Shown here: in pieces, positions 1-64,000 of the stretch | How the letters are laid out: every line of letters begins with the position of its first letter | Position numbering within the stretch: the first letter of the stretch is position 1 | Source: Gonapodya sp. JEL0774 | Taxonomy: Eukaryota | Assembly (NCBI GenBank): GCA_027604505.1 | Contig: JADIIX010000124.1 | Location: 1 to 64,000 of the forward strand | DNA length: 64,000 nucleotides | Direction of reading: 5' to 3' | Notes under the pieces: model-generated | Seen by the model: the letters and a program-made list of their open reading frames with translations, nothing else | Databases searched by the model: none | What the model was told of the DNA's origin: nothing | Made by a program: the position numbers and the translations under genes

Positions 1-1391
1 GAACGAAATCATGGGTTTTAACGTGCCATCACGAGAAGGATGTGTTGACCAGGTGGCACTGGCCATGTGGAAGGCCTTCTTTGATGTTGAGAGATTTGAA
101 ACAGCCAACCACAAGTTTGCGTTGAGGTGCGTACGAATTTGGGTGATCACGTTTTGGAGTCATGGTAATCTTGACGATTGGTCATTCTTCCATCCACCCC
201 TTCACTACCAACAACTTCACTCAGCATTCGGTCAGATGGCACAAGTTTGCGGCTGCATATGCGGAAGCCCGTGGCGTCTGGAGTGCCGCTCAAATTGTCA
301 GAGTATTTGAAGAAACCTCCTGAGGAACGAAGCTTGGTTGGAAAGCGGGTGGGATCCTGTGATCCAGGTCGAGACCACACGACATTTCACGCATCAGTGG
401 ACGTCCCCGACAACCTCAAGATGCCTCGACCGTATCTCCGCACAAAAGACGATTCTGGATGGGATGCTGACTACAATAGTGGCTTCTCTACAAGGGAGTA
501 CTACGATCTCGCAGGTTTCACCTCCGCCAGGTGAGCCTATTGCTGGCATGTGGAGACTTGGAATTTTAAGCAAGTTTAAACTCAAAATGTTTGTACATTG
601 GCAGGAATCTCCGCCAAAAGTGGATGGACAACAACAAGGAGATACGGCGAATAAATAAGAACATGCCCTCCCCCAAAACTGCGGAACCAGCCAGCCTACA
701 CCTGTATCTCGTGTTTTTCCTGAATCATTTGGGGCAAATGCTTGACTTCTATAGTCAGCATTGTTGGAGAAAGTGAGTGAACGAGTCATGATTTTGTGAT
801 CACGCAACGAAATGGTGATCTTTTGAATTTATCGCTCCACCTTTCCCACGCAGGCTTCGATTCAAGTCCAAGATTGGCCAACAACGGGCCCTTTCAAAGC
901 TCGTCGAGCGATTTACCCAAGGAAGAAAGCCGTCCGATTGCATCATTGCATGGGGTGCCGCCTCGTTCAACCAGTCCAGTCCCGGACATCCTACGAGTCC
1001 CAACAAACTCATTCGTAGAATGTTTGTGTCTGCTGGAGTGTTGGTAGTACTTATCGATGAATTTCGGACAAGTCGGATCTGCTCTGTTTGCCATGAATAT
1101 TTTCCCAAGAACCAAGGGGTAAAACAGAAGCTATGGGGTGTGAGGTGAGTGGTTTTGAAAGTTCCAAGCTCATCTGCCAACTGGTTTTAGCACAATGTTA
1201 TATTTTGTATTCGTGTTTTGCACTCAAACTTCAACAGATCATGTTCAACTCCAAACTGTGGTGTCACTTGGAACCGCGACCTAAATGCCGCGAGGAACAT
1301 TCTCTATCTCTTCTTCTACGCAAACGCGCGCTTCATTGAGGGTGTCGACCGTCAGATCCAACCCGGCCACTTCAACCGAAGGAACAACTAA
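1..1391 (+). CDS. Fanzor (Fanzor1-like, TnpB-family RNA-guided endonuclease), 5' end outside window, 5 exons visible
   Basis: Exons <1-126, 225-530, 605-772, 854-1144 and 1238-1391, joined by GT-AG introns, give one open frame: ...WKAFFDVERFETANHKFALSIRSDGTSL...RVGSCDPGR (RuvC-I D, 361-363)...STREYYDLAGF...LRFKSKIGQQRALSKL...IIAWGAASF...VVLIDEFRTSRICSVCH (RuvC-II E, 1059-1061; CxxC)...LWGVRSCSTPNCGVTWNRDLNAARNIL (RuvC-III D, 1278-1280)...RRNN*. Confidence 0.92.
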
Positions 1392-1559
1392 ACTCTCGCA
1401 TCGACCTTCATTGTGGGTATCTTACTGTGTATTGTCCTTCTTTCAAAAGACTAACTGCGGTTTATTTAAGTTTTGATTTCATTATCTTTCTGTTCTCACA
1501 ATCCACATCCCAGATCTCCATCTCCTCAATCAATTTTCGAATTTCTTTTTTCGTCCACG

Positions 1560-1860
1560 GTATCTCTCCCAAACCATAGGGAGGTGCTTATGATCCTTCA
1601 GGTGAAGCACTTGGCTCGGTGGGGCCCCTTACTGGGTCCTGGCAGGTTGGTGTAGCTACTTAGGCAGTCTGGGATCCCTGGGCAGGTGAGATGACGGAGT
1701 GGCTCACCAACCTGGAGCAAAATCTGATGCTGGAAAGATACTAGTACAAGTAGTTGTGTGCGTTTAGTGTCTGTGCACCGGGTGCACAGACCTCCTACTG
1801 CCCTTGAAATACTTGTACATCTGTACTCTCGAATGAACTTTCCTCGCATAACATAGAAAT
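1560..1860 (+). ncRNA. Candidate Fanzor omega-RNA scaffold / structured right end of the element
   Basis: Dense inverted repeats downstream of the Fanzor stop: ctccc/gggag (1566-1583), gtgctt/aagcac (1584-1610), gggccc/gggtcc (1622-1639), caggttggtg/caccaacctg (1643-1652/1705-1714), and gtacaagta/tacttgtac (1744-1752/1810-1818) enclosing the hairpin tctgtgcacc-g-ggtgcacaga (1770-1790). The RNA identity is inferred. Confidence 0.5.
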
Positions 1861-1861
1861 C

Positions 1862-2208
1862 ATGCACACTCATTCGAAATAGATTGCTAGAGCTGCATTA
1901 CTTGATTTCTATTGTAAAAATATGAACTAAGCACATACACATGTGATAATCTACTGAGGGGATGTTTACAGGAACAAGTCAATCTACGATCCCGGTAGAT
2001 GGATGCGGAACGAGAGTTTAGTGAACGTTAGCCGTTGCAGGAGGGCCCTGCAACGTTGCCCGGGGACCACCACGGGGAGGTGTTCACTGCGGTTCAGAGG
2101 ACATTGAGACACAAACGACGAAGAAAGGGAGGAAGAACTCATGGGCCACGAAGGCAAACTCACCTATAGGTCCCCATTATATAAATTTCATTCCAACTCG
2201 ATTCATCA
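1862..2208 (+). repeat. Dispersed repeat family A, left part (inverted copy at ~37589-37929)
   Basis: The stretch aacgttagccgttgcaggagggccctgcaacgttgcccggggaccacca...gaagaaagggaggaagaactcatg...aaggcaaactcacctataggtccccat matches the reverse complement of 37.6-37.9 kb. Confidence 0.85.
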
Positions 2209-4285
2209 GCCATCTTCGCACCATTTGCCTACATACGATACCCCCCCGGACGTCGCATAGCCCGCAGGCGACCACGCGTCGTCCTGGGCACACCAACCCA
2301 CTCCCTGGGTAAACCCATATCTGAGGAGTGGGCGGAGGGCTTTCATCGGAGAGTTGGGATTGACCGAGCAGGAACCGTCCACTATGCGCATCGTTCTGCT
2401 CCACGCTGGCGTAGTTGATGCACGAGCGACTTGGGGTTGCCCCCAAGAACAACATGGCCGAAACCATGATGCCACGTTCACAGGGGATGGCACGCACAAG
2501 GACGAATCCAAGCTTGTGTTCCTCCGCTGGCTACTGGTCGCACCACCTTGTCCGGCACGCACTGGCGTGTAGGCTAGGCTCTAAAAGCAAAATCGAAGGA
2601 TGGCGTCAATTGAGAATGAGAACGATGCCATCAAAAGGGTTTGCCGGCGACTCACGCGACATGACGGCTGGATTGGTGAGTGGGTGTCGATTTCATGGTC
2701 GAAAAGTTTGGGAGCAACGAATTCAGGTTGGCCTTTTATATGCCTTCGAGGGTGCAGCAAAGTGTGCACTGCGCATGGGTCGCAGCTCCTTTGCCACGAA
2801 AATGTGCCGCAGCACAATCGGCATACACAAGCCTTGCCCCGAAGATGCCGGTATCACGTCCTCGGAACGCGTAGAGGTGCAATCAAATTATTGATGGGAC
2901 GCTCTGGCAGATTCTTGGCTGGCGAACCGAACGATGTCTTCATTTCCTCGATTGAACGCTTCATTGTCAACAAAACGCATATGCAAGTTTCCATTTAGGT
3001 TTTGCTTGTACCTTTCGAACAAGCAGGCTTCAAAAGAGGTTCCGGTTGTCCAGCTCGACGAAAGGGGCGGCCCAGAGCCACGTGAAGGCCCAGAATAGCA
3101 CGAATAATCAACAATCAGCTCAATCAAAGAGATTCTTCACGCGCGTGAACAGAAGACTCCCTGGTTTTATCCACCTCCTGCTTCGTTCCATCGTCGGGAC
3201 CGTCCGCCCAGACACTAAAGACCCGAGTGTACGCCCGAAACCTGCAAATGTGTCTCGTACGAATGTAAGCGGGGCGTTTGAGACGACCCGGCTGTGGTGA
3301 AGAGCGTCCCCTGAGCTCGTGTTGGGCGCCTTCCACCCAGCGTCACAGACGTGATCCATTCTGCCTCACACTGCGTTGGACCGCGTTCCAGCTCCACTCG
3401 AGGTCGGTACGAAGTCAATTCCAGGAGAAATACTGCGCAAATCGACTGTGAAAGACTGTTTGGCAAGTGGCAACACACGTCATCCTTGCACTGAGGCTCC
3501 CAAGATACACACTGGTCAGTGTATTCACACGCCACCACCGCATCCCACGTAAACAAAAGATCGATTGTTTCTTTTCAACATCCAGGTTCTTCCATCTCAC
3601 TCACGCGGGGCCGTTCCCCACTCCTTTCCACACTTTCCGTCGTCCTCTGCAAGCCCTGGCATGTCGCATCCGCACATGTTTTTTACTCAATCCATCAGTG
3701 ACTGGTCATAACTGATCGGACTATTACGGAGAGGACCGCTTCGTGCCGTTCAGAGAACGTCTTCCGAGTCATGTACATATCTCTACCATTATTGACGCAA
3801 ACTGATAGTGGCATATTCAGCCTCCTCAGTGCACTTCCAATGTGTGACTTCCATCATTCGTTACACCTTTATAATTCCAAAACCGGGACAGATGGCATGG
3901 GATGTTCGGAATTGCGAATGGGGGGGACGGAAGGGGCTCGTCATGCCGACGTGCCGGCCGGACAGCTCCGTTCGGTAGCTGTGGAGCTGTAGAGCGATAA
4001 ATAATTCCGTTGCAAGTGATTGTAGTGGTGTTGGTGGGAGCACAGATCGCTGCTTGTTGTTACCATTATTCGTGGCGAGTATGTTGACCAGGCAAAATTG
4101 GTGCCTGCACGCGGTTGTTTGGTCACAGTGGAACATTCCCGCAAAGCTCGCGCTTTTAATTTGGGGTTTATCTTGAGGTGGAGGTTCAAATTGTGAGCAT
4201 GGGAGTACAATTTTCGTTTTCGTATCTCTCTCGCGCTCCTCAATCTTGTACTAATAAATCATCTGCACAGTGCGGTCTCAACTGT

Positions 4286-4520
4286 TTCATCACATCCGCG
4301 GTAGCCTTATGGACTGTATCCACATCGTTAGCGTACACGCTCATGTGGTGGATGAGGAACAGAACCCAAACCAGTTTTAAATCAGCGTGTTCGACCGAGA
4401 CAAGCGTTACCCTGAACCAAACTCCGTGAGCGAAAACGATCCGTGAGCATAGGGTCACCATCCAACAGCAGAACATGTACTCTCGAGACTAGTTCCCCTT
4501 TTGGGGCCCGGATTCTCTCG
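4286..4520 (+). repeat. Dispersed repeat family A, right part (inverted copy at ~37352-37595)
   Basis: cttatggactg..tc.acatcgt...cgctcatg..gtggatgagga...aacccaaa...cgatccgtgagcata...gtactctcgag...agttccc..ttt.ggg.cc.g.attctctc is shared with the reverse complement of 37.35-37.6 kb. Confidence 0.8.
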
Positions 4521-4849
4521 CAATCGTAAAATGAGGTTGGATTACGGGCAGCAACTTTCCGGAGCGCAATCTAGACGGGGTCCGTCTCTGCCCCTCCTCC
4601 GTAGCGTTGGATTGCTGGTTGCCAACTCAAGAAGCACCGGACTTCTAAACCGGGCATGCCGGGTGGATTGTCTTAGATCCTGTCCCGGACTCACTGAAAT
4701 CACCAAGCAAAGCGGATTATAGACAGTGCATGATCTGGCCCCGATGCATGATTAGATGAAAAGCATGGGATTCAGTTTGTGAGACTGTCTTGGAAATGTT
4801 CCTCGTTCTGAGTCCGTCCAGAGAGGACAGGGGGTGTGTTGCACAAGCA

Positions 4850-4979
4850 GTCGGAGATTATTGTCCACAGGCTGGTAGCCAAAGAACCCAAGCCCTGTCA
4901 GGCGACGCAAAAGGAAAACGAATTTAGAGGCTGACCAGTTGCAAAACGCCTGGAAGGATCTTTGGCGATGCATTTCTTA
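4850..4979 (+). repeat. Dispersed repeat family B, copy 1 (direct copy at 13710-13825)
   Basis: gtcggagatt...tgtccacaggc...agaacccaagccctgt.aggcgacgcaa...ggaaaac.aatttagag.ctgaccagt...cctggaaggatctttggcgat.catttctta is present at both sites. Confidence 0.85.
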
Positions 4980-6073
4980 GATGACGAATCCCCAAGTTGC
5001 TGTACCGCGCCACTTTGGTAAAACATATCAGTGAAGGCCGGTCCCATCCTCAACTTCTGCAGAACCACACTGCACTCAACCACGGCCTATGACAATTTTG
5101 TGATGAAGATGTCGTCGACATGTATTGATGTTTTTTCCTCACAATGTCAGGACCAACCAACAGGTACGCCCAAACATTCGTTGTGGGTCGAGAAGAGACA
5201 TGTCATCTTCCCGTGAATTTCAAGTTCGGGGAGCAAGTCTCAATCAGATTATAGCTCAATTACTATTGTTTGGCTCTCATGCCCATCTCCTAAGATTCCT
5301 CCTGGAGGTTATACCAAGCCACTTCCCGGATTGCTTGTTAGATCTGGTCCCGGACTCGCAAACACTTGGGATTTTTGGGAGACTCAGCTGTGAGGTTTTT
5401 TCTATGCTCGCACGATGGTCCACTGATCAGTTACACCACAATCCCCAATTCAGCTTGGAAGATCACGTGATTTGGGGGAGCGGATGGGATAATGTGAGAA
5501 TTAGACAAACAATTATTTAAGATTGCCCTTCTTTGATTTCTGTACAGATTAGCATCGGTGGATTACTTTTCTTTGTTTCACTGCAGATTCCCTATACTCT
5601 CTTGGTGGAAGTGATCATCCAGAAGTACTCGTTGACAGCGCAAGTTTGACGCAGTGCTTCACTGCACCGTTGATGCCTTTGATTGAGGACTAACTCTACC
5701 GAGATGACCAGGAGTATATGATAGCAATAGCGATCTGTTAGTGCCGGTGTCCAAAATAGCTAATAGTAACTGGACGATGCGTTAAGAACCTCAGAGCTCA
5801 GAGGCTGGGCAATGATCAATGACTGTTTCTGGCATAGTGTATATGTTAAACTTACTTCTTGATTTTCGTTATGCGTGAGGAAAGGTGGTGGTGGCAAATC
5901 TGTTTGATGAGAGTGTGCATCTGTTCCAACCAGTTCGAGACCTCGCCGCTGACAGCAACCGCCGGACTTCACAACAGCAACAAGCTTTCCTCTCACGAAT
6001 TCAAGCGTGCTTCTTCTCCTTTCGCCACCCTTATAGCATTCTCAACATCACTTGTTCACCCGAGCTCTGCTAA

Positions 6074-8150
6074 ATGTCCAACACGACCCTTACAACCGCT
6101 GGAATGGAGATGCCGCCGAGGGAGAACGCCGATTCTGTGAAGTCCTCGGGAGATATTTTCTACGAACTCTATGAGAAACAGACCACGCTCGTGCGGCAGC
6201 TTCGTTGCCTTGACAGGGTGAGAAACTTTGCGTCCATCATGGGGGATTCTTCTTGAACTCTGTTGTCGTCTTGTTTGTGATGCAGGCATGTAGTCACATC
6301 CCAGAGGGGGCTCAAAGGCTCGACATATCCACTGACGTAGTGAGAATTCTCATCGTCTCGGCAGAGCGGAAACAAGTAACATGTATTCACGAAAGCATCC
6401 TTAACGCAATCGGATACTTCGCGACATTCCGGGATAGCTTGGATGCTTCCATTTCCGCAGAGATCATGGACTACATAGCCGACTTGGTGAGCAGTCCGGT
6501 CCTTTGTCTCGCATGATACGCTCTCACTGAAATAACGAGGGGTAGGCGAAACCCTTGGTCGTATACAAAAATTTTCAGGGGCATTGCTACGACGCCGTAC
6601 AATTTATCGAGAAGGAGAAAGCCAAATCGAAGTCCACAACGTGCAAAGAGCTTCTCGTGAGTCATTTCCAACGTCAACAATTGATACCGTCTTCATCTGC
6701 AATCTACAATCCCGCAGATACAAATTGACCTGACCCTTCCGCCAAATGAGGGGCTCACGACATTGTTGGGGGCCTCAGGTAAGTTCATGGTGGTGGTGGT
6801 AAGTATATGGCACCGTTGTTTGAATTCTCTCGGGTCACCAGGGCGGTGGCTTCCCAACGCTCAAGCGATAACCAAAAAAGTCAATTACAAATCTGCGGAG
6901 ACATTCAAAATTATCACTGACGCGATCTTTCACCCATCGAATGAATTTGTCCTGGACTTTACTGCTGCTCCGACACTGAGTGTGGAACTTTCGAATTTTA
7001 TTGTGGCCAGAGTTGCGCGGAGTGACATGCTGGCTGCCGCAAAGATCCACATTGGTCAAAATATTGTCAATATCATCGCAACGAAGCTTACCGAGCCATT
7101 TGCTCGGGCTGACTGCCCTCAAATCCTGAAAGCTTTAGCTCTTGACATTCGGGGACTCATATCCAGCGGGTCTTTTTATGGCTCCGACGGTGATAGTCTA
7201 CAATACTTAACGGGGGTTCTGAATTCTATTTTGAGCGGGAGCGACTTGTTGCGTGAGGAGAAGTACCTTCCTCAACCAATCAGCATCCCGCACTTCTCAC
7301 GGATCAGGAGTTTGCTGTTACCAATTGTGAACAAAAGCATGAGACAGCGTTTGAGTGAGCTTAACAAAAGCGCTCAGAATTTGACAAGTACGTTCAGAAT
7401 GTGATGAAGGGGTCTCCTCCATTTTTCTTCTCTGCTCATAAGTCAAGCAATTAGATCGAACAGCAGAAATGAATATTGAGACACATGATTTACTTGGACA
7501 AAATACAAACGAGATAATTGAAGTCGTGAATGAAGCCCAACAAGTGATCAGGAGAGAGCTGCCGACGTGGTACGATCCAACTCTCAATGACTTCTTCAAA
7601 TAGTATTTCTTTAACATGCCTTAACTTTCAGGCTCAGGGACTTTGTCGAGAACACAACAAAAGATACCCATGCGTTTGCGCGTTTGATTCTGACGCATCA
7701 TTCACAACCAGGTCACTGTCCAACACTGCTTCCGACCAGCATATACACAAAAACACTCGTCGAAGTTATGTCAATCAAAGCTCCGCAAAATATTGTCGTG
7801 CCGAGTACCGGATCGTTTGCCATTGGTATTGTACCCTTGCATGACGTTGCCACTATGGCAGCGGATATCAAAGAAATGATAGATGAGCAAGGTGAGCAAG
7901 TGTTTTAGATGACCATCCAAATAGAGCAAATAATGCACCTCACCTTGAACATGTTCCGACAAAGGCTCCATCATCAACCAGATTCAAGATTGCATCTTGT
8001 CCGCCCGACGATATCAGATTTCATTGATCTATGAATTTTGCAAGTGGGCATCCTCCTTATGCAACGAGTAAGTTCAATGTCTTACTTTGGGAGTGGATTT
8101 GTATTCGAACACAACATATCTTTAGGCTCGTTGAGCGCGATCTGATAAAT
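6074..8150 (+). CDS. Hypothetical multi-exon protein, mostly alpha-helical in character
   Basis: Consecutive + strand ORF pieces (6074-6217, 6286-6486, 6763-7388, 7443-7569 and beyond) are separated by GT-AG-bounded gaps. No motif was recognised, and the 3' end is approximate. Confidence 0.5.
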
Positions 8151-8439
8151 ACAACAGAGACACCATAGCAACCTCGGTTGCATTGCGGAATCAAGAATTT
8201 CTGTTTGGATAAGCTCTCACAAATGCTCTTATGTATCAGCGGATAATAATAGAAGAAATATCACACGTGTTTGTCAACATAGAGAGTGAGCTCGAGGCGA
8301 TTTTATAAGTGTGAGACGCCCTGCAACAATAAGAATGTTTTGTATCTGATGAACACTATCGTGAATGCTCTAATGTATTAGCACTGACTGCCATGTGTAA
8401 CTGCAGCTTAGTAGTCCTGAATGACATTTCAAAATAAGA

Positions 8440-10050
8440 CTATAAACTAACACGAGAGAGATAATGTTCCTCCGATGGAAACCGAAATGTGAGTCCAGAA
8501 GAGGGCCGATTGGATAGCAATGGTATTTCAAGGTCAAGGCTTCCCGAGTTGTGACAAGCAGTGAAACGCTCATTTTCATGCTGTTCTATTGTCCCGGGAC
8601 TTTTCAGAAGTCCTCCATATGCTCTCATTTTCAGTCGTCTGAGTACCATTCCCCTTTGTAGCGAATACGGAATCTCCCCCATTTCGAAAAACGGGTCAGC
8701 TCCTCGGGCCAATTTTTCGGCAATCATGTTATATAGGTTGCGTCCAGCCGCATTGCGACTGTAATTGTACTCGAACATTCGAGGACATTGCCCGCGACAC
8801 TTTCCCATTCCAATAGACATCAGAAATTTAGAAGCGAGAGATTGGCTCTTATATGTAGCACTGTCGCAGTTGCTTGTCGATGTTGGTGATGTCGGTGGAA
8901 CTTGCAAAGCTCGCTCCAAAGCGGAACGAACCTCCGCTTCTGACCATCCTAAACTCTTGACCATCTTGCTCACAACGGCTGGTTCAATTTCTTGAACTTG
9001 GTGGAAGCTCCCAATAAAGTTGGTGGGTTCGCTCAGGTTATGCTTTACTCTGATATGCTTGGCCCACGATGAGGAGAGTGCGTCGGCAATGTTTGGGCGC
9101 TGATCAGCATCAAATTGCAGCATATCTTTGAGAAGTGCCGCAAGTTCCGGGGCAAGTCTTTTCTTGTCCATCAACAAGCATCTTCTTTTACAGACGGTAG
9201 GTGATAGACCACCATCTTCATTGGGGTTGCGGTATGCATGTTGCAGCTGGGCAACTGTCAATCCAAGAGAGTAAACATCGCTTTTCTGGGACACGAATGC
9301 AAAACGATTCCTGCATTCTGGAGCTTCGTACGCTCGGGTACCACCGAGAAATCGAACAGTGCCGTCTGACAGTGCTTGGAGGACTGTACCCCAATCGACC
9401 AACGTGGGCGTTCCATCCTCGCTCACCACATAATTTGCGGGCTTTACATCACCGTAATAGAATCCAAACATATGGACATTGTTGAGCCCAATAAAGAGTC
9501 GGTACAGCAACAGTTCAAAAATTGCATCAAACTTTCTCTTGCCCGAGGGGGAGCTTCGAGCTTGAACTCCAAGTGACTTCGCAAATTCAAGGGCAGTTAA
9601 ATCGCCTGCATGAGCAGTAACAATATAAAGAGAGTCCAGTGTCTGCACGACCTGCAGAGTTTCTGCTAGGTATTCCAATCCTGATAGAAGTAGACCGGTT
9701 TGTGCTTCTGCTACGTTTGGTGACAGTGTGAATTGGTCCCCAGTTGTCTTCTTGATGACTACGAAGCGGCCGCTCTTCTTATCTTGCGCTTTCCAGACTT
9801 CAATTGACTGTCCACCGGCCACCAGCGGAGAGAAGTTTTCATAATCGGCGGCAAATATGTCCTGAGCCGTCATTCCAGAGTTCTTCACATAGACAAATAC
9901 TTGATCTCTGTGATCGCGTTGAGAGTCTAACTTCTCAGAAATCGCTTGCGGCTCGTAAGAAGACTCTTCGTTTGTGATTTTGGCTTGGCCTGAAAAGTAC
10001 AAACATTCGTATTGGGATGCATGGTCTCGAATCAGACGATGTGGAATCAC
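8440..10050 (-). CDS. Divergent Ser/Thr protein kinase (single long ORF)
   Basis: VVIKK (subdomain II), YGDVKPANYVV (catalytic loop), LVDWGT (DFG variant), GGTRAYEAPE, KSDVYSLG and RPNIADAL. The first in-frame ATG is near 9873. Confidence 0.85.
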   Translation of the reverse strand: MIPHRLIRDHASQYECLYFSGQAKITNEESSYEPQAISEKLDSQRDHRDQVFVYVKNSGMTAQDIFAADYENFSPLVAGGQSIEVWKAQDKKSGRFVVIKKTTGDQFTLSPNVAEAQTGLLLSGLEYLAETLQVVQTLDSLYIVTAHAGDLTALEFAKSLGVQARSSPSGKRKFDAIFELLLYRLFIGLNNVHMFGFYYGDVKPANYVVSEDGTPTLVDWGTVLQALSDGTVRFLGGTRAYEAPECRNRFAFVSQKSDVYSLGLTVAQLQHAYRNPNEDGGLSPTVCKRRCLLMDKKRLAPELAALLKDMLQFDADQRPNIADALSSSWAKHIRVKHNLSEPTNFIGSFHQVQEIEPAVVSKMVKSLGWSEAEVRSALERALQVPPTSPTSTSNCDSATYKSQSLASKFLMSIGMGKCRGQCPRMFEYNYSRNAAGRNLYNMIAEKLARGADPFFEMGEIPYSLQRGMVLRRLKMRAYGGLLKSPGTIEQHENERFTACHNSGSLDLEIPLLSNRPSSGLTFRFPSEEHYLSRVSL

Positions 10051-10115
10051 CCACTATTTAAACATGAGGTCTTCACATTTGTCAATGAAGTCTACAATGC
10101 AATATGAATGAGGAT

Positions 10116-13100
10116 TTAGGACGGCGCACATGAAAAGGGAGGTATTAAAACAAGTATGATGCTCACGTCAACGATTGTGTCAACGATGCAATCACTGTTG
10201 TTGCTGCCAGTTACAAAGGAACGACATGACACATAAGTCTCATCCATCTTGCAGTTCATGTCGACAAATGGCGAAATTGACTTCGATCGGGGAATGTGTG
10301 TGTTTTGATCACCGATTGTGCAAGAAATCGAATATGATGTTTCGGTGAGCGTTTTTCTATCATAAGATGGAGCAATGCTCTCCACGTCCGATTTCATTAC
10401 GAGTGATGGGCTTGCAATTTCCGCACAGGATTTCTGTAAGGAGATGACGAGACTTAGACGGCGTGACGATAGGAACTGGTGACGGCATACGAACACGTAC
10501 GATCTTATGGGGGTCAGGCCCCAACGTGGAATTGATTCCAGCTATTATCTCCGAAAGTTCCTCTGTTTTGTTCGAGATTTGCAAGTTTTCCCCCGAAACA
10601 GAATCTTTTGAGAAAATTCTGCCTCCTTTCTCCACGTCGCCCGTGAATGTCTTAACAGCTTCAGTGGGAAGCTATGGGTGCAGAAGAAATGATGTCATTT
10701 GACTTCTGAATGAACGAAAACTCCAGATAGCGTACAGAACCACTCACTGCCAAAGCATCTGTGTCCACCGTCAACAAAATGCCTGCATGTCTTGCGCTTT
10801 CATTCAGGTGCCAAGCTTCCTTCCCAATTAGAATATCCGAACTTCCCATGACGGAGTAAGTGGCATCCGTCGATACCTCGATGAACCCGCAAGAATGAGA
10901 GCCGCCCAATGGCAAGTGTACGGGTGAATGCTCACCTCAGTAGCAATATCTTCGCATTCTGATTTCATACCATTCCCCGGCTGACATTTACTGTCTTCAA
11001 GTGGATCTTCGAAGACAATCTATGCACACACAATCAGCGTGGTACCGATAGAGCGTATCAATCTCAACATACGATTTTGGTCTCTTCTCTGCTGTCAAGT
11101 TCCTGAACTTGATCCCTAGGACCGTGGTTGCGGTTATCGCACGTCGTCTTCAGAGACAAGATGAGTTATCTCTAAACATTTAGATCGAGCGACCGAACAT
11201 TACCCTACCTCTCCAAGATGACTGCTGGATCTCCGCAATATTCTCGTTCCCTTAACGCCTTTCTCAATTTCTTTCTCACTGTCAACGCCAACCTTCGGGT
11301 TTGATCGAAGATGAGCCTTGAATTTCAACACAGAAGATAGCAAGCTCACCTGCATGGAGTCCATGGTGTAGCCACCTTCAACGATTTTGCGTACATACTC
11401 CTTGCCACCCTCCATCTTGTCAACGACAATTTGCTTCAGTACACGGGAAATCACCTTATCAAGTATCCGCAAAGATGTATTCACCTCTTTTGCTTCTTCG
11501 TATTCAGGAGCAGAACCAGTCTCGGCAGAAATATCCTTCAAATGTCAGTGTAAGTCTATGAAGGGTAGGAGACAGAGGCGACGCGAACCCACCTCATTCA
11601 AGAAAATTTCCGTATTAACTCTCCACTCCTCCGTTTCACTTCCAGTGCTCTTTGTTTTATCGCGCGTGAAACCATTGTAGGTAAGCCTCAGTCTGAAAAT
11701 TGCAGTGAAACCCAGACGCGAACTCACTTTGAGCTTTTTCTTGTCACAGCAGCAGGCGTCAGCCTTCGTCGCGTGCTTCTGTTCTTGCGTCTGCTTCTCT
11801 TGTGAACCAGTTTCGTCAGCCGAATCGAATGTTCCCGTCCCGCCAGTCAAACTGGCCGCATCTCGGACACCCTGGGCGCAAGCGTAGAGAACCATGACCA
11901 TATTGAACGACAGATTCAAAGAGCAAACGCAAGAGTAGCACCGCACCAGTTTATCTTGAGCTTCGCACTTAAGGCCGTCAATAGACCTTATATCCCTCTT
12001 GAGACCCATCTCCGTGGGCTGTGCCTTGCAGTTCACAATCGACGGACCCAGTTCAATACGCAAGTCAGACTTGACAGTGGTGCGTCGTTCAGGTATAAAG
12101 TTGTCGTGTCTCTTTTCACCAGAACAGCAAGAATCGATGAGCTGACTGATGCAATGGCTCATCACAATCACCGATGTACTCACATCGATCACACTGAATT
12201 CATAATCCTTGCTCGAACTAGAAGTTTCAGTGTCATACAGCTCTTGCGTGCCGATCTTTGTAAAATACATGTGCTTCAGACCGTTTGAAAATATGGAAGG
12301 CTACGAAAAACTTACAAGTTTGCCGTAGATATCGCAAATGACCCCAGAAGCTTGCTCCTCGCGAGGTTGGCAGTTGTTCGATTTCCCTTCCAGAATCTTA
12401 GAACCGCCCACGAGTTATCGACAAGCTCACAGACGGAACAACAGCCACATACCTCCCACAGTCCATCACCAACCTTCATCAAAGGACTCGAGCTCCCAGT
12501 GCAGTTCTCATTTTCGTTATCGTTCTCCTGTGTACTCTCCATCTTCTCGTGGACGTCGACCTCGAGGATATGACATGTGGAACTGTCATTGGCACCGGAT
12601 AAGAGTTTACTTTCCAGTTTCTCTTGGACGTCGACCTTCGGGATGTGTTTTGGAGGACTGGCATTGACACCGGAGAAAGATCGAACGAAACATACCTGTA
12701 GACCCTTTGCATCGCAACAAGCCACAAATATTTCCTGTTCCGCTCTAGCAATCTTCTCAAGCAACTCGTTGACTTCAGCCTTTCCACGCGGCGGTCAGCG
12801 TACATCTCTCAATCAATGGACGCTGTCGAGAAAATACCTCTTTGGCATTTCCACCAGTAATAATCTCACTTCTTCCTTTCTTGTTGATTGATACATCCTC
12901 CTTCTTGTCACAGATGGCACATAATATCGTTCGATCGTGATGATGAGCTCTAGCCAACGAACCAAATTGACGATTGACGCACCACCTTTAATTCCACAGC
13001 AGTAGCGATCTCCAAGACCCTTCTTCCTTGTCGAATGTTCTCAACGATTGTCCCCAAGTTCATCTTGAGTTCAGCATCGTTCTGACCAAGCAGATGGGAA

Positions 13101-13630
13101 CGGATCTCGAACTCCTTCTCGGTGCAGAGCCTCTCGATGCTCCTCGGCTTGATGCTCTTTGCGCTCTTGAATTCTCCCTTCGACTTCAAGATCCCGTCGT
13201 TCTTCGTCTCCCGAGTACTCATCTCCCTTCCCATCCCAGCCATGAACTCAGACACATCGCCACCACCCTGGGCGACAGCATAGAGGGCGAGGCTGTTCAC
13301 CACAGCCGTAGCGGCGCCACTAAAGACGCGTACAATCGGTTTTAGTACCCGAATCTTAGACTTTTTGGAGACATTTCCGTTGTCGGCGATCTGGCTCTCT
13401 CCCTCTTGAGCTTGCTCGACACGGCCGTGCATCAGGCCGGTACTGACTACCCTCGAGCTCTTCAAGCGATCGGTTGTAATCTTGGACGCGATAGATGGGA
13501 GGACGAACCACCGAGGCTTGGGGATTGATGGGAGACACTGGGAGGACGTGGAAGAGGAGGAGGAAAGGGAGGAAGAGGGAAGAGCGAGAGTGGTGGAAGA
13601 TGCAGAATGCATGATGGAGACAGCGATCTT
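10116..13630 (-). pseudogene. Interrupted coding-like region upstream of the kinase, with internal repeats
   Basis: Six or more protein-like minus-strand ORFs in shifting frames (10116-10496, 10360-10635, 11200-11541, 11545-12270, 12312-12764, 12950-13819). An in-frame TAG lies just before the kinase ORF. Confidence 0.4.
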
Positions 13631-13709
13631 GTGTGCGATGCGAGAATACGAGATTCTGTACTCCGTGCGCGAGTGTGGAATGGGAAGACGCGACTGCCCT
13701 GCGCAAGGG

Positions 13710-13825
13710 GTCGGAGATTTTTTTTGTCCACAGGCAGAGAACCCAAGCCCTGTTAGGCGACGCAAGGAAAACAAATTTAGAGACTGACCAGTGACCTGGA
13801 AGGATCTTTGGCGATACATTTCTTA
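13710..13825 (+). repeat. Dispersed repeat family B, copy 2
   Basis: Direct, diverged copy of 4850-4979. Confidence 0.85.
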
Positions 13826-14011
13826 AAGTTTCTGTACCGGCACGACCCACTGCGGAGGTTTCTTGGGACAAGTTCATTCCAACCACCAACCGTGACATGT
13901 ATGATGGGAGAATGCGTTATCTCAACGCTTTTAGTCAAATTTCTCCATTATATCAATTGCATGTTTTCAAGTGTTAGTTTTTCGAGTTTTTCGGATTTTT
14001 CGGAGTCCTCT

Positions 14012-17000
14012 CTACGCATTGACGCCGACCATCTGCTTTACATCTTCAATTGCATTACCCTGAAATAGCATGATAGAGCGCGTTGGCGTTTTATTGTCAG
14101 ACGAGTCAGCAAGCCGAGACACTTACCGTTAATTTCAGATCAAAGGTGTCCACTAAAAACTGCAGCGCAGCGGGTCTGATGAAAGCTGGTGCCCTCGGCC
14201 CCACTCGAATCTGTGCAAAAAAGCAGTGAGATATGATAAGTTAGTCAAGTTTGATGTTCAGCAGGATACTCACCCCCTTGATATTAAGGTGTAGCAATGT
14301 AAGCAAAACTGCGATAGCCTTTTGCTCAAACCACGAGATGACCAGATTAAGCGGAAGCTCATTAACAGAGCACTTGAAGTGATTTGCAAGAGTAACTGCA
14401 ACCTGAACCGCTCCATAGGTGTCGTTGCACTGTCCCATATCCAAGAGTCGTGGTATGCCGGTTTTTCCGATCGTGGCATACTGCAATTTATCACCGAGAA
14501 TCCTGTACTTTCCACATCCAAGGGTCAGAACCACAGAAGTGGAGGGCAAATTCTCCATTACATCGGTGTCTGCACGGTGACGTGACCCAAAGAAGAAATT
14601 AGTCAGTCACTAGATTCTCATTGGGGGATTAGGGCGATACGTACAGTAGCTTCTCTCGCCCTCGAAGCCATCGCATCCTGAGCACGAAAATAAATTGGGT
14701 TAAAAAGATAATGATAAGTTCAGGCAATGTTCGCACCAACCTCCGATGACGTAGAACCGTGTGATGTCTCCTTTGCCGATGGAGTCAATGACCGTGGGAG
14801 CGACCGAAAGGATAGTTTCAAGGCCGAATCCCACATTGTAGCTCTTCGCTGGCTTGCCGAAGGGATCTCTCGGGTATGTGTACTCTTTATCCGTGTCCGA
14901 GAACCCTGCCATTTCTTGTGCCATTTTGATGACTTCGGAATAATTGTAATTTTTCACCACTGGACAGCCAGGGAACGCAACAGCACTGTAGAATGGTTCC
15001 AGTAGAGTGTCTATGAGACGGAATCCAGAATTGCGATGCCGACCTCTCGGAACTCACCCAGCGGTGAAAAGCCGGTTCTTGATATCGTCTTTCGGGGGAG
15101 TTAGGCAATTCGTTGTCATCTTAGATAAAGAAACGTGCGTTGAATGCATTATTCAGTTAGGAAACCTAAGTTGTAAAGTATTCACCACGATGGGGCCTGG
15201 GAAGTGCGGAAACTCAATCGATTGCCTTTGCCTGACAGTACCGAAGAGAGTCACGGTTTGGGGTTCAAGGAATGCTTAGGGCTGATCAAAAACATTCAGA
15301 GTGCAAGGACCAACCATGCCACGCCAAAGTGTCCCACAAGATTGCCGTATTCTCGAAGTTTCGGGTATCCATGGGCTTTAGTTGACAACATGAAGACACA
15401 CAGAATGAACCTAACCCACTCTCACAAAGCCCTTCGCCAAAAACAACCCACCTGGAAGCATTTCCCCGTGGGTGTAGATGTTGATTCCAGTGCCCTTCGT
15501 TTGCTCCAAGAGCTCTTCGAGATACTTCATGTCGTGTCCGGAAATCAAAATGGCCTTGCCAGGAGAAGGAGCGATAGGAACAACGTGTGGGCTCTGCGTA
15601 CCGTGCTTCGCATTGCCTTTGTGAAGGGTCTCCATTGTGATCAAGTTCTAACCATGGACCGTCAACAACGCGTTGCAGGCTATCACAGTAAAGTATTTGA
15701 TACTCACCGCTTCACCACACTTCAGTAACATTTCAACGACTTTGCTCAAATCCCCCACATCAGGTGAAAGTGTGAATGCCAGCGCCTCGTTGACGAAATC
15801 AAAGATGCGGATATCCTCTTCTCCCATTAACACAGCGTGGTCGGCATACGCCGCCACTCCTTTGAGACCGTACTATAAAATGCAGATGGAGTAGGTTGCT
15901 AAAGGAATGCGGAGCTCAACGCCAACTCACCACCAACATCTCCGCCAATCCAACAACGACATCATTCTTGATGGTCTTAAACTTTGCCAGCACTCCAACC
16001 AATTTACCCTTCTCCGCCAGGATAGTAGCATCTGTTATAGTACCACTCAAATCTGGGATAGGACATTTGAGCTCCTTTTCGGCGAGGCTTATACACAACG
16101 CCTGGTAAACTTTTTGTCTCTCTGCGACGTGGTTGCTGCGGTCGCATGGATTGAATTTCAGAATGTCATGAGCACAATAGCACGATATTTCCTTACATAC
16201 CGAGTGCCCACGATATAGTCCCGAATGGAGTCCGGGTCGAAGTTGACATTTGTCAATGTCGAGAACAGCGCGAGCAGCGTAAACCTATCCGAATCCCGTA
16301 GTCTGATTGATTCTTCAAGAGCAGCGGCAATGACGCTGGATTTGGTGGCCGCGGTCCCAGCAAGTACACGGATTTGGTGGTTGTACCAGCCTAGACGCTT
16401 GACGCAGTCCACGAGGAGATCTTGGAGGGCGGCAACTGCGAACAAAAGAGTTATGAGCCATACCGCCAGACACTCAGCAGCACAATAGAATGCTGATTCG
16501 ACCCACCTTCGGGAGTTTTCCCACAGACTCCGATTCTACGAGACAAAATAAAAAGCCCCAAAAAACACTGTCAGCGCTCCCGCATATCGTCCTTCCCAAA
16601 TAGCCGCAACTCACGTCGTGCACCCTTTCGCCTGGAAGGTCTGCTCACACTGAAAACAGAGCATCTTACTCCCTTCAAAAACAGTTGCCAACGGCTTCTC
16701 CGACTCGGCCTTGACAGAGTAATCTTTCAGGAGATTCTCGACATCCACCTCTCTCGTAAACGCCTCCACATTCCACCTGTTTGCAGTTCCGGGAGTTGTG
16801 CTCTTGAGTTCGGCGAGTTCGGCGGCTGCTGCTTGTGGGTGAAGATTCCGAGCGTTTGCGATGCATTCTTGAATAGACTGCTCGACGACGGAAGGAACTA
16901 CGCCGCCGGGGCCGGTGTAGATGTAGACACCGTGGTTTTGAAGGGTTACGGATACGCTGGTCGACTTGGCGATCTTTTCGGTGATCTAATTGTGCATGCG

Positions 17001-19519
17001 ACGAGTTAGCATTGAGGATTGTTCGATTTTCAGACAGTCAATCAGTGAGGCTCACAAGGGTTCCCTTATCCATCGCGGCAATCTCAAGCTGCAACCCACG
17101 GAACCACCAATCAGACGCAAGCCCACTGACTGAAACACAAACCCAGAATGCCTAACCTTGCACACTCCTTCCTTCTCAAACTCTTTCAGTTCATCTCCAA
17201 ATACAAAGTCTTTGTCCTCGTCTCTGAACCCGTAAAACAACTGAATCGTGCTCGTTCGCTTTCCTGCCTTTCGAAGCGCGCTCCAGTGTTGGAGGAGCCC
17301 ACGCATAACGCCAATACCGGTGCCTGTACGTCCATCACGAAGATCACTCATTCGAGCGCTCTACGGTTTGAGTAATGATTGGCACCCACCGAGCCCTACC
17401 CCTACGATGGGCGTTTCAGGCACTGGCACAGTAATTGGTCCCTGCTGAACCTTGACAGCAACCGTATCTCCCGCCTTCAGGCTACTCATGTACCCCGTAG
17501 CCAACCCTTGGAACCGATTCACCGGGTTCGATTTCACTGCCCACGATTCTTTTATGTAAAGGATGTCGGCAACGCTGGGGGACGTGAGAGGCGAAGTCGC
17601 AATGGAGTAGTATCTAACGACGTGTGAGCGATGGAGACATAACTTATGAGTGAATACGGTTCCTCTCAAAATCTCCAGTCTCAATGAACCCACCTAGCCT
17701 GCAACCTTGGCACGGTGGAAAGCACCTGCTCCAGCGTCATTTTTGCCGACGGCCACTTCTCCATCGCATCAACCACCGAAAATACTTCCTGGGTTGTCAA
17801 CTTGGCATACGCATTGCCATCCTCCATCCCCTCGGCAAGATCCAACAGCGCATCCCGGTCTGATGGGTCGGAAGCCACCACGGACATGGCTTCGAGGAAG
17901 CTTCGCGTGGCAAGACCAGCCAGATCAACGTGGTGAGTGAGGATGGTGGAAAGTTTTGCGGTCATAGGAGACCCGGTATCTACGGGAGTGAGGGTGAGTG
18001 CAGTGGAGAGAGTCACGCCACCAGGGAGGAGGAGAGATGAGAAGGCGCGGGAGACGAGGGAGGAGGGATTCGAAGGGGAAATCTGCGGGATAGAATAGTA
18101 GCATAGAGAGATTTATTAGCAGTTTTCGAAGAGCTGCAGTAGTGAGAGATGAATGAACTACTCACCAAAACATGTCCTACCAAAGGATACTCTCCCGTCT
18201 CTAGTGAAAGCACCTTAATCTCCCTATCACTCGCGGGCTTGGAAACGATTTTGTTGTCCTTCACGGTCACGCGGCGGAACCCTTCTGGAACATCACCACC
18301 TACCACCGCATCAGCAGTGGCAACCGCGATGCGCACAGACACTGGCAGGGATGATGTGGTGGTTCCGGTGGTTCCGAGCCTTTGCCAAACGGATTTGCAA
18401 AAGGGACGGAAGGTGGACTCGAATCCGCCGAGGGAGGATTCGTCTGCGAAGGCTGCGGTGGAGGAGGTTTAAAATCATGGATTGGAACTGAGTGGGGCCC
18501 AAGAAGAGCGTGCGAGGTTGTGTACTTTACCTGCGGGAACGAGCTCAGAGACCTTCAGCTCCCAGAGTCGAGAGTCGAGCCGGCGTGCTGCAAGGTTGAA
18601 GTTGTCCTGTTGGGAAGTAAAGTAGCGGTAGAAACAACACAGGAAACACAACAGACCAAAAGAAATAAAGAAGGTATCAGGCTTGCTTCAAGCTGGTGTA
18701 AAAGATGCAAGGATGTATCCCACCTTGTTGGTCTTGTTTCCCAATCCAAATACTGACACGGTGCAGTTCTTGAGCCGTTGCGCTGTGAGCTTTGTGTCGG
18801 CTCTTTCTAGTTCTTGCCAGAACGAAACAGCATTGTCGGGGAATTCGCCTTGGAAGAGAACACATTACGAAGGCATGTGGGCGAATGAGCTTCTATTCTC
18901 GGCTTCCCTTTGAAATGAAAATTATGTGGTGCACGCACCATTGTAAAACGTGGATACCATCACTATCACGTGGATCTCTTGCGCCAGAGTTTTCACAACA
19001 CCACCCGATGCACGAGCGTTGTTGACGAAGTCTGCCATCGACATGAGACGTGTAGGGATTCCACGAGATTTGGCAAAAGCGGAGAATGTTTTGGCGAACG
19101 CCTAATTCAGTATTTGTAAGACGATGCGAGTGAGTTGAAACACGTCATTTCATGAGACATGCGACTTTATTTTCTCACCTCGGTCGTTCCCGTCTAACCG
19201 AATCAAAGAAAAACCAAGTTGGTAAGAGTGGTTCTGTGGAATAGGAAAAGCCCAGCTAACGGGGACACCCGCCTGACTCCCGAAGAGCACGAGAAACTTG
19301 GCGTCCTGTGGAGCCGACTTAACTCCCGCCGCAGTCACCGTACGAAACTGCCTCGATAGCAGGTTTTGTGGAGTCGACTTTGCGCTGGAGAGAGTTGAAC
19401 ACGGGCAAGCGGGACAAGAAGGGAGATGAAACTCGACAGATTCTCCCAAGTGTCGCCGCCAGAGGCAAATGAAAAAAGTGCTCCACGTACCCGCCAGCAA
19501 GATCTTCGATGTCAGCCAT
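14012..19519 (-). CDS. hcp: Diflavin (flavodoxin + FAD/NAD(P)H) reductase fused to hybrid cluster protein (hydroxylamine/NO reductase)
   Basis: Spliced product: [10 protein letters not shown]...LVLFGSQTGTTE...STFYNGEFPDNA...FGLGN (FMN domain); [44 protein letters not shown] (FNR-like domain); then [78 protein letters not shown] and ...MVGVNA* (HCP). Confidence 0.93.
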
Positions 19520-20857
19520 TGAAGATTCAGAGTGTTGGGAATTCGATGCTGTTGTTTCTTCTCATTCCGCCTTCTCATATACCAGGAACATCGTTCTTCC
19601 ACGTGACTCACGCAGAGGCGAATCCTTATTGCACGTAAACAAAGAGTTTTGGATCTTTTATGTGTTTATCACATCAAAATGGAACCCGCTGGGATAAGAA
19701 AATCGTTCTCTCGGCGATGCCTTAGATTTGCTTTCACTTGGAATGGGATGCAGGATGGGAGCAGGTCTGGCGTAGGGTAGCCATCGCTCAAGAGATTCCG
19801 ACGTTCGACTCGGGGTTGCCCTTCATGCGTCGACGAGTATTCACAATATTCATACGTCGAATTTGGTGTGAGTCAGGCATGTCCGATGAGAGGAGGCCAG
19901 CCTTGGCTCCCTCCCGCCGCCGACACCCCCTTACTATCCGACGCCCAAGGTTCTACGCCGTATAAATCCATTTATCATTCTGTACTTACGACGAAGTACA
20001 ATTACCACCCCCGCGCATTCTCGCCATCCCAACCCCGTCCCCACTTATTTTTCCGTTCCGCCACTCATTTGCTACCTCCCTCCTTTTCGTGCCACAGTCA
20101 GGAGGAACACGGTTGGGGAATTCCTGGTTGTTGGTACTGAAACAACCTAATCGGCGAGGGCGGTTGTTGGTTGAACACGGCAATTTCACGTGGCAACAGA
20201 TTCGACCGCAGAAATGTGTCATACATTTACAGTACAGTCTCGATCGCAGGCGCCTGCACATTGATGGTAGGGAAACCTTTTTCTGTTGTTTTACAAGGAA
20301 AGTCAGAGCGCACAGATGGTGGACAAGAAAGGCAGGTTGTTCCTTCGCGGACGTTTGCATAAAAAACGTCAAGTGAGATCCACAGCTTTATTGATTGATC
20401 ATGACATTTACGGTCGCAGTGTGTCCATCGTCGGTGGTTGTTCCGCACTACGACGCTTGAAAGAGCTGCCTGGTTTGTGGCGCGGTGTCTCATTAAAAGA
20501 TCAAAGCCGGGCTTGTTGTGGAGGAGACCCACTAGACATCTTACAGCGGACCGTCACTCGGAGTTTCGGGTTTGGCCCGGTCGCTGGACGCAGAAGTTTC
20601 GAATGGGTGCTACACTAGTGTCGTTAGGGCACCTGTTAAACAGAGGAACATGCTGTGGTAGTGCAATTAATGAGATGCTGAAATCGGGCCGACTTGCATT
20701 CTTTACCCGGTGTGAACGAACCAGTGTTGGGGCCAGCGTGGAACCCACAACCGAACCTTTCCACGTTGCTTCCACTTCTTCTTTCTCCCACCGTCACCAA
20801 AACTTGGTTTTCCCCTATTTTTCTTCCCTCACTTACTCTCCGCTTCTGCTCACCGAA

Positions 20858-23800
20858 ATGTCTGATTCTCTTGGACAATTCGCAAAGCGAAACCCGTTTG
20901 ACCTCAATTTCGCACAAGAATGGACCGATCAGACTGAATTTTTCCGTCATGCTGCCGCTGGTGTGTTCTTTTGCTTCTCCTTTGTTTGATGCCGGTCCGC
21001 GGCTGGGGATTCTTCTTGGTCCCATTGTGCTGGTATAAACTCGGGGCACAAATCAGTGATGATTGACGTGGGACGAGTGATCCGTGTAAGGAGCTTAAAA
21101 ACAGTGGCCGCATCGTATCGATTTCCTATATCCACGCATCGCACTGGCGTTGTCTCTGTTTCGCCCAGTCCCCGCACTTGTGTCTTCTGAAAACATCTCT
21201 CACTCCTTGCGCGCTCCACTGAACCTCAGACCTCCAAATCGGCCAGCTCCTCCATTCTTCCGCGTTTACTCTCCATGAAGCCATGGCTGCTGTCGAGGTA
21301 CCGTTGCTGCTTCCCGTTTCATCCCACAACTTTCCCTGACCCTCCCTCGCTCACCCCGCTCTCAACGCTCTTGTTTCTAGATAATGGACCCCAAAATGGA
21401 CATTGGCATGACGCCCCCCGCGTCTTCATTCTCCTCCTCCGCACCTAAACAAGACTCCCGCACCATCGCTCGTGCACACCTCCTTCCCCACGAGCTCGTA
21501 GGCGTCATGGACCAGTTGGTGGCCAGGGAGGTATGTATACATGGGACGGGGGGACGGGAAGGGTGGGTCCCGGGGTAAGAGAAGCGGTGGAACGTTGTGC
21601 TGTAACAAGGGGTTCGCGGTGAAAGTGAGAGCACGAGACCAAGGGAGTGTGGACGGTGCCGGGGTTCAATGAAAGAATAAAAATTCGAGGGACTGGAACT
21701 TGCGGAGTGTCGGAGTGTCCACAAAGAATGGAAATCGGAGCGCGGGTGGACGTGGGTAGTTGTATGCAATTTGATGAGTTATGGCGTTGTTAGTTCCCCC
21801 ACAATCGTCCGACGGCCTGCTCCTCGTCGCATCCACCTTCACGGACGGTGTAGGCATGAGCATCCCCACGTCGCACTCAACAGCAACCATCCTCCCTTCC
21901 TCGTTTCCCAATCCCTCCCTCCACCTCCCATATCCCCGCGGTGACCCCGCCACCAGCTCTCCTTCCTCTCGGGCCACCCCTTCCCCCTCACCCTTCTCCC
22001 CTCGCTGCACCTCCTCCACCACCCACTCCCACCCTCACTGCTCTCTGCATTCTCCACAGCCCTGCTCACCTCCGTCTCCCTCGCTGCTACTGCCATCGCC
22101 AAGAGCCGAGTCGCGGGGGAAGAGGATTTCGCAGGCGGGGTGGACAAAGATTACGCCGCGGCGGCGGGAGGAGACCCGAGCGAGGTTGCAGAGAGGTGTA
22201 GGAGGGCAGAGGAGGCCCTGGAGAAGAACGGTTGGGCAGCGGTGTTGGCGGGGGGTCCGGGCGGAGGGACGTCAGGTGCAACGAAGAAAGGAGGGCAGGA
22301 AGGAGAGGTGGATTACACGTTGACCGAGCAGGAGAAGAAGGAGCTGGTGGATGGGGTGGTGGCGAGGTTGAGGCTGAGGAGGGTGAGTTTGGACATTTCT
22401 TGATCTAGTTTTAATGTAGTTGCAACGGTGGACGGCAAGTGCTGGCGACGGCTAGAAGGGAGACAACGTGTGAAAACAGTCCGGAGTGGCGAGTACAAAT
22501 TGCTAGTCCCGGCACGAACTGTTTCACAACAGCGGTTTTCAATTCCCCTCTCTCCATCCCCCCCAACCAAGTTCTACCTTATCTCCCTCCACCACCTTAC
22601 CCACCCTCCACTCTCCAAGAACCTCCCTCTGGCCCGAAAGAATCTTTCCTCGGCCCTGTCCACCCTGGCCGTGCTCCTCAGGTCCGCGCATTTCCAAAAG
22701 TTTGCGATAACAGACCCACCGGACGTGGCCAAGTACTTTGACGAGAACGAGGCCCGAGGGAGGATGGGCGGGGTCTTGGCCAGGAGTATCGTTGTCGGAG
22801 GTGTTGAGGCTGTAGGTTGACCCGATGGTGGGCGCAGGGGGATAGGACGCGGGGGCGTGTGGGTGTGAGGGGGGGCAATGTTTGCGACGGGGGTGAGGTG
22901 AGACCGATGTCTCACTCTCTTACTCTCGTCTCCTTCCACTCCCCTCCAATGATTGCATCCCGCGACGTACCTGCATCGCCTGGCTTCTGGCGTCGCTTAC
23001 CTCGTAATTCGTCGGTTCCGGGTCTCCTTGTGGGTCCCATCTCTCCCTACGTGTGTCCCAGGCGTACCGTGACATGGAATCCATGTTCACCCAGCTGCTC
23101 GAGGTGTGCGATTTGCCACAACATGGGACTTTGACAGGGTTGATGGTGCGTTGGTGCTAGTTTGGTGGGGCGGCAGGTATCGTTCGGGCTGGTGGTCTCG
23201 TGTGGTGGTCAGATTGATGGAATTGTGGTTTGTATGCTTGTGCGGGTCACGTAGCGTGGCCTCCATGCCTTTTTCTGTTGCTTCTGCTTTCTTTTGGTGT
23301 TCGCTTCAGCATTCAATTCACTCACCTCTCCTTCGCATCTGTGTTGTCATTTCCGCCGTGTCCTTTCTCGTATGATTTTCCCAAACGACATCATCGGAAA
23401 GAACCATCTGGCATTGTTCGCCGCCAAAAAGCCCGCGTCGAATATCCTCGTCCGATCGCTCCTCTATGTACGTCCGTTCGCGTGAAGTCCTGTGATATCT
23501 TTGGCACATGCGCCGAGCAGAAGTTCCGCTAGCTCCTTCAAATGCAAAGAGCATGGTCATCTGTAACGCGCTGACTCACTGTATCACTATCCCCTCACGT
23601 GCCAGACCACCCTTCTTCCCAACCCGTCGACATTCCGCCTTTTTGACCGCATCCCTGCGTCCCAGCTCGTTAAGGAATCTGTGGAGAAGTTCTGCAAACT
23701 CACCTATTTTTACGATTCGAGGCCCGCTCCAGTGGGGAGGATAGCCGATGGCTTTCTGGTGCTCGCCGCAGAGGTGAGTCGGAGGAATGACCAGAAGGAG

Positions 23801-25460
23801 GGAAAGATAGTTTTGGGGGTTCGAGTTGGGTGCGCCTTTTGCGAAACCGTGATGCAGAGTTGTCTCATGTCCGCTGGTGAAAGCCAATTATGACCACCGT
23901 TCTCTTTTGTTGTTCACATCTCTAGCCCGTGCTCACTTTGATCAAAGCACTGTGCCACAACCGCGCGCGGCAGAGGAGAATGCTCCACAAGTGTGTGGAC
24001 GCGTTCGAGGGGTGTCAAGCTGAAGTGAGTTTCGATATTCGAACTGAACAAGGTTTCGCGGTTGTGTCTCGACGGTGGAGGAAAATGGTATTGCCTATGT
24101 GTTTCTGAGATATTGACGGAGGAAAATGGTATTACCTATGTGTTTCTGAGATATTGACGGAGGAAAATGGTATTGCCTATGTGTTTCTGAGATACTGACG
24201 GTGGTGCGTGTTTGTTGTTGGTTTCGGCTGGGTTGTCTTGCGTGTGGGAAAGGCAGAGGCGATGGATACCGAACTGCATGGGTTGATGGTGACGCATGGG
24301 ATTATCAAGGTTGGTGGAACATGAGTGTTAATTGTTTTCAGGACTAAGTATAACGCGCAATCTCCTTCGTATACAGGAGGTGAAAAAGACTATCATCTAG
24401 TCGTTCGGCCATTGTTCCCGAATCTGACGGTTGACTGTGCATTCACGAAGACAATCGACACATACTTCCTCTCTTCTTGGATCTACCACCAAAAACTCCG
24501 CCTTCTCGAGAACATTCTCATCATGGGATTTGAACTGGAACTATACAGCCCGTACGAATATGTGATGATCTTGTGGTAAGCATTTCGAATCGCCGTCCTC
24601 GAGGCATCCGACAAGATCTCCCATTCTTCCGGTTTCTACAGGTATCTCCTAGCCATCCTTGATGCTCACCATAGTCATTTACGGAGAGTGGAGAGTATGA
24701 CTGCGGCCCGTGAGCGGACATTGACAAAACCGGGTTCTGGGAAGTCCGCTGGCGCTAAAGCGAAGCAGCAGGCAAAGGAACCGCAGCCAAGTTTAAACTT
24801 CTTGGACATTTTGTTCGTATCCGGTATGACGGATTTTGTGAGAGCGCATATGCAAGTGGGTTACACTCAACTTTTTTCGGGGCGAGTGTCATCCTCTCAG
24901 AAAGGTTGTAGATTCACCCTTCTCATTTTTCATGATTTTTCACAATCAGCTGGCTGCGTCTTTAACAAATCTTGGGATGATTCCGAACCCTCAGTCAGAC
25001 TTTGATGACGAAAGTGTGCGATACGCACACCGATTTAGATTATTTTCGAGGCTCGGGAGCCCGAGGATTGCCACATATGAGGAGTTCGTGGGAGATTTCG
25101 AGGAGATGCGGCGGCAGGTCAGTGAGGGCGCTGACAAACCCATCAGATTTGCTCTTACTGTTACGTCACCGCAATCGTTTGCACAAGCCCAAGCTGCTTC
25201 TCCACTCGGCGCAACAATTTCAAACCGCAAAGAGTATGTTTGATCATATTGTGTCGCTTCCACCTACAGCGACGCGTACTGAGCTGTGCAATGACGAGTT
25301 TTCACTAAGTTTGCGGGCACTCGCGAAGAATTGTGTATTGAATGGAGTAGTGGTCAAGCTCCTGCAGACTGTCGCGGAAGGCGGTGGGGTGGGCGACAGA
25401 AAAATTGCACCCCAATTAGGGGTCGGATCTTTCCCGGTGTGGAGTTTTGTAAAGCGGTAG
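20858..25460 (+). CDS. MAK10: NatC N-terminal acetyltransferase auxiliary subunit (Mak10/NAA35)
   Basis: Spliced LQIGQLLHSSAFTLHEAMAAVE|IMDPKMDIG, LCHNRARQRRML, LIMGFELELYSPYEYVMILW and RYAHRFRLF, all typical of the Mak10 family. Confidence 0.88.
24077..24201 (+). repeat. Intronic tandem repeat, 3 x 41 bp
   Basis: Unit ggaggaaaatggtattgcctatgtgtttctgagatattgac starts at 24077, 24118 and 24159, with 1-2 mismatches. Confidence 0.95.
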
Positions 25461-25591
25461 CAAGGTAGTGGTATGCGTTATGGGGACATTGCACTCCCGC
25501 GCCGAACGTACACCGAAAGAACAAACCACAACAGAGGATTCATCCCATTATCTCCCCTTTGTCACCGAACTAGCAACCGCAAGCTGACGTG

Positions 25592-28503
25592 ATGGCAGAT
25601 TCTCTTTCCAAAGCGTGGGTACCACGCAATGAATCGTTGGGTGTGCTGATGGAAAGAGAACTTGACGCCGATCTTCTCGTCGAGTAGGCCCGTTGATTTC
25701 AGCGCCGCTTTGAGGAAAGCGAAGGAGATCGCCCAGAAACTTGGGGCAGGCGCTGGTTCCACGCCGGGGGTGCCTTCCAGTTCATGGAATACTCGTAAGT
25801 TGGGAGCAACAGACAACGTTCGTTGTATTTTCCATTTTCAAACAAGCGCCGACGGAATTCAATTGTATCCAAAGAAGAATCATCTAGAAATGATGACGAA
25901 GATCGCTATCGCCGGGAGCCGCGCGAACCGAGGGATCGACCGGATGACCGTGAGTGAAATAGCTGCGCGTCACGCCTGCCATCCAATGACATGTGGACTC
26001 TTTGAATAATTTCCGACTGTATTATGTTCCGTCTTGTCAGATCATCGTGAACGTGACCGCCGCCGAAGTCGCTCGCGCTCCCGGTCACCAGGTCGGCGAA
26101 ATGACGACAACCGTGACCGGGACCGAGACCGCTACCGCGACCGGGATGAGGACCGCTCTCGTGCACGATATGGCCTGGGCTCTGAAGAGCAAAAAACTCG
26201 TGACTCGAACCGGCCCTCTTACGGTTCCAATGCAACTGGTGCGAAGCAGGAAGAGATGACTGTTCCTAGTGCTGTTGTATGTTTCTGCTTCATCTTGTTT
26301 TGTTTTGATTATAAAACACATAAATTGATGACGTTTTTTATTTCCAGGTCGGCCTAATCATTGGCAAGGGGGGTACGAACTTAAAGGAGATCGAGGCCGA
26401 CACCAAAGCCAAAGTTCAGTTCAAGGGAGGTCTGTTTCACCTTTCCTGCGCCATGATCAGCCTATCTATTTTCTAGATTTTAATTCTTCAATCCTTATAG
26501 AGCAAAGTGACCCCGAGCGCCATGTGACAATCACCGGATCACCTGAAGCAGTAGAGGCTGCCAGAAAGCGTATACAGGCAGTGGTAAATGAGCAAACTGA
26601 AAAGCAGGCGACGAGATTCCTTCAGGTACTGATGGAGTCTAAGCTGTCTAATCGATCGATGTCATATTTAGTAACGTCGCAATCTACATGCCAATCACAA
26701 GCAAACAACCGCGCCAGGCTCCTCGATTGGGTCGAATCATTACGGGTCTGGTGACCGAGGCGGAGGTGGGGGAATGGGTGGTGGTGTGGGAGGACCTCGT
26801 GGTCCAGGCATTGGCGAGAGCACCACGTCAATTAATATTCCGAAGTCAACTGTGGGACTTATTATTGGAAAAGGTGAGTTAACCTACTTGCATCTTATAT
26901 ACACGATGAATATCAAGAAATGGTGTTTCTACTAGGCGGAGAGACCGTTCAACGCCTCTCCCGAGAATCCGGAGCGCGTATCAATGTGACACCCGATGCC
27001 CAATCGGATCCGTCCTCGAACGAGAGGATTGTCACCGTCGTTGGAGCCCCGCAGGCGATTGAGGAGGCTAAACGACTTATTGAAGAAATTGTTTCGAACG
27101 CTCGAGAGAACATGGGCATGAGGGTAAGCATTTCACCGGTTTAGAGGCGCATTGTTTGTACTCAATATTTTTGATGCTTCAGCCCAACGCTCCCATGGGA
27201 ATGGGAATGGGTGGTGGCATGGGTGGTGGCATGGGTGGTGGCATGGGTGGGGGCCAAAACCAAGAGATCATGCAAGTCCCGAGCGAGGTGAGTAGTAGCT
27301 TGAGATTCGCGGCTAGAGGGTTCCGTATCGATTCGTAGTTTGCATTTGTTGCAGTTTGTCGGAACGATTATCGGGAAGCAAGGCTCCGAAATCAGGAATT
27401 TGGAATCACTTACAGGTTGCCGAATCAACGTCCAACAAGCAGGTACAGGGCTCTCCACCCGTGATGTTACTCTACGAGGTAGGAATGTCCGCTTTGAAAC
27501 AATGTCCGCGGATCACTTCTCATCTCCGACTGTGCCTGCCTAGGACCTCCCGATCGGATCGCATATGCCAAGCAACTAATCGAAGAGAAAATCGAGCAAG
27601 CTGCAAACGTAATTAGCGCAATTCTTCCTCGCATTTCCCCGTTTGGCTTTGTCGCGTGTCCCCGTGTGACCAGCCTTCAGCGGCGGGGTTTATTTAGGAC
27701 CTTCGTTGGGGGGCCAAATGGCCCCCCTGACTGACTTGCCGTTGTCTTTCTCTTTTGCATATGGTTTGCCTCGCTTCTGTCCCGGTGAATTTTTCGTCGT
27801 CATCGTCGTCGTTTCCTCGCATTCTCTGTGTCTTTCTATGTTGTCATCGTCACGGCGGTTCGTTTGTATTCGCTTTTGTGGTCGTATGTTTCACTTTTCG
27901 GTCTCGTTCTTCGAAAATGAACTGTGTCGCGTGACAGCGTGGCCCGGGTGGGGGTGGTGGTGGTGGAGGGGGGAGGGGCCGGTAGGTTGTTTTCAGCAGT
28001 TTTTTGAGTTGTTTCACCCACGAGTTCACTCTTCGTGTTCGCCAGCTATCAAGAGTTTTCCAATGACTACCACCAGTACCAGCAACCGCAACAACAACCT
28101 CAGGCCGCAGCCGACCCATATGCCGGGTGGTATCAGCAGCAAGGTTGGTATCTTTATTAGTCTCCCTTGGCATGCGCCATGTCGTCAATGTCTTTGCGTT
28201 TTTCCCTCCGCCCCAGCAGCTGCCCAATCACAGCAACCCGCCGCAACCACCGCCGCATCCGGCCAACAGCCGGACCCAAATGCGGACCCAGCTGCTTACG
28301 CTGCTTGGTATCACCAAGTGATGAGTGATCCGAATTATGCCGGTGAGGAACACACCCATTTTTGTTCCTTGCCCAAGACATTGCCAAAAACATTTTGTAT
28401 ATGTCCGTCAGCGTACTATGCGGCTTACTACCAACAATACGCTCCCGGTGCAGATGGTTCAGCCACTGCACCACCAGGGTCTGAGAGGCCCCCCGGAGCG
28501 TGA
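25592..28503 (+). CDS. KH-domain RNA-binding protein, FUBP/KHSRP-like
   Basis: N-terminal DFSAALRKAKEIAQKL and an RS/RD-rich tract. Three KH GxxG loops (VGLIIGKGG twice, VGTIIGKQG). C-terminal Tyr-rich AYAAWY/YYAAYYQQY motifs. Confidence 0.85.
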
Positions 28504-28606
28504 AAAATTATCGGCCAATTTCTTTACGTGTGAAATCAATGCACGTCACTAGTTCAGTGTAACTACTAAGGAATGTGGTACTCTACAGTTTACAGATGGA
28601 CTCCAT

Positions 28607-30995
28607 TCATTTAAGCGAGAAACCTGTTTGGGGGAAATATTGATGTGTGAAATCCAGTAGAGTGCAACTTGCCGATGGTGCTTATAGATCTCACCCTTCC
28701 CAGAAAACGGAGATGCGCCTGTGTCCTTCCCGTTCTCCTTCCCATCATTCCCTGATACCGGAACTGGCACGGGATCTCGCACCTTCTCCTTCCCTTTCAA
28801 AGATGGGGCTACCTGAGGCGAAGTGGTTGGAGCAGGACTGGACCGAGGTCCCTTTTTAGCACGAAGAGATTGACCAGATCCAGTGAAGGCGGTTGTGGTT
28901 GGTTCTGACGGGTTGGAGGTGTTTGAAGGGACATTGGTGTCGGACTGCTTCTTTGGGGGTACGATTGGATAACCTACAATGATGCACAATAGTTAAGGTT
29001 CCTGCAAGAGAATACGTAGGCACACGCGATATCGTCTTACCAAAATACAACTTCCCCGGTGGAAGACGTAATGCTGCAGGAGCTTTCGGCTTCGCAGCAC
29101 TTGCAGGTACGGGAACTTGGAGACTCTCCGCGCTGCAAATAGAGAATTCGATTGATACCTGCGGTTCCCAATGACCCAAATTTGACTGACCACCGACTGA
29201 CCTTGCGACTGATCCCGGTACCGAGGGCTTCCCGTTCAGTTTGTTCCCCGACCCCCCGAAAGAATGGAACTGGTTTATTGTCCGCTCATGGGTGTGTTCC
29301 TCGATGGACATGTGCGAACCTGCTGCAGACATCTGTTACAGTTTAGGAAGGAGAGCAAGCGTAGCTGTTGAGGAGCTCCTCGAAAGCATTCTGACCAATC
29401 CTCCAACACGAATGGGCATGCTCAACGTACCACACTCGGCGGTCGTTTCACCGGCTTCGGTTCCTGGTACCCTACGGGCGGCGCAAAGTCTACCTCGACA
29501 TCTGTTTCCACGATGGAGATTGCCGACTTTTTATCTGTGGCTGGCTTGACTTCGAGAACTTCGATGTCGTAGGGTCGATTGTTATACATGAGGGAGATGA
29601 CGTCACCGGCGGTGAGAGTGGAGTAGGAGCGGAGAGCAGTTTCAAGGCTGGAGGATTTAAGTGCAGGGCAATGTGCAAGTTGTGGGTTTTGAGGTTTATA
29701 AGGATGAATAAACTTTCTCGAAAAGCTTTGCCCTCTCCGACAAAATTTACACATCTTCTCCGACTGCTAACACTCACACTGCGCGAGGATCGTGGATATC
29801 GAGAAAGTCTACCGACTGCGGTTGGATCTTGACCCAGTTCCCCAAGGGCAATGACGCGTTCTTAATCTGGACAAAGTCTCCTTGTTCCAGAAGGAGACTG
29901 TTCATCATCTTTACGAGAAGCGAGTAGCGGAGAGAATAGAGACGAGAGTGTACGCGTGCGATGTCGTCGTTGACGTTAGATATCAGGAGAGGTTGAACTC
30001 AACACTCCATTCAAGTGGTCAAACTCACCCAATTGGGCAAGTACACCCTTCCTTCCTCAGCAATGAATTCCAATACGCCTGCATGCGTCATTCGGTCTGC
30101 GTTCATGTTGTTGAGTTGAAACTGCATGGGGTACTCGATGTGGAGGCGTGCTAGACAGGAGGCATAGGATGAGCAGACATTTAGTTAGTTCACCGGTGAG
30201 TGTAGGAACGAAGGCAGCACAGAAGAATGCAATATGTGCGGAGAGCAGCCTGCCCAAGGAGCTCGATCATTCTCGATCATTCTCCACTCCATTTGACATC
30301 CAACGGGCTGTTCTTTACAATACAATCCAAAGCTTGCATTATTGCAAGACCCCAGCTACAACGGAGAACCTGGGAATGTGCGGTGTTCCGTAGACGTCCA
30401 TCGAAAAACACTTGTCATCTCACGCAACTTACAGAGCTTGTCGAGCGCCGAAGGCGGTAAAAGAACTTCGAGTTTGGATAATCGTCGAGAAATAGAGCAA
30501 TCATCGTGGGGAAAGGAACCGAGAGGAGACAGAGGTTCCAGTTCAGATGCAATCTTGTCCGATGTACAGGTCCAAACCACACACTTTTGCCGCCAAAGTT
30601 GACGTCAGTCCTCTCGTTTCCTTCCTTCATAGAAACTGAGTAGGCTCGAAATATTTCGGTCTGAGTCCAGAAATCCAAATTCGTCCGTGCAGTCGTTGAA
30701 GAAGAAAGTGATTCAATATCAACTGGGCAACGATACCAAAGATGCGTTGGCCATTCACGACTCACAAAGGCTCCGGATCCCACACGCATCATTCCTCCCT
30801 GCATGTGCCTGAGAATGTCTTCGTAGCTATTTGCACTGTTCCATGCCTGGTGGACGGGCGTAGATGGAGTAAAGAGTTGCGTAAGCGAAGACCAGGTCAG
30901 GAACGAGTGAATCGTTCCAGCAAGTCACGACTGTCCTCTTGTCGGCGTGCATGGCGGCGCTCGTCGGCTTTTATCTCCTCTTCGCTTCTTACCAT
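28607..30995 (-). CDS. UFD1: Ubiquitin fusion degradation protein Ufd1
   Basis: DVNFGGK, LPPSALDKL, THAGVLEFIAEEGRVYLPNW, VKIQPQSVDFLDI, SIVETDVEVDFAPPVGY, and SHP-like FTGSGQSL/FSGKGFSL. The ATG is a one-codon exon at 30993-30995. Confidence 0.93.
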
Positions 30996-31100
30996 GGCTG
31001 AAAATTGGAACAGGTTTGATTGAAGCAAGCTGAAAGCACTCGGCACATCTCGTGTGAGGCCACGGTCCGTCGCAACCTTGAAAAAAGCAATTCACTTTCC

Positions 31101-33137
31101 ATGGAACCACGGACGCTTTTCCTCGTGCGCGCAGCCGCATCCAGGCTAATTGTAACTCGCAATCTTGCCGTTCTTCCCCGGGCGGCGACGTGTGCGCGAC
31201 GGATTCCCCCTCCTTTCCGGATGTACCGTCCTCACCAGTCCAGATTCGCCTCATATACTTCCCACTCCGAATCCAAAGAACCTCCGCTCTCGGAAGAGTT
31301 GCTGGTGCCATATTACCGCTCCTTCCTTCGTCTTTTCCTTGCCGGTGTCCTGGGGTCCTTTGTAGTGTCGTACCTATACGATTCCCGCGCCGCCTTCCAC
31401 GAGCTCGTCCTTATGCCACTCGTCCACAAGACAATGGACCCGGAGGATGCTCACAAGCTCGCGATTTGGCTGGCGAGGAATGGACTGAGTCCAATCGAGA
31501 AGGTTGAACTGGACGACAAGTCGCTTGAGGTCGACGTGAGTATTTCATCCAGACAGAACAAGATTTCCTTCGGACCGGACACATAAAATAGCAACGCGCA
31601 GGATGAGATTTACCCCGAGCTTTAGATTCGATGGCAACTTGTGTTGAAATGAAAGTCGTCCTCCTTCTGGGGCACCTGACGTTCTCCTCACCATCATCCA
31701 CCCCCCGCATTAATTACACGTCTGCAAATCCGGTTAGCTTTTCGGAAGAACCTTGAGGAATCCTATCGGTCTCGCGGCAGGCTTTGACAAAAATGGGGAG
31801 GCCATTGATGCCATGTTCGACATGGGTTTCGCACAAGTGGAGATTGGAAGCGTCGTGCCCAGGTCTCAAGTGAGTGCCATTCATGATGCGAGAAAGCAAC
31901 ACAATATGAACTTTCTTCTTTTACCTTTGTAACACTTTTGACTCCGCACTCTCGTACAATCGTGTGCCGGCGTTGCCCTCCCGGCTTGCCGATCTCACTT
32001 TCCAGCCCGGAAACGCCAAACCCCGCATGTTCCGCCTCTCCGACGACTCCGCGTGCATCAATCGTTACGGCATGAACTGCGAAGGTTTCGACCCCATCGA
32101 GTCCCGCCTCCGTTCCCGCGTGCACTCCTACCTACGCGCCAACCCCTCCGTCTCCCTCGACCCTTCCCCGTCCTCTGTCGAGGCCGAGCTCTCCCCGCTT
32201 GATGTGCCGAGATCGTTGAGAAAGGGAAGGATGCTGGGGATCAATCTGGCGCGGAATAAGGACCAGCCCGTCGACAGTAATGCGGACTACGTAGAAGGTG
32301 TCAAGAGGATGGGACCGTATGCGGACTATGTGGTGCTCAATGTGAGCTGTCCGAATCAGCATGGTATTACGTCGATGCAGAGAAAGGGAATCATGGAGTC
32401 TTTGATGAAAGAGGTGAGTTGCGACCACTCACGAAACCACGGCCCATACTGTGACCAGATGCCCCTTTTCACCACCCACCTATCCCAACGCTCCACCCTC
32501 CCCACCGCCGTACCCTCTCCGGTCCAGATCGTCGCCACTCGGGACATGTCACTCCCCCACCGACCGCCCGTACTGGTCAAACTGAGTCCGGACCTTCAGG
32601 ACGACGAACTCCAAGACGTGGCGCGGGCCGTGTTGGACTCCAAAGTTGACGGCGTGATCATTTCAAACACGACGAATCAGAGACCAGAGTCGTTGAAGAG
32701 CGGTGAGTGGGAGCTGTGCGTTTGCGGTTCCCCGGTGGTGAGGACAACACAGCCGATAGACCACCCTGGAGCGCGTCACTGCCACGTTGCTTACTTAACA
32801 CACCATGCCCCTCCCACTCCCGCCCCCCTCAGCCCCTTCCCTCGTCTCGGAATGGGGCGGTCTCTCGGGCCCCCCCCTGAAACCCCTCTCCCTATCCCTC
32901 ATCCGCCGCTTCCGCCATCTCACCTCCTCCCTCGTCCCCATCATCGGCTGCGGCGGGATCACGTCTGGCTCGGATGCCATCGAGTACGCCAGGGCAGGCG
33001 CCAGTGCGGTCCAGGTGTACACGGGCGTGGCGTACGGGGGGCCTGGGTTGGTGGCCAAGGTGAAGAACGAGGTGAAGGAGGAGCTGAAGAGGAGGGGGAA
33101 GACGTGGATGGAGGTGGTTGGGGAGGAAGAGGGGTAA
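31101..33137 (+). CDS. URA9: Class 2 (mitochondrial-type) dihydroorotate dehydrogenase
   Basis: Arg-rich presequence and TM helix, [83 protein letters not shown] and ASAVQVYT. Confidence 0.95.
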
Positions 33138-33927
33138 GGGGGGGCTGAGCGCGGGGTGGTTGAGGTAGGGAGAAGCATGGTGCGGGCCCAGACGGGTCTG
33201 AAATGTTGCAGACTTCCGGTTCTTTTGTTGGCCCCGTGTGAGGTTCTTTTTTGCAGTTGGTGGTGGACCAGTGGTAGTTGGTCGTGGGACCTGTTTGCAA
33301 TGACCGGCGCTGCTTTTTCCTTTTTTTTTTTTTTTTTTGGCACTACTCATGTTTAGAGATTATAGATATCTGGACGGGAACGGTGCGGGGCCGTGCGGTG
33401 TGGTGGGGCGCAGCAAGCAGTGTCGAGGTTATACCGAAATGCACAGAAGAAGGCCCGAAGCAAATCGATATCAAAATAGAATGTGTGCACATGGTACCGT
33501 GGATCAACTTCTCCTCTCTTGTCTCTTGTCTCTTCTCTAATGGAATTATCCACCCGCGATGCGATGCGACGGCAGCGGGAAACTTAAACTCAGAACCTGA
33601 CCAGGCCACGCGTCCGACACAACAATCAAGAGGAACAACCATACGGAAATAGGTAGGGGAAAAAAACAAACAAACAAACAAACAAAAGATCACAGTTCAG
33701 AAACTGGGGGGAGGGGTGGGACGAGCGATGGAGCGCGTGCCGGTGGGGTTGGGAGGGTACATGGAGTTATGGAGCATGAAAGGTGCGACGTGATTGGTGT
33801 GCGGTGTGCGTGTGGTCCGTGTCGGTCGTGATGGAGAGTTGGTCTTTACAATGCCCGTCGTGCGCGTCGTGCGCGTCGTGCGGCGCCGTGTCAGACTCCC
33901 ACCCCCCACGCCGTCTCTCCACCCGAC

Positions 33928-35290
33928 CTACTGCCCCCCCGTCCTCCCCTCGGCCCACGCCCACGCGACCAACCACCTCCTCATGCCCGCGTTGGGGTCC
34001 GCCCCTTTCCTCCTCTCCATCACACATCGCATGGCCCCGTCGAGGTCCATCCGGGTGCGCAGGAGGACGTACAGGGTGGCGATCGTGGGTGAGCGGGATA
34101 TGCCAAGGGAGCAGTGGATGAGGGTGGCGGAGGGGGAGTGGTCGAGGTCGCTGGGGTGCGGGGGCCGGTGGGTTACGGGGGTGTGGGCGGGGGTGGGCAC
34201 GGGGGGGGCAGAGGTGGTGGGCGGCGGCGTGACGTGGTCGGGGTCGTCGGGGTGGGTGATGTGGCCGTCGTGGTCGTGGTCGTGTCGCACGGTTCCGTTT
34301 CCGGTAACCGTCCCGTTTCCGTTCTCCATCGCCACCGCCAACTCGGACGGCTCGCTGCGACTCTTCCCGATGGCCAGGCCCTGGTCAACGAAGCGGACCA
34401 TGTCGTGGATCCACTGGGGCAGGTGCGGGTGAGGGGTTAGGTGGGAGAGGTGGGAATGAAGAGAAGGGGGACGGGCAGGAAGGAGTTGAGGGGTGAGAAT
34501 CGCACGCGTGTGCAGAGAAGTGTGGTGAGCTGGTGTGACGTCACGAGATTCGAAGCAACGCAAAACAGAGTGGCTAAGTTGCAAGGTACGAGTGCCCAGG
34601 GTTCTACATTCCCAGCATAGCATACATGGAAATAGAACGAGGGAATGGGCAGCTCGAGGGTCCGGGGAATTTGATTGTTTCACAGTTTTACAGTGACCCC
34701 CGCACGGGACCGATATGGGCGAGCGAGGTCCTCACCGCATTGCGGTCTCCGAGTTTCCGTGTAACTAAGAGAAGAAAGCACCAGAGAAAACTCACCACTT
34801 TGGGGGGCCCGAGGTCCCGTATACCACGGTAGGTATCTCTTATGTTGAGGAACTTTGACTGTATACCGTGCTGGTCATACAAGGCGACGGTGTCGTCCCC
34901 CCACTGCTCGTCACTGCAGTTGAGGACTGCCTTGACGTTGCGTTGGAGGAGAAGGGGGATGTTGCGTGCTGCTGCCATGTTTCCGACGTAGAGGACGCAC
35001 ACGTGACCGGATGGGTGGACAAAGGAGAGGACTGGGTTCATGTCGTTTCCGCCGATTGGTTCGTGGTGTGGGCGTGGAGCGAGGAACGAGGAGAGTAACG
35101 CGGGTTTCTTTGACGAGTGTGGTGGGTGGTGTGGGTAGGTCGCCAGTGCGTGTGTTGCGGGCAGGGGCGACTTGAGTTCAGCGGGTGCGAGCGACGTCAA
35201 GTCCACATTGTCGGAAGAGTCTGGTTTAGCCGATGGGGATTCCACTGCCTGCGACCCACTGCCGGGTGGTGTGGACATGCGGGCTCCCAT
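33928..35290 (-). CDS. Dual-specificity protein phosphatase
   Basis: LYVGNMAAARN...VKAVLNCS and the active-site motif IHCSLGISRSPT (HCxxGxSRS), followed by PNAGM. A His/Pro-rich low-complexity insert is present. Confidence 0.88.
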
Positions 35291-36216
35291 TGCCGAGAAC
35301 CAAGCGACCGCCGAATGGAAAACCGGCACCACCAGGAAGATGGATGATCGAAACAGACAAAAGATCTCAAGTTTGAATAGAAAGCGTCGTCACTTCATGT
35401 CACTGCGCCTGCCGCGAGTCCTGCTGAGCTTCTGTCCAACTGTGGGGCAGTGGGTGGGGGGGTGGGTGGGTGGATCGTTGCGCTCGTGACTCGTCCTACC
35501 CCGATCAGGCCTCTCGATTAGCGGAGCCTGCTTGCTCACGATAGAGGCCTCAACGCTATTTTATTTATGAATACCCGCGTAAACATGCACTATTTTCATC
35601 ATCTATTACATGCGTAATAACATCGCTCCGACGGGTACCGAAAGTGTGCCAGTCCCCCCGCAATCCCCGTTATTTATATACGTACAGTAGAAACGCTCTT
35701 CCATAGAGACTTGAGCATCATGACTAGAGCCTCTCTGGCATGATGAACTCACGGGCAAGATTTGTTGTTCACAATTCACCGTTCACGGTCCTCCACGCGG
35801 TAATGAAGCACGAACCGCTCACCTTCCGACAGATCTCGATGATGGTCCTTGGTTGGCAGAGAATTTGGGCTTGGGATTTGAAGGAGATACATTCGTGTTT
35901 TACAGGCTGGTACTTTTCACCAAGAAGAGTTCATCAAGCCAATTTCCACGGAAAGCTAAATGTTAAACGTCTGAAACAAAATGCCGATACAGGCTCCATA
36001 ATGTACTAGTTTGATTCCGGGATACATTCTTGATGTGCAAGTAAAGAAGAAACCAGCCTGTAAAGTTTTTCATATTAATATGCACGAGCTGTGGCAGGTA
36101 AATGAACTTCGAGGGTTCCGCACCTGTTCTCTCCCCACATCCACCAATCCGCCCTCCTTGCAGCACTGCCACCGAGAATATAAAAAGAAAACTCCAATCG
36201 GACAACAACACCCAAA

Positions 36217-36695
36217 ATGATTCCAAGAATGCGATCTTCCTCTCTCATTGCTTTTCTGACTCTCGCAATCGTCGTTGTCCTGGTGAGTCCTGACTCCTAA
36301 AGTCATCATTCCACCGAACGACCTCAATCTCATAAGCATCAACCAATCTCTGTTCCTCCCGTCGTAATCCACCTTCTACTTCGCAGTCTTGCTTCACCCA
36401 ACCGGGAGAAGCCGTCCCCACATCCCACCTCGAAAAGCGATTGCCTCTCGCCAAGGACTTTCCCGTTTGTCCCGCGGGCTACATTCTGAGGTCCGCCGGA
36501 TTCATGACCGAGGACCAGAAATGGGTGTGGCAGTTCCCTGTGGAGGCACAGATTGGAAGCAACGGTCTGCCGCATTTCACCAAGGTGCAGGACTGTATTT
36601 GCCGCGAGCACTCAGATTGGGTAGCGACCTCGAGGAAGCCGGATGGCAATGAGGGCTGGGGATACTGTGTGACTATTAACTTGACGGGCGTATAA
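36217..36695 (+). CDS. Small secreted Cys-containing protein with Kex2 propeptide (124 aa, 2 exons)
   Basis: Exon 36217-36282 (MIPRMRSSSLIAFLTLAIVVVL), GT-AG intron, then exon 36387-36695 (SCFTQPGEAVPTSHLEKR/LPLAKDFPVCPAGY...GYCVTINLTGV*). Confidence 0.7.
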
Positions 36696-37351
36696 GCGAA
36701 ATTGATACTCGTGCTTTGTTGGGACTCATTTTAGATACTATTGTGTACTATGGTGCCTACTTCCTCTGTTTGAAGAGACAGTCCACGTCAATTGTGGGAA
36801 GTGCCTACCAAAGCTTCTCAGAGAAATTCCTCTGGAATTGTAAATCATGGCATGTGGGAGCTTCGTTCGATGACATTCGACCGGACAACAAAGGTGACCA
36901 CTGCGCACGTTCTAAGCAACAACCACAAACAAACTTTTGTATGTTCTGGTGATTCATACTTCGATTGCGGTCCCCGGTTCACATCAGTGTGAGGTGCAAG
37001 CATCAGTTCAGAAGATCACTGGCATAATCGTCCAAAGTCCAAACTGGACGAGCTACTACATCCCCTGATAGACAGCTTTTCAAAAGCGTAGTCAATCAAT
37101 AATAGCTGCTTCTGGTTGAGAAAAGGTAAGTTGCTTTCAAATTCTCCCTGTCGGACCCACCAGCACTTGGTCCCCTCTGCAACGAGGAACAAGTCCAAGA
37201 CAGTCTCGGAAACTGAATCCATGCTGTTCATTCAATCAAGCATTGGGGACGAGATCATGCGCGGTCTACAAACCCGTTTCACTTGGTGATCTCTTTGATT
37301 GTGGATGGGAAAGATGCTTCCTCACTGTCATCAAACCATATGTCCGATCGG

Positions 37352-37929
37352 GAGAGAATTCAGGCCCAAAAGTGGGAACTCACTCGAGAGTACACGTTTC
37401 TGTTGTTGCGCGCTTTCCACTTATGCTCACGGATCGCTTTGCTCACGCGATCGCTCTGCTCACAGAGTGTGAGTTGGAGGCAACGGTTGTCTCCGTCGGA
37501 CGCGCGGACTAAAAGGTTGATTTGGGTTGTGCTCCTCATCCACTGCATGAGCGCGTACGATGTCGATGCAGTCCATAAGACCCAGATCGATGAATGGAGT
37601 TGGAATTGAGTGAGATTTGGAGGATGGGGACCTATAGGTGAGTTTGCCTTCGTGGCGCATGAGTTCTTCCTCCCTTTCTTCGTCGTCTGTGTCTCAATGT
37701 CCTCTCCAGCGCAGTGAACACCTCCCCTGTGGTGGTCCCCGGGCAACGTTGCAGGGCCCTCCTGCAACGGCTAACGTGCACCGAACTCTGGTTCCGCTGC
37801 ATCTACCGAGATCGGAAGATTGACTTGTTCCTTGAAATGTCCCCTTAGTAGCTTATTAGTTCATGTGTATGGGTAGTTCATCTTTTAAAATAGAAATCAT
37901 CACCTGATCAATTTCATTTGAGTGTGCAT
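37352..37929 (-). repeat. Dispersed repeat family A, uninterrupted inverted copy
   Basis: Its reverse complement aligns contiguously to 1862-2208 and then to 4286-4520. Confidence 0.85.
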
Positions 37930-38529
37930 TCAGTTCACCTTGAGTTCGATGCCAACTGTTGTGTCGAGTGTGAATGTGAGTGCCTTCCCCTCACCTGCTC
38001 ACTGCGCCGCCGTTGGCACCAGTAATCGTGAGCTGAGAGCTCCAATCCTTGACAATGGGGGGGAGTGGAGTGGCGAGCTCGGAAGTGGTGACAAACTCCC
38101 GGGGTGCAAATGTACAGTTAACGGGACAGCATACCCGTCCCAAAATTGCTTATAGACTACTACTACTGACGTGCTAAGTACTTCTCGTGTAGTATATCTG
38201 TCTTTAATCATGAATCCCATTAACCCGCGCGTTCCCATGCACCATTGTGCACGTACATAGAAAAGAGACCTCCTTATGAACATTTACCGAGAGTTTTGTG
38301 ATTGTTTACCCACTTTGAAACTAATACATGTAATTATGGAGAAACACGGACGCTTTGTGTGCCTCAACAGGCGAGACACAGCACCGGGCTCCCGACCTGA
38401 CCACGTCACACTTGAGCTGCTTACCAAATCGAGTTGATCCACTCGCATTTTCACCCACTCATCACATCCCATCCCATCACATCCATCACACACTCCCCTT
38501 CTCTCCTTCTCCCCTCCCACACTCAATCC

Positions 38530-39270
38530 ATGGCAAACTCACCCACAGACTCAAATCCCTCCACTCCCTCCCCCCCTTCCCATCAACCCCAATCACACAA
38601 GTCAAAGACAAAACCATGCCGTGTCTGCTCGGACTTCAAGCAATGGGCTCGCGCTGACGTCCTCAACAACTCCAACCAATCAAACCCGCAATCGTCAAAT
38701 TCAAAGCCAGACACAGCGTCCGCTTTCGCTGGCATGGCAACTTTCGCTACTCTCGCGGGAATCCACTCTACGCAGTCGTCGTCCCCGCCCGCACACGCTT
38801 CTCCACCTCCCTCCACTCCAACAGCCACCACCACCTCCACCACCACACACCCCGAAACCCCCTCCATCCCCCACCCCCTGCCCCCCACAGAACCCGTCCC
38901 CCACTTCTCCTTCTCTCCCACCACACACACCCGCTGCCCCCCCGACTCCACCGAACTCGGCCAATCCACCTGGACCTTTCTCCATACCATGGCCGCCTAC
39001 TACCCGCCCACCCCGACACCCGACGACCAAGCCTCCATGCGCACGTTCATATCCGGTCTTGCCCGATGGTACCCCTGTGGATGGTGTGCCGACCACGTGA
39101 AGAAAGTCGTCGACAGGGACCCGCCCAAGGTGGCCTCCAGGACAGACCTGGCAAAGTGGTTCTGTGATCTGCACAACGAGGTCAATGCAAGGCAGGGCAA
39201 ACCATTGTTTGATTGTGCAAAAGTGGATGAGCGGTGGAGCGACGGGCCGGCGGACGGGTCCTGTGATTGA
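38530..39270 (+). CDS. ERV1: Erv1/ALR mitochondrial FAD-linked sulfhydryl oxidase
   Basis: Shuttle motif KPCRVC, CPPDSTELGQSTWTFLHTMAAYYP, redox motif YPCGWCA and CDLHNEVNARQGKPLFDC. Intronless. Confidence 0.95.
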   Translation: MANSPTDSNPSTPSPPSHQPQSHKSKTKPCRVCSDFKQWARADVLNNSNQSNPQSSNSKPDTASAFAGMATFATLAGIHSTQSSSPPAHASPPPSTPTATTTSTTTHPETPSIPHPLPPTEPVPHFSFSPTTHTRCPPDSTELGQSTWTFLHTMAAYYPPTPTPDDQASMRTFISGLARWYPCGWCADHVKKVVDRDPPKVASRTDLAKWFCDLHNEVNARQGKPLFDCAKVDERWSDGPADGSCD

Positions 39271-40164
39271 GAAATGCATATCCAAGGTAGCTACCACTTA
39301 CATACAAGACAACAAGAACAAGACAGGTGGACACACACGGACATTATTCTTGCCTGTCCAACTGATATGTAGCACACGTGCTCGACTCGAACGACGTTGG
39401 TGGTCGGTCCGGTATGGGTCCGGGGGCACTGACACCCGTTCCACACATGTAGGAAAGAGCATACCCAAATATGACCATTACTCTACACCCACCTTCACAC
39501 AACCCTCGAACCAATTCTCGCCGTCGTGCCGGTGTTCCGCATTCCACACGTACTAACCTCTTCCCCCACTGTGCCATCCACCCCACACCGGCCCCCACGG
39601 TGCACCCCTCCTACCTCCCTCGTTGTGCCATGTATATTAGCAACCCAACAAATGCTCTCTTATGCCTATCCTAATCCACCACCACACTCATGACACAGAC
39701 ACACCTTGTGCAACCATGTCCCCACCACACACACCCCTCCACCCAAGCAGGCGAATGCTAGCTCCTTTAACCGTTCTGCCGTGCAGCCCTTTGCGTGTCT
39801 GTTCTTTTTTTGTGCGACTCCGTGTGCCCCGCTGCGAAGGTTCACCGCTCGTCTGCTTCAAAATCGAATACCGAAAACCCCAAATGCATTCTGTTCCATT
39901 GCTTTCCTTCCCGTGGCCGATCGCCTGCCCGCTTCCCCCACCGCCAACCCAAAAAAGACCAAGAGTAAAAAACACCCCACCATCCCAACATCCCACCCCT
40001 GGCAATTCTATCACTAGGCCACCAGATCTGACAACTGTGTCCCTGTCCACTGTCCAATTTTCGGTACCCTCGTGCTCCCGTCTGAGCTCTGTCGATCCAC
40101 CACACCGCTGCCCAGTCCAAACTCCACACACCCTCGGGACCCCGCCCTGCGCCTATACCCCGCC

Positions 40165-42949
40165 TCACGCCTCAGCCTGCTGCGACCTCCCCTACACAAC
40201 ACCACGGACCCAAACGAAACGACCCACTGTAAGCCCACACCCACGCCACCAAAACGGACAAAAAACAAAAAAAAAAACACTCACCACGCCCCGACCACCC
40301 CTCGCCCCGTACCCTCCCCTCCACCCACCACCGCCTCCTCCCCTGTACCCACCACCGCCTCCTCCACCTCGCCCCCCTTCCCCCCCCCGTGGGGCGCCCC
40401 GCCCCCGGTACCCTGTGTTTTTATGGTTTTATTTAACGGGGCGCGGGCCGCGACGGTGGGGGGGGGGGGGGGGGGGAGTGGTTGATGCAAGCGAGGAGGC
40501 CACGAGATCAGATCGGGGTTTCCACAAAACACAAACAAGCAACACAGGAGAGGGGGTGTTGGTTGGGTTGGCTCACCTCCACGGTACCCGCTCGTGTACG
40601 TTCCGGCTTGTCCAAATGTTTCCATGTTTATCCTCCGTTCGCGGTAGTGGAGCTCGCGCCAGTTGGGACNNNNNNNNNNGCGCGGAGTAGAAGGGCAAAA
40701 TATGCACGAACCGCATTGTTACTGGACACGATCACCACCGGTGCAGGCGACGCAAGAAGGGGAGGGGAGAGTTGGGCCGCGATATCGCGTCCTCCTCCCA
40801 TTCCACCCCCCTGGAGAAAATGCTCACGTGCTCGCTTCGACCTGCCTATCCTTGGCCTCGCACGAAATATCGTCAAAAAAGCCCGACTTGTCGTAGAACC
40901 CGCTCCCTTTGGCCTTTTCCACGTCTAAATCGATCTCCCCATCCTCAGACTCCTCCAGAGCCGGACTGGCAGACGCGGCCCGCCCCACCGACGCCGACGC
41001 CGGCGTACTGGTCACCGGCGGTACGATCGCCTTGGATATCTCTTCGAACTTGCGGTTCGCCTCGTCGAAGTCGTAGTCGTCTTGAGGGACGGGTGGGCCG
41101 CGAGCGCCTCCTCGGCCTCGGTGGAAGGCACCTCCACGGTAGGGGATGCCGGTTGGGCCGCCGAAGTTGCCCCGGCTACGGGTGTTGGAGTCGGGGATGG
41201 GTGGCACGACGATGGTCTCGTTGGCTTCGAGGGTGGGAGGGGTGCAGTGGGTCAATCACCGCCAAAAAGGCCCCCGCAAGGCACCTCGCACCGGCACGAC
41301 GAGTATCGGTCTAGATCCATTCGATACCGTCTGAAAATATCTCACCTCCAACTTTCTTTCCTTGCACCACGTCCGCCAGCGTGGTCGCCTTCTTCACTTC
41401 ACTGTCTCCGTTTACATGACCATCTGCAGAGCCCGGCGCCGCACCCAGTCTCTTCGCTTGTTGAATTCCCGATTGACCTTGCTGCGCAGTCCGACCTTGC
41501 TGCGGTGCAGCTCCGGCCTGTGGCTGCTGCGGCGGCTGCACCTTCGGACCCACCACTCCCGCTGCCCGCGATGCTTTGGGCTCCTTCTTCACAACCACGG
41601 CGATCGGCTCTGGGGTCGCGACCGCCGCCGATACCGAAGATGTAACTGCAGGCGCGGTCGTGGATGGCGCCTGAGAAGCAGTCTTCGTGTCTGGCTTCTT
41701 CGTGCCGGGAGCTTGTTGTGAAAATCCACCGGTCGAGGTAACTGGTGGAGTCCCAATCGGACTCGGCGCGGGTTTGGCAGCATCCGAGACCTTGAGCGCC
41801 TTGAGGCGTGATGCGGCATCATCGATGGGGGAGGTTAGCTGGGGAACCGCACTCGGCGCACCTGACACAGGAGGGCTTATAGGTGTTTGGTTTGGCTGGT
41901 CGAATGCAGTGCCAGGAGGTTGGGAGGAGGGGAGTTGTTGTGGCATCTTTGGAACATACGAAATGCGTGAATCTCAGAAAAGGCACATCACAGCTTTCTC
42001 GCGTTTCCACACAGGCACGAATGTCGGATGTTTGGGTAAACGGCAACCCCAAAAGACACTCACTCCGTTACCAGGCATTCCCATCGATTGAAGTTGCTGC
42101 TGTAGCTGCGCCCAAAGAGCGGGATTCTGCTGAGCAAGTTGCGCCATAACATACGGGTTCATGAAAGACTGCTGAGGCCCCAGGCCAGGGCCTGGCATTG
42201 GTTGGCCAAAGGGTGGGGGGCCGCCGAACGGGGAGAATGGGAGGAACGGCGAACCTCCATAAGGATTGTAGCCAGGACCGGCCAGAGGATTGAAAGAGTT
42301 GGGGGGGGGCAGCTGTGTTGATATGAAGGTTGATAAAACAACATCACTAAGCCGAGGGGACTGATTTCGTTTGTTTGAATGGTTTGCTAGGGCAGCTGAC
42401 TTCGCAAGCGTGTCCGTACGCGCCCCAGAAAATTCCACAACAAACCCTCTAAAATGGACCTCACACTCACACCATACGGCTGTTGCTGTGGTATTCGCTG
42501 TTGAGGGCCGCCGAATCCACCTAAAGGAGGAAAACCGGGAGCAGTTGAAGTGGGAGGGCCAACAGGCGACTTGGAAGCAGTGCCCGTCTGAATTGCCGGT
42601 TCAGATTGAGAGCCAGGCGCCTGACTTGGCTGGTCGTAGTCGAGATAGGTTATATCCGAGATATCCGCGCCCTTGAACATGATCATTTCGTACACCGTGT
42701 CCACTGCGCCAATCTCGTCAGGGCCACCACCTTTACGACCCTCTGTTCCGAAAGAGCGCACTGCGATAATTTCCAATGGAAAACCATGTGGGTGAGTGCT
42801 AAAGAGGGCCGAGAAGAAGTTGGCGGAAACATCCACGCACCATTGTCGAGAGTCAGCGAAGACTGCTCCTCGTCCAGGTGCGCAAGCACGCCAACGTAGC
42901 GAATGCCTGTCTTCGACAGGAGAGAAATTCGACTGCCCACGATCGCCAT
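40165..42949 (-). CDS. SCD6: Scd6/LSM14 mRNA decapping activator
   Basis: LSm domain VGSRISLLSKTGIRYVG...VRSFGTEGR, FDF box DYDFDEANRKF, FFD box FYDKSGFFDDISCE, TFG box ERRINMETFG and an RGG tail. The gene spans the assembly gap. Confidence 0.92.
40670..40679. other. Assembly gap (10 N)
   Basis: Run of N in the sequence. Confidence 1.
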
Positions 42950-43482
42950 GACCGTTTGTTTGCGTCTCCTAAATGCAAACCCGTGTGGATAATTTGAATG
43001 GCCAAACGCGACACATCCCACACGAAGAGAATTAAACTGCCGAATTATGTAACACAGCAACATTGGAGCTGTCCGATTCCGAAATTGTTGCAAAAGAGTC
43101 TACCCCTTCTTGTGTACTCAGTATCTCTATAATTCTATTGAACTCCTACATATTCTGCTTGCAGTTTCCACTAATCCTCTGAGTAAAAGGCACTCAGCAT
43201 GCCTGCCCACTTTGGATTGAACGAGTATTACTTGGCATGAGGTGATTCCACGTCTGAACGGAAAGAAAACTGAAAACAGATTAGTTGTCTATCTCAAGGA
43301 AACCGATGCATCGTGTGGGGAAGTTATTATGGACAGCTGGAGGTTCCGCTCAGCTTATCGTGATTGTTATTATCATCATTCCGTTTCAAGTGGTGTGGAC
43401 CATTTACCGAAGGCAGTTTGAAATTCTCCGAGTACCATGTCCGACTGCGCATTCAAGTAGCCAGCTCGCAGAGCACACAGAA

Positions 43483-44796
43483 ATGCTTTCCGCTCACGCT
43501 GCCGCATCTTCCACCCGTCCATCCTTGCCGTCAACGTCGGTTCCCGTAGCATCCGTTGACGCTCCGTCCCCCTTCTCCTCCCTCCTTGCTGCTTCTTTGG
43601 GCTCTGGCGGCTTTTTGAGCGGCTTGGATAGCTCTCGCTCGGACGATGAGACACGCGTTCTTCATCCACCGAAGCGAATTCGCGCCGCTGGACCGGACTC
43701 AGTTTCATTCCCCGCCAACGTATCCTACTCGCATCAAAAGGATTTTCGACAGCAGTTTCCAGTGCTGTTTGCAGCACAGACAGGTCCTGCGTCGCAGAAT
43801 CCGGTGGGAGAAGAAGGAATGGGCCATTGGACCACTCACAGCTCTTGCGGGCGTCAGGTCTTCCTGCACACACAAGTCAACAGCATTAACGGTATCCCAG
43901 GCCATTATGCGGCTCTTGTAGATACAGCACATGGTACTCAGCGGGATGCATCTCTCCCCCATCCTCCCTCAGCTTACGGGGCCGCCTCTACTCATCCCCA
44001 CGCGCACTTTTCCAAACCGACGCCGTCTCTGCAGCAACCACTCCCACCCACACAACGCAGAATCTGCGTCAGCAAAGCTTGCGACAGCTGCCGCACAGCG
44101 AAATTAAAGTGCTCGGGGCTTCCTGACATTACCAATTACGACCCCGTCACTCCAGTGTCTTGTGAACGGTGCCGCAAACGTTCCGTTCCTTGCACCTTCG
44201 ATCTTGAACGTTTAAAGCGTGGAAGACCGAAGAAGGAAAGGGACAGCACGAGCTCCTTGAAATCGTCCAATATTCCATCCGCGATTGATGTGCGAACATC
44301 ATCCGATGGACGCAAAGCGTCTCTCAGTCGCACAACGCTGTCTGACACCTTTACGACGGCAGTGCAAGAATGTGAAGTAGAGCACGGCGCCGCTAGCGCA
44401 CCAGTGAGTGTCATCTCAGGTGTTGCCACATCAACTTCGAGTTCTGGATCTGCAGTGACTACACTCGTTGAGGACGGGAATACACATCGTGGAGGGGCAG
44501 GGCGAACTGTGGTGAATCCTGAATTTGATCGAAACTGGGGAATTGACACCAACAGAAGGGAGCACGAACATCCGGTAGGTGCTTCCACGTCCCTTCTCTG
44601 CTCTTTTATGGACTTGAGATTCATGGACTCGATATTCAATGCATTTCGCTTGTACACCAATGCTGCAGCCTGGTCAGAGTTCCTACTCCGTGGCAGCATC
44701 GTTTCCCCCTTCTTCGGCTCCACCAAAATGTTTCCCGGAACTTGTTCCTCCGAAGGACAATCTGACAGAGTTGCTTGCAGAGAGGGAGTTGGCTGA
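43483..44796 (+). CDS. Zn(II)2Cys6 binuclear cluster transcription factor
   Basis: ACDSCRTAKLKC-x16-CERCRKRSVPCTF followed by LKRGRPKK, in one long ORF. The start codon is uncertain. Confidence 0.88.
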   Translation: MLSAHAAASSTRPSLPSTSVPVASVDAPSPFSSLLAASLGSGGFLSGLDSSRSDDETRVLHPPKRIRAAGPDSVSFPANVSYSHQKDFRQQFPVLFAAQTGPASQNPVGEEGMGHWTTHSSCGRQVFLHTQVNSINGIPGHYAALVDTAHGTQRDASLPHPPSAYGAASTHPHAHFSKPTPSLQQPLPPTQRRICVSKACDSCRTAKLKCSGLPDITNYDPVTPVSCERCRKRSVPCTFDLERLKRGRPKKERDSTSSLKSSNIPSAIDVRTSSDGRKASLSRTTLSDTFTTAVQECEVEHGAASAPVSVISGVATSTSSSGSAVTTLVEDGNTHRGGAGRTVVNPEFDRNWGIDTNRREHEHPVGASTSLLCSFMDLRFMDSIFNAFRLYTNAAAWSEFLLRGSIVSPFFGSTKMFPGTCSSEGQSDRVACREGVG

Positions 44797-45037
44797 GGTC
44801 TTACGAAGTTGGAAGAGAAGTTGAAGTGTTTGAAAGAACACATTACATTAGTCACATGGATGAACTTGCACATATTCCACAAATAAATTAATTGTAATGC
44901 TTGCGAAATTGGATTCGCTGGACGATATACTAGGCGTAATCACTCAAATGCAAATCCGCAGAGAGGATGTGAATAACGCTCCTTCCACCCATTGCAGTGG
45001 AGTTCAGCATCACCCAACAAGCCTTTCATCCTAAACA

Positions 45038-45962
45038 ATGAATGAACCCATGGAACAATCTGCAAGTATTGCACAGGAATCCCCCATATCCATCTCTGAT
45101 ATTCCCGTTCTGAAGGAGGAAAAGCTTTTCAAACGGTAAAGTGTCGATAAAGATGATCACACATTCACGCCACCAGTCACGATACTGATTCAATGTAATT
45201 TAGATTCGTAACTGTTTATAATCGAACCATCCGACAACCATCCGGACTTGTTTCTGAATGGGACATTGTTGGCCATGATCAAGATGGGAAAGGAGTTCCG
45301 TGCGCAGAAGCCAACTTTGTCGCCGTATTTCCGTTCGACACCAAGACGAAGACCACTACACTCGTGAGGGAGTATGCACAGGGACCTCACCAAATGGTGA
45401 GCATTCGCACCCACATACGGGAGTTACCAGCGCCGAATGACGATGACTCAATACTTTCAAACAGTAGCTCTACACAGTACCGTGGTGAGCCCTCTCCTGA
45501 CAAATCGATCATCGAAGGTCCATGATGATCCACTCGAAACCAATTTATCGCAACCTTCCTTCAGTGGCGCTTACGATGTCAGAAAGCATAGCTCACACCT
45601 CGACGCCGCTCAGCATGAGTTGTCCGAGGAGGCTCTACTTACTGGTGGCACTTGGATTACATTATCGTCTGGCCGAGGCATTCCAGAGCTCAAATGGTCT
45701 ACCAATTTATTCCACGTGTTCCTTTGCCTTGATCCTGTGGAAGATTCAAACCCCGGGCAGCGAGATCCTGAAGAGATTATAACTGTGTGTAGGAATGTGG
45801 CGGTGGATGATTTGAAAGCTTCAATTATGCGGGGTGAGATGCTGCTGCCGGTGAGTACACATCCGGGAAATTATTCAAACTCTTGCTTACTCCATTCCAC
45901 AGGCCGTTCAGACTTCGTGGATGGCTCTAGAATATCTGGAGAAAAATAGCTTATTGAAGTAG
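45038..45962 (+). CDS. Nudix-family hydrolase
   Basis: Spliced WDIVGH...AVFPFD...TLVREYAQG...GAYDVRKHSSHLDAAQHELSEEA (Nudix-box variant), then DPEEII and MALEYL. Confidence 0.8.
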
Positions 45963-46052
45963 AGAAACCTGGTGGGGTGTGTTTGGCAGTTCTGTCCAGA
46001 GTTGGTCGCCCAGTGCGCACAAGAAAACGGAATTCTCCTCGATCGCCTTAAA

Positions 46053-47946
46053 ATGTCCAAACAGAATCCTCTACCCGGCGCGCTCCCACCTCGTCCAGAT
46101 CCCAAACATGATCCACGTGTAGAAGGCTCCCTTTTCGCGAACGACCCTCGTGTTGCCGTGAGATTTTGAATGTTTGCATCAGAGCCTCCGACCGATTTAC
46201 CAACATCATGTTCATAATTATGGTGATATTTTACTGTGAAGTATGTCTACGAGACTGAGAAGTACGTTTATCGCGACGAATCGGAGGGTATAAACTACGA
46301 GTATGATGATGCCAAGAAGGCCTGGTTTCCGATGGTGAGTTCAACATGCTTTCACATCTTGTTCGTCGTGAATTCGATTCTATATGGTTCCCTCTCGAAG
46401 TTCGACGAGTCCCTTCTCGCTGCGCAACAATCTGTCTACTCAGTGGCGGGGGTGAATGAAGAGGAGGTCAATCCAGCACCTCAAAGAAAAGAGAAGAGGA
46501 AGGCAGTATTCACGGGCGCGACGATAGATGACCAGGTGCGTGAGCAGAGTGCAAGGGTTTCTTCTCTGTAGTCATTGATGTCTGTGTCTTGACCCATCAG
46601 GACACACCGGCCAAGAAGCAAAAACCGGGGAAAGCTCCGCCTCCCATCACCTCCATTTACGTGACCAACTTGCCACACGATACGGACGAGGATGAGGTAA
46701 AGGAGTTTTTCACAAAGTGTGGTCTCATTATGACCGACCTTGCGACTGGTATGGTTCTCGGCTGCAGTTTGGGCGTTGCGCTCAATCTCTCAGTGTTTAT
46801 TATCTGCGTTATCGCACAGGAAAGCCGCGCATTAAGCTATACCGCAATCCGTCCACGGACCAGTTTAAAGGAGACGCTTTGGTCACTTACTTCAAGGAAG
46901 AGTCGGTCGCTCTTGCAATTCAGCTTCTAGACGAGTCAGAGTACCGACTTGGAAAGGGTCCAGTGGTGCGGGTGTCTAAGGCGCAGTTTACACCCAAGGA
47001 ATCCAAGTTGCACCAGAACAATGGTGACGCCTCAAAAGGGGCGAATGCCAACGCGAATTCGGGAGTTTCGGGAAGTGGACAGCGCTCCAAAGCAGACAAA
47101 AAGAAAATCCACCGGACACTGGACCAGCTAAACAAGCAGTTGGGTTGGTACGAGGATGAGACCGGCAAGCGGTCCGAAAAATCACTTAGGATTGTTATAT
47201 TAAAGGGGATGTTTACGCAGAAAGAGTTAGAGAGCGATCCCACACTGCTGTTAGATCTCAAAGAGGATGTTCGAGGAGAGTGCGAAAAGTGCGGAGAAGT
47301 GACAAATGTCGTCCTTTTTGACAAAAGTGACGATGGCGTGATGAGTGTCAAGTTCAAGGAGCAGACAGCAGCAGACGCATGTGTGCAGGTGCGTTGCTTG
47401 GGGGCACGAGAGGGAGGGCCTGTAGTTCTCTTGTTCCGTCTTTTCGGAAAGCCGCAAGGCCGGCGTTTCTTCCGCCTATCCCATCCCGACACATCCCACA
47501 CGTAGCTCATGAACGGTCGTTTTTTTGCGGGCCGTCGCATTCTCGCCGAGTTGTACGACGGGAAAACCAAGTACGAGAACCTGAAGTCCGGCAAAGTGGA
47601 AACTGAAGAGGAGGAGAAGGCTAGGCTTGAGCGGTACACAAGATGGCTCGAGGGTCAAGATGGAAACCAGGACGCCAACAGCTCTGAAAATTTGAATGCA
47701 ATGCCAGATGTTCGACGGACCGCCGCAACCCCACCACCGGACACGTCCAGTAGTGAAGCCGAGGAGGACGAACCCACCATCCCCGAAGGAGCGATTATGT
47801 TACCTGGCGGTGGTTGGGCGATACCCCCGAAACCATTCTTGGATGATGAGGAGTCCATCAAGGCACCACAACATCTTGCAGACCTAGCCTGGGGAAAGGA
47901 GGCGGACGAGGATCGCGCTTTAGAGGCTGCAGACGATGATGTGTAG
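46053..47946 (+). CDS. CUS2: U2 snRNP-associated splicing factor Cus2/HTATSF1 (RRM + UHM)
   Basis: SIYVTNLP, GKPRIKLY, FKGDALVTYFKEESVALA, IVILKGMF, LLDLKEDVRGECEKCGEV and MNGRFFAGR. Confidence 0.92.
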
Positions 47947-48071
47947 TGGTTTTGAGTCTATTAGTTTGAATGCAAATTTAGTAAGCTACGAATTGCTGAA
48001 TTTGCACCCTGAGGAGCCTGCAGCACGGCCCGAACTTTTACCCAACACCATCATTGGGTGATTCAGTTGAC

Positions 48072-50161
48072 ATGACCGCCAAACCGCGTGCTCGGGAAGT
48101 TTTCAAAGATCTCAACTACTTTACGGGTAAAACAGGTGAGCATTGCCCCCTCGCAAAGTGATGTGGAGCTCTCAATACCACTTTTCTCATCAAGGTCCCC
48201 ATAACGCAATCACCGATGGTACGTTGGTGGGAGGATCTGCTTATAATGGCGTAGTACATACTCAAAACAAAACGATCGCTCGATCGCTTTGCTCAGTACC
48301 TGGAGTAACCGTGGGATACGCGAATGTGCGGAAGTTTCGGACGACAGCGGATGGGAAGACACCAGACTACAAGCTCCAGTTTGGGGAAGGACCAGCGATA
48401 ACCGGCGTTACCGCAATCCTTCCGCGCCCGAAAGATGAAGCACCGCTTCCCGTCCTGTAAGTTGTCAGAGTCCTCTGTGATGACCATGGCTTCGTAGTGG
48501 AGGAACGAGGTCCGAATACCTCTGACTCACGTGTTGGACAGCGCTGGATTGTTTTCATTCAACGGAAATGGAGAGCTCACTGGATCCCACTGGATTGAAG
48601 AAGCGGGCCAAGTAAGGGACATCCAGTCCCTTTGCCGACCTACAATGTCAATGTTCATGTGTTCACCCTCCGCCAGGCTTTCTGGCCATTTACCATAACC
48701 AATACTCACTCCGTTGGCAAGTTATAGTGTCTGCACTATGCTTCTTTTCCTTGCTACATTTGCATAAACCTTCCTCAGGTGTGTGTCGAGACACCTCCAC
48801 CAAATGGGTTGTAAAGAACTTCGCCGATAAATTGTGAGTTTTGACACCTCAAGTGGACGTCATTTGCCATGAGCTTATAGCTATGTACTTCAGACCTGAT
48901 GTGTATTGGCACATGCCGGTTGCAGGAGAGGTAATGAACCCGTGGTGACTATCACAGCTCTTTCTGTACTAACCATTATACTTCTGAAACACCAGACGGT
49001 AGGCTTCTTCTTTAAATTTAATCAGAAATGCTTCGTCGACCGGCCTTTTGTCTCCATCTTGCACTCCCTCCGGGCCCCGATTTGTCGCGGATAATTTCAT
49101 CCTTCTTTCACTTTATTGGCTATTGGGTTTCAAGTGGGATGGATGGCTCAGTGATATTAATGGATTTCACGTAAAACCGGAGCATGTTTTCGAAGCAATC
49201 GACTCAGCAAAAGGTGGCCCAGTCGCGGAGGGTAGCATGGGTGGCGGCTCAGGCATGGTCAATTACGAATTCAAAGGAGGTACAGTTCATCGGAAGCCTT
49301 AATCGCAGTGAGGTTTTTCGTACTCTTAGTGTCACGTGTGATTAAATTCAGGTAGTGGGACTTCATCTCGAGTCGTCGATCTTGGTTCTGCGGGAGTGTT
49401 TACAGGTAAGTCAATCAAACCGAAGGAGGCTCTTCCTGCTCGCATTTCATTAAATCATACGGATCTTTAGTCGGTGTCTTTGTCCAAGCAAACTTCGGTC
49501 GCCGGGAACAACTCGTAATTGCGGGAGTCCCCGTCGGCAAAAAGTTCCCTTTAACTGGTGACGCCAACCCATACTCGGTTCCCAAGCCGAACCCGAAGAC
49601 AGAGCTTGGAGTTGAACTTGGCCCTCGTGGGAACGGGTCAATCATTGCCATATTGGCAACAGATGCCCCGTTGGTGAGCATAAGTAGAATTGAAATGCTT
49701 CACAAGATGCATCCTCACCTCTTTCTACAGGTGCCTCACCAGCTCAAGAGACTGGCTCGTCGAATTCCGATGGGTATAGCTCGAACTGGAACCTCTGGGG
49801 ATCATGGGAGTGGTGATATGTGAGACTTCCAACGTCATTTTCAATCTGCGAAGTTTATTCAGCGAAGTGTCTCCGTGCCTCATGCCCCTACTCCAAAAGC
49901 TTTCTTGCATTTACTACGGCAAACAAAGAAGCGTTGGCATCAGATACGGAAGATCCCCAAGTTGTGAACATGAAGGTGCTTCCAGACAAATTCATCAACC
50001 CCATGTTTGAGGCAGTTGCGGAGGTCGTTGAGGAAGCCATTCTGAACGTGCTTTGCGCTGGGGAGACCACCACTGGACGTGATGGTCACGTTGTACCTGC
50101 ATTACCCATAGACAGCGTCTTGCAGTATATGAAGTCCATTGGGCGCGACCAGTGGAAATAG
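48072..50161 (+). CDS. DmpA-like Ntn aminopeptidase (peptidase family S58/P1), about 12 introns
   Basis: GPHNAITDVPGVTVG, GVTAILP, NGNGELTG, ITNTHSVG, PVAGETWDGWLSDI, EGSMGGGSGM, FKGG, VFVQANFG, autoprocessing site NG/SII, ATDAPL, LKRLARR, GSGD and VEEAILNVL. Confidence 0.92.
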
Positions 50162-50201
50162 AAAATGCAATCTATTTTGATAGGATCTATCGCACTAAGA
50201 T

Positions 50202-52263
50202 CTAAGCGTTGTATGTGGATGCTGCAACCCTGCCTCCCCGTCCGGTCCAGTTCGTGTGGAGCCACTCCCCTTTGGGTCCATCCTTCTCCAACTGGTAAGT
50301 ATGAGCTCCGAAATAATCACGTTGAGCCTGAAGTAGGTTGGCCGGCAGTTTGGCGGCTCGATAGCCGTCGAAAAAGCTCAGGGCGGTGGAATACGCTGGA
50401 ACAGGGATACCCCACAACGACGCCTGTGCAACAACGCGACGGAATGACCCTGCACATCTGTTTCCAAAATTCACTTTTCAAGTTCAAAGAATCACATGTG
50501 TAAGCTTTTCAACACAGACCTTAAGACTGTCTTGGTGAAAAAAGGATCCAGCAAAAGGTTTTCCAGGTTAGGGTTCGCGGTGAAAGCTTGGTGAATGTCC
50601 TTGAGGAAAGCACTGACAACCCAATGTCCACACCCCATTGATTTCATTAGCGATTCAAATACCGAGTATCTCAGGCGCAAGTTCGACTCACCTTCGGATG
50701 ATGCAACCGCCGCGCCACATGAGTGCAATACCGCCGTAATTGAGATTCCACTTGTTCACTTGGGCGGCTTCACGCAGAAGCATGAAGCCCTGGGCATACG
50801 AGATAATTTTAGCTGCGTACATAGCCTTATTTTGCAATAGTAACGAGGACATCAAATATCGGTATTGGAAATTAAGGCGGGCTCAACGGCATCTAACGTC
50901 CTCACCTGTCTCACATCCTCAATGAACTCCTTCTTGCTCTTCGAGACAACAAGATCACGCTTCCCGACACCAGCGTCGGTTAGAATGGCAGACGCACGAA
51001 CGCGCTCCTCTTTGAGGGATGAGAGACACCGAGCAAACACCGCCTCCCCTATGAGCGTCACGGGCATGCCAAAATCTAAGGCATCAATCGCAGTCCACTT
51101 TCCAGTGCCTTTTTGACCAGCGGCATCTCGAATGGACTCAACAAGAGGAGTGGAAGCACCTGGCTCCTTGTATCTGTATGCCGTGGTGACATCACCATCG
51201 CGACATCGATAATTTCTAAATATGCGACCACTAACCGCAAAATTTCCGAAGTAATTTGAATCAAAAATGAGTCCAATTCACCCTTGTTCCATTCCTCGAA
51301 CGTCGCTGCCAGCTCGTCCGCAGAAAGTCCGAGGCCGTTCTTCAGGGTATCATAGGCTTCGGCGATAATCTGACCGATGTACAGTGTCATGCCACAAATA
51401 CCGTCTTGAATACCTGTGTATAGGGTGTCTCACCTGCATGTCACCATATTCGATTCCGTTGTGAACCATCTTCACATAGTGACCAGAACCCGTTTCTCCG
51501 ACCCAGTCACAGCAAGGCTCCCCTTCGGAAGTCTTTGCTGCAATGTCCTGGAAGATGTTCTTGATGTGTGGCCAGGCGGCGGGTGATCCACCGGGCATGA
51601 GCGATGGCCCCAGGCGTGCTCCTTCTTCACCACCGGAGACGCCTGAGCCGACAAAGAGAAGGCCTTTCGCTTCCAGTTCTTTGGTGCGCCGGATAGAGTC
51701 GGGATAGTGAGAGTTACCACCGTCAATGACGATGTCACCCTGATGGGACCGATTGGTGGCGAGTGAAGGATAGATGGAGGAGACTGGTTCTCACCTTTTC
51801 CAAGAATGGCTCCAACTGCGCAATGAATTGGTCGACGGCCGAGCCAGCCTTGACGAGAAGAATAATCTTGCGGGGGCGTTTGAGCTTGGCGCAAAATTCT
51901 TGAATAGAATGAGCACCAATGACCTTAGTTCCTGGTGTGCGCGAGTGTGTCAGGTAAGTCATGAAGCGTCATTTCAACAGGTACCTAAAAGAAGCTCCTA
52001 CCCTTGGCTTCGTTCGCGAGGAATTCATCCACTTTGGAAGTGGTGCGGTTGTAAGCGCACACTACATATCCATGATCGTTCATGTTGAGGACTAAATTTT
52101 GTCCCTAAAATCATCATTGTCGAAAGTGAACACAGTCGGATGCAAAAATGAAATCAAAGGGGCTCGGAGCACTCACCATAACCGCCAGACCAATGAGGCC
52201 GACATCCGCCGTGGGAGTGATGAGGTGTGAGGCTACTTGTGCTGCTCTCTTGCTGCATGGCAT
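50202..52263 (-). CDS. GND1: 6-phosphogluconate dehydrogenase, decarboxylating
   Basis: [48 protein letters not shown] and [18 protein letters not shown]. Confidence 0.97.
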
Positions 52264-53114
52264 TTGGTGATTGAAAAAGAAAAGACGGAAGGGTGAAACC
52301 GAGGACTCAAACAGGCGGGCTTCGGACCAAAGCGTTGTGGTCTCTTTGGTCTTTAGTTCTAAACGGACCACCCAGCTCAACTGCTCATCGACTCATCATT
52401 TTGACCATCCCGACCGTCGCGTTCGAGCCTTGCGGATATCTTTCACAAGCATCGGACTGAGAGTTCCTCAGATGAAGATGTTTTCGGTCCCTGGTTGTTT
52501 CCTAGGCTAATTTGTCTCCCTTTCCATGTCGGGGGTTGTTCCGATCACATCAGCAACTGTGGACTTACGCTGCAGACATTAGAGTGTATCAAGAAGGCAG
52601 GAAGACAAAAATGGAGGGGATGTGAAGCTCAGGCGAGAGCACGCAAAGATTGAGAAGAATCAGGGGATCGGATTTTCAAGTCGGAATCCCAACTGCCCCG
52701 CGGCCTTTCCGGAACCGAATGATCTCAAAAAACATCCACTCAACAAAGCACACACTCATAAACTACATAACCCTAAAGTGGGCTGGCGATTGAAGTGAAT
52801 CAGAAAAGATTCGTGGATGGAGGTTGCGACCTTTGTGATAAACAGTTCGCTACAATTAATTTGTGCCTTGCTGTGCTGCTGCTGGTGCATCTTTGGCCGC
52901 AGGCAACTATTTCTTCCAACAAACCGAAGAGCATCACCCAGTTTCTCGTGCGCTCGCCGTCAGCGCCGTAGCTCTTATTTGATTGCAACTGCTTCTTTGC
53001 AGCTTCGGATCTATTCGCGCGCTCGCGTCAGCTCTTCGCTTCAGAGCGTGGTTCGAAATACTCGCCCATTCCTGAGACATCTATCTGTTTATCTCAGGAA
53101 AAGTCGATCAAATT

Positions 53115-54642
<1,528 letters not shown>

Positions 54643-54714
54643 AATGATAGTATTGTACATATCCAAAAAAAAAAAAAAATTTGAGAACACTGAAGCTACC
54701 TAGGTTCCATTTGC

Positions 54715-57354
<2,640 letters not shown>

Positions 57355-57845
57355 CTGGCCATTGCGCGAAACGCAATGCCGTCGACCGCAGGGTCCAGAG
57401 GGACAGTGCGCGCACAGTGTGAATCAATTCCGTTTAGGCAAGAGAAGACAAGGAGAAAGGAGGCCAGTCAGTGAGATTTCGTGATGGGCTTCCGCAAGAA
57501 GCGGATGTGCGCAGCATCAAGTCCTCGCAACTCTCTGGCCCGGACCAATGCCAAACCATCAAATCTGCGGTCCTGCCCCGGAACTGCACATCGAGCTTAC
57601 ATCAGACGGGAGACCTGACTCGGAAAGAGACATGGTAGTCGATTTCTGGTCAGAAACAACAGGGGAATTGTCCTCGGTCAGGAAGAAAAGCGTGTTCCGA
57701 TACGGTCACGTGACCGCTTCGCCACACTGGAAAAGTTGGAGCTGCAAATTGTTGTTTCGACAAAAAGTACATACAAACAGAGCCTTGTTCTGCGTGTCCA
57801 ATGAATATTCTGTACATCGTGACGGAGTTAGAAGCCCTCCCTGGT

Positions 57846-60665
57846 TCACTTTCTGCCCGCCCCCAATCCCAATCCACCTATCCTCCCCATTGCGCCCATC
57901 GCGGCAGAAATGCCAGGGCCCTGAATGTCCCTTGCGCCCGCAAACGCCATTTGTCCTGGTTGCGGTGCTCCATTCGGACCTGCTCCTCCGGATCCTACAC
58001 CAGTCCCCGAAGTTGGAAGCCCCTTCCATCTGAACTCCGCCAGAACCGGTATATGATCGCTAGGGTGATGCCAATTGGGGAAGCCCACACATCGATCCAC
58101 GTATGCGGGGTCCACGTTGCCAAGCACACCAGCTACCTGCAAACTGCTGCTTGTATACCAGATGTAGTCGATCGCGTCCTTGAAATGGGGAGTGAAGTTT
58201 GTGAAACTGAGTTCCGCCATATGAGCATACGCTGATTTAATCCCTAAGGTGTGCGTGACCGGCCCTTCTGTGTTGTAGTATGAATGCGACAAAAAGTCTT
58301 CGTGGTCAGGTGCGATGCTTCCTTTTGACATGAACTCATAAACACCGGAGTCCGGTGTCGAGTTCAGATCCCCCACAATCAGTAGGGGTAACTTTGATGA
58401 ATTTGCACTGTACATGGCGTGCAGGGGATGTCGAGGGTTGAGCGACGCATAGGTTCTCGATATTCGCTGGACTTCATCGATGAGCATAGAGGTTTGGAGA
58501 AGTTTTACATCTCGGAATCTAGTCAGTCCATAGCCAGCCAAATGAGTACAGTGCAGAGAATTCCGAAAGCAATGTTTAAGTTTTCCGCTCTTGACTCACT
58601 GCGGATCCCAATGTAGGTGTGTATTTGCTACGATAACTCTCGCGTGAGTCTCCTTGCTCTCAAGGAAGACAATGGTAGCAATGTTGTCTCGTAGAGTTAC
58701 CCGGTTGAACAGGTCGTCAGTTTTACGGAATTCTGGACGCTCCATCGGCAATCGTTGGAATTCGATTACATTCTTTTCGATGGCAGCAAACCTGGTGGTT
58801 GGAGGAGTGGTGAAGTCCGTCCGATTTCATATTCAATTACTGGCGAAAACCCGCTTCGCGAGGTCCTACTAACCTTGCCGACTTCCAAAATGTCGCACAG
58901 CCATCCACATACTTGCGTTCGTAATCAGCCATAACGCGAATACGTGACTTTGGGTAGAAAGTTCCATCATACCCGTGCTCCCGGAGCTCCGGCTGGAAGA
59001 AATCATCGAATTGTCCATATTCAATTTCCTGTGTACCATGCGATAGGTACAAACACGAAAGTGGAAAGTGTTGTGCGGAGAAATGAGGCACAGAATTCAG
59101 TAAGAACAAAATATTGATCAGGTGACGCACACACTTTCAAAGAAGACCATGACAAACCTGGAGGCAAAGAATATCTGCATTATATCCAACAATTTCTTGA
59201 ATAAGATTCTGCCTCCTGAACTCCCAACTGAGTGCCCACGAGGGCACATACTGATAAGACGAACTTGTGGCGTACCGCTCGCAGAGCACATTGTAGGTGA
59301 GAACTGTGAAAGAGTCTGGTGGGAGAGTAGCGCAATCGGTGTGATATCTAGTTAAGTGACATGGACCTGGAAACGCCATTCCTCCCAACAGACGTAGACT
59401 CACCCGTCGTCATACCAGTGTCATCTTCAACATAAACCCACTCCCGCTCTGGGGGCGGCGCGATGGCTGAAATTTGTACATGAAGGGAGTAAAATTCAGT
59501 TTATTACTAGAGTAAGTTGCCTCCGTACTGGGTTGATTTGAGGCCAAAACATCCACGAACCGGGGCAGTTGTCCCGCAGATAAGACGTGACAGCGGGAGT
59601 TCCCTCTTTTTGCATAATGGAAAGTAGAGGTTCTTGTATTGGGTTGCCTTCAAGCCCAAGGTTCTCGAGTTGGTACAAAAATCCAAGCTCTGGAGGCAAA
59701 GTCGCAATCTGATTGTCGAAGGCCAGGAGCTCCTTCAAGCTCACAACAAGCCCGAGTTCAGGGGGGAGTGTTGTTAGCTTGTTTCCACTGACGTCAAGTT
59801 GAACGAGACTCCGAAGGTTGGAGATTTGCGGGGGCAGGGAGGATAGGCTGTTGTGGTTGATGTACAGAACGGACAAGAACGTGTATCGAAACAGCTCCCT
59901 GGACAGATTGCGAATGGCCATGCCCCCTAAATCCAGCGTAGTCCATTGCGACGCCTTTGTATCATCTCCCAAGGCGACATTGTTCTGGGAGCTGTTGGCT
60001 GACCCCGACGCTGGAGTTTGGCTTTGTATCGGAGTTCCACTCCCCCGAAAACTGCCTTGCGACGACGCCGCCCTCGCTTGCACCAGACTAGGCGTCCCGT
60101 AGCGAGGACCTGGTGTGCTGCTCCCCCCATTCTCCAAAACCGATCCTCCGAATGGGGACGAGAAATCGTTGGCTTTGATTCCCAAATTCACTGCAGTCCT
60201 GGAAATTCGTGAGTGATGATGTGGTGCTGCAGATTGGCGGGAGGCTTGTGCTTGTTCGAGCTGACGTGTTATGTGAGGGGCGTTTACAACGTTTCCGCCG
60301 TTGATTGTCGAGAGGGAAGGGATTGGCGCGGGAGAAGGGACGGAAGGAGACTGCTGGGAGGTCAAATACGGATTTTGTGGGCCCAACTTCCCAGGCTGCA
60401 CTTGATAGCGGCTCTGAAACCCATACATGTTTGGGTCGGGTGGTGTGTTCTGTACATGTGCTGCCTGCTGTTCATCGCCACCTCCAACAAACTGAGAAGA
60501 TTCAGTCCACTTGGAACTGTCAATATTATACATAGCGTAATGTGCATTTACTAAATTTTTTGCCCCTGGCAGCACAGTCAGGGAGTGTGCATATTGATGT
60601 GGATGCCAAATAGGTCCTTCCCCATCACCATACCTGTCATTGTGGGGTCGGCTTTTCTCCTGCAT
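57846..60665 (-). CDS. CCR4: CCR4-NOT deadenylase subunit Ccr4 (LRR + EEP nuclease)
   Basis: AAPHHHSR, LRRs (LYINHNSLSSLP, LDVSGNKL, LGLEGNP), FTVLTYNVLC, ADILCLQE, VDGCATFW, GDLNSTPDSG, IDYIWY and PSDH. The start is uncertain. Confidence 0.96.
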
Positions 60666-60685
60666 CCCATCCTCAAGCGATAGCG

Positions 60686-61366
60686 ATGGTGAGATCGCCA
60701 ACTCGCATCACTATCCAACGCTATTTCGCCTTATCAGTCTTGTTTCTTCATCACGACTCGTTCCCACCGTGATCTGTCAATTTGGAATCATCGTCATCTT
60801 CTTTTAGAGACTCATCACCCACAATATGCTTCAATGTCACGCAAAAGGATGCACGAAGGATAACTTTCCTTTACGAATCGTGGATGCGGAACTTGAAAAT
60901 GCTGATGCAGACTTTAACCCGCAATTTCTTCGGAGGATGTTGGACAAGATTGAGTGGACCGCGCTCGTTCAGACGTCGTTTGCGGTAAGTGCTGTCGTAA
61001 CTCAGCGCAAAATCTATTTTTCTTCTTCATATACCCTCTCTTCGCTATAAGCTTGGCGTCGCTAAACTTCCCGAAGCGTTGCCAACTAATGTGGACGATC
61101 AGGAGTTCTTGCAAACAATTCATCACGTTCTGATGGAGGTGAGAACATTTTGCCGTTTAAAACGCTACGCTCTGATGGATAAGTAATAGTTTTGCTCAGA
61201 CAAGAGTTAAGGAAGGGCAGATGGTCTGCAATGGGTGTGGTCACATTTACCCAATAAGGGTGAGCCGATCTTTGACGATAATACGCTGACCAACAATTGA
61301 AGAGATATTTGTACGCTCGTACAGGAAGGGATACCGAACATGCTCCTTCAAGAGACTGAAGTTTAG
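60686..61366 (+). CDS. TRM112: Methyltransferase activator Trm112
   Basis: One-codon ATG exon (60686-60688), then RLITHNMLQCHAKGC...FPLRI...FNPQFL...HHVLME...EGQMVCNGCGHIYPI...GIPNMLL. Confidence 0.93.
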
Positions 61367-61703
61367 CTGACATTCCTGAGTTGAACTGTTGCCTGATCCC
61401 TGGCACCAAATTCTGCTGCACACAGTTGTTCCGGAGTTCCATGCACTCCCGACAAACGCTGTAACAAAACTAAATGGGAGGCACTACAGTTGATGGTTTC
61501 ACATGCATATACTAATTTCTTGGCTTGTAAATACAAATATGAGATGACTCAAGCTTCCTATAATTAGAGTAGGCTGCCAATACTCGTTGAAATTGATGTA
61601 TTTTCATGTGTTGCAGGTTTCATGGTCCGCGGTGCTCTCGGACCGACCGATTGCCTGCTGACTCTCAGCCTCTTTGCGGGAAAGGGAAACGGCATGCAAC
61701 CCA

Positions 61704-63054
61704 ATGAACGTCCAGCGCTCCCCATCGCTCGCCCCGTCCGGGTTCAGCAACCCATCTTCCACATTTTCCTCGCAAATCGCGAGAATAGAAGCCACCAGCA
61801 ATAACCAGCTCCTCCTGCCACCTCCGAGCTCCCCAACACCCACCCTCACCTCCCATCGCACTTCCTTCTCAGCAATCAACCATCCAGTAGCTTCGGCAAA
61901 ACAACCGCTCGTTTATTGGTCTGATAAGCGATTTTGGTCGACAGACATTCGGAGAGACATCAGGGCAGACAACTCCTGGCGTCGCCGAAATGCGTGGCAG
62001 ACACCTTTTCACATATATTTTTTAGTAAGTGATGGGTGAGATTGTAGTCTGTCTTGTAGGGTTTGACACTGACATACCTGAGATGTCCTCCTTGGGTGTT
62101 CAGATCCTCCTTCTGTTCTTCACTTTCAGTATCGTGGTATTCTGCTCCACAACATCTTTCTTCCTGGAGCCATTGACGGGAATATCCAATGTTGTGGGAT
62201 GGATACTTTGGGGCGCCGGTGGGGCCCTGATGGGTGTACTCATTTTGTACGTGACGATCGTGGAGGTAGAAGCACCCCAAGTGCGTCAAGCCGGCAAACC
62301 CCGAAATCTTGACTTCGTTAAAACTGTGGGGGTTCATGTAATAGACAATGGGGTGTGTGGGATATGTTGCGTGTCCGTGTAAGTGTCACCCGTCTGCACG
62401 ACCCTCGCAACACTAATGATGCTGATTTTTCTCGCCTCTGGTTGTTTGCTTGCAGCCCTGCACGTACACGTCATTGTAAGAGTTGTAACAAATGTGTGTC
62501 GGATTTCGATCACCACTGCCCCTATTTAAATACCTGTATAGCTGGTCGGAATTACAGGTGAGAACACCGATGTGTTACAAGTCCACAAGTATCTGATTTT
62601 CGGTACCACGCTATTCAGCGGCTTTCTCGCTCTTGTTACTGTTGTTATCCTAATGTCAGCCTTTTCCGTACTGATATCTTTTCGCGTATTTGTCGCCTTC
62701 TTCATCAACCGTACCGTGTTTGTTGAAACCATTTCCAACACGTGGCAAGTGGATCGGGATAAAGCGGGCCTGTACGACCTTGCAGCGGTTCTCGCATTTG
62801 TGCAAGGAATAATTGGTATGCTGGTATTCATCATGGCGACCGGATTGGGAGTGTTCCACGCCTATCTTCGTACGTATTTCCAAAGCGACTTGTGTACTTT
62901 CCTCCGATAGCTTGGTGTTGCTCGCTCAACTGCGTTCGCTCGTAAATTTACAGGATTTCTGGGCATGTCTACATTTGAATTCAACAACGCCATCGGCCGT
63001 CCGAGCATACGACTGAGAGTCCAAGACATTGCGAGATCCGTGATTCACCGATGA
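61704..63054 (+). CDS. DHHC palmitoyltransferase
   Basis: [10 protein letters not shown] segments, CGICCVSV...[30 protein letters not shown], and post-TM4 FHAYL...GMSTFEF. Confidence 0.93.
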
Positions 63055-63204
63055 CGTAAATGCATGAGATTTTAATTATATACGATTTGAGCATTTATGA
63101 ATATTGATTGATGTCACTGTAAATCTGAACGGATGCAAACAACCAAAACAACAAAGAACAAAGCCTAAAACCTTTACACTTCCAGCTCTCCCAACACAAA
63201 ACTT

Positions 63205-64000
63205 TCACTCTTCTTTCACGGGGACAGTTCCTTCGATCATGGCTTTTCTAGTGCTCCCACCTACCCACTTGTGATCCTGCATCGTTCCAGATACGAGTTT
63301 CAAAACTCCACTCGCAACCTTCCAGGGCCATAATATTAAGTCCATAAAGGATGCAACGTATTGGAACAAAAGGCTGAGCGTTCCGAGGTGAAGTAAGCGC
63401 TCGGGAGTGGTGGGAACGTCGCGGGACGCTTGGAGCTTGAGAAAGAGCTCCTCCGACTCCATGAGCCGGCGTTCCAGCTCCCGGAACCTCTGCTCGTCCA
63501 TTTCCATCTTTGACGAACCACGTCTTTCCACCTTGCGCACGGTCCTGGCAATTTTATCCAACGACGGTCCCACAACCTTTTCCTTGACCGACTCTACTTC
63601 TTCCCTAGTTGCGCCCTCTCTCTGCAAAACTTCTACGGTTCTTTCCAGCTCGCTGATGCGGTGGAGCAACGAGTCCACTTCTGTGACCGGTGTAGCGATC
63701 TCCTTTTTCAAATAGAGGGTACGTTCCCGTAGGAGCTCGACTACCTCACCGAGCGGGCGCAAAGTCGCCACAAAGACGAAAGCCCCAATGTTAAGCTGTT
63801 TGACGATGGGCCCGTTGGAGGAGAAGAGGTTGTCTTTGCCAATCTTGAGTGCTATCCCCGCGAGGATCGGCGACGACAAATAGAGGACGAGGTAGACCAT
63901 TTGCCAGCGGAACAGTTCCCGCTCGGCAGCCTCCTGTGCTTCTCTGACGGCGGCAGATGACGGCGAGGGACCCCCGCCAGTCCGGCCTTCCTTCAAGGAA
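63205..64000 (-). CDS. Hypothetical membrane protein with coiled coil (3' part only)
   Basis: Open frame running to the window edge, with hydrophobic segments (LVLYLSSPILAGIAL, IGAFVFVATLRP) and a heptad-rich region. Confidence 0.7.
   Translation of the reverse strand, partial: SLKEGRTGGGPSPSSAAVREAQEAAERELFRWQMVYLVLYLSSPILAGIALKIGKDNLFSSNGPIVKQLNIGAFVFVATLRPLGEVVELLRERTLYLKKEIATPVTEVDSLLHRISELERTVEVLQREGATREEVESVKEKVVGPSLDKIARTVRKVERRGSSKMEMDEQRFRELERRLMESEELFLKLQASRDVPTTPERLLHLGTLSLLFQYVASFMDLILWPWKVASGVLKLVSGTMQDHKWVGGSTRKAMIEGTVPVKEE

Follow-up and report, generated by a model that had tools for sequence, protein, structure and literature searches.

Positions 1–1391 of the window (the whole 64,000-nt stretch of Gonapodya sp. 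JEL0774 DNA that was analysed) very probably hold the 3′ half of a spliced Fanzor1 gene whose Asp-Glu-Asp triad and C4 zinc finger are intact, and the whole protein would probably act as an RNA-guided DNA endonuclease of a transposon-derived element. Membership of the Fanzor1 family is close to certain, and present-day nuclease activity is judged, by analogy, to be slightly favoured. The genus Gonapodya belongs to Monoblepharidomycetes; the spliceosomal-type introns, the letter-identical NCBI record of JEL0774 and a Pkinase ORF on the same contig indicate a eukaryotic host and no bacterial contamination.

An earlier note on this DNA had proposed that four GT-AG introns conceal the gene, and the proposal was borne out. 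Removal of the four introns, all of the GT...CAG type with the donors GTGCGT, GTGAGC, GTGAGT and GTGAGT, leaves 347 codons from base 2 with a single stop at 1389–1391, and the remaining two frames of the spliced sequence contain 16 and 8 stops. Keeping intron 1 or 2 shifts the frame, keeping intron 3 adds three stops and keeping intron 4 adds two. Each intron ranks first among the frame-keeping GT/GC-AG alternatives within 60 nt (24, 15, 5 and 7 alternatives, respectively). An HMM was built from 127 of 149 homologues, with the query excluded, P0003 dropped for internal repeats and others dropped for a trimmed length outside 230–520; it matches the four-intron product as one domain with 324 bits, gap-free at every junction. 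The four junctions are also those of the NCBI model KAJ3337404.1, and a profile-to-DNA spliced aligner recovered all of them; two extra in-frame introns suggested by the aligner (271–312 and 432–479) were rejected, because the residues they encode align to the paralogs P0002 and P0011. Resting on homology and splice signals, the four junctions are considered confirmed. The spliced aligner found no intron position common to the window and related loci in 11 of the 28 such loci (0/11). The inner exons are 306, 168 and 291 nt long and, since all introns share one phase, each of the three could be skipped in frame; this uniformity may be due to chance. The intron density is 3.8 per kb of coding sequence.

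Table. Coordinates of the features of the Fanzor1 3′ half and its flank in the window.
Feature	Position	Strand	Basis
Coding exon, 5′ end open, frame from base 2	1..126	+	Residues 1–17 gap-free against P0002 and P0011
Intron 1, 98 nt, GT-AG, phase 2	127..224	+	Splice signals, HMM, NCBI model, spliced aligner
Exon: WED end, RuvC-I (D88 at 361–363), clade-specific insertion after RuvC-I	225..530	+	HMM, motif; domain names by likeness to SpuFz1
Intron 2, 74 nt, phase 2	531..604	+	Splice signals, HMM, NCBI model, spliced aligner
Exon: long helices of RuvC insertion	605..772	+	HMM, predicted structure
Intron 3, 81 nt, phase 2, in-frame stops if kept	773..853	+	Splice signals, HMM, NCBI model, spliced aligner
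Exon: lid-equivalent loop, RuvC-II Glu (E269 at 1059–1061), first Cys pair (1080–1091)	854..1144	+	Motif, profile
63-nt in-frame stop-free stretch, most likely coding	1047..1109	+	Removed as fifth intron in KAJ3337404.1
Intron 4, 93 nt, phase 2, in-frame stops if kept	1145..1237	+	Splice signals, HMM, NCBI model, spliced aligner
Last exon: second Cys pair (1242–1259), RuvC-III Asp (D311 at 1278–1280), stop	1238..1391	+	PF07282, 26.6 bits (cut-off 26.3)
3′ non-coding stretch, expected place of omegaRNA and element right end	1392..1825	+	Expectation from PMC10432273

The catalytic residues and the four cysteines named in the earlier note are present as D88, E269 and D311 and as C276, C279, C299 and C304, with E269 sitting seven residues ahead of C276. 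D88 is matched in 122 of the 127 homologues (4 gaps), E269 in 119 (7 gaps) and D311 in 97 (25 gaps); of the 19 strongly conserved columns that it covers, the query retains 18, the median of 93 homologues being 95%. The four-intron product contains the TnpB/Fanzor superfamily pattern D-X(125,275)-[TS][TS]-XX-[C4 zinc finger]-X(5,50)-RD (PMC3627910), in which the zinc finger was coded as C..C.{5,80}C.{1,6}C, as well as the Fanzor1/Fanzor2 trait described in PMC10711439, i.e., a DPG in RuvC-I and a C-terminally shifted RuvC-II Glu just ahead of the zinc finger.

NCBI has a differing model of this gene; a search with exon 4 retrieved it as KAJ3337404.1, a record of Gonapodya sp. JEL0774 named 'hypothetical protein HDU93_001104, partial', and the contig that it comes from is 66,299 nt long. 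The 309 residues of the model agree fully with the four-intron product, apart from a start at position 53 of the window and the loss of 21 residues through the removal of 1047–1109 as a fifth intron. Were this model right, and the stretch spliced out always or at times, the product would be a nuclease-dead RNA-guided binder; the stretch has GT...AG ends and its removal keeps the frame, as the NCBI model has it, and yet this reading is very improbable. The ends of the stretch, GTACTT/AAG, differ from the GTGMG/CAG of the four introns, it contains no stop, and its removal would take away E269, T272, S273, C276 and C279, each of which falls in one of the most highly conserved columns. KAJ3337404.1 matches the family HMM in two pieces with 274 bits, against the single-domain score given above, and the four-intron product outscores it with 140 of the 149 homologues, by a mean of 19.5 bits, part of which comes from the 17 extra N-terminal residues. 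The two published Fanzor patterns present in the four-intron product are absent from KAJ3337404.1, which also has no precomputed Pfam domain. From the sequence comparison, the fifth intron is judged to be an annotation error.

Profile, motif and fold tests all support the Fanzor1 identity with the intact triad and zinc finger that the earlier note had suggested. A full HMMER search over 1.84 billion representatives yielded 671 relatives, and a profile built from 111 of them (A1) matched the PDB entries of SpuFz1 (E-value 1.2e-69), GtFz1 (2e-52) and PpFz1 (2.7e-51) over most of their length, far ahead of the mimivirus Fanzor2 (8.5e-14 over 66 positions) and TnpB/Cas12f (3e-9 or weaker). Exon 4 alone matches PpFz1 (E-value 8.4e-05), the RuvC-II motif being identical. 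Structure prediction was made for P0001, which is without the 21 residues holding E269; the model has a pLDDT of 88.5, its best six Foldseek matches are all Fanzor1, and it aligns to residues 298–633 of SpuFz1 (VIA) with a Z-score of 14.8 over 264 residues (rmsd 4.2). By this alignment, the encoded part covers RuvC, the zinc-finger domain and the last portion of WED, and REC is absent.

The ten best relatives include two JEL0774 paralogs, three Amoeboaphelidium proteins and five metagenomic sequences. The paralogs, KAJ3336482.1 (P0002) and KAJ3338170.1 (P0011), share about 43–48% identity with the window protein, and a G. prolifera fragment matches it at 52%. The gene models of P0002 and P0011 stop before RuvC-II, at an apparent read-through into unrecognised introns, and have no Pfam match; as far as their sequences indicate, both are probably further hidden Fanzor1 genes. 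Catalogues based on protein annotation can thus miss spliced Fanzors, as the NCBI model without both patterns and the two truncated paralog models illustrate. An Atlas search with the N-terminal part of P0002 gave a weak lead to DUF8286 clusters (0.91, 133 shared features). Seven loci on viral contigs have 24–34% identity, and a first metagenome scan found no relatives among 50 pattern matches.

In a quick tree of 42 rows, from which the named Fz1/Fz2 references were left out, the window protein, three Gonapodya sequences and two fragments form one group (SH-aLRT 100) on a long stem of 1.16, four of its six rows being fragmentary, and the window protein has a short end branch of 0.19. The grouping and the low identity of the paralogs would fit a domesticated Fanzor1, that is, a long-resident, intron-rich Gonapodya lineage that has no transposon and serves the host with guides in cis or trans. 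The model of P0011 ends at the codon where intron 2 of the window sits, which suggests a shared intron and would agree with long residence. Domestication is nevertheless rather improbable: introns are common in mobile Fanzors (PMC3627910, PMC10530073), the next kilobases hold repeats and genes that give no transposon link either way, and the cutting of the gene by a contig edge suggests that it lies in a repeat. Less probable again, and no more than a speculation, is the combined reading in which a long-branch, intron-rich Gonapodya Fanzor1 lineage of its own has come off its transposon to serve the host, and the 63-nt stretch is an intron of optional use, its retention giving a DNA cutter and its removal a nuclease-dead RNA-guided binder. 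Domestication or splice switching, if real in this lineage, would be relevant to the role of Fanzors in their hosts.

Under the preferred reading of a mobile-element Fanzor1, the N-terminus lies outside the window, as the earlier note had also stated; openness and homology of the frame extend to base 2, and the upstream half is absent. Residues 1–17, which precede the NCBI start, align gap-free to P0002 and P0011, and the first exon therefore continues past the window start; the 5′-partial KAJ3337404.1 suggests that base 1 is the contig start or lies close to it. The window has only the 3′ half of the gene, and the REC/TAM-reading part probably lies beyond the contig start. By analogy, the missing upstream part would comprise from about 280 residues, on the scale of SpuFz1, to 460–700 residues, the length of the corresponding region in the Gonapodya paralogs.

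Because half of the gene is outside the window, upstream breaks are possible, which counts against the preferred reading. The gene could be a relic, recently orphaned or broken at the 5′ end, with an intact-looking 3′ half, a lost start, omegaRNA or element ends, and no working nuclease; this is unlikely, and it is the most serious of the alternatives. The flanking 2–5 kb contain old repeat pieces 70–87% identical to copies elsewhere in the window, and a word-index search among 666 candidates found no near-identical protein copy beyond the locus itself (one match), a blank that also counts against the preferred reading; the SpuFz1 family is, by contrast, about 82% identical. The blanks of the word-index search reflect its low sensitivity, as the full HMMER search gave 671 relatives. 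PMC10432273 reports 19 full-length genes among 42 Fz loci of S. punctatus, and partial copies are therefore common. Against a relic stand the 347 stop-free codons, the four clean introns, the conserved columns kept by the query, the short end branch in the quick tree and a frame that is open and homologous to its first codon.

If the gene is instead the functional Fanzor1 that we prefer, then by analogy with SpuFz1, GtFz1 and PpFz1 the host would transcribe and splice it, and the protein would bind an omegaRNA derived from the DNA that runs from the stop codon to the right end of the element. The last ~15 nt of this RNA (14–15 nt), coming from the flanking DNA, would guide the complex to a matching TAM-adjacent site, where REC/WED would read the TAM, as the Fz1 structures suggest (PMC11423790), RuvC would cut both strands and repair would favour retention or spread of the element. 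The protein is a Fanzor1 that looks catalytically complete and comes from a divergent clade of Monoblepharidomycetes, which makes it a candidate for TAM and editing screens.

By analogy with SpuFz1, an omegaRNA would be expected from the 3′ flank of the gene, with the guide read outside the element (PMC10432273). The 3′ flank of the window gene has no second copy within the window and resembles the corresponding flank in none of 26 related loci, and its first part (1392–1541) folds no better than shuffled sequences (z 0.3–1.0), which counts against the preferred reading; the ends of the relatives also lack a fold signal (15 folds, z from +1.4 to −1.9). Among 76 windows scanned, those picked out were 1620–1720 (z −2.35) and 1735–1825 (z −3.04) as omegaRNA candidates; among 492 random windows, 4.1% reach −2.35 and 1.8% reach −3, and since 2–4% of random windows score equally, the stem-loops at 1621–1714 and the hairpin at 1743–1816 are leads only. 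The stem-loops open with a 7-bp stem, like SL1 of the three Fz1 omegaRNAs (PMC11423790). The hairpin, with z of about −3, consists of a near-perfect 10-bp hairpin (1769–1791) within a 9-bp inverted repeat and could mark the end of the element. No Rfam match in the 3′ flank reached the gathering score, and no transposase domain was found among 52 ORFs or in 10 window ORFs, the latter result again counting against the preferred reading; the left end of an element would lie outside the window. Related metagenome loci, compared pairwise, remain similar for ~140–250 nt beyond the stop before they part, the pattern expected of element ends and a point in favour of the preferred reading (L001/L002, L016/L020, L014/L015 versus L022, L023/L026); judging by sequence, the shared 140–250 nt of such pairs are candidate right ends and omegaRNAs of those elements.

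Beyond the flank, an old dispersed repeat with 70–87% identity occupies 1862–2207 and 4306–4807 and occurs inverted at 37181–37929; the copy adjoining the Fanzor gene has ~2.1 kb extra (2208–4305) in comparison with the other copy, and 4840–4979 is repeated at 13700–13825. The ORFs of the dispersed repeat contain no Pfam domain. The idea that the downstream repeat is a ghost element or an LTR was rejected, as no Fanzor remnant lies by the second copy (best E-value 0.76) and there are no clear ends. The repeat bears an HDV-like ribozyme: a descriptor search on both strands of the window found exactly two full folds, at 2175–2021 (minus) and 37626–37781 (plus), with a 7-bp P1, P2, P3, P1.1, P4 and a C in J4/2, the second copy having one P2 mismatch. 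With the same descriptor, three shuffles and 28 related loci gave no match; the fold at 2175–2021 scores 30 bits with Rfam RF02682, under the gathering score of 44, and the ribozyme core had no match in viral contigs. The ribozyme was rejected as a part of the Fanzor system, being antisense and absent from the related loci, and proximity is the sole link seen between the two. In both ribozymes, the 81-nt J1/2 contains a 77-nt GTGAGT...pyrimidine-rich...CAG stretch (2163–2087, minus, and 37638–37714, plus),; if it were removed, P2 would form again and the ribozyme would become compact. The ribozyme is possibly interrupted by a spliceosomal intron; the idea is a hypothesis, because the window has many GTGAGT sequences (32 and 37 on its two strands). 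The literature search found no paper linking an HDV-like ribozyme with a spliceosomal intron. Elsewhere, the window contains an intronless-looking 537-codon protein kinase frame at 8443–10053 (minus; Pkinase, E-value 4e-20) and a 41-nt unit present three times in tandem at 24077–24204 (96–98% identical).

SpuFz1 (PDB codes 8gkh and 9ceu–9cez; PMC10432273) is the closest characterised system, being the best profile and fold match, with the same D-E-D triad around a C4 zinc finger and an early-diverging flagellated fungal host. It differs in its ~20% identity to the window protein and in its element, which is described as 2.1 kb long, with a single ORF, inverted repeats of 30 nt and a mapped scaffold of 75 nt, and as present at 42 loci (PMC10432273), whereas the window gene has four introns in half a gene, and its RuvC-I motif is DPG instead of DPN. 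PpFz1 (9cf0–9cf3; PMC11423790), which resembles the window protein in profile score and RuvC-II motif, carries a large RuvC insertion (FRI), unlike the window protein, whose alignment to the family HMM shows no long insert at that place. GtFz1 (9cer–9cet), similar by profile, has Asn as the third catalytic residue, where the window protein has Asp (PMC11423790). CRe-1/2/3 (CrFNuc) of Chlamydomonas reinhardtii are likewise multi-exon Fanzor1 genes, with 5 and 10 exons and EST support, but they are Helitron2-borne with mapped ends and RNA (PMC3627910, PMC10530073). CrFNuc-1, the one intron-containing Fanzor1 assayed in PMC10530073, formed an RNP without cleavage, which counts against activity of the window protein.

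Searches for prior reports did not find the JEL0774 locus in the supplements of PMC10432273 (one PDF of which was unreadable) or PMC10711439, any entry for Gonapodya or JEL0774 in the two supplement files of PMC10530073, or a paper on a Fanzor in either, the literature search covering papers outside subscription and judging those on JEL0774 by title. A 2013 paper described Fanzor1 genes with several exons (PMC3627910), and intron densities of up to ~9.6 per kb were given for Fanzors in 2023 (PMC10530073). The nearest published entry is KXS17374.1 of Gonapodya prolifera, listed as FZ1 near Amoeboaphelidium entries in the supplement of PMC10432273 and also among the Fanzor matches in that of PMC10711439; its 845 aa extend over 3,489 nt, and by arithmetic it is therefore spliced. 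It belongs to the same genus, and its first ~400 residues resemble, by eye only, the N-terminal parts of P0002 and P0011, but it comes from another species and another locus. Spliced Fanzor1 genes, including a spliced Fz1 of G. prolifera in two published catalogues, are thus already in print, and the JEL0774 locus adds a member to them.

What the first reader, a model, noticed from the sequence alone, without database searches (positions are those of the whole stretch)
1560..1860. Hairpin-dense segment 3' of the Fanzor: candidate omega-RNA and element right end
Seen: at least six stems within 260 bp, including a 10-bp pair (1643-1652/1705-1714) and a 9-bp pair (1744-1752/1810-1818) that encloses a near-perfect palindrome (1770-1790). 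From about 1862 the sequence matches an unrelated repeat that also occurs at 37.9 kb without any Fanzor. Established: TnpB/Fanzor guide scaffolds are encoded at the element's right end, with the guide taken from flanking DNA. Inference: the scaffold ends at about 1820-1860 and the next ~15-20 nt would be the guide. A weaker alternative stem spans the stop codon (1337-1348 with 1401-1410).
Basis: partly seen in the sequence, partly recalled or inferred. Interest (0 to 1): 0.75.

Follow-up and report, generated by a model that had tools for sequence, protein, structure and literature searches.

The report
Distant guide-RNA candidate of fungal Fanzor
Two strongly folding hairpin blocks lie 250 to 430 bases after an intron-containing Fanzor nuclease gene in a water fungus, and they are likely (about even odds) the scaffold of the guide RNA that would aim the enzyme at DNA, a known kind of system, though neither a second copy nor RNA data was available to prove it.

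Summary
The stems are real. 1643-1818 is the only cluster of three perfect inverted repeats of 9 bp or more in 64 kb, and 1560-1860 folds better than shuffles (z -2.6). Only two blocks beat chance, 1643-1714 and 1744-1818. The 1555-1645 hairpins and the stop-spanning stem do not. The gene is a four-intron Fanzor1 of Gonapodya with an intact catalytic triad. Best reading (0.5): the blocks are its omega-RNA scaffold, with the right end near 1818-1822 and the guide just beyond. Against: related elements end 28-202 nt after the stop, not about 430. No sequence or covariance-model link to 98 related loci was found. Strongest folding marks the inferred end in only 6 of 17 relatives. No genome or reads were held, so covariation is untested. 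The repeat from 1862 is confirmed and carries an antisense HDV-like ribozyme fold with an intron-like insert. The scan noted Fanzor guide-RNA ends in other genomes before, but no look-alike of this DNA.

The parts
2..1391 (+). Fanzor1 gene, 5' part cut off by the window start. Exons 2(53)-126, 225-530, 605-772, 854-1144, 1238-1391 (stop); four GT-AG introns of 74-98 nt. RuvC D, E and D plus four zinc-finger cysteines are intact.
   Evidence: Spliced frame open for 347 codons and identical to P0001 except for 17 extra N-terminal residues and 21 internal residues that P0001 omits. Pfam TNB domain. Family profile best PDB hit SpuFz1, E 1e-31. Predicted fold best matches SpuFz1, E 2e-7.
1392..1559 (+). 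AT- and T-rich, unstructured 3' region, with a possible 3'-UTR intron at 1413-1513 (inferred, untested)
   Evidence: z +0.33 for 1392-1520. Candidate splice sites listed. GC 0.36 against 0.38-0.46 in the gene's introns and 0.50 in exons. The branch-point heuristic did not discriminate.
1560..1642 (+). Three short predicted hairpins, no better than chance; possibly the 5' part of the RNA, possibly nothing
   Evidence: z +0.12; helices listed
1643..1714 (+). Block A: long hairpin, 18 pairs on the 3' arm (10 perfect plus 8 with G-U) and an inner 7-bp stem
   Evidence: Pair probability 0.98. -37.7 kcal/mol on plus against -27.8 on minus; z -2.86 against -2.19.
1744..1818 (+). Block B: 9-bp enclosing stem around the 1769-1791 palindrome; candidate terminal domain of the scaffold and candidate right end (1818, or 1822 with a bulged 4-bp extension)
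   Evidence: Pair probability 0.99-1.0. z -3.1/-3.4 as RNA and -4.4 as DNA on both strands. The two main stems are all Watson-Crick, so strand and molecule are not told apart.
1819..1836 (+). Candidate guide segment (inferred); 1822-1836 matches 37394-37380 on the minus strand at 14 of 15
   Evidence: 6 of 250 random runs of ten start positions reach such a match; found post hoc
1862..2207 (.). Host repeat, with a second copy inverted at 37929-37589. The same copy continues in 4306-4807 after a 2.1-kb insert (2208-4305). It sets the outer limit of the Fanzor element.
2021..2175 (-). HDV-like ribozyme fold in the repeat, antisense to the Fanzor: P1, P1.1, P2, P3, P4 and the catalytic C (2031) are all present. 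Predicted cut just 5' of 2175; activity untested.
   Evidence: Rfam RF02682, 30 bits (gathering score 44), E 0.0025 in a 1.2-kb search and 0.13 window-wide. All elements parsed in both copies.
2087..2163 (-). 77-nt intron-like stretch (GTGAGT ... CAG) filling the ribozyme's J1/2 linker in both copies; splicing untested
   Evidence: GTGAGT is the donor of two of the Fanzor's four introns and is 2.2-fold enriched in the window.

Best explanation
The two strongly folding blocks at 1643-1818 are likely the omega-RNA scaffold and right end of the intron-containing Fanzor1 element whose gene stops at 1391. Shown: an intact Fanzor1 C-terminal half on the same strand, an unstructured AT-rich spacer, two non-random hairpin blocks, and an unrelated host repeat from 1862. 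Inferred from characterised Fanzors: the transcript would run through the 3' UTR and the element end. The Fanzor would bind and trim out an RNA of about 190 nt (1643 to about 1836) or only its last 90 nt. Block B would be the terminal stem ending at the element boundary (1818-1822), and the next 15 or so bases of flanking DNA would be the guide, directing RuvC cleavage of DNA that carries the same sequence next to a target-adjacent motif, such as an empty allele. The long spacer would be a later addition (a 3'-UTR intron or an insertion).
For: (1) The gene is Fanzor1 with D, E, D and the zinc finger intact, so an RNA partner is expected (PMC10432273, PMC10530073; passages). (2) All 13 windows of 90 nt ending 10-190 nt after the stop have positive z (+0.36 to +2.89), while the best window near the inferred end had negative z in 17 of 17 relatives (14 shuffles each, noisy). 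This argues against the usual proximal site. (3) The blocks are the only cluster of three perfect inverted repeats in 64 kb and lie between the stop and the repeat boundary. (4) G-U pairs and energy favour the plus (Fanzor) strand for block A. (5) An enclosing stem that ends at the element boundary is covarying in 16 related viral Fanzor ends (13 of 23 pairs with double changes, mostly in the other helices; the terminal helix is 99% paired with 1 of 7 pairs changing on both sides). Block B has that shape and a similar size. (6) Precedent: the four-intron Chlamydomonas Fanzor's RNA starts about 100 bp after the last exon, in the 3' UTR (PMC10312701 passages). Listed Fanzor1 RNAs span 71-229 nt. 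One related copy has its end pushed about 740 nt away by an insertion (L062).
Against: (1) In 50 of the 52 related loci that gave a divergence point (98 examined, about ten families), sequence shared with another copy ends 28-202 nt after the stop. The other two are one insertion case and one weak hit that I dropped. Here the end would lie at about 430 nt, or about 330 if the candidate intron is spliced. (2) No nucleotide similarity beyond the stop to any of 98 loci. The viral-end model R1 finds nothing at this locus, the block B model R2 finds nothing in 98 loci, and the best alignment (L045) is not significant after 71 tests. (3) Strongest folding marks the inferred end in only 6 of 17 relatives (about 2 expected by chance), and several relatives have windows with z below -3.4 outside the element. 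(4) My test for a contiguous stem ending at the boundary did not separate ends from background (3 of 25). (5) Block B's main stems are pure Watson-Crick and fold as well on the minus strand and as DNA. (6) No 7-bp first stem-loop of the kind described for SpuFz1, GtFz1 and PpFz1 could be picked out with confidence.
Confidence: 0.5

Rival explanations
1. The Fanzor element ends within about 200 nt of its stop like its relatives (or has lost its end), and the hairpin blocks are DNA-level palindromes of a different small mobile element (a Helitron-like end or MITE) lying between the Fanzor and the repeat.
For: Distances in relatives are 28-202 nt. Inferred ends in relatives often fold weakly (best z only -0.2 to -1.3 in 8 of 17). 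Block B is strand-symmetric and scores best as DNA (z -4.4). On the minus strand a CTAG followed by T lies at 1744-1740, 24 nt after the palindrome, and Helitron1 ends are a subterminal hairpin plus CTRR (PMC3627910 passages).
Against: No window ending within 190 nt of the stop folds better than its shuffles. No target-site duplication is visible around either block (read). CTRR motifs are common (23 in 1392-2300 on both strands). No second copy of either block exists in the 64 kb. G-U pairs in block A suit RNA better than DNA.
Confidence: 0.25
2. 1643-1822 is an independent small RNA, such as an H/ACA-type snoRNA (hairpin, hinge, hairpin, ACA), unrelated to the Fanzor.
For: Two hairpins and a hinge. 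An ANANNA motif lies at 1738-1743 and ACA at 1817-1819, 15 nt below the top of an internal loop in one fold of block B. The 14-16 nt rule is recalled knowledge, from no call.
Against: No Rfam match in 1560-1860 at E up to 10. ACA sits at the 3' foot of 17 of 136 comparable stems in the window. The ANANNA motif is 24 nt from the foot of block A, and block A has no pocket at the right distance. No rRNA target could be tested.
Confidence: 0.1
3. The blocks are the downstream part of a minus-strand transcript that begins at the HDV-like ribozyme cut (2175) and runs through the repeat towards the Fanzor.
For: The ribozyme fold is complete and points that way. Block B folds equally well on the minus strand.
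Against: The second copy of the repeat has no similar sequence beyond 37930 (alignment scores 24 and 29 against shuffles of 23.5-23.7 with sd 2.9-3.5; extension not significant). The whole segment folds worse on the minus strand (-94.3 against -108.8 kcal/mol).
Confidence: 0.07
4. An ordinary structured 3' UTR or a chance cluster of inverted repeats with no guide function.
For: 2 of 122 other tiles fold as well. Windows with z below -3.4 occur in flanks of related loci. The Gonapodya Fanzors are old and diverged (47-48% identity among paralogues) and may no longer use a guide.
Against: The cluster is unique in 64 kb and lies exactly in the interval where the RNA is expected. The nuclease keeps all catalytic residues.
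Confidence: 0.08

Closest known systems
Fanzor1 omega-RNAs of Spizellomyces punctatus, Guillardia theta and Parasitella parasitica (Saito 2023 PMC10432273; Xu 2024 PMC11423790)
   Same: Same nuclease family by profile and fold; structured non-coding sequence 3' of the gene on the sense strand; candidate terminal stem followed by flanking DNA.
   Different: Those RNAs are 75-150 nt and, for SpuFz1 and GtFz1, start at or overlap the stop codon. Here the structure starts about 250 nt after the stop, the gene has at least four introns, no sequence likeness is visible, and a 7-bp first stem-loop was not identified.
Chlamydomonas reinhardtii CRe-1 / CrFNuc in Helitron2 (Jiang 2023 PMC10530073 and preprint PMC10312701; Bao and Jurka 2013 PMC3627910)
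   Same: Intron-containing Fanzor1 whose guide RNA lies inside the 3' UTR, beginning about 100 bp after the last exon and crossing the element end.
   Different: That case has six copies, small-RNA data, asymmetric terminal repeats and target-site duplications. Here there is one copy, no left end, no RNA data and no transposon family assigned.
Fanzor1 of Gonapodya prolifera listed in Saito 2023 supplement (KXS17374.1, branch FZ1)
   Same: Same genus; its N-terminus resembles the paralogues P0002 and P0011 by eye.
   Different: Listed only as a tree node; no RNA is given for it in the files I could read.
HDV-like self-cleaving ribozymes, including fungal ones (Li and Breaker 2017 PMC5640933; Rfam RF02682, RF00094)
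   Same: The neighbouring repeat has the full nested-pseudoknot layout. Fungal examples are known and two were shown to cleave.
   Different: This one has a G-C first pair, a plain P4 and an 81-nt J1/2 that looks like a spliceosomal intron. It is antisense to the Fanzor, so it cannot trim the guide RNA's end.

Membership tests
Fanzor1 nuclease | C-terminal motif D-X(125,275)-[TS][TS]-X-X-C4 zinc finger-X(5,50)-RD (PMC3627910) | tested here: met
   D88 to T272 spacing is 183, four cysteines are present and RD falls at 310-311 in the 347-codon model; the last cysteine is 5 residues before RD. Definition read.
Fanzor1 nuclease | Rearranged RuvC-II: glycine at the canonical glutamate, with an alternative glutamate downstream (PMC10530073) | tested here: met
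   G234 and E269, conserved in alignment A1. The spacing is 35 residues against about 45 in the paper.
Fanzor1 nuclease | Closest structural relatives are Fanzor1, not Fanzor2 or TnpB | tested here: met
   Profile: SpuFz1 1e-31, GtFz1 4e-16, PpFz1 4e-15, against 3e-7 or worse for the rest. Foldseek top five are SpuFz1 and GtFz1 (model pLDDT 69, pTM 0.62). The single-sequence search found no Fanzor1 at E up to 1.
Fanzor omega-RNA | Encoded 3' of the gene on the sense strand, inside the element | tested here: inconclusive
   Position and strand fit, but the element end is unknown and the distance exceeds that of uninterrupted relatives.
Fanzor omega-RNA | Conserved among copies up to a sharp boundary, then variable | not testable with these tools
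   No genome held, no runs listed, no second copy in the window, no close relative in viral or prokaryotic contigs.
Fanzor omega-RNA | Covarying secondary structure | not testable with these tools
   Only one sequence; no homologue among 98 loci.
Fanzor omega-RNA | First stem-loop of seven base pairs (PMC11423790) | tested here: inconclusive
   Several 6-7 bp hairpins exist (1565-1584, 1598-1614, 1621-1640), none above chance and none clearly equivalent.
Fanzor omega-RNA | Stem ending at the scaffold-guide boundary | tested here: inconclusive
   Block B has the shape and viral relatives show it, but my score did not separate ends from background (3 of 25).
Fanzor omega-RNA | Expressed as a small RNA, bound by the Fanzor, and programs cleavage | not testable with these tools
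   Needs RNA reads or a pull-down.
H/ACA snoRNA | Hairpin, H box, hairpin, ACA three bases from the end, with pockets 14-16 nt above each box (definition recalled, from no call) | tested here: not met
   The second hairpin fits in one fold. The first has no pocket at that distance, and the ANANNA motif is 24 nt from its foot. No Rfam hit.
Helitron 3' end | Subterminal hairpin followed by CTRR (Helitron1), or asymmetric terminal repeat plus hairpin (Helitron2) (PMC3627910) | tested here: inconclusive
   Minus-strand CTAG 24 nt after the palindrome; no copies or left end to test.
HDV-like ribozyme (2175-2021, minus strand) | P1, P1.1, P2, P3, P4 nested pseudoknot with the catalytic C in J4/2 | tested here: met
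   All parsed in both copies. P1 is 7 of 7 in both; P2 is 6 of 6 in this copy and 5 of 6 in the second. The Rfam score of 30 bits is below the gathering score of 44.
HDV-like ribozyme (2175-2021, minus strand) | Self-cleavage | not testable with these tools
   Needs in vitro transcription.

The most novel reading that the evidence does not exclude
An intron-rich, long-resident fungal Fanzor1 keeps its guide scaffold far out in a spliced 3' UTR, and its guide (1822-1836) is aimed at a host repeat family that carries intron-interrupted HDV-like ribozymes (14 of 15 match to the second copy, 11-base core in the first). That would make it a eukaryotic RNA-guided nuclease with an endogenous repeat target rather than just its own empty site.
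Probability: 0.06. Interest if true: 0.72.

Novelty: new member of a known kind. Interest (0 to 1): 0.32.

Why it matters
If right, it supplies a testable guide-RNA scaffold for an uncharacterised, intron-rich clade of fungal Fanzor1 nucleases. It would also show that such scaffolds can lie 250-430 nt from the stop codon, where searches anchored on the stop would miss them. The one intron-containing Fanzor described as tested in the passages I read bound its RNA but did not cut (PMC10530073), so whether assimilated Fanzors remain active nucleases is open. The kind of system is well known, so the gain is a new example, not a new principle. No held paper holds both Gonapodya and Fanzor, TnpB or ribozyme in its main text; two G. 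prolifera Fanzors appear as rows in a supplement.

Tried and rejected
No sequencing run was listed, which is no evidence either way, so no reads could be laid. Rfam gave nothing in 1560-1860, ARAGORN found no tRNA, and no telomerase-template, Sm or B-box motif was found. The palindrome has no exact match in viral contigs, and 1392-2250 has no match in phage records. P0001 and P0004 found no close loci in viral or prokaryotic contigs. Two word-based protein searches returned only P0001. An apparent extension of the repeat's homology to 1825, which would have pinned the right end, was rejected: one search used an anchor off by one base (22 of 300 shuffles as good), and the corrected test gave 80 of 150. 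Similarity of the segment to the flank of L045 (z 5.1) was rejected: p 0.0016 under one scoring and 0.01-0.11 under three others, before correcting for 71 tests. A shared short hairpin with L068 is likewise not significant. The stem-at-the-end score failed calibration. Models R1 and R2 found no cross-hits. No Rfam ribozyme was found in 19 related loci. The protein tree is a quick one with 5 short rows left out; it groups the gene with P0002 and has no sampled locus close by. The first exon model had two boundaries wrong and was corrected. Supplement figures that show RNA positions (Saito files 1 and 2, Xu supplementary figures, Jiang fig. S6) could not be read and may bear on distances.

Full report
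Setting. The window's first gene is identical, after splicing, to P0001, which its source names as a partial hypothetical protein of a Gonapodya species, an early-diverging aquatic fungus (the description of the genus is recalled). The gene runs off the start of the window. Four GT-AG introns (127-224, 531-604, 773-853, 1145-1237) give an open frame of 347 codons to the stop at 1389-1391. The deposited model lacks the first 17 residues of this frame and omits 21 internal residues that hold the catalytic glutamate and two zinc-finger cysteines; read through, all catalytic residues are present. A profile of 22 relatives hits SpuFz1 at E 1e-31, ahead of GtFz1 and PpFz1 and far ahead of TnpB and Fanzor2. 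The predicted fold agrees. The nearest proteins are two paralogues from the same source organism at 47-48% identity and a G. prolifera fragment, then aphelid and metagenomic Fanzors. So this is a Fanzor1 from an old, diverged Gonapodya family.

The observation. The segment 1560-1860 folds at -108.8 kcal/mol, z -2.60, 0 of 100 shuffles as good; the minus strand gives -94.3, z -2.17, 2 of 100. Of 122 tiles of 260 nt, 2 fold as well or better. The window holds 15 perfect inverted repeats of 9 bp or more with spacers up to 70 nt; three lie in 1643-1818, the only cluster of three. Cutting the segment up shows where the signal is. Block A (1643-1714) is an 18-pair stem with G-U pairs, clearly better on the plus strand. 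Block B (1744-1818) is a 9-bp stem around an 11-bp palindrome; both main stems are pure Watson-Crick and score as well on either strand and as DNA. The three hairpins in 1555-1645 (z +0.12), the stop-spanning region (z +0.46) and 1392-1520 (z +0.33) are ordinary.

The right-hand neighbour. 1862-2207 matches 37929-37589 inverted at 83%. The same second copy continues into 4306-4807, so the left copy holds a 2.1-kb insert. The homology stops at 1862: an apparent extension to 1825 failed a corrected shuffle test (80 of 150). Any Fanzor right end must therefore lie between 1392 and 1862. The repeat carries an HDV-like ribozyme fold on the minus strand. Rfam saw its core (30 bits, below the gathering score). 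Parsing by hand found the missing P1 5' strand 81 nt upstream, giving a complete fold at 2175-2021 and at 37626-37781 in the second copy. The 81-nt linker is almost entirely a 77-nt stretch that begins with the commonest donor of the Fanzor's own introns and ends in CAG, in both copies. Fungal HDV-like ribozymes are known (PMC5640933, passages; I was led to this paper by earlier notes of the scan). Being antisense, this one cannot process the Fanzor RNA.

What relatives say. No genome or reads were available, so the decisive copy comparison could not be run. None resembles the window beyond the stop codon. For 52 of the 98, another copy showed where shared sequence ends. In 50 this was 28-202 nt after the stop; these fall into about ten families, one of them a large viral group, and two of the 50 mark an insertion point rather than the end. 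L027 rested on one weak hit and was dropped, and L062 has its last 24 nt displaced by an insertion of about 740 nt. In 16 viral ends the RNA is well supported: 13 of 23 pairs change on both sides and none of 500 shuffles reaches that, a control that does not correct for kinship. Its shape is a first stem-loop, an A-rich linker and an enclosing stem that stops at the element end. A model of it finds nothing at this locus, and a model of block B finds nothing in the 98 loci. These loci are distant: the quick tree puts no sampled locus near the gene, so the blanks are weak evidence.

How much does folding prove? I calibrated it on 17 relatives with an inferred end. The best-folding 90-nt window within 620 nt of the stop ended near that point in 6 of 17, against about 2 by chance, so strength of folding alone is right about a third of the time. 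A second pattern helps the distal reading: the best window near the inferred end had negative z in 17 of 17, whereas in the window all 13 windows ending 10-190 nt after the stop are positive. That spacer is also intron-like in make-up and has candidate splice sites at 1413-1513, though my branch-point test was uninformative. A score for a contiguous stem ending at the boundary failed calibration (3 of 25) and is not counted as support.

Published frame. SpuFz1's RNA lies between the stop and the terminal repeat, with a 75-nt scaffold and a 14-15 nt guide from flanking DNA; GtFz1's overlaps the coding end (PMC10432273, passages). Lengths vary from 75 to 150 nt, with a conserved 7-bp first stem-loop and free variation beyond (PMC11423790, passages and Table S3). 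The Fanzor1 rows of Saito's supplementary file 5, read whole, span 71-229 nt. The four-intron Chlamydomonas Fanzor has its RNA in the 3' UTR, starting about 100 bp after the last exon (PMC10312701, passages); it bound the RNA but no cleavage was seen (PMC10530073, passages). Helitron end features are from PMC3627910 (passages). Gonapodya appears with Fanzor only in two rows of Saito's supplementary file 3. It was not found in Jiang's two supplements or in main-text searches. I read no paper in full.

Mechanism, most likely. Shown: an intact nuclease gene, an unstructured spacer, two non-random blocks on the sense strand, and a host repeat beyond. Inferred: a read-through transcript, binding and trimming by the Fanzor, block B as the terminal stem ending at 1818-1822, and a guide of about 15 nt from the flank. 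I put this at 0.5. Within it, the end at 1818-1822 is favoured over an end after block A (1714), but not proved.

A lead. The 15 bases 1822-1836 match 37394-37380 (minus) at 14 of 15, inside the second copy of the flanking repeat. An 11-base core also lies at 4476-4486 in the first copy. Six of 250 random runs of ten starts do as well. The test was made after seeing the match, so it is a hint only: either chance, a trace of the insertion site, or a guide aimed at the repeat family.

Verdict. At best this is a new member of a known kind. Interest 0.32.

Noticed in passing
window 2175-2021 (minus) and 37626-37781 (plus): Two copies of a complete HDV-like ribozyme fold whose 81-nt J1/2 linker is nearly all a 77-nt intron-like stretch; splicing would shorten the linker to about 4 nt and keep P2 intact. 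One paper search (listing only) showed no title describing a spliceosomal intron inside an HDV-like ribozyme. Cleavage and splicing are untested; this may deserve its own follow-up.
   Followed up: partly
window about 1045-1110: The deposited protein model P0001 splices out 63 in-frame bases that encode the catalytic glutamate and two zinc-finger cysteines; probably a gene-prediction error.
   Followed up: yes
window 127-224, 531-604, 773-853, 1145-1237: All four Fanzor introns are in phase 2 (read).
   Followed up: no
window 2208-4305: A 2.1-kb insert relative to the repeat copy at 37.6 kb; no target-site duplication seen, and no Pfam hit in the open frames tested.
   Followed up: partly
window 4840-4979 and 13700-13825: A further shared stretch (78% identity, same strand); at 13.7 kb it lies in the start of a 290-codon minus-strand frame with no Pfam hit.
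   Followed up: no
window 1853-1862 with 1903-1912: A fourth perfect 10-bp inverted repeat straddles the repeat boundary; only its right arm is shared with the second copy.
   Followed up: no
L038, L044, L049, L050, L059, L067, L079, L084, L087, L089, L090, L092, L094-L097, last ~120 nt before the element end: A covarying Fanzor1 right-end RNA family in giant-virus-like contigs (13 of 23 pairs with double changes); model R1 was built from it.
   Followed up: partly
L062 (also L063, L064), 116 nt after the stop: An insertion of about 740 nt sits 24 nt inside the right end of a multi-copy Fanzor, which would disrupt its guide RNA.
   Followed up: no
L001, L010, L012, L016, last 25 nt before the known or likely end: Distant Fanzors share a short terminal hairpin motif about 10 nt before the end (seen; z 1.6 for L001 against L012, not significant).
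   Followed up: partly
window 8440-10053 (minus): A 537-codon intron-free protein kinase frame (Pfam Pkinase, E 4e-20) in an otherwise intron-rich genome.
   Followed up: no

What the first reader, a model, noticed from the sequence alone, without database searches (positions are those of the whole stretch)
14012..19519. Self-sufficient hybrid cluster protein: HCP fused to a diflavin reductase in a fungus
Seen: one 371-nt exon (16985-16615) reads without a stop from the reductase C-terminus ([10 protein letters not shown]...RWNVEAF) through a ~30-aa linker into MLCFQCEQT...GC, so the fusion is not a gene-merging artefact. The cubane motif is C-x2-C-x8-C-x5-C, and the hybrid-cluster ligand motifs are present. 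Established: HCP is mainly an enzyme of anaerobic prokaryotes and some microbial eukaryotes, with NO/hydroxylamine reductase activity. In E. coli it takes electrons from a separate NADH oxidoreductase (Hcr), and this shorter Cys spacing is the class I/III type rather than the E. coli class II type. Inference: a one-polypeptide NAD(P)H-FAD-FMN-FeS chain for nitrosative-stress defence under low oxygen, with the HCP part probably acquired horizontally and since intronised. I cannot tell from here whether this architecture is already described.
Basis: partly seen in the sequence, partly recalled or inferred. Interest (0 to 1): 0.88.

Follow-up and report, generated by a model that had tools for sequence, protein, structure and literature searches.

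The report
Reductase-fused hybrid cluster protein, chytrid-like fungus
This water-mould-like fungus has an intact gene that joins a two-flavin electron-feeding module to a complete iron-sulfur "hybrid cluster" enzyme in one chain; the same fusion occurs in scattered microbial eukaryotes, and it likely works as a self-contained nitric-oxide-removing enzyme, which would name the electron donor that is unknown for this enzyme class.

Summary
Observation confirmed. A 25-exon gene (19519-14012, minus strand) encodes 1231 aa: FMN domain, FAD/NAD(P)H domains, a 31-aa linker and a complete class I HCP (C-x2-C-x8-C-x5-C; hybrid-cluster ligands intact). The window matches Gonapodya sp. JEL0774 HDU93_001107. 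It is not a fungal one-off: 74 of 120 listed long HCP hits carry the fusion (early-diverging fungi, ichthyosporeans, glaucophytes, oomycetes, euglenozoans, Chromera), some from transcriptome assemblies. Both halves form one clade (HCP 99/95; reductase SH-aLRT 100). A separate prokaryote-to-Gonapodya transfer of HCP is rejected (AU p=9e-5), and the gene tree conflicts with the species tree. The reductase is remodelled: the CPR 2'-phosphate residues and the FMN-shielding Tyr178 are replaced, and Cys630 is Thr in this lineage, so NADH use is plausible (inferred). Likely mechanism: NAD(P)H to FAD to FMN to [4Fe-4S] to hybrid cluster, reducing NO; untested. The fusion was noted once in print (Cyanophora, table footnote, PMC8003979) and this scan found it twice before in Basidiobolus-type genomes. 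I found no biochemical study. It matters because the class I HCP electron donor is stated to be unknown.

The parts
14012..19519 (-). 25-exon gene, 1231-aa diflavin reductase-HCP fusion
   Evidence: junction exon 100% identical to P0001, Gonapodya sp. JEL0774 HDU93_001107
19300..19519 (-). N-terminal 38 aa; no membrane anchor, net charge 0, so likely cytosolic (inferred, no targeting predictor run)
18373..19299 (-). FMN (flavodoxin-like) domain, about aa 39-200; Asn147 (18727-18729) replaces CPR Tyr178
   Evidence: coordinates derived by hand from the exon table
19194..19272 (-). Intron 2, predicted GC-AG; this donor restores the phosphate-binding loop as in G. prolifera, whereas the NCBI model inserts 3 residues
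17430..18291 (-). Connecting and FAD-binding domains, about aa 228-460; Arg399/Tyr401/Ser402 FAD motif intact
16758..17429 (-). NAD(P)H-binding domain, about aa 461-616; CPR Ser596/Arg597/Lys602/Tyr604 read Ala/Met/Leu/Thr; Cys630 reads Thr564 (16914-16916); Asp675/Trp677 read Glu614/Phe616
17056..17088 (-). 33-nt exon 11 carrying the altered 2'-phosphate site; missed by the NCBI model, present in the G. prolifera protein
16615..16985 (-). Exon 12 (371 nt), spans reductase end, linker and first three cubane cysteines
16665..16757 (-). 31-aa linker with conserved D-x-E-N-x-L motif
16523..16658 (-). [4Fe-4S] motif C650-x2-C653-x8-C662-x5-C668 (class I spacing), split by intron 12
14015..16664 (-). 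Complete HCP domain, aa 648-1231, with hybrid-cluster ligands His913, Glu937, Cys981, Cys1080, Cys1108, Cys1137, Glu1171 and Lys1173
   Evidence: (TIGR01703 572 bits, cut-off 360.8)

Best explanation
The gene encodes one polypeptide in which a divergent diflavin reductase is fused to a complete class I hybrid cluster protein, and it likely works as a self-sufficient NAD(P)H-driven reductase of nitric oxide. Shown: single reading frame, domain order, intact cluster ligands and FAD motifs, single origin of the fusion, conservation across eukaryotes. Inferred from CPR/NOS/BM3 chemistry: hydride from pyridine nucleotide to FAD, one-electron steps via a mobile FMN domain to the N-terminal [4Fe-4S] cluster next to the linker, then to the hybrid cluster. 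Inferred from E. coli Hcp: 2 NO to N2O under low oxygen. Inferred from lost 2'-phosphate residues: NADH used as well as or better than NADPH. This copy is predicted cytosolic; a G. prolifera paralogue has a presequence-like N-terminus.
For: Open junction exon and clean model. 74 fused proteins among 120 listed, including transcriptome-derived full-length ones (Cyanoptyche 1313 aa, Papus, 'Hpha', MMETSP) and 8 of 80 metagenome loci with one uninterrupted ORF. Cys spacing 2-8-5 in 73 of 74; ligands kept in 71-74 of 74. FAD Arg/Tyr and pyrophosphate Arg567 equivalents 74 of 74, Ser457 72 of 74, terminal aromatic 74 of 74. Reductase halves one clade (SH-aLRT 100); HCP halves one clade (99/95). AlphaFold of the Hyaloraphidium member: pLDDT 88, pTM 0.80; HCP half superposes on D. 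vulgaris HCP, TM 0.92 by target, rmsd 2.6. PMC10210160 states class I HCP reduction by NAD(P)H would be exergonic but needs a partner protein.
Against: No activity, cofactor or expression data. In the five Gonapodya/Hyaloraphidium proteins Cys630 is Thr and Ser596/Arg597 are Ala(or Ser)/Met; the whole family lacks the Tyr178 aromatic that sandwiches FMN in CPR (PMC3105092), so flavin binding or hydride transfer could be weak. The reductase is less conserved than HCP between Gonapodya species (71-74% vs 89%). NAD_binding_1 is below cut-off. The function of HCP itself is debated: NO reductase, S-nitrosylase, hydroxylamine reductase (PMC7412212). No nitrogen-oxide genes were seen among 51 window ORFs scanned.
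Confidence: 0.6

Rival explanations
1. Self-sufficient as above, but the physiological substrate is not NO: hydroxylamine, peroxide or another acceptor, serving as an anaerobic electron sink.
For: HCP function is called debated or elusive (PMC7412212, PMC10210160); Chlamydomonas HCP4 was proposed as an electron sink (PMC8003979).
Against: Active-site ligands match bacterial HCPs; low hydroxylamine affinity has put that role in question (PMC7412212).
Confidence: 0.15
2. The protein acts mainly in NO signalling as an S-nitrosylase, with the reductase setting the redox state of the clusters.
For: S-nitrosylase role reported for E. coli Hcp (as summarised in PMC7412212).
Against: A permanently fused reductase favours reductive turnover (inference); no evidence here for SNO targets.
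Confidence: 0.1
3. In this lineage the NAD(P)H end has decayed; the FMN domain relays electrons from an external donor, or the reductase is only structural.
For: Cys630 to Thr and loss of Ser596/Arg597 in 5 of 5 monoblepharid proteins; an FMN-only HCP fusion, P0033, nests inside the family.
Against: The same substitutions are fixed in both paralogues of two Gonapodya species and in Hyaloraphidium, with FAD and pyrophosphate motifs intact, which fits retuning better than decay.
Confidence: 0.12
4. Two adjacent genes merged by annotation.
For: No RNA evidence for this locus; Met648 could serve as an internal start.
Against: No stop at the reductase end; conserved linker; transcript-derived full-length homologues.
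Confidence: 0.02

Closest known systems
Class I HCP of Desulfovibrio vulgaris/desulfuricans and Methanothermococcus (PDB 1e2u, 1gn9, 8cnr)
   Same: C-x2-C-x8-C-x5-C, full-length fold, hybrid-cluster ligands; about 39-40% identity for the modelled Hyaloraphidium member
   Different: Those are stand-alone, with an electron donor stated to be unknown (PMC10210160, PMC10502027); here a diflavin reductase is fused in front.
E. coli Hcp-Hcr (class II)
   Same: HCP supplied from a pyridine nucleotide by a flavoprotein; best PDB sequence hit is E. coli Hcp 7de4
   Different: Hcr is a separate FAD/[2Fe-2S] protein; class II spacing is x2-x11-x6. Here the relay is FMN, in the same chain.
Diflavin reductases and their fusions: CPR, P450 BM3/CYP505, NOS, NDOR1, CysJ, PNO
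   Same: FMN-connecting-FAD-NAD(P)H order and motifs
   Different: Only 24-29% identical to the CPR and P450-fused reductases found; own clade; reductase is N-terminal to its acceptor, unlike BM3 and NOS; Tyr178, Arg597, Lys602, Tyr604 replaced. Parent family unresolved: FMN profile scores syNOS 91, CPR 83-87, NDOR1 82, CysJ 39-43 bits; ESM features point to NDOR1 at 0.96 (lead only).
[quoted passage not shown]
   Same: P0007 from C. paradoxa has this architecture and lies in the same subclade as the window protein, so the footnote most likely describes this family
   Different: One footnote, no analysis in the passages read; 'sulfite reductase' (CysJ) is the poorest match of the diflavin families tested.

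Membership tests
Hybrid cluster protein (Hcp) | Curated HMM above cut-off | tested here: met
   TIGR01703 572 bits vs 360.8; PRK05290 612.7 vs 367
Hybrid cluster protein (Hcp) | Seven hybrid-cluster ligands (His, 2 Glu, 4 Cys) | tested here: met
   His913, Glu937, Cys981, Cys1080, Cys1108, Cys1137, Glu1171, located by motif and by alignment to 1e2u/7de4; ligand assignment of the motifs is partly recalled
Hybrid cluster protein (Hcp) | Bound [4Fe-4S] and hybrid cluster; NO or hydroxylamine reductase activity | not testable with these tools
   needs purification, EPR, assay
Class I HCP | Short N-terminal Cys motif without the class II insertion | tested here: met
   x2-x8-x5 as in D. vulgaris 1e2u; E. 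coli x2-x11-x6
Class III HCP | About 100 aa of the middle region absent | tested here: not met
   584-aa HCP aligns end to end with 548-558-aa class I/II chains; class III 7e0l matches only part (definition PMC10502027)
Diflavin reductase superfamily | Flavodoxin domain plus FAD_binding_1 plus nucleotide-binding domain in order | tested here: met
   Pfam first two above cut-off; third by alignment and fold, below Pfam cut-off
NADPH-cytochrome P450 reductase (CPR) | 2'-phosphate motif Ser596/Arg597/Lys602 | tested here: not met
   Ala534/Met535/Leu540 here; His at Arg597 in 55 of 74, Phe at Lys602 in 57 of 74
NADPH-cytochrome P450 reductase (CPR) | Tyr140/Tyr178 FMN sandwich | tested here: not met
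   Phe104 and Asn147; Asn or Thr at Tyr178 in 64 of 74
NADPH-cytochrome P450 reductase (CPR) | N-terminal membrane anchor | tested here: not met
   max 19-residue hydropathy 0.15 vs 1.86 in Daphnia CPR
CysJ (sulfite reductase flavoprotein) | TIGR01931 above cut-off; grouping with bacterial CysJ-like proteins | tested here: not met
   110 bits vs 668; separate from 4 bacterial CysJ-like proteins
NDOR1/Tah18 or PNO reductase module | Grouping in a tree | not tested
   no full-length NDOR1, PNO, MTRR or NOS sequence was obtained as an outgroup; FMN-profile scores do not separate NDOR1, CPR and syNOS

The most novel reading that the evidence does not exclude
A eukaryote-specific enzyme family, born once and passed between supergroups, couples NADH directly to NO reduction in one chain through a retuned diflavin module. 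It would be an unrecognised route to N2O in zoosporic fungi, oomycetes, ichthyosporeans and aquatic protists, independent of P450nor and flavodiiron proteins, and the first class I HCP with its physiological electron donor identified.
Probability: 0.25. Interest if true: 0.82.

Novelty: new variant of a known kind. Interest (0 to 1): 0.6.

Why it matters
Two 2023 papers state that the electron donor of class I HCPs is unknown (PMC10210160, PMC10502027). A natural fusion supplies a donor and gives one protein in which turnover can be assayed with NAD(P)H alone, without artificial mediators, so the long-debated substrate question becomes directly testable. It also points to a possible NO sink and N2O source in early-diverging fungi and fish- or plant-associated water moulds, and to a diflavin reductase with an apparently changed coenzyme pocket.

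Tried and rejected
No whole genome is held, so paralogue DNA and other nitrogen genes of the organism were not examined. No RNA holder was listed; no evidence either way. A predicted complex of the FMN domain with the HCP domain gave no verdict. A single eukaryotic HCP clade appeared (SH 92-98) but not in the bootstrap tree (prokaryotes on one side in 31% of bootstrap trees), so I do not claim it. The careful mixture-model tree and the AU test for opisthokonts did not finish. GC3 does not separate the halves (0.60 vs 0.57; 11 vs 13 introns). Neighbouring genes give no functional clue. van Lis 2020 (FEBS J) is not held and Hagen 2022 was not read; either may mention the fusion. Literature searches: fusion or distribution; CPR residues.
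Full report
Observation. The region 19519-14012 on the minus strand splices into 25 exons and one 1231-aa frame with no internal stop; introns are 58-117 nt, 23 GT-AG and one GC-AG. Exon 12 (16985-16615, 371 nt) runs from the end of the reductase through a 31-aa linker into HCP Met648. Used as a query against proteins of 218-2000 aa it found 4 proteins among 721 candidates: P0001 (100%, Gonapodya sp. JEL0774 HDU93_001107), two G. prolifera proteins and a second JEL0774 protein. Gonapodya is a monoblepharid fungus. My model differs from P0001 at two places (intron 2 donor, exon 11) and agrees there with the G. prolifera protein. Boundaries rest on sequence and homology, not RNA.

HCP half. TIGR01703 scores 572 bits against a cut-off of 360.8. 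The cysteine spacing is x2-x8-x5, as in D. vulgaris 1e2u; E. coli 7de4 has x2-x11-x6. The domain is full length, so class I and not class III (PMC10502027, passages). All seven hybrid-cluster ligands and the nearby Lys are present, and kept in 71-74 of 74 fused proteins. An AlphaFold model of the Hyaloraphidium member (67% identical to the G. prolifera orthologue; pLDDT 88, pTM 0.80) matches solved HCPs first and diflavin reductases next.

Reductase half. Rat CPR numbering was transferred through Daphnia CPR. Kept: Arg454, Tyr456 and Arg567 equivalents in 74 of 74, Ser457 in 72, an acid at Asp675 (Glu in 72), an aromatic at Trp677 in 74. Changed: Tyr178 is Asn or Thr in 64 of 74; Arg597 is His in 55; Lys602 is Phe in 57; Tyr604 is Thr or Ser in 69. 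Ser596, Arg597 and Lys602 are the 2'-phosphate motif and Tyr140/Tyr178 sandwich FMN in CPR (PMC3105092, passages; PMC12472590, passages). A regular-expression check found the Ser-Arg pair in 33 and an aromatic at Tyr178 in 33 of 38 non-HCP diflavin reductases. The window protein goes further: Ala-Met at 596-597 and Thr for Cys630, shared by the 5 monoblepharid proteins, while 63 of 74 keep Cys. That Cys630 aids hydride transfer is recalled, not read. The 74 include about 7 near-identical Aphanomyces euteiches entries, so counts are not independent events.

Distribution. A search with the HCP part among proteins of 691-2202 aa gave 143 hits, 120 listed; 74 carry FAD_binding_1 plus Prismane, 72 of them also Flavodoxin_1. 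Named carriers: Gonapodya, Hyaloraphidium, Podochytrium, Siphonaria, Polychytrium, Basidiobolus, Creolimax, Sphaeroforma, Cyanophora, Cyanoptyche, Aphanomyces, Thraustotheca, Achlya, Saprolegnia, Chrysophaeum, Chromera, Papus and Rhabdomonas (partial). Several names show transcriptome assemblies of 1160-1310 aa, so the fusion exists as one mRNA in relatives. Eight of 80 metagenome loci hold it as one ORF; one lies beside a SET-domain ORF. None of the best 80 of 547 prokaryotic loci is fused. With the Basidiobolus reductase as query, the top 29 of 67 hits are all HCP-fused (37-100% identity); the CPR and P450-fused reductases that follow are at 24-29%.

Origin. HCP trees: 182 rows by FastTree (unnamed rows under 480 bits and rows over 80% identical dropped), 54 rows by IQ-TREE, 33 rows with bootstrap. 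Fused domains form one clade (SH 88; 99/95); one short unfused protein, P0162, lies inside it and may be a truncated or split member. Alphamonas and Pygsuia stand-alone HCPs are the next branches (98/92, 98/96). Holding the monoblepharids with the prokaryotes is rejected (AU p=9.4e-5). Reductase trees give the fused clade 100 and the same two subclades; the nearest outsider is a Muranothrix multidomain protein. On full-length proteins of 23 rows, Fungi and stramenopiles are each rejected as clades (AU p about 1e-4): chytrids group with ichthyosporeans and oomycetes (100/100). This fits eukaryote-to-eukaryote transfer or old paralogy with many losses; I cannot separate them. Roots rest on prokaryotic or CPR outgroups. 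The parent diflavin family is unresolved.

Mechanism. Inferred: NAD(P)H to FAD to FMN to cubane to hybrid cluster. PMC10210160 (passages and section 3.2) gives -250 to -150 mV for the class I hybrid cluster and notes that NAD(P)H would be an exergonic donor needing a partner protein. The linker is more conserved than the reductase between the two Gonapodya species (28 of 31 vs 71-74%) and has Asp 73, Glu 67, Asn 72 of 74, so it likely has a structural or docking role. NO reduction is taken over from E. coli Hcp (PMC7412212, passages). The N-terminus looks cytosolic; the G. prolifera paralogue P0003 and several members of the second subclade have basic, presequence-like ends (no predictor run). 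HCP is mitochondrial and hypoxia-induced in Acanthamoeba (PMC13632651, passages).

What is known. PMC8003979 Table 4 footnote d says the Cyanophora HCP gene is fused to a gene for sulfite reductase (passages, table and a supplement search). I found no other mention and no biochemical study in searches; subscription papers, notably van Lis 2020 and Hagen 2022, were not visible. PMC1484493 (passages) covers protist HCP transfers without this fusion; PMC6993867 (passages) describes PNO. This scan noted the family twice in Basidiobolus-type genomes and a split head-to-head pair in a diatom; I did not test the diatom claim.

Verdict. A real, intact member of a small eukaryotic fusion family: known parts, new arrangement, catalogued but apparently unstudied. 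The monoblepharid branch has the most altered reductase active site among the named members. Interest 0.6.

Noticed in passing
proteins P0115, P0219, P0033, P0094: Other HCP-donor fusions: HCP + cytochrome b5 + FNR (902 aa), cytochrome b5 + HCP (773 aa), FMN domain only + HCP (756 aa, nested in the fused clade), rubredoxin + flavin reductase + HCP (about 720 aa). HCP has repeatedly captured electron donors.
   Followed up: partly
proteins P0072, P0073, P0085: Saprolegniales paralogues have His to Gln and persulfide Cys to Ser/Thr changes among the hybrid-cluster ligands while keeping the reductase; likely a different cluster or function.
   Followed up: no
protein P0297: Muranothrix gubernata 1560-aa protein: DAO + BFD [2Fe-2S] + Pyr_redox_2 + DUF1667 + diflavin reductase; nearest non-HCP relative of the fused reductase.
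   Followed up: partly
window 19491-19519 and 16665-16757: The N-terminus starts with a D-I-E-D-L motif similar to the linker's D-V-E-N-L; the unfused Alphamonas HCP, sister to the family, has a similar acidic motif before its Cys motif (1 of 66 unfused HCPs).
   Followed up: partly
   Followed up: no
window 8443-60707: Neighbours by Pfam: kinase, KH, dihydroorotate dehydrogenase, dual-specificity phosphatase, Erv1/Alr, LSM14, Zn2Cys6, RRM, peptidase S58, 6-phosphogluconate dehydrogenase, eRF1, LRR; no functional cluster. Ten N bases at 40670-40679.
   Followed up: no
window 12953-13822 (-): 290-codon open stretch directly downstream, no Pfam match.
   Followed up: no
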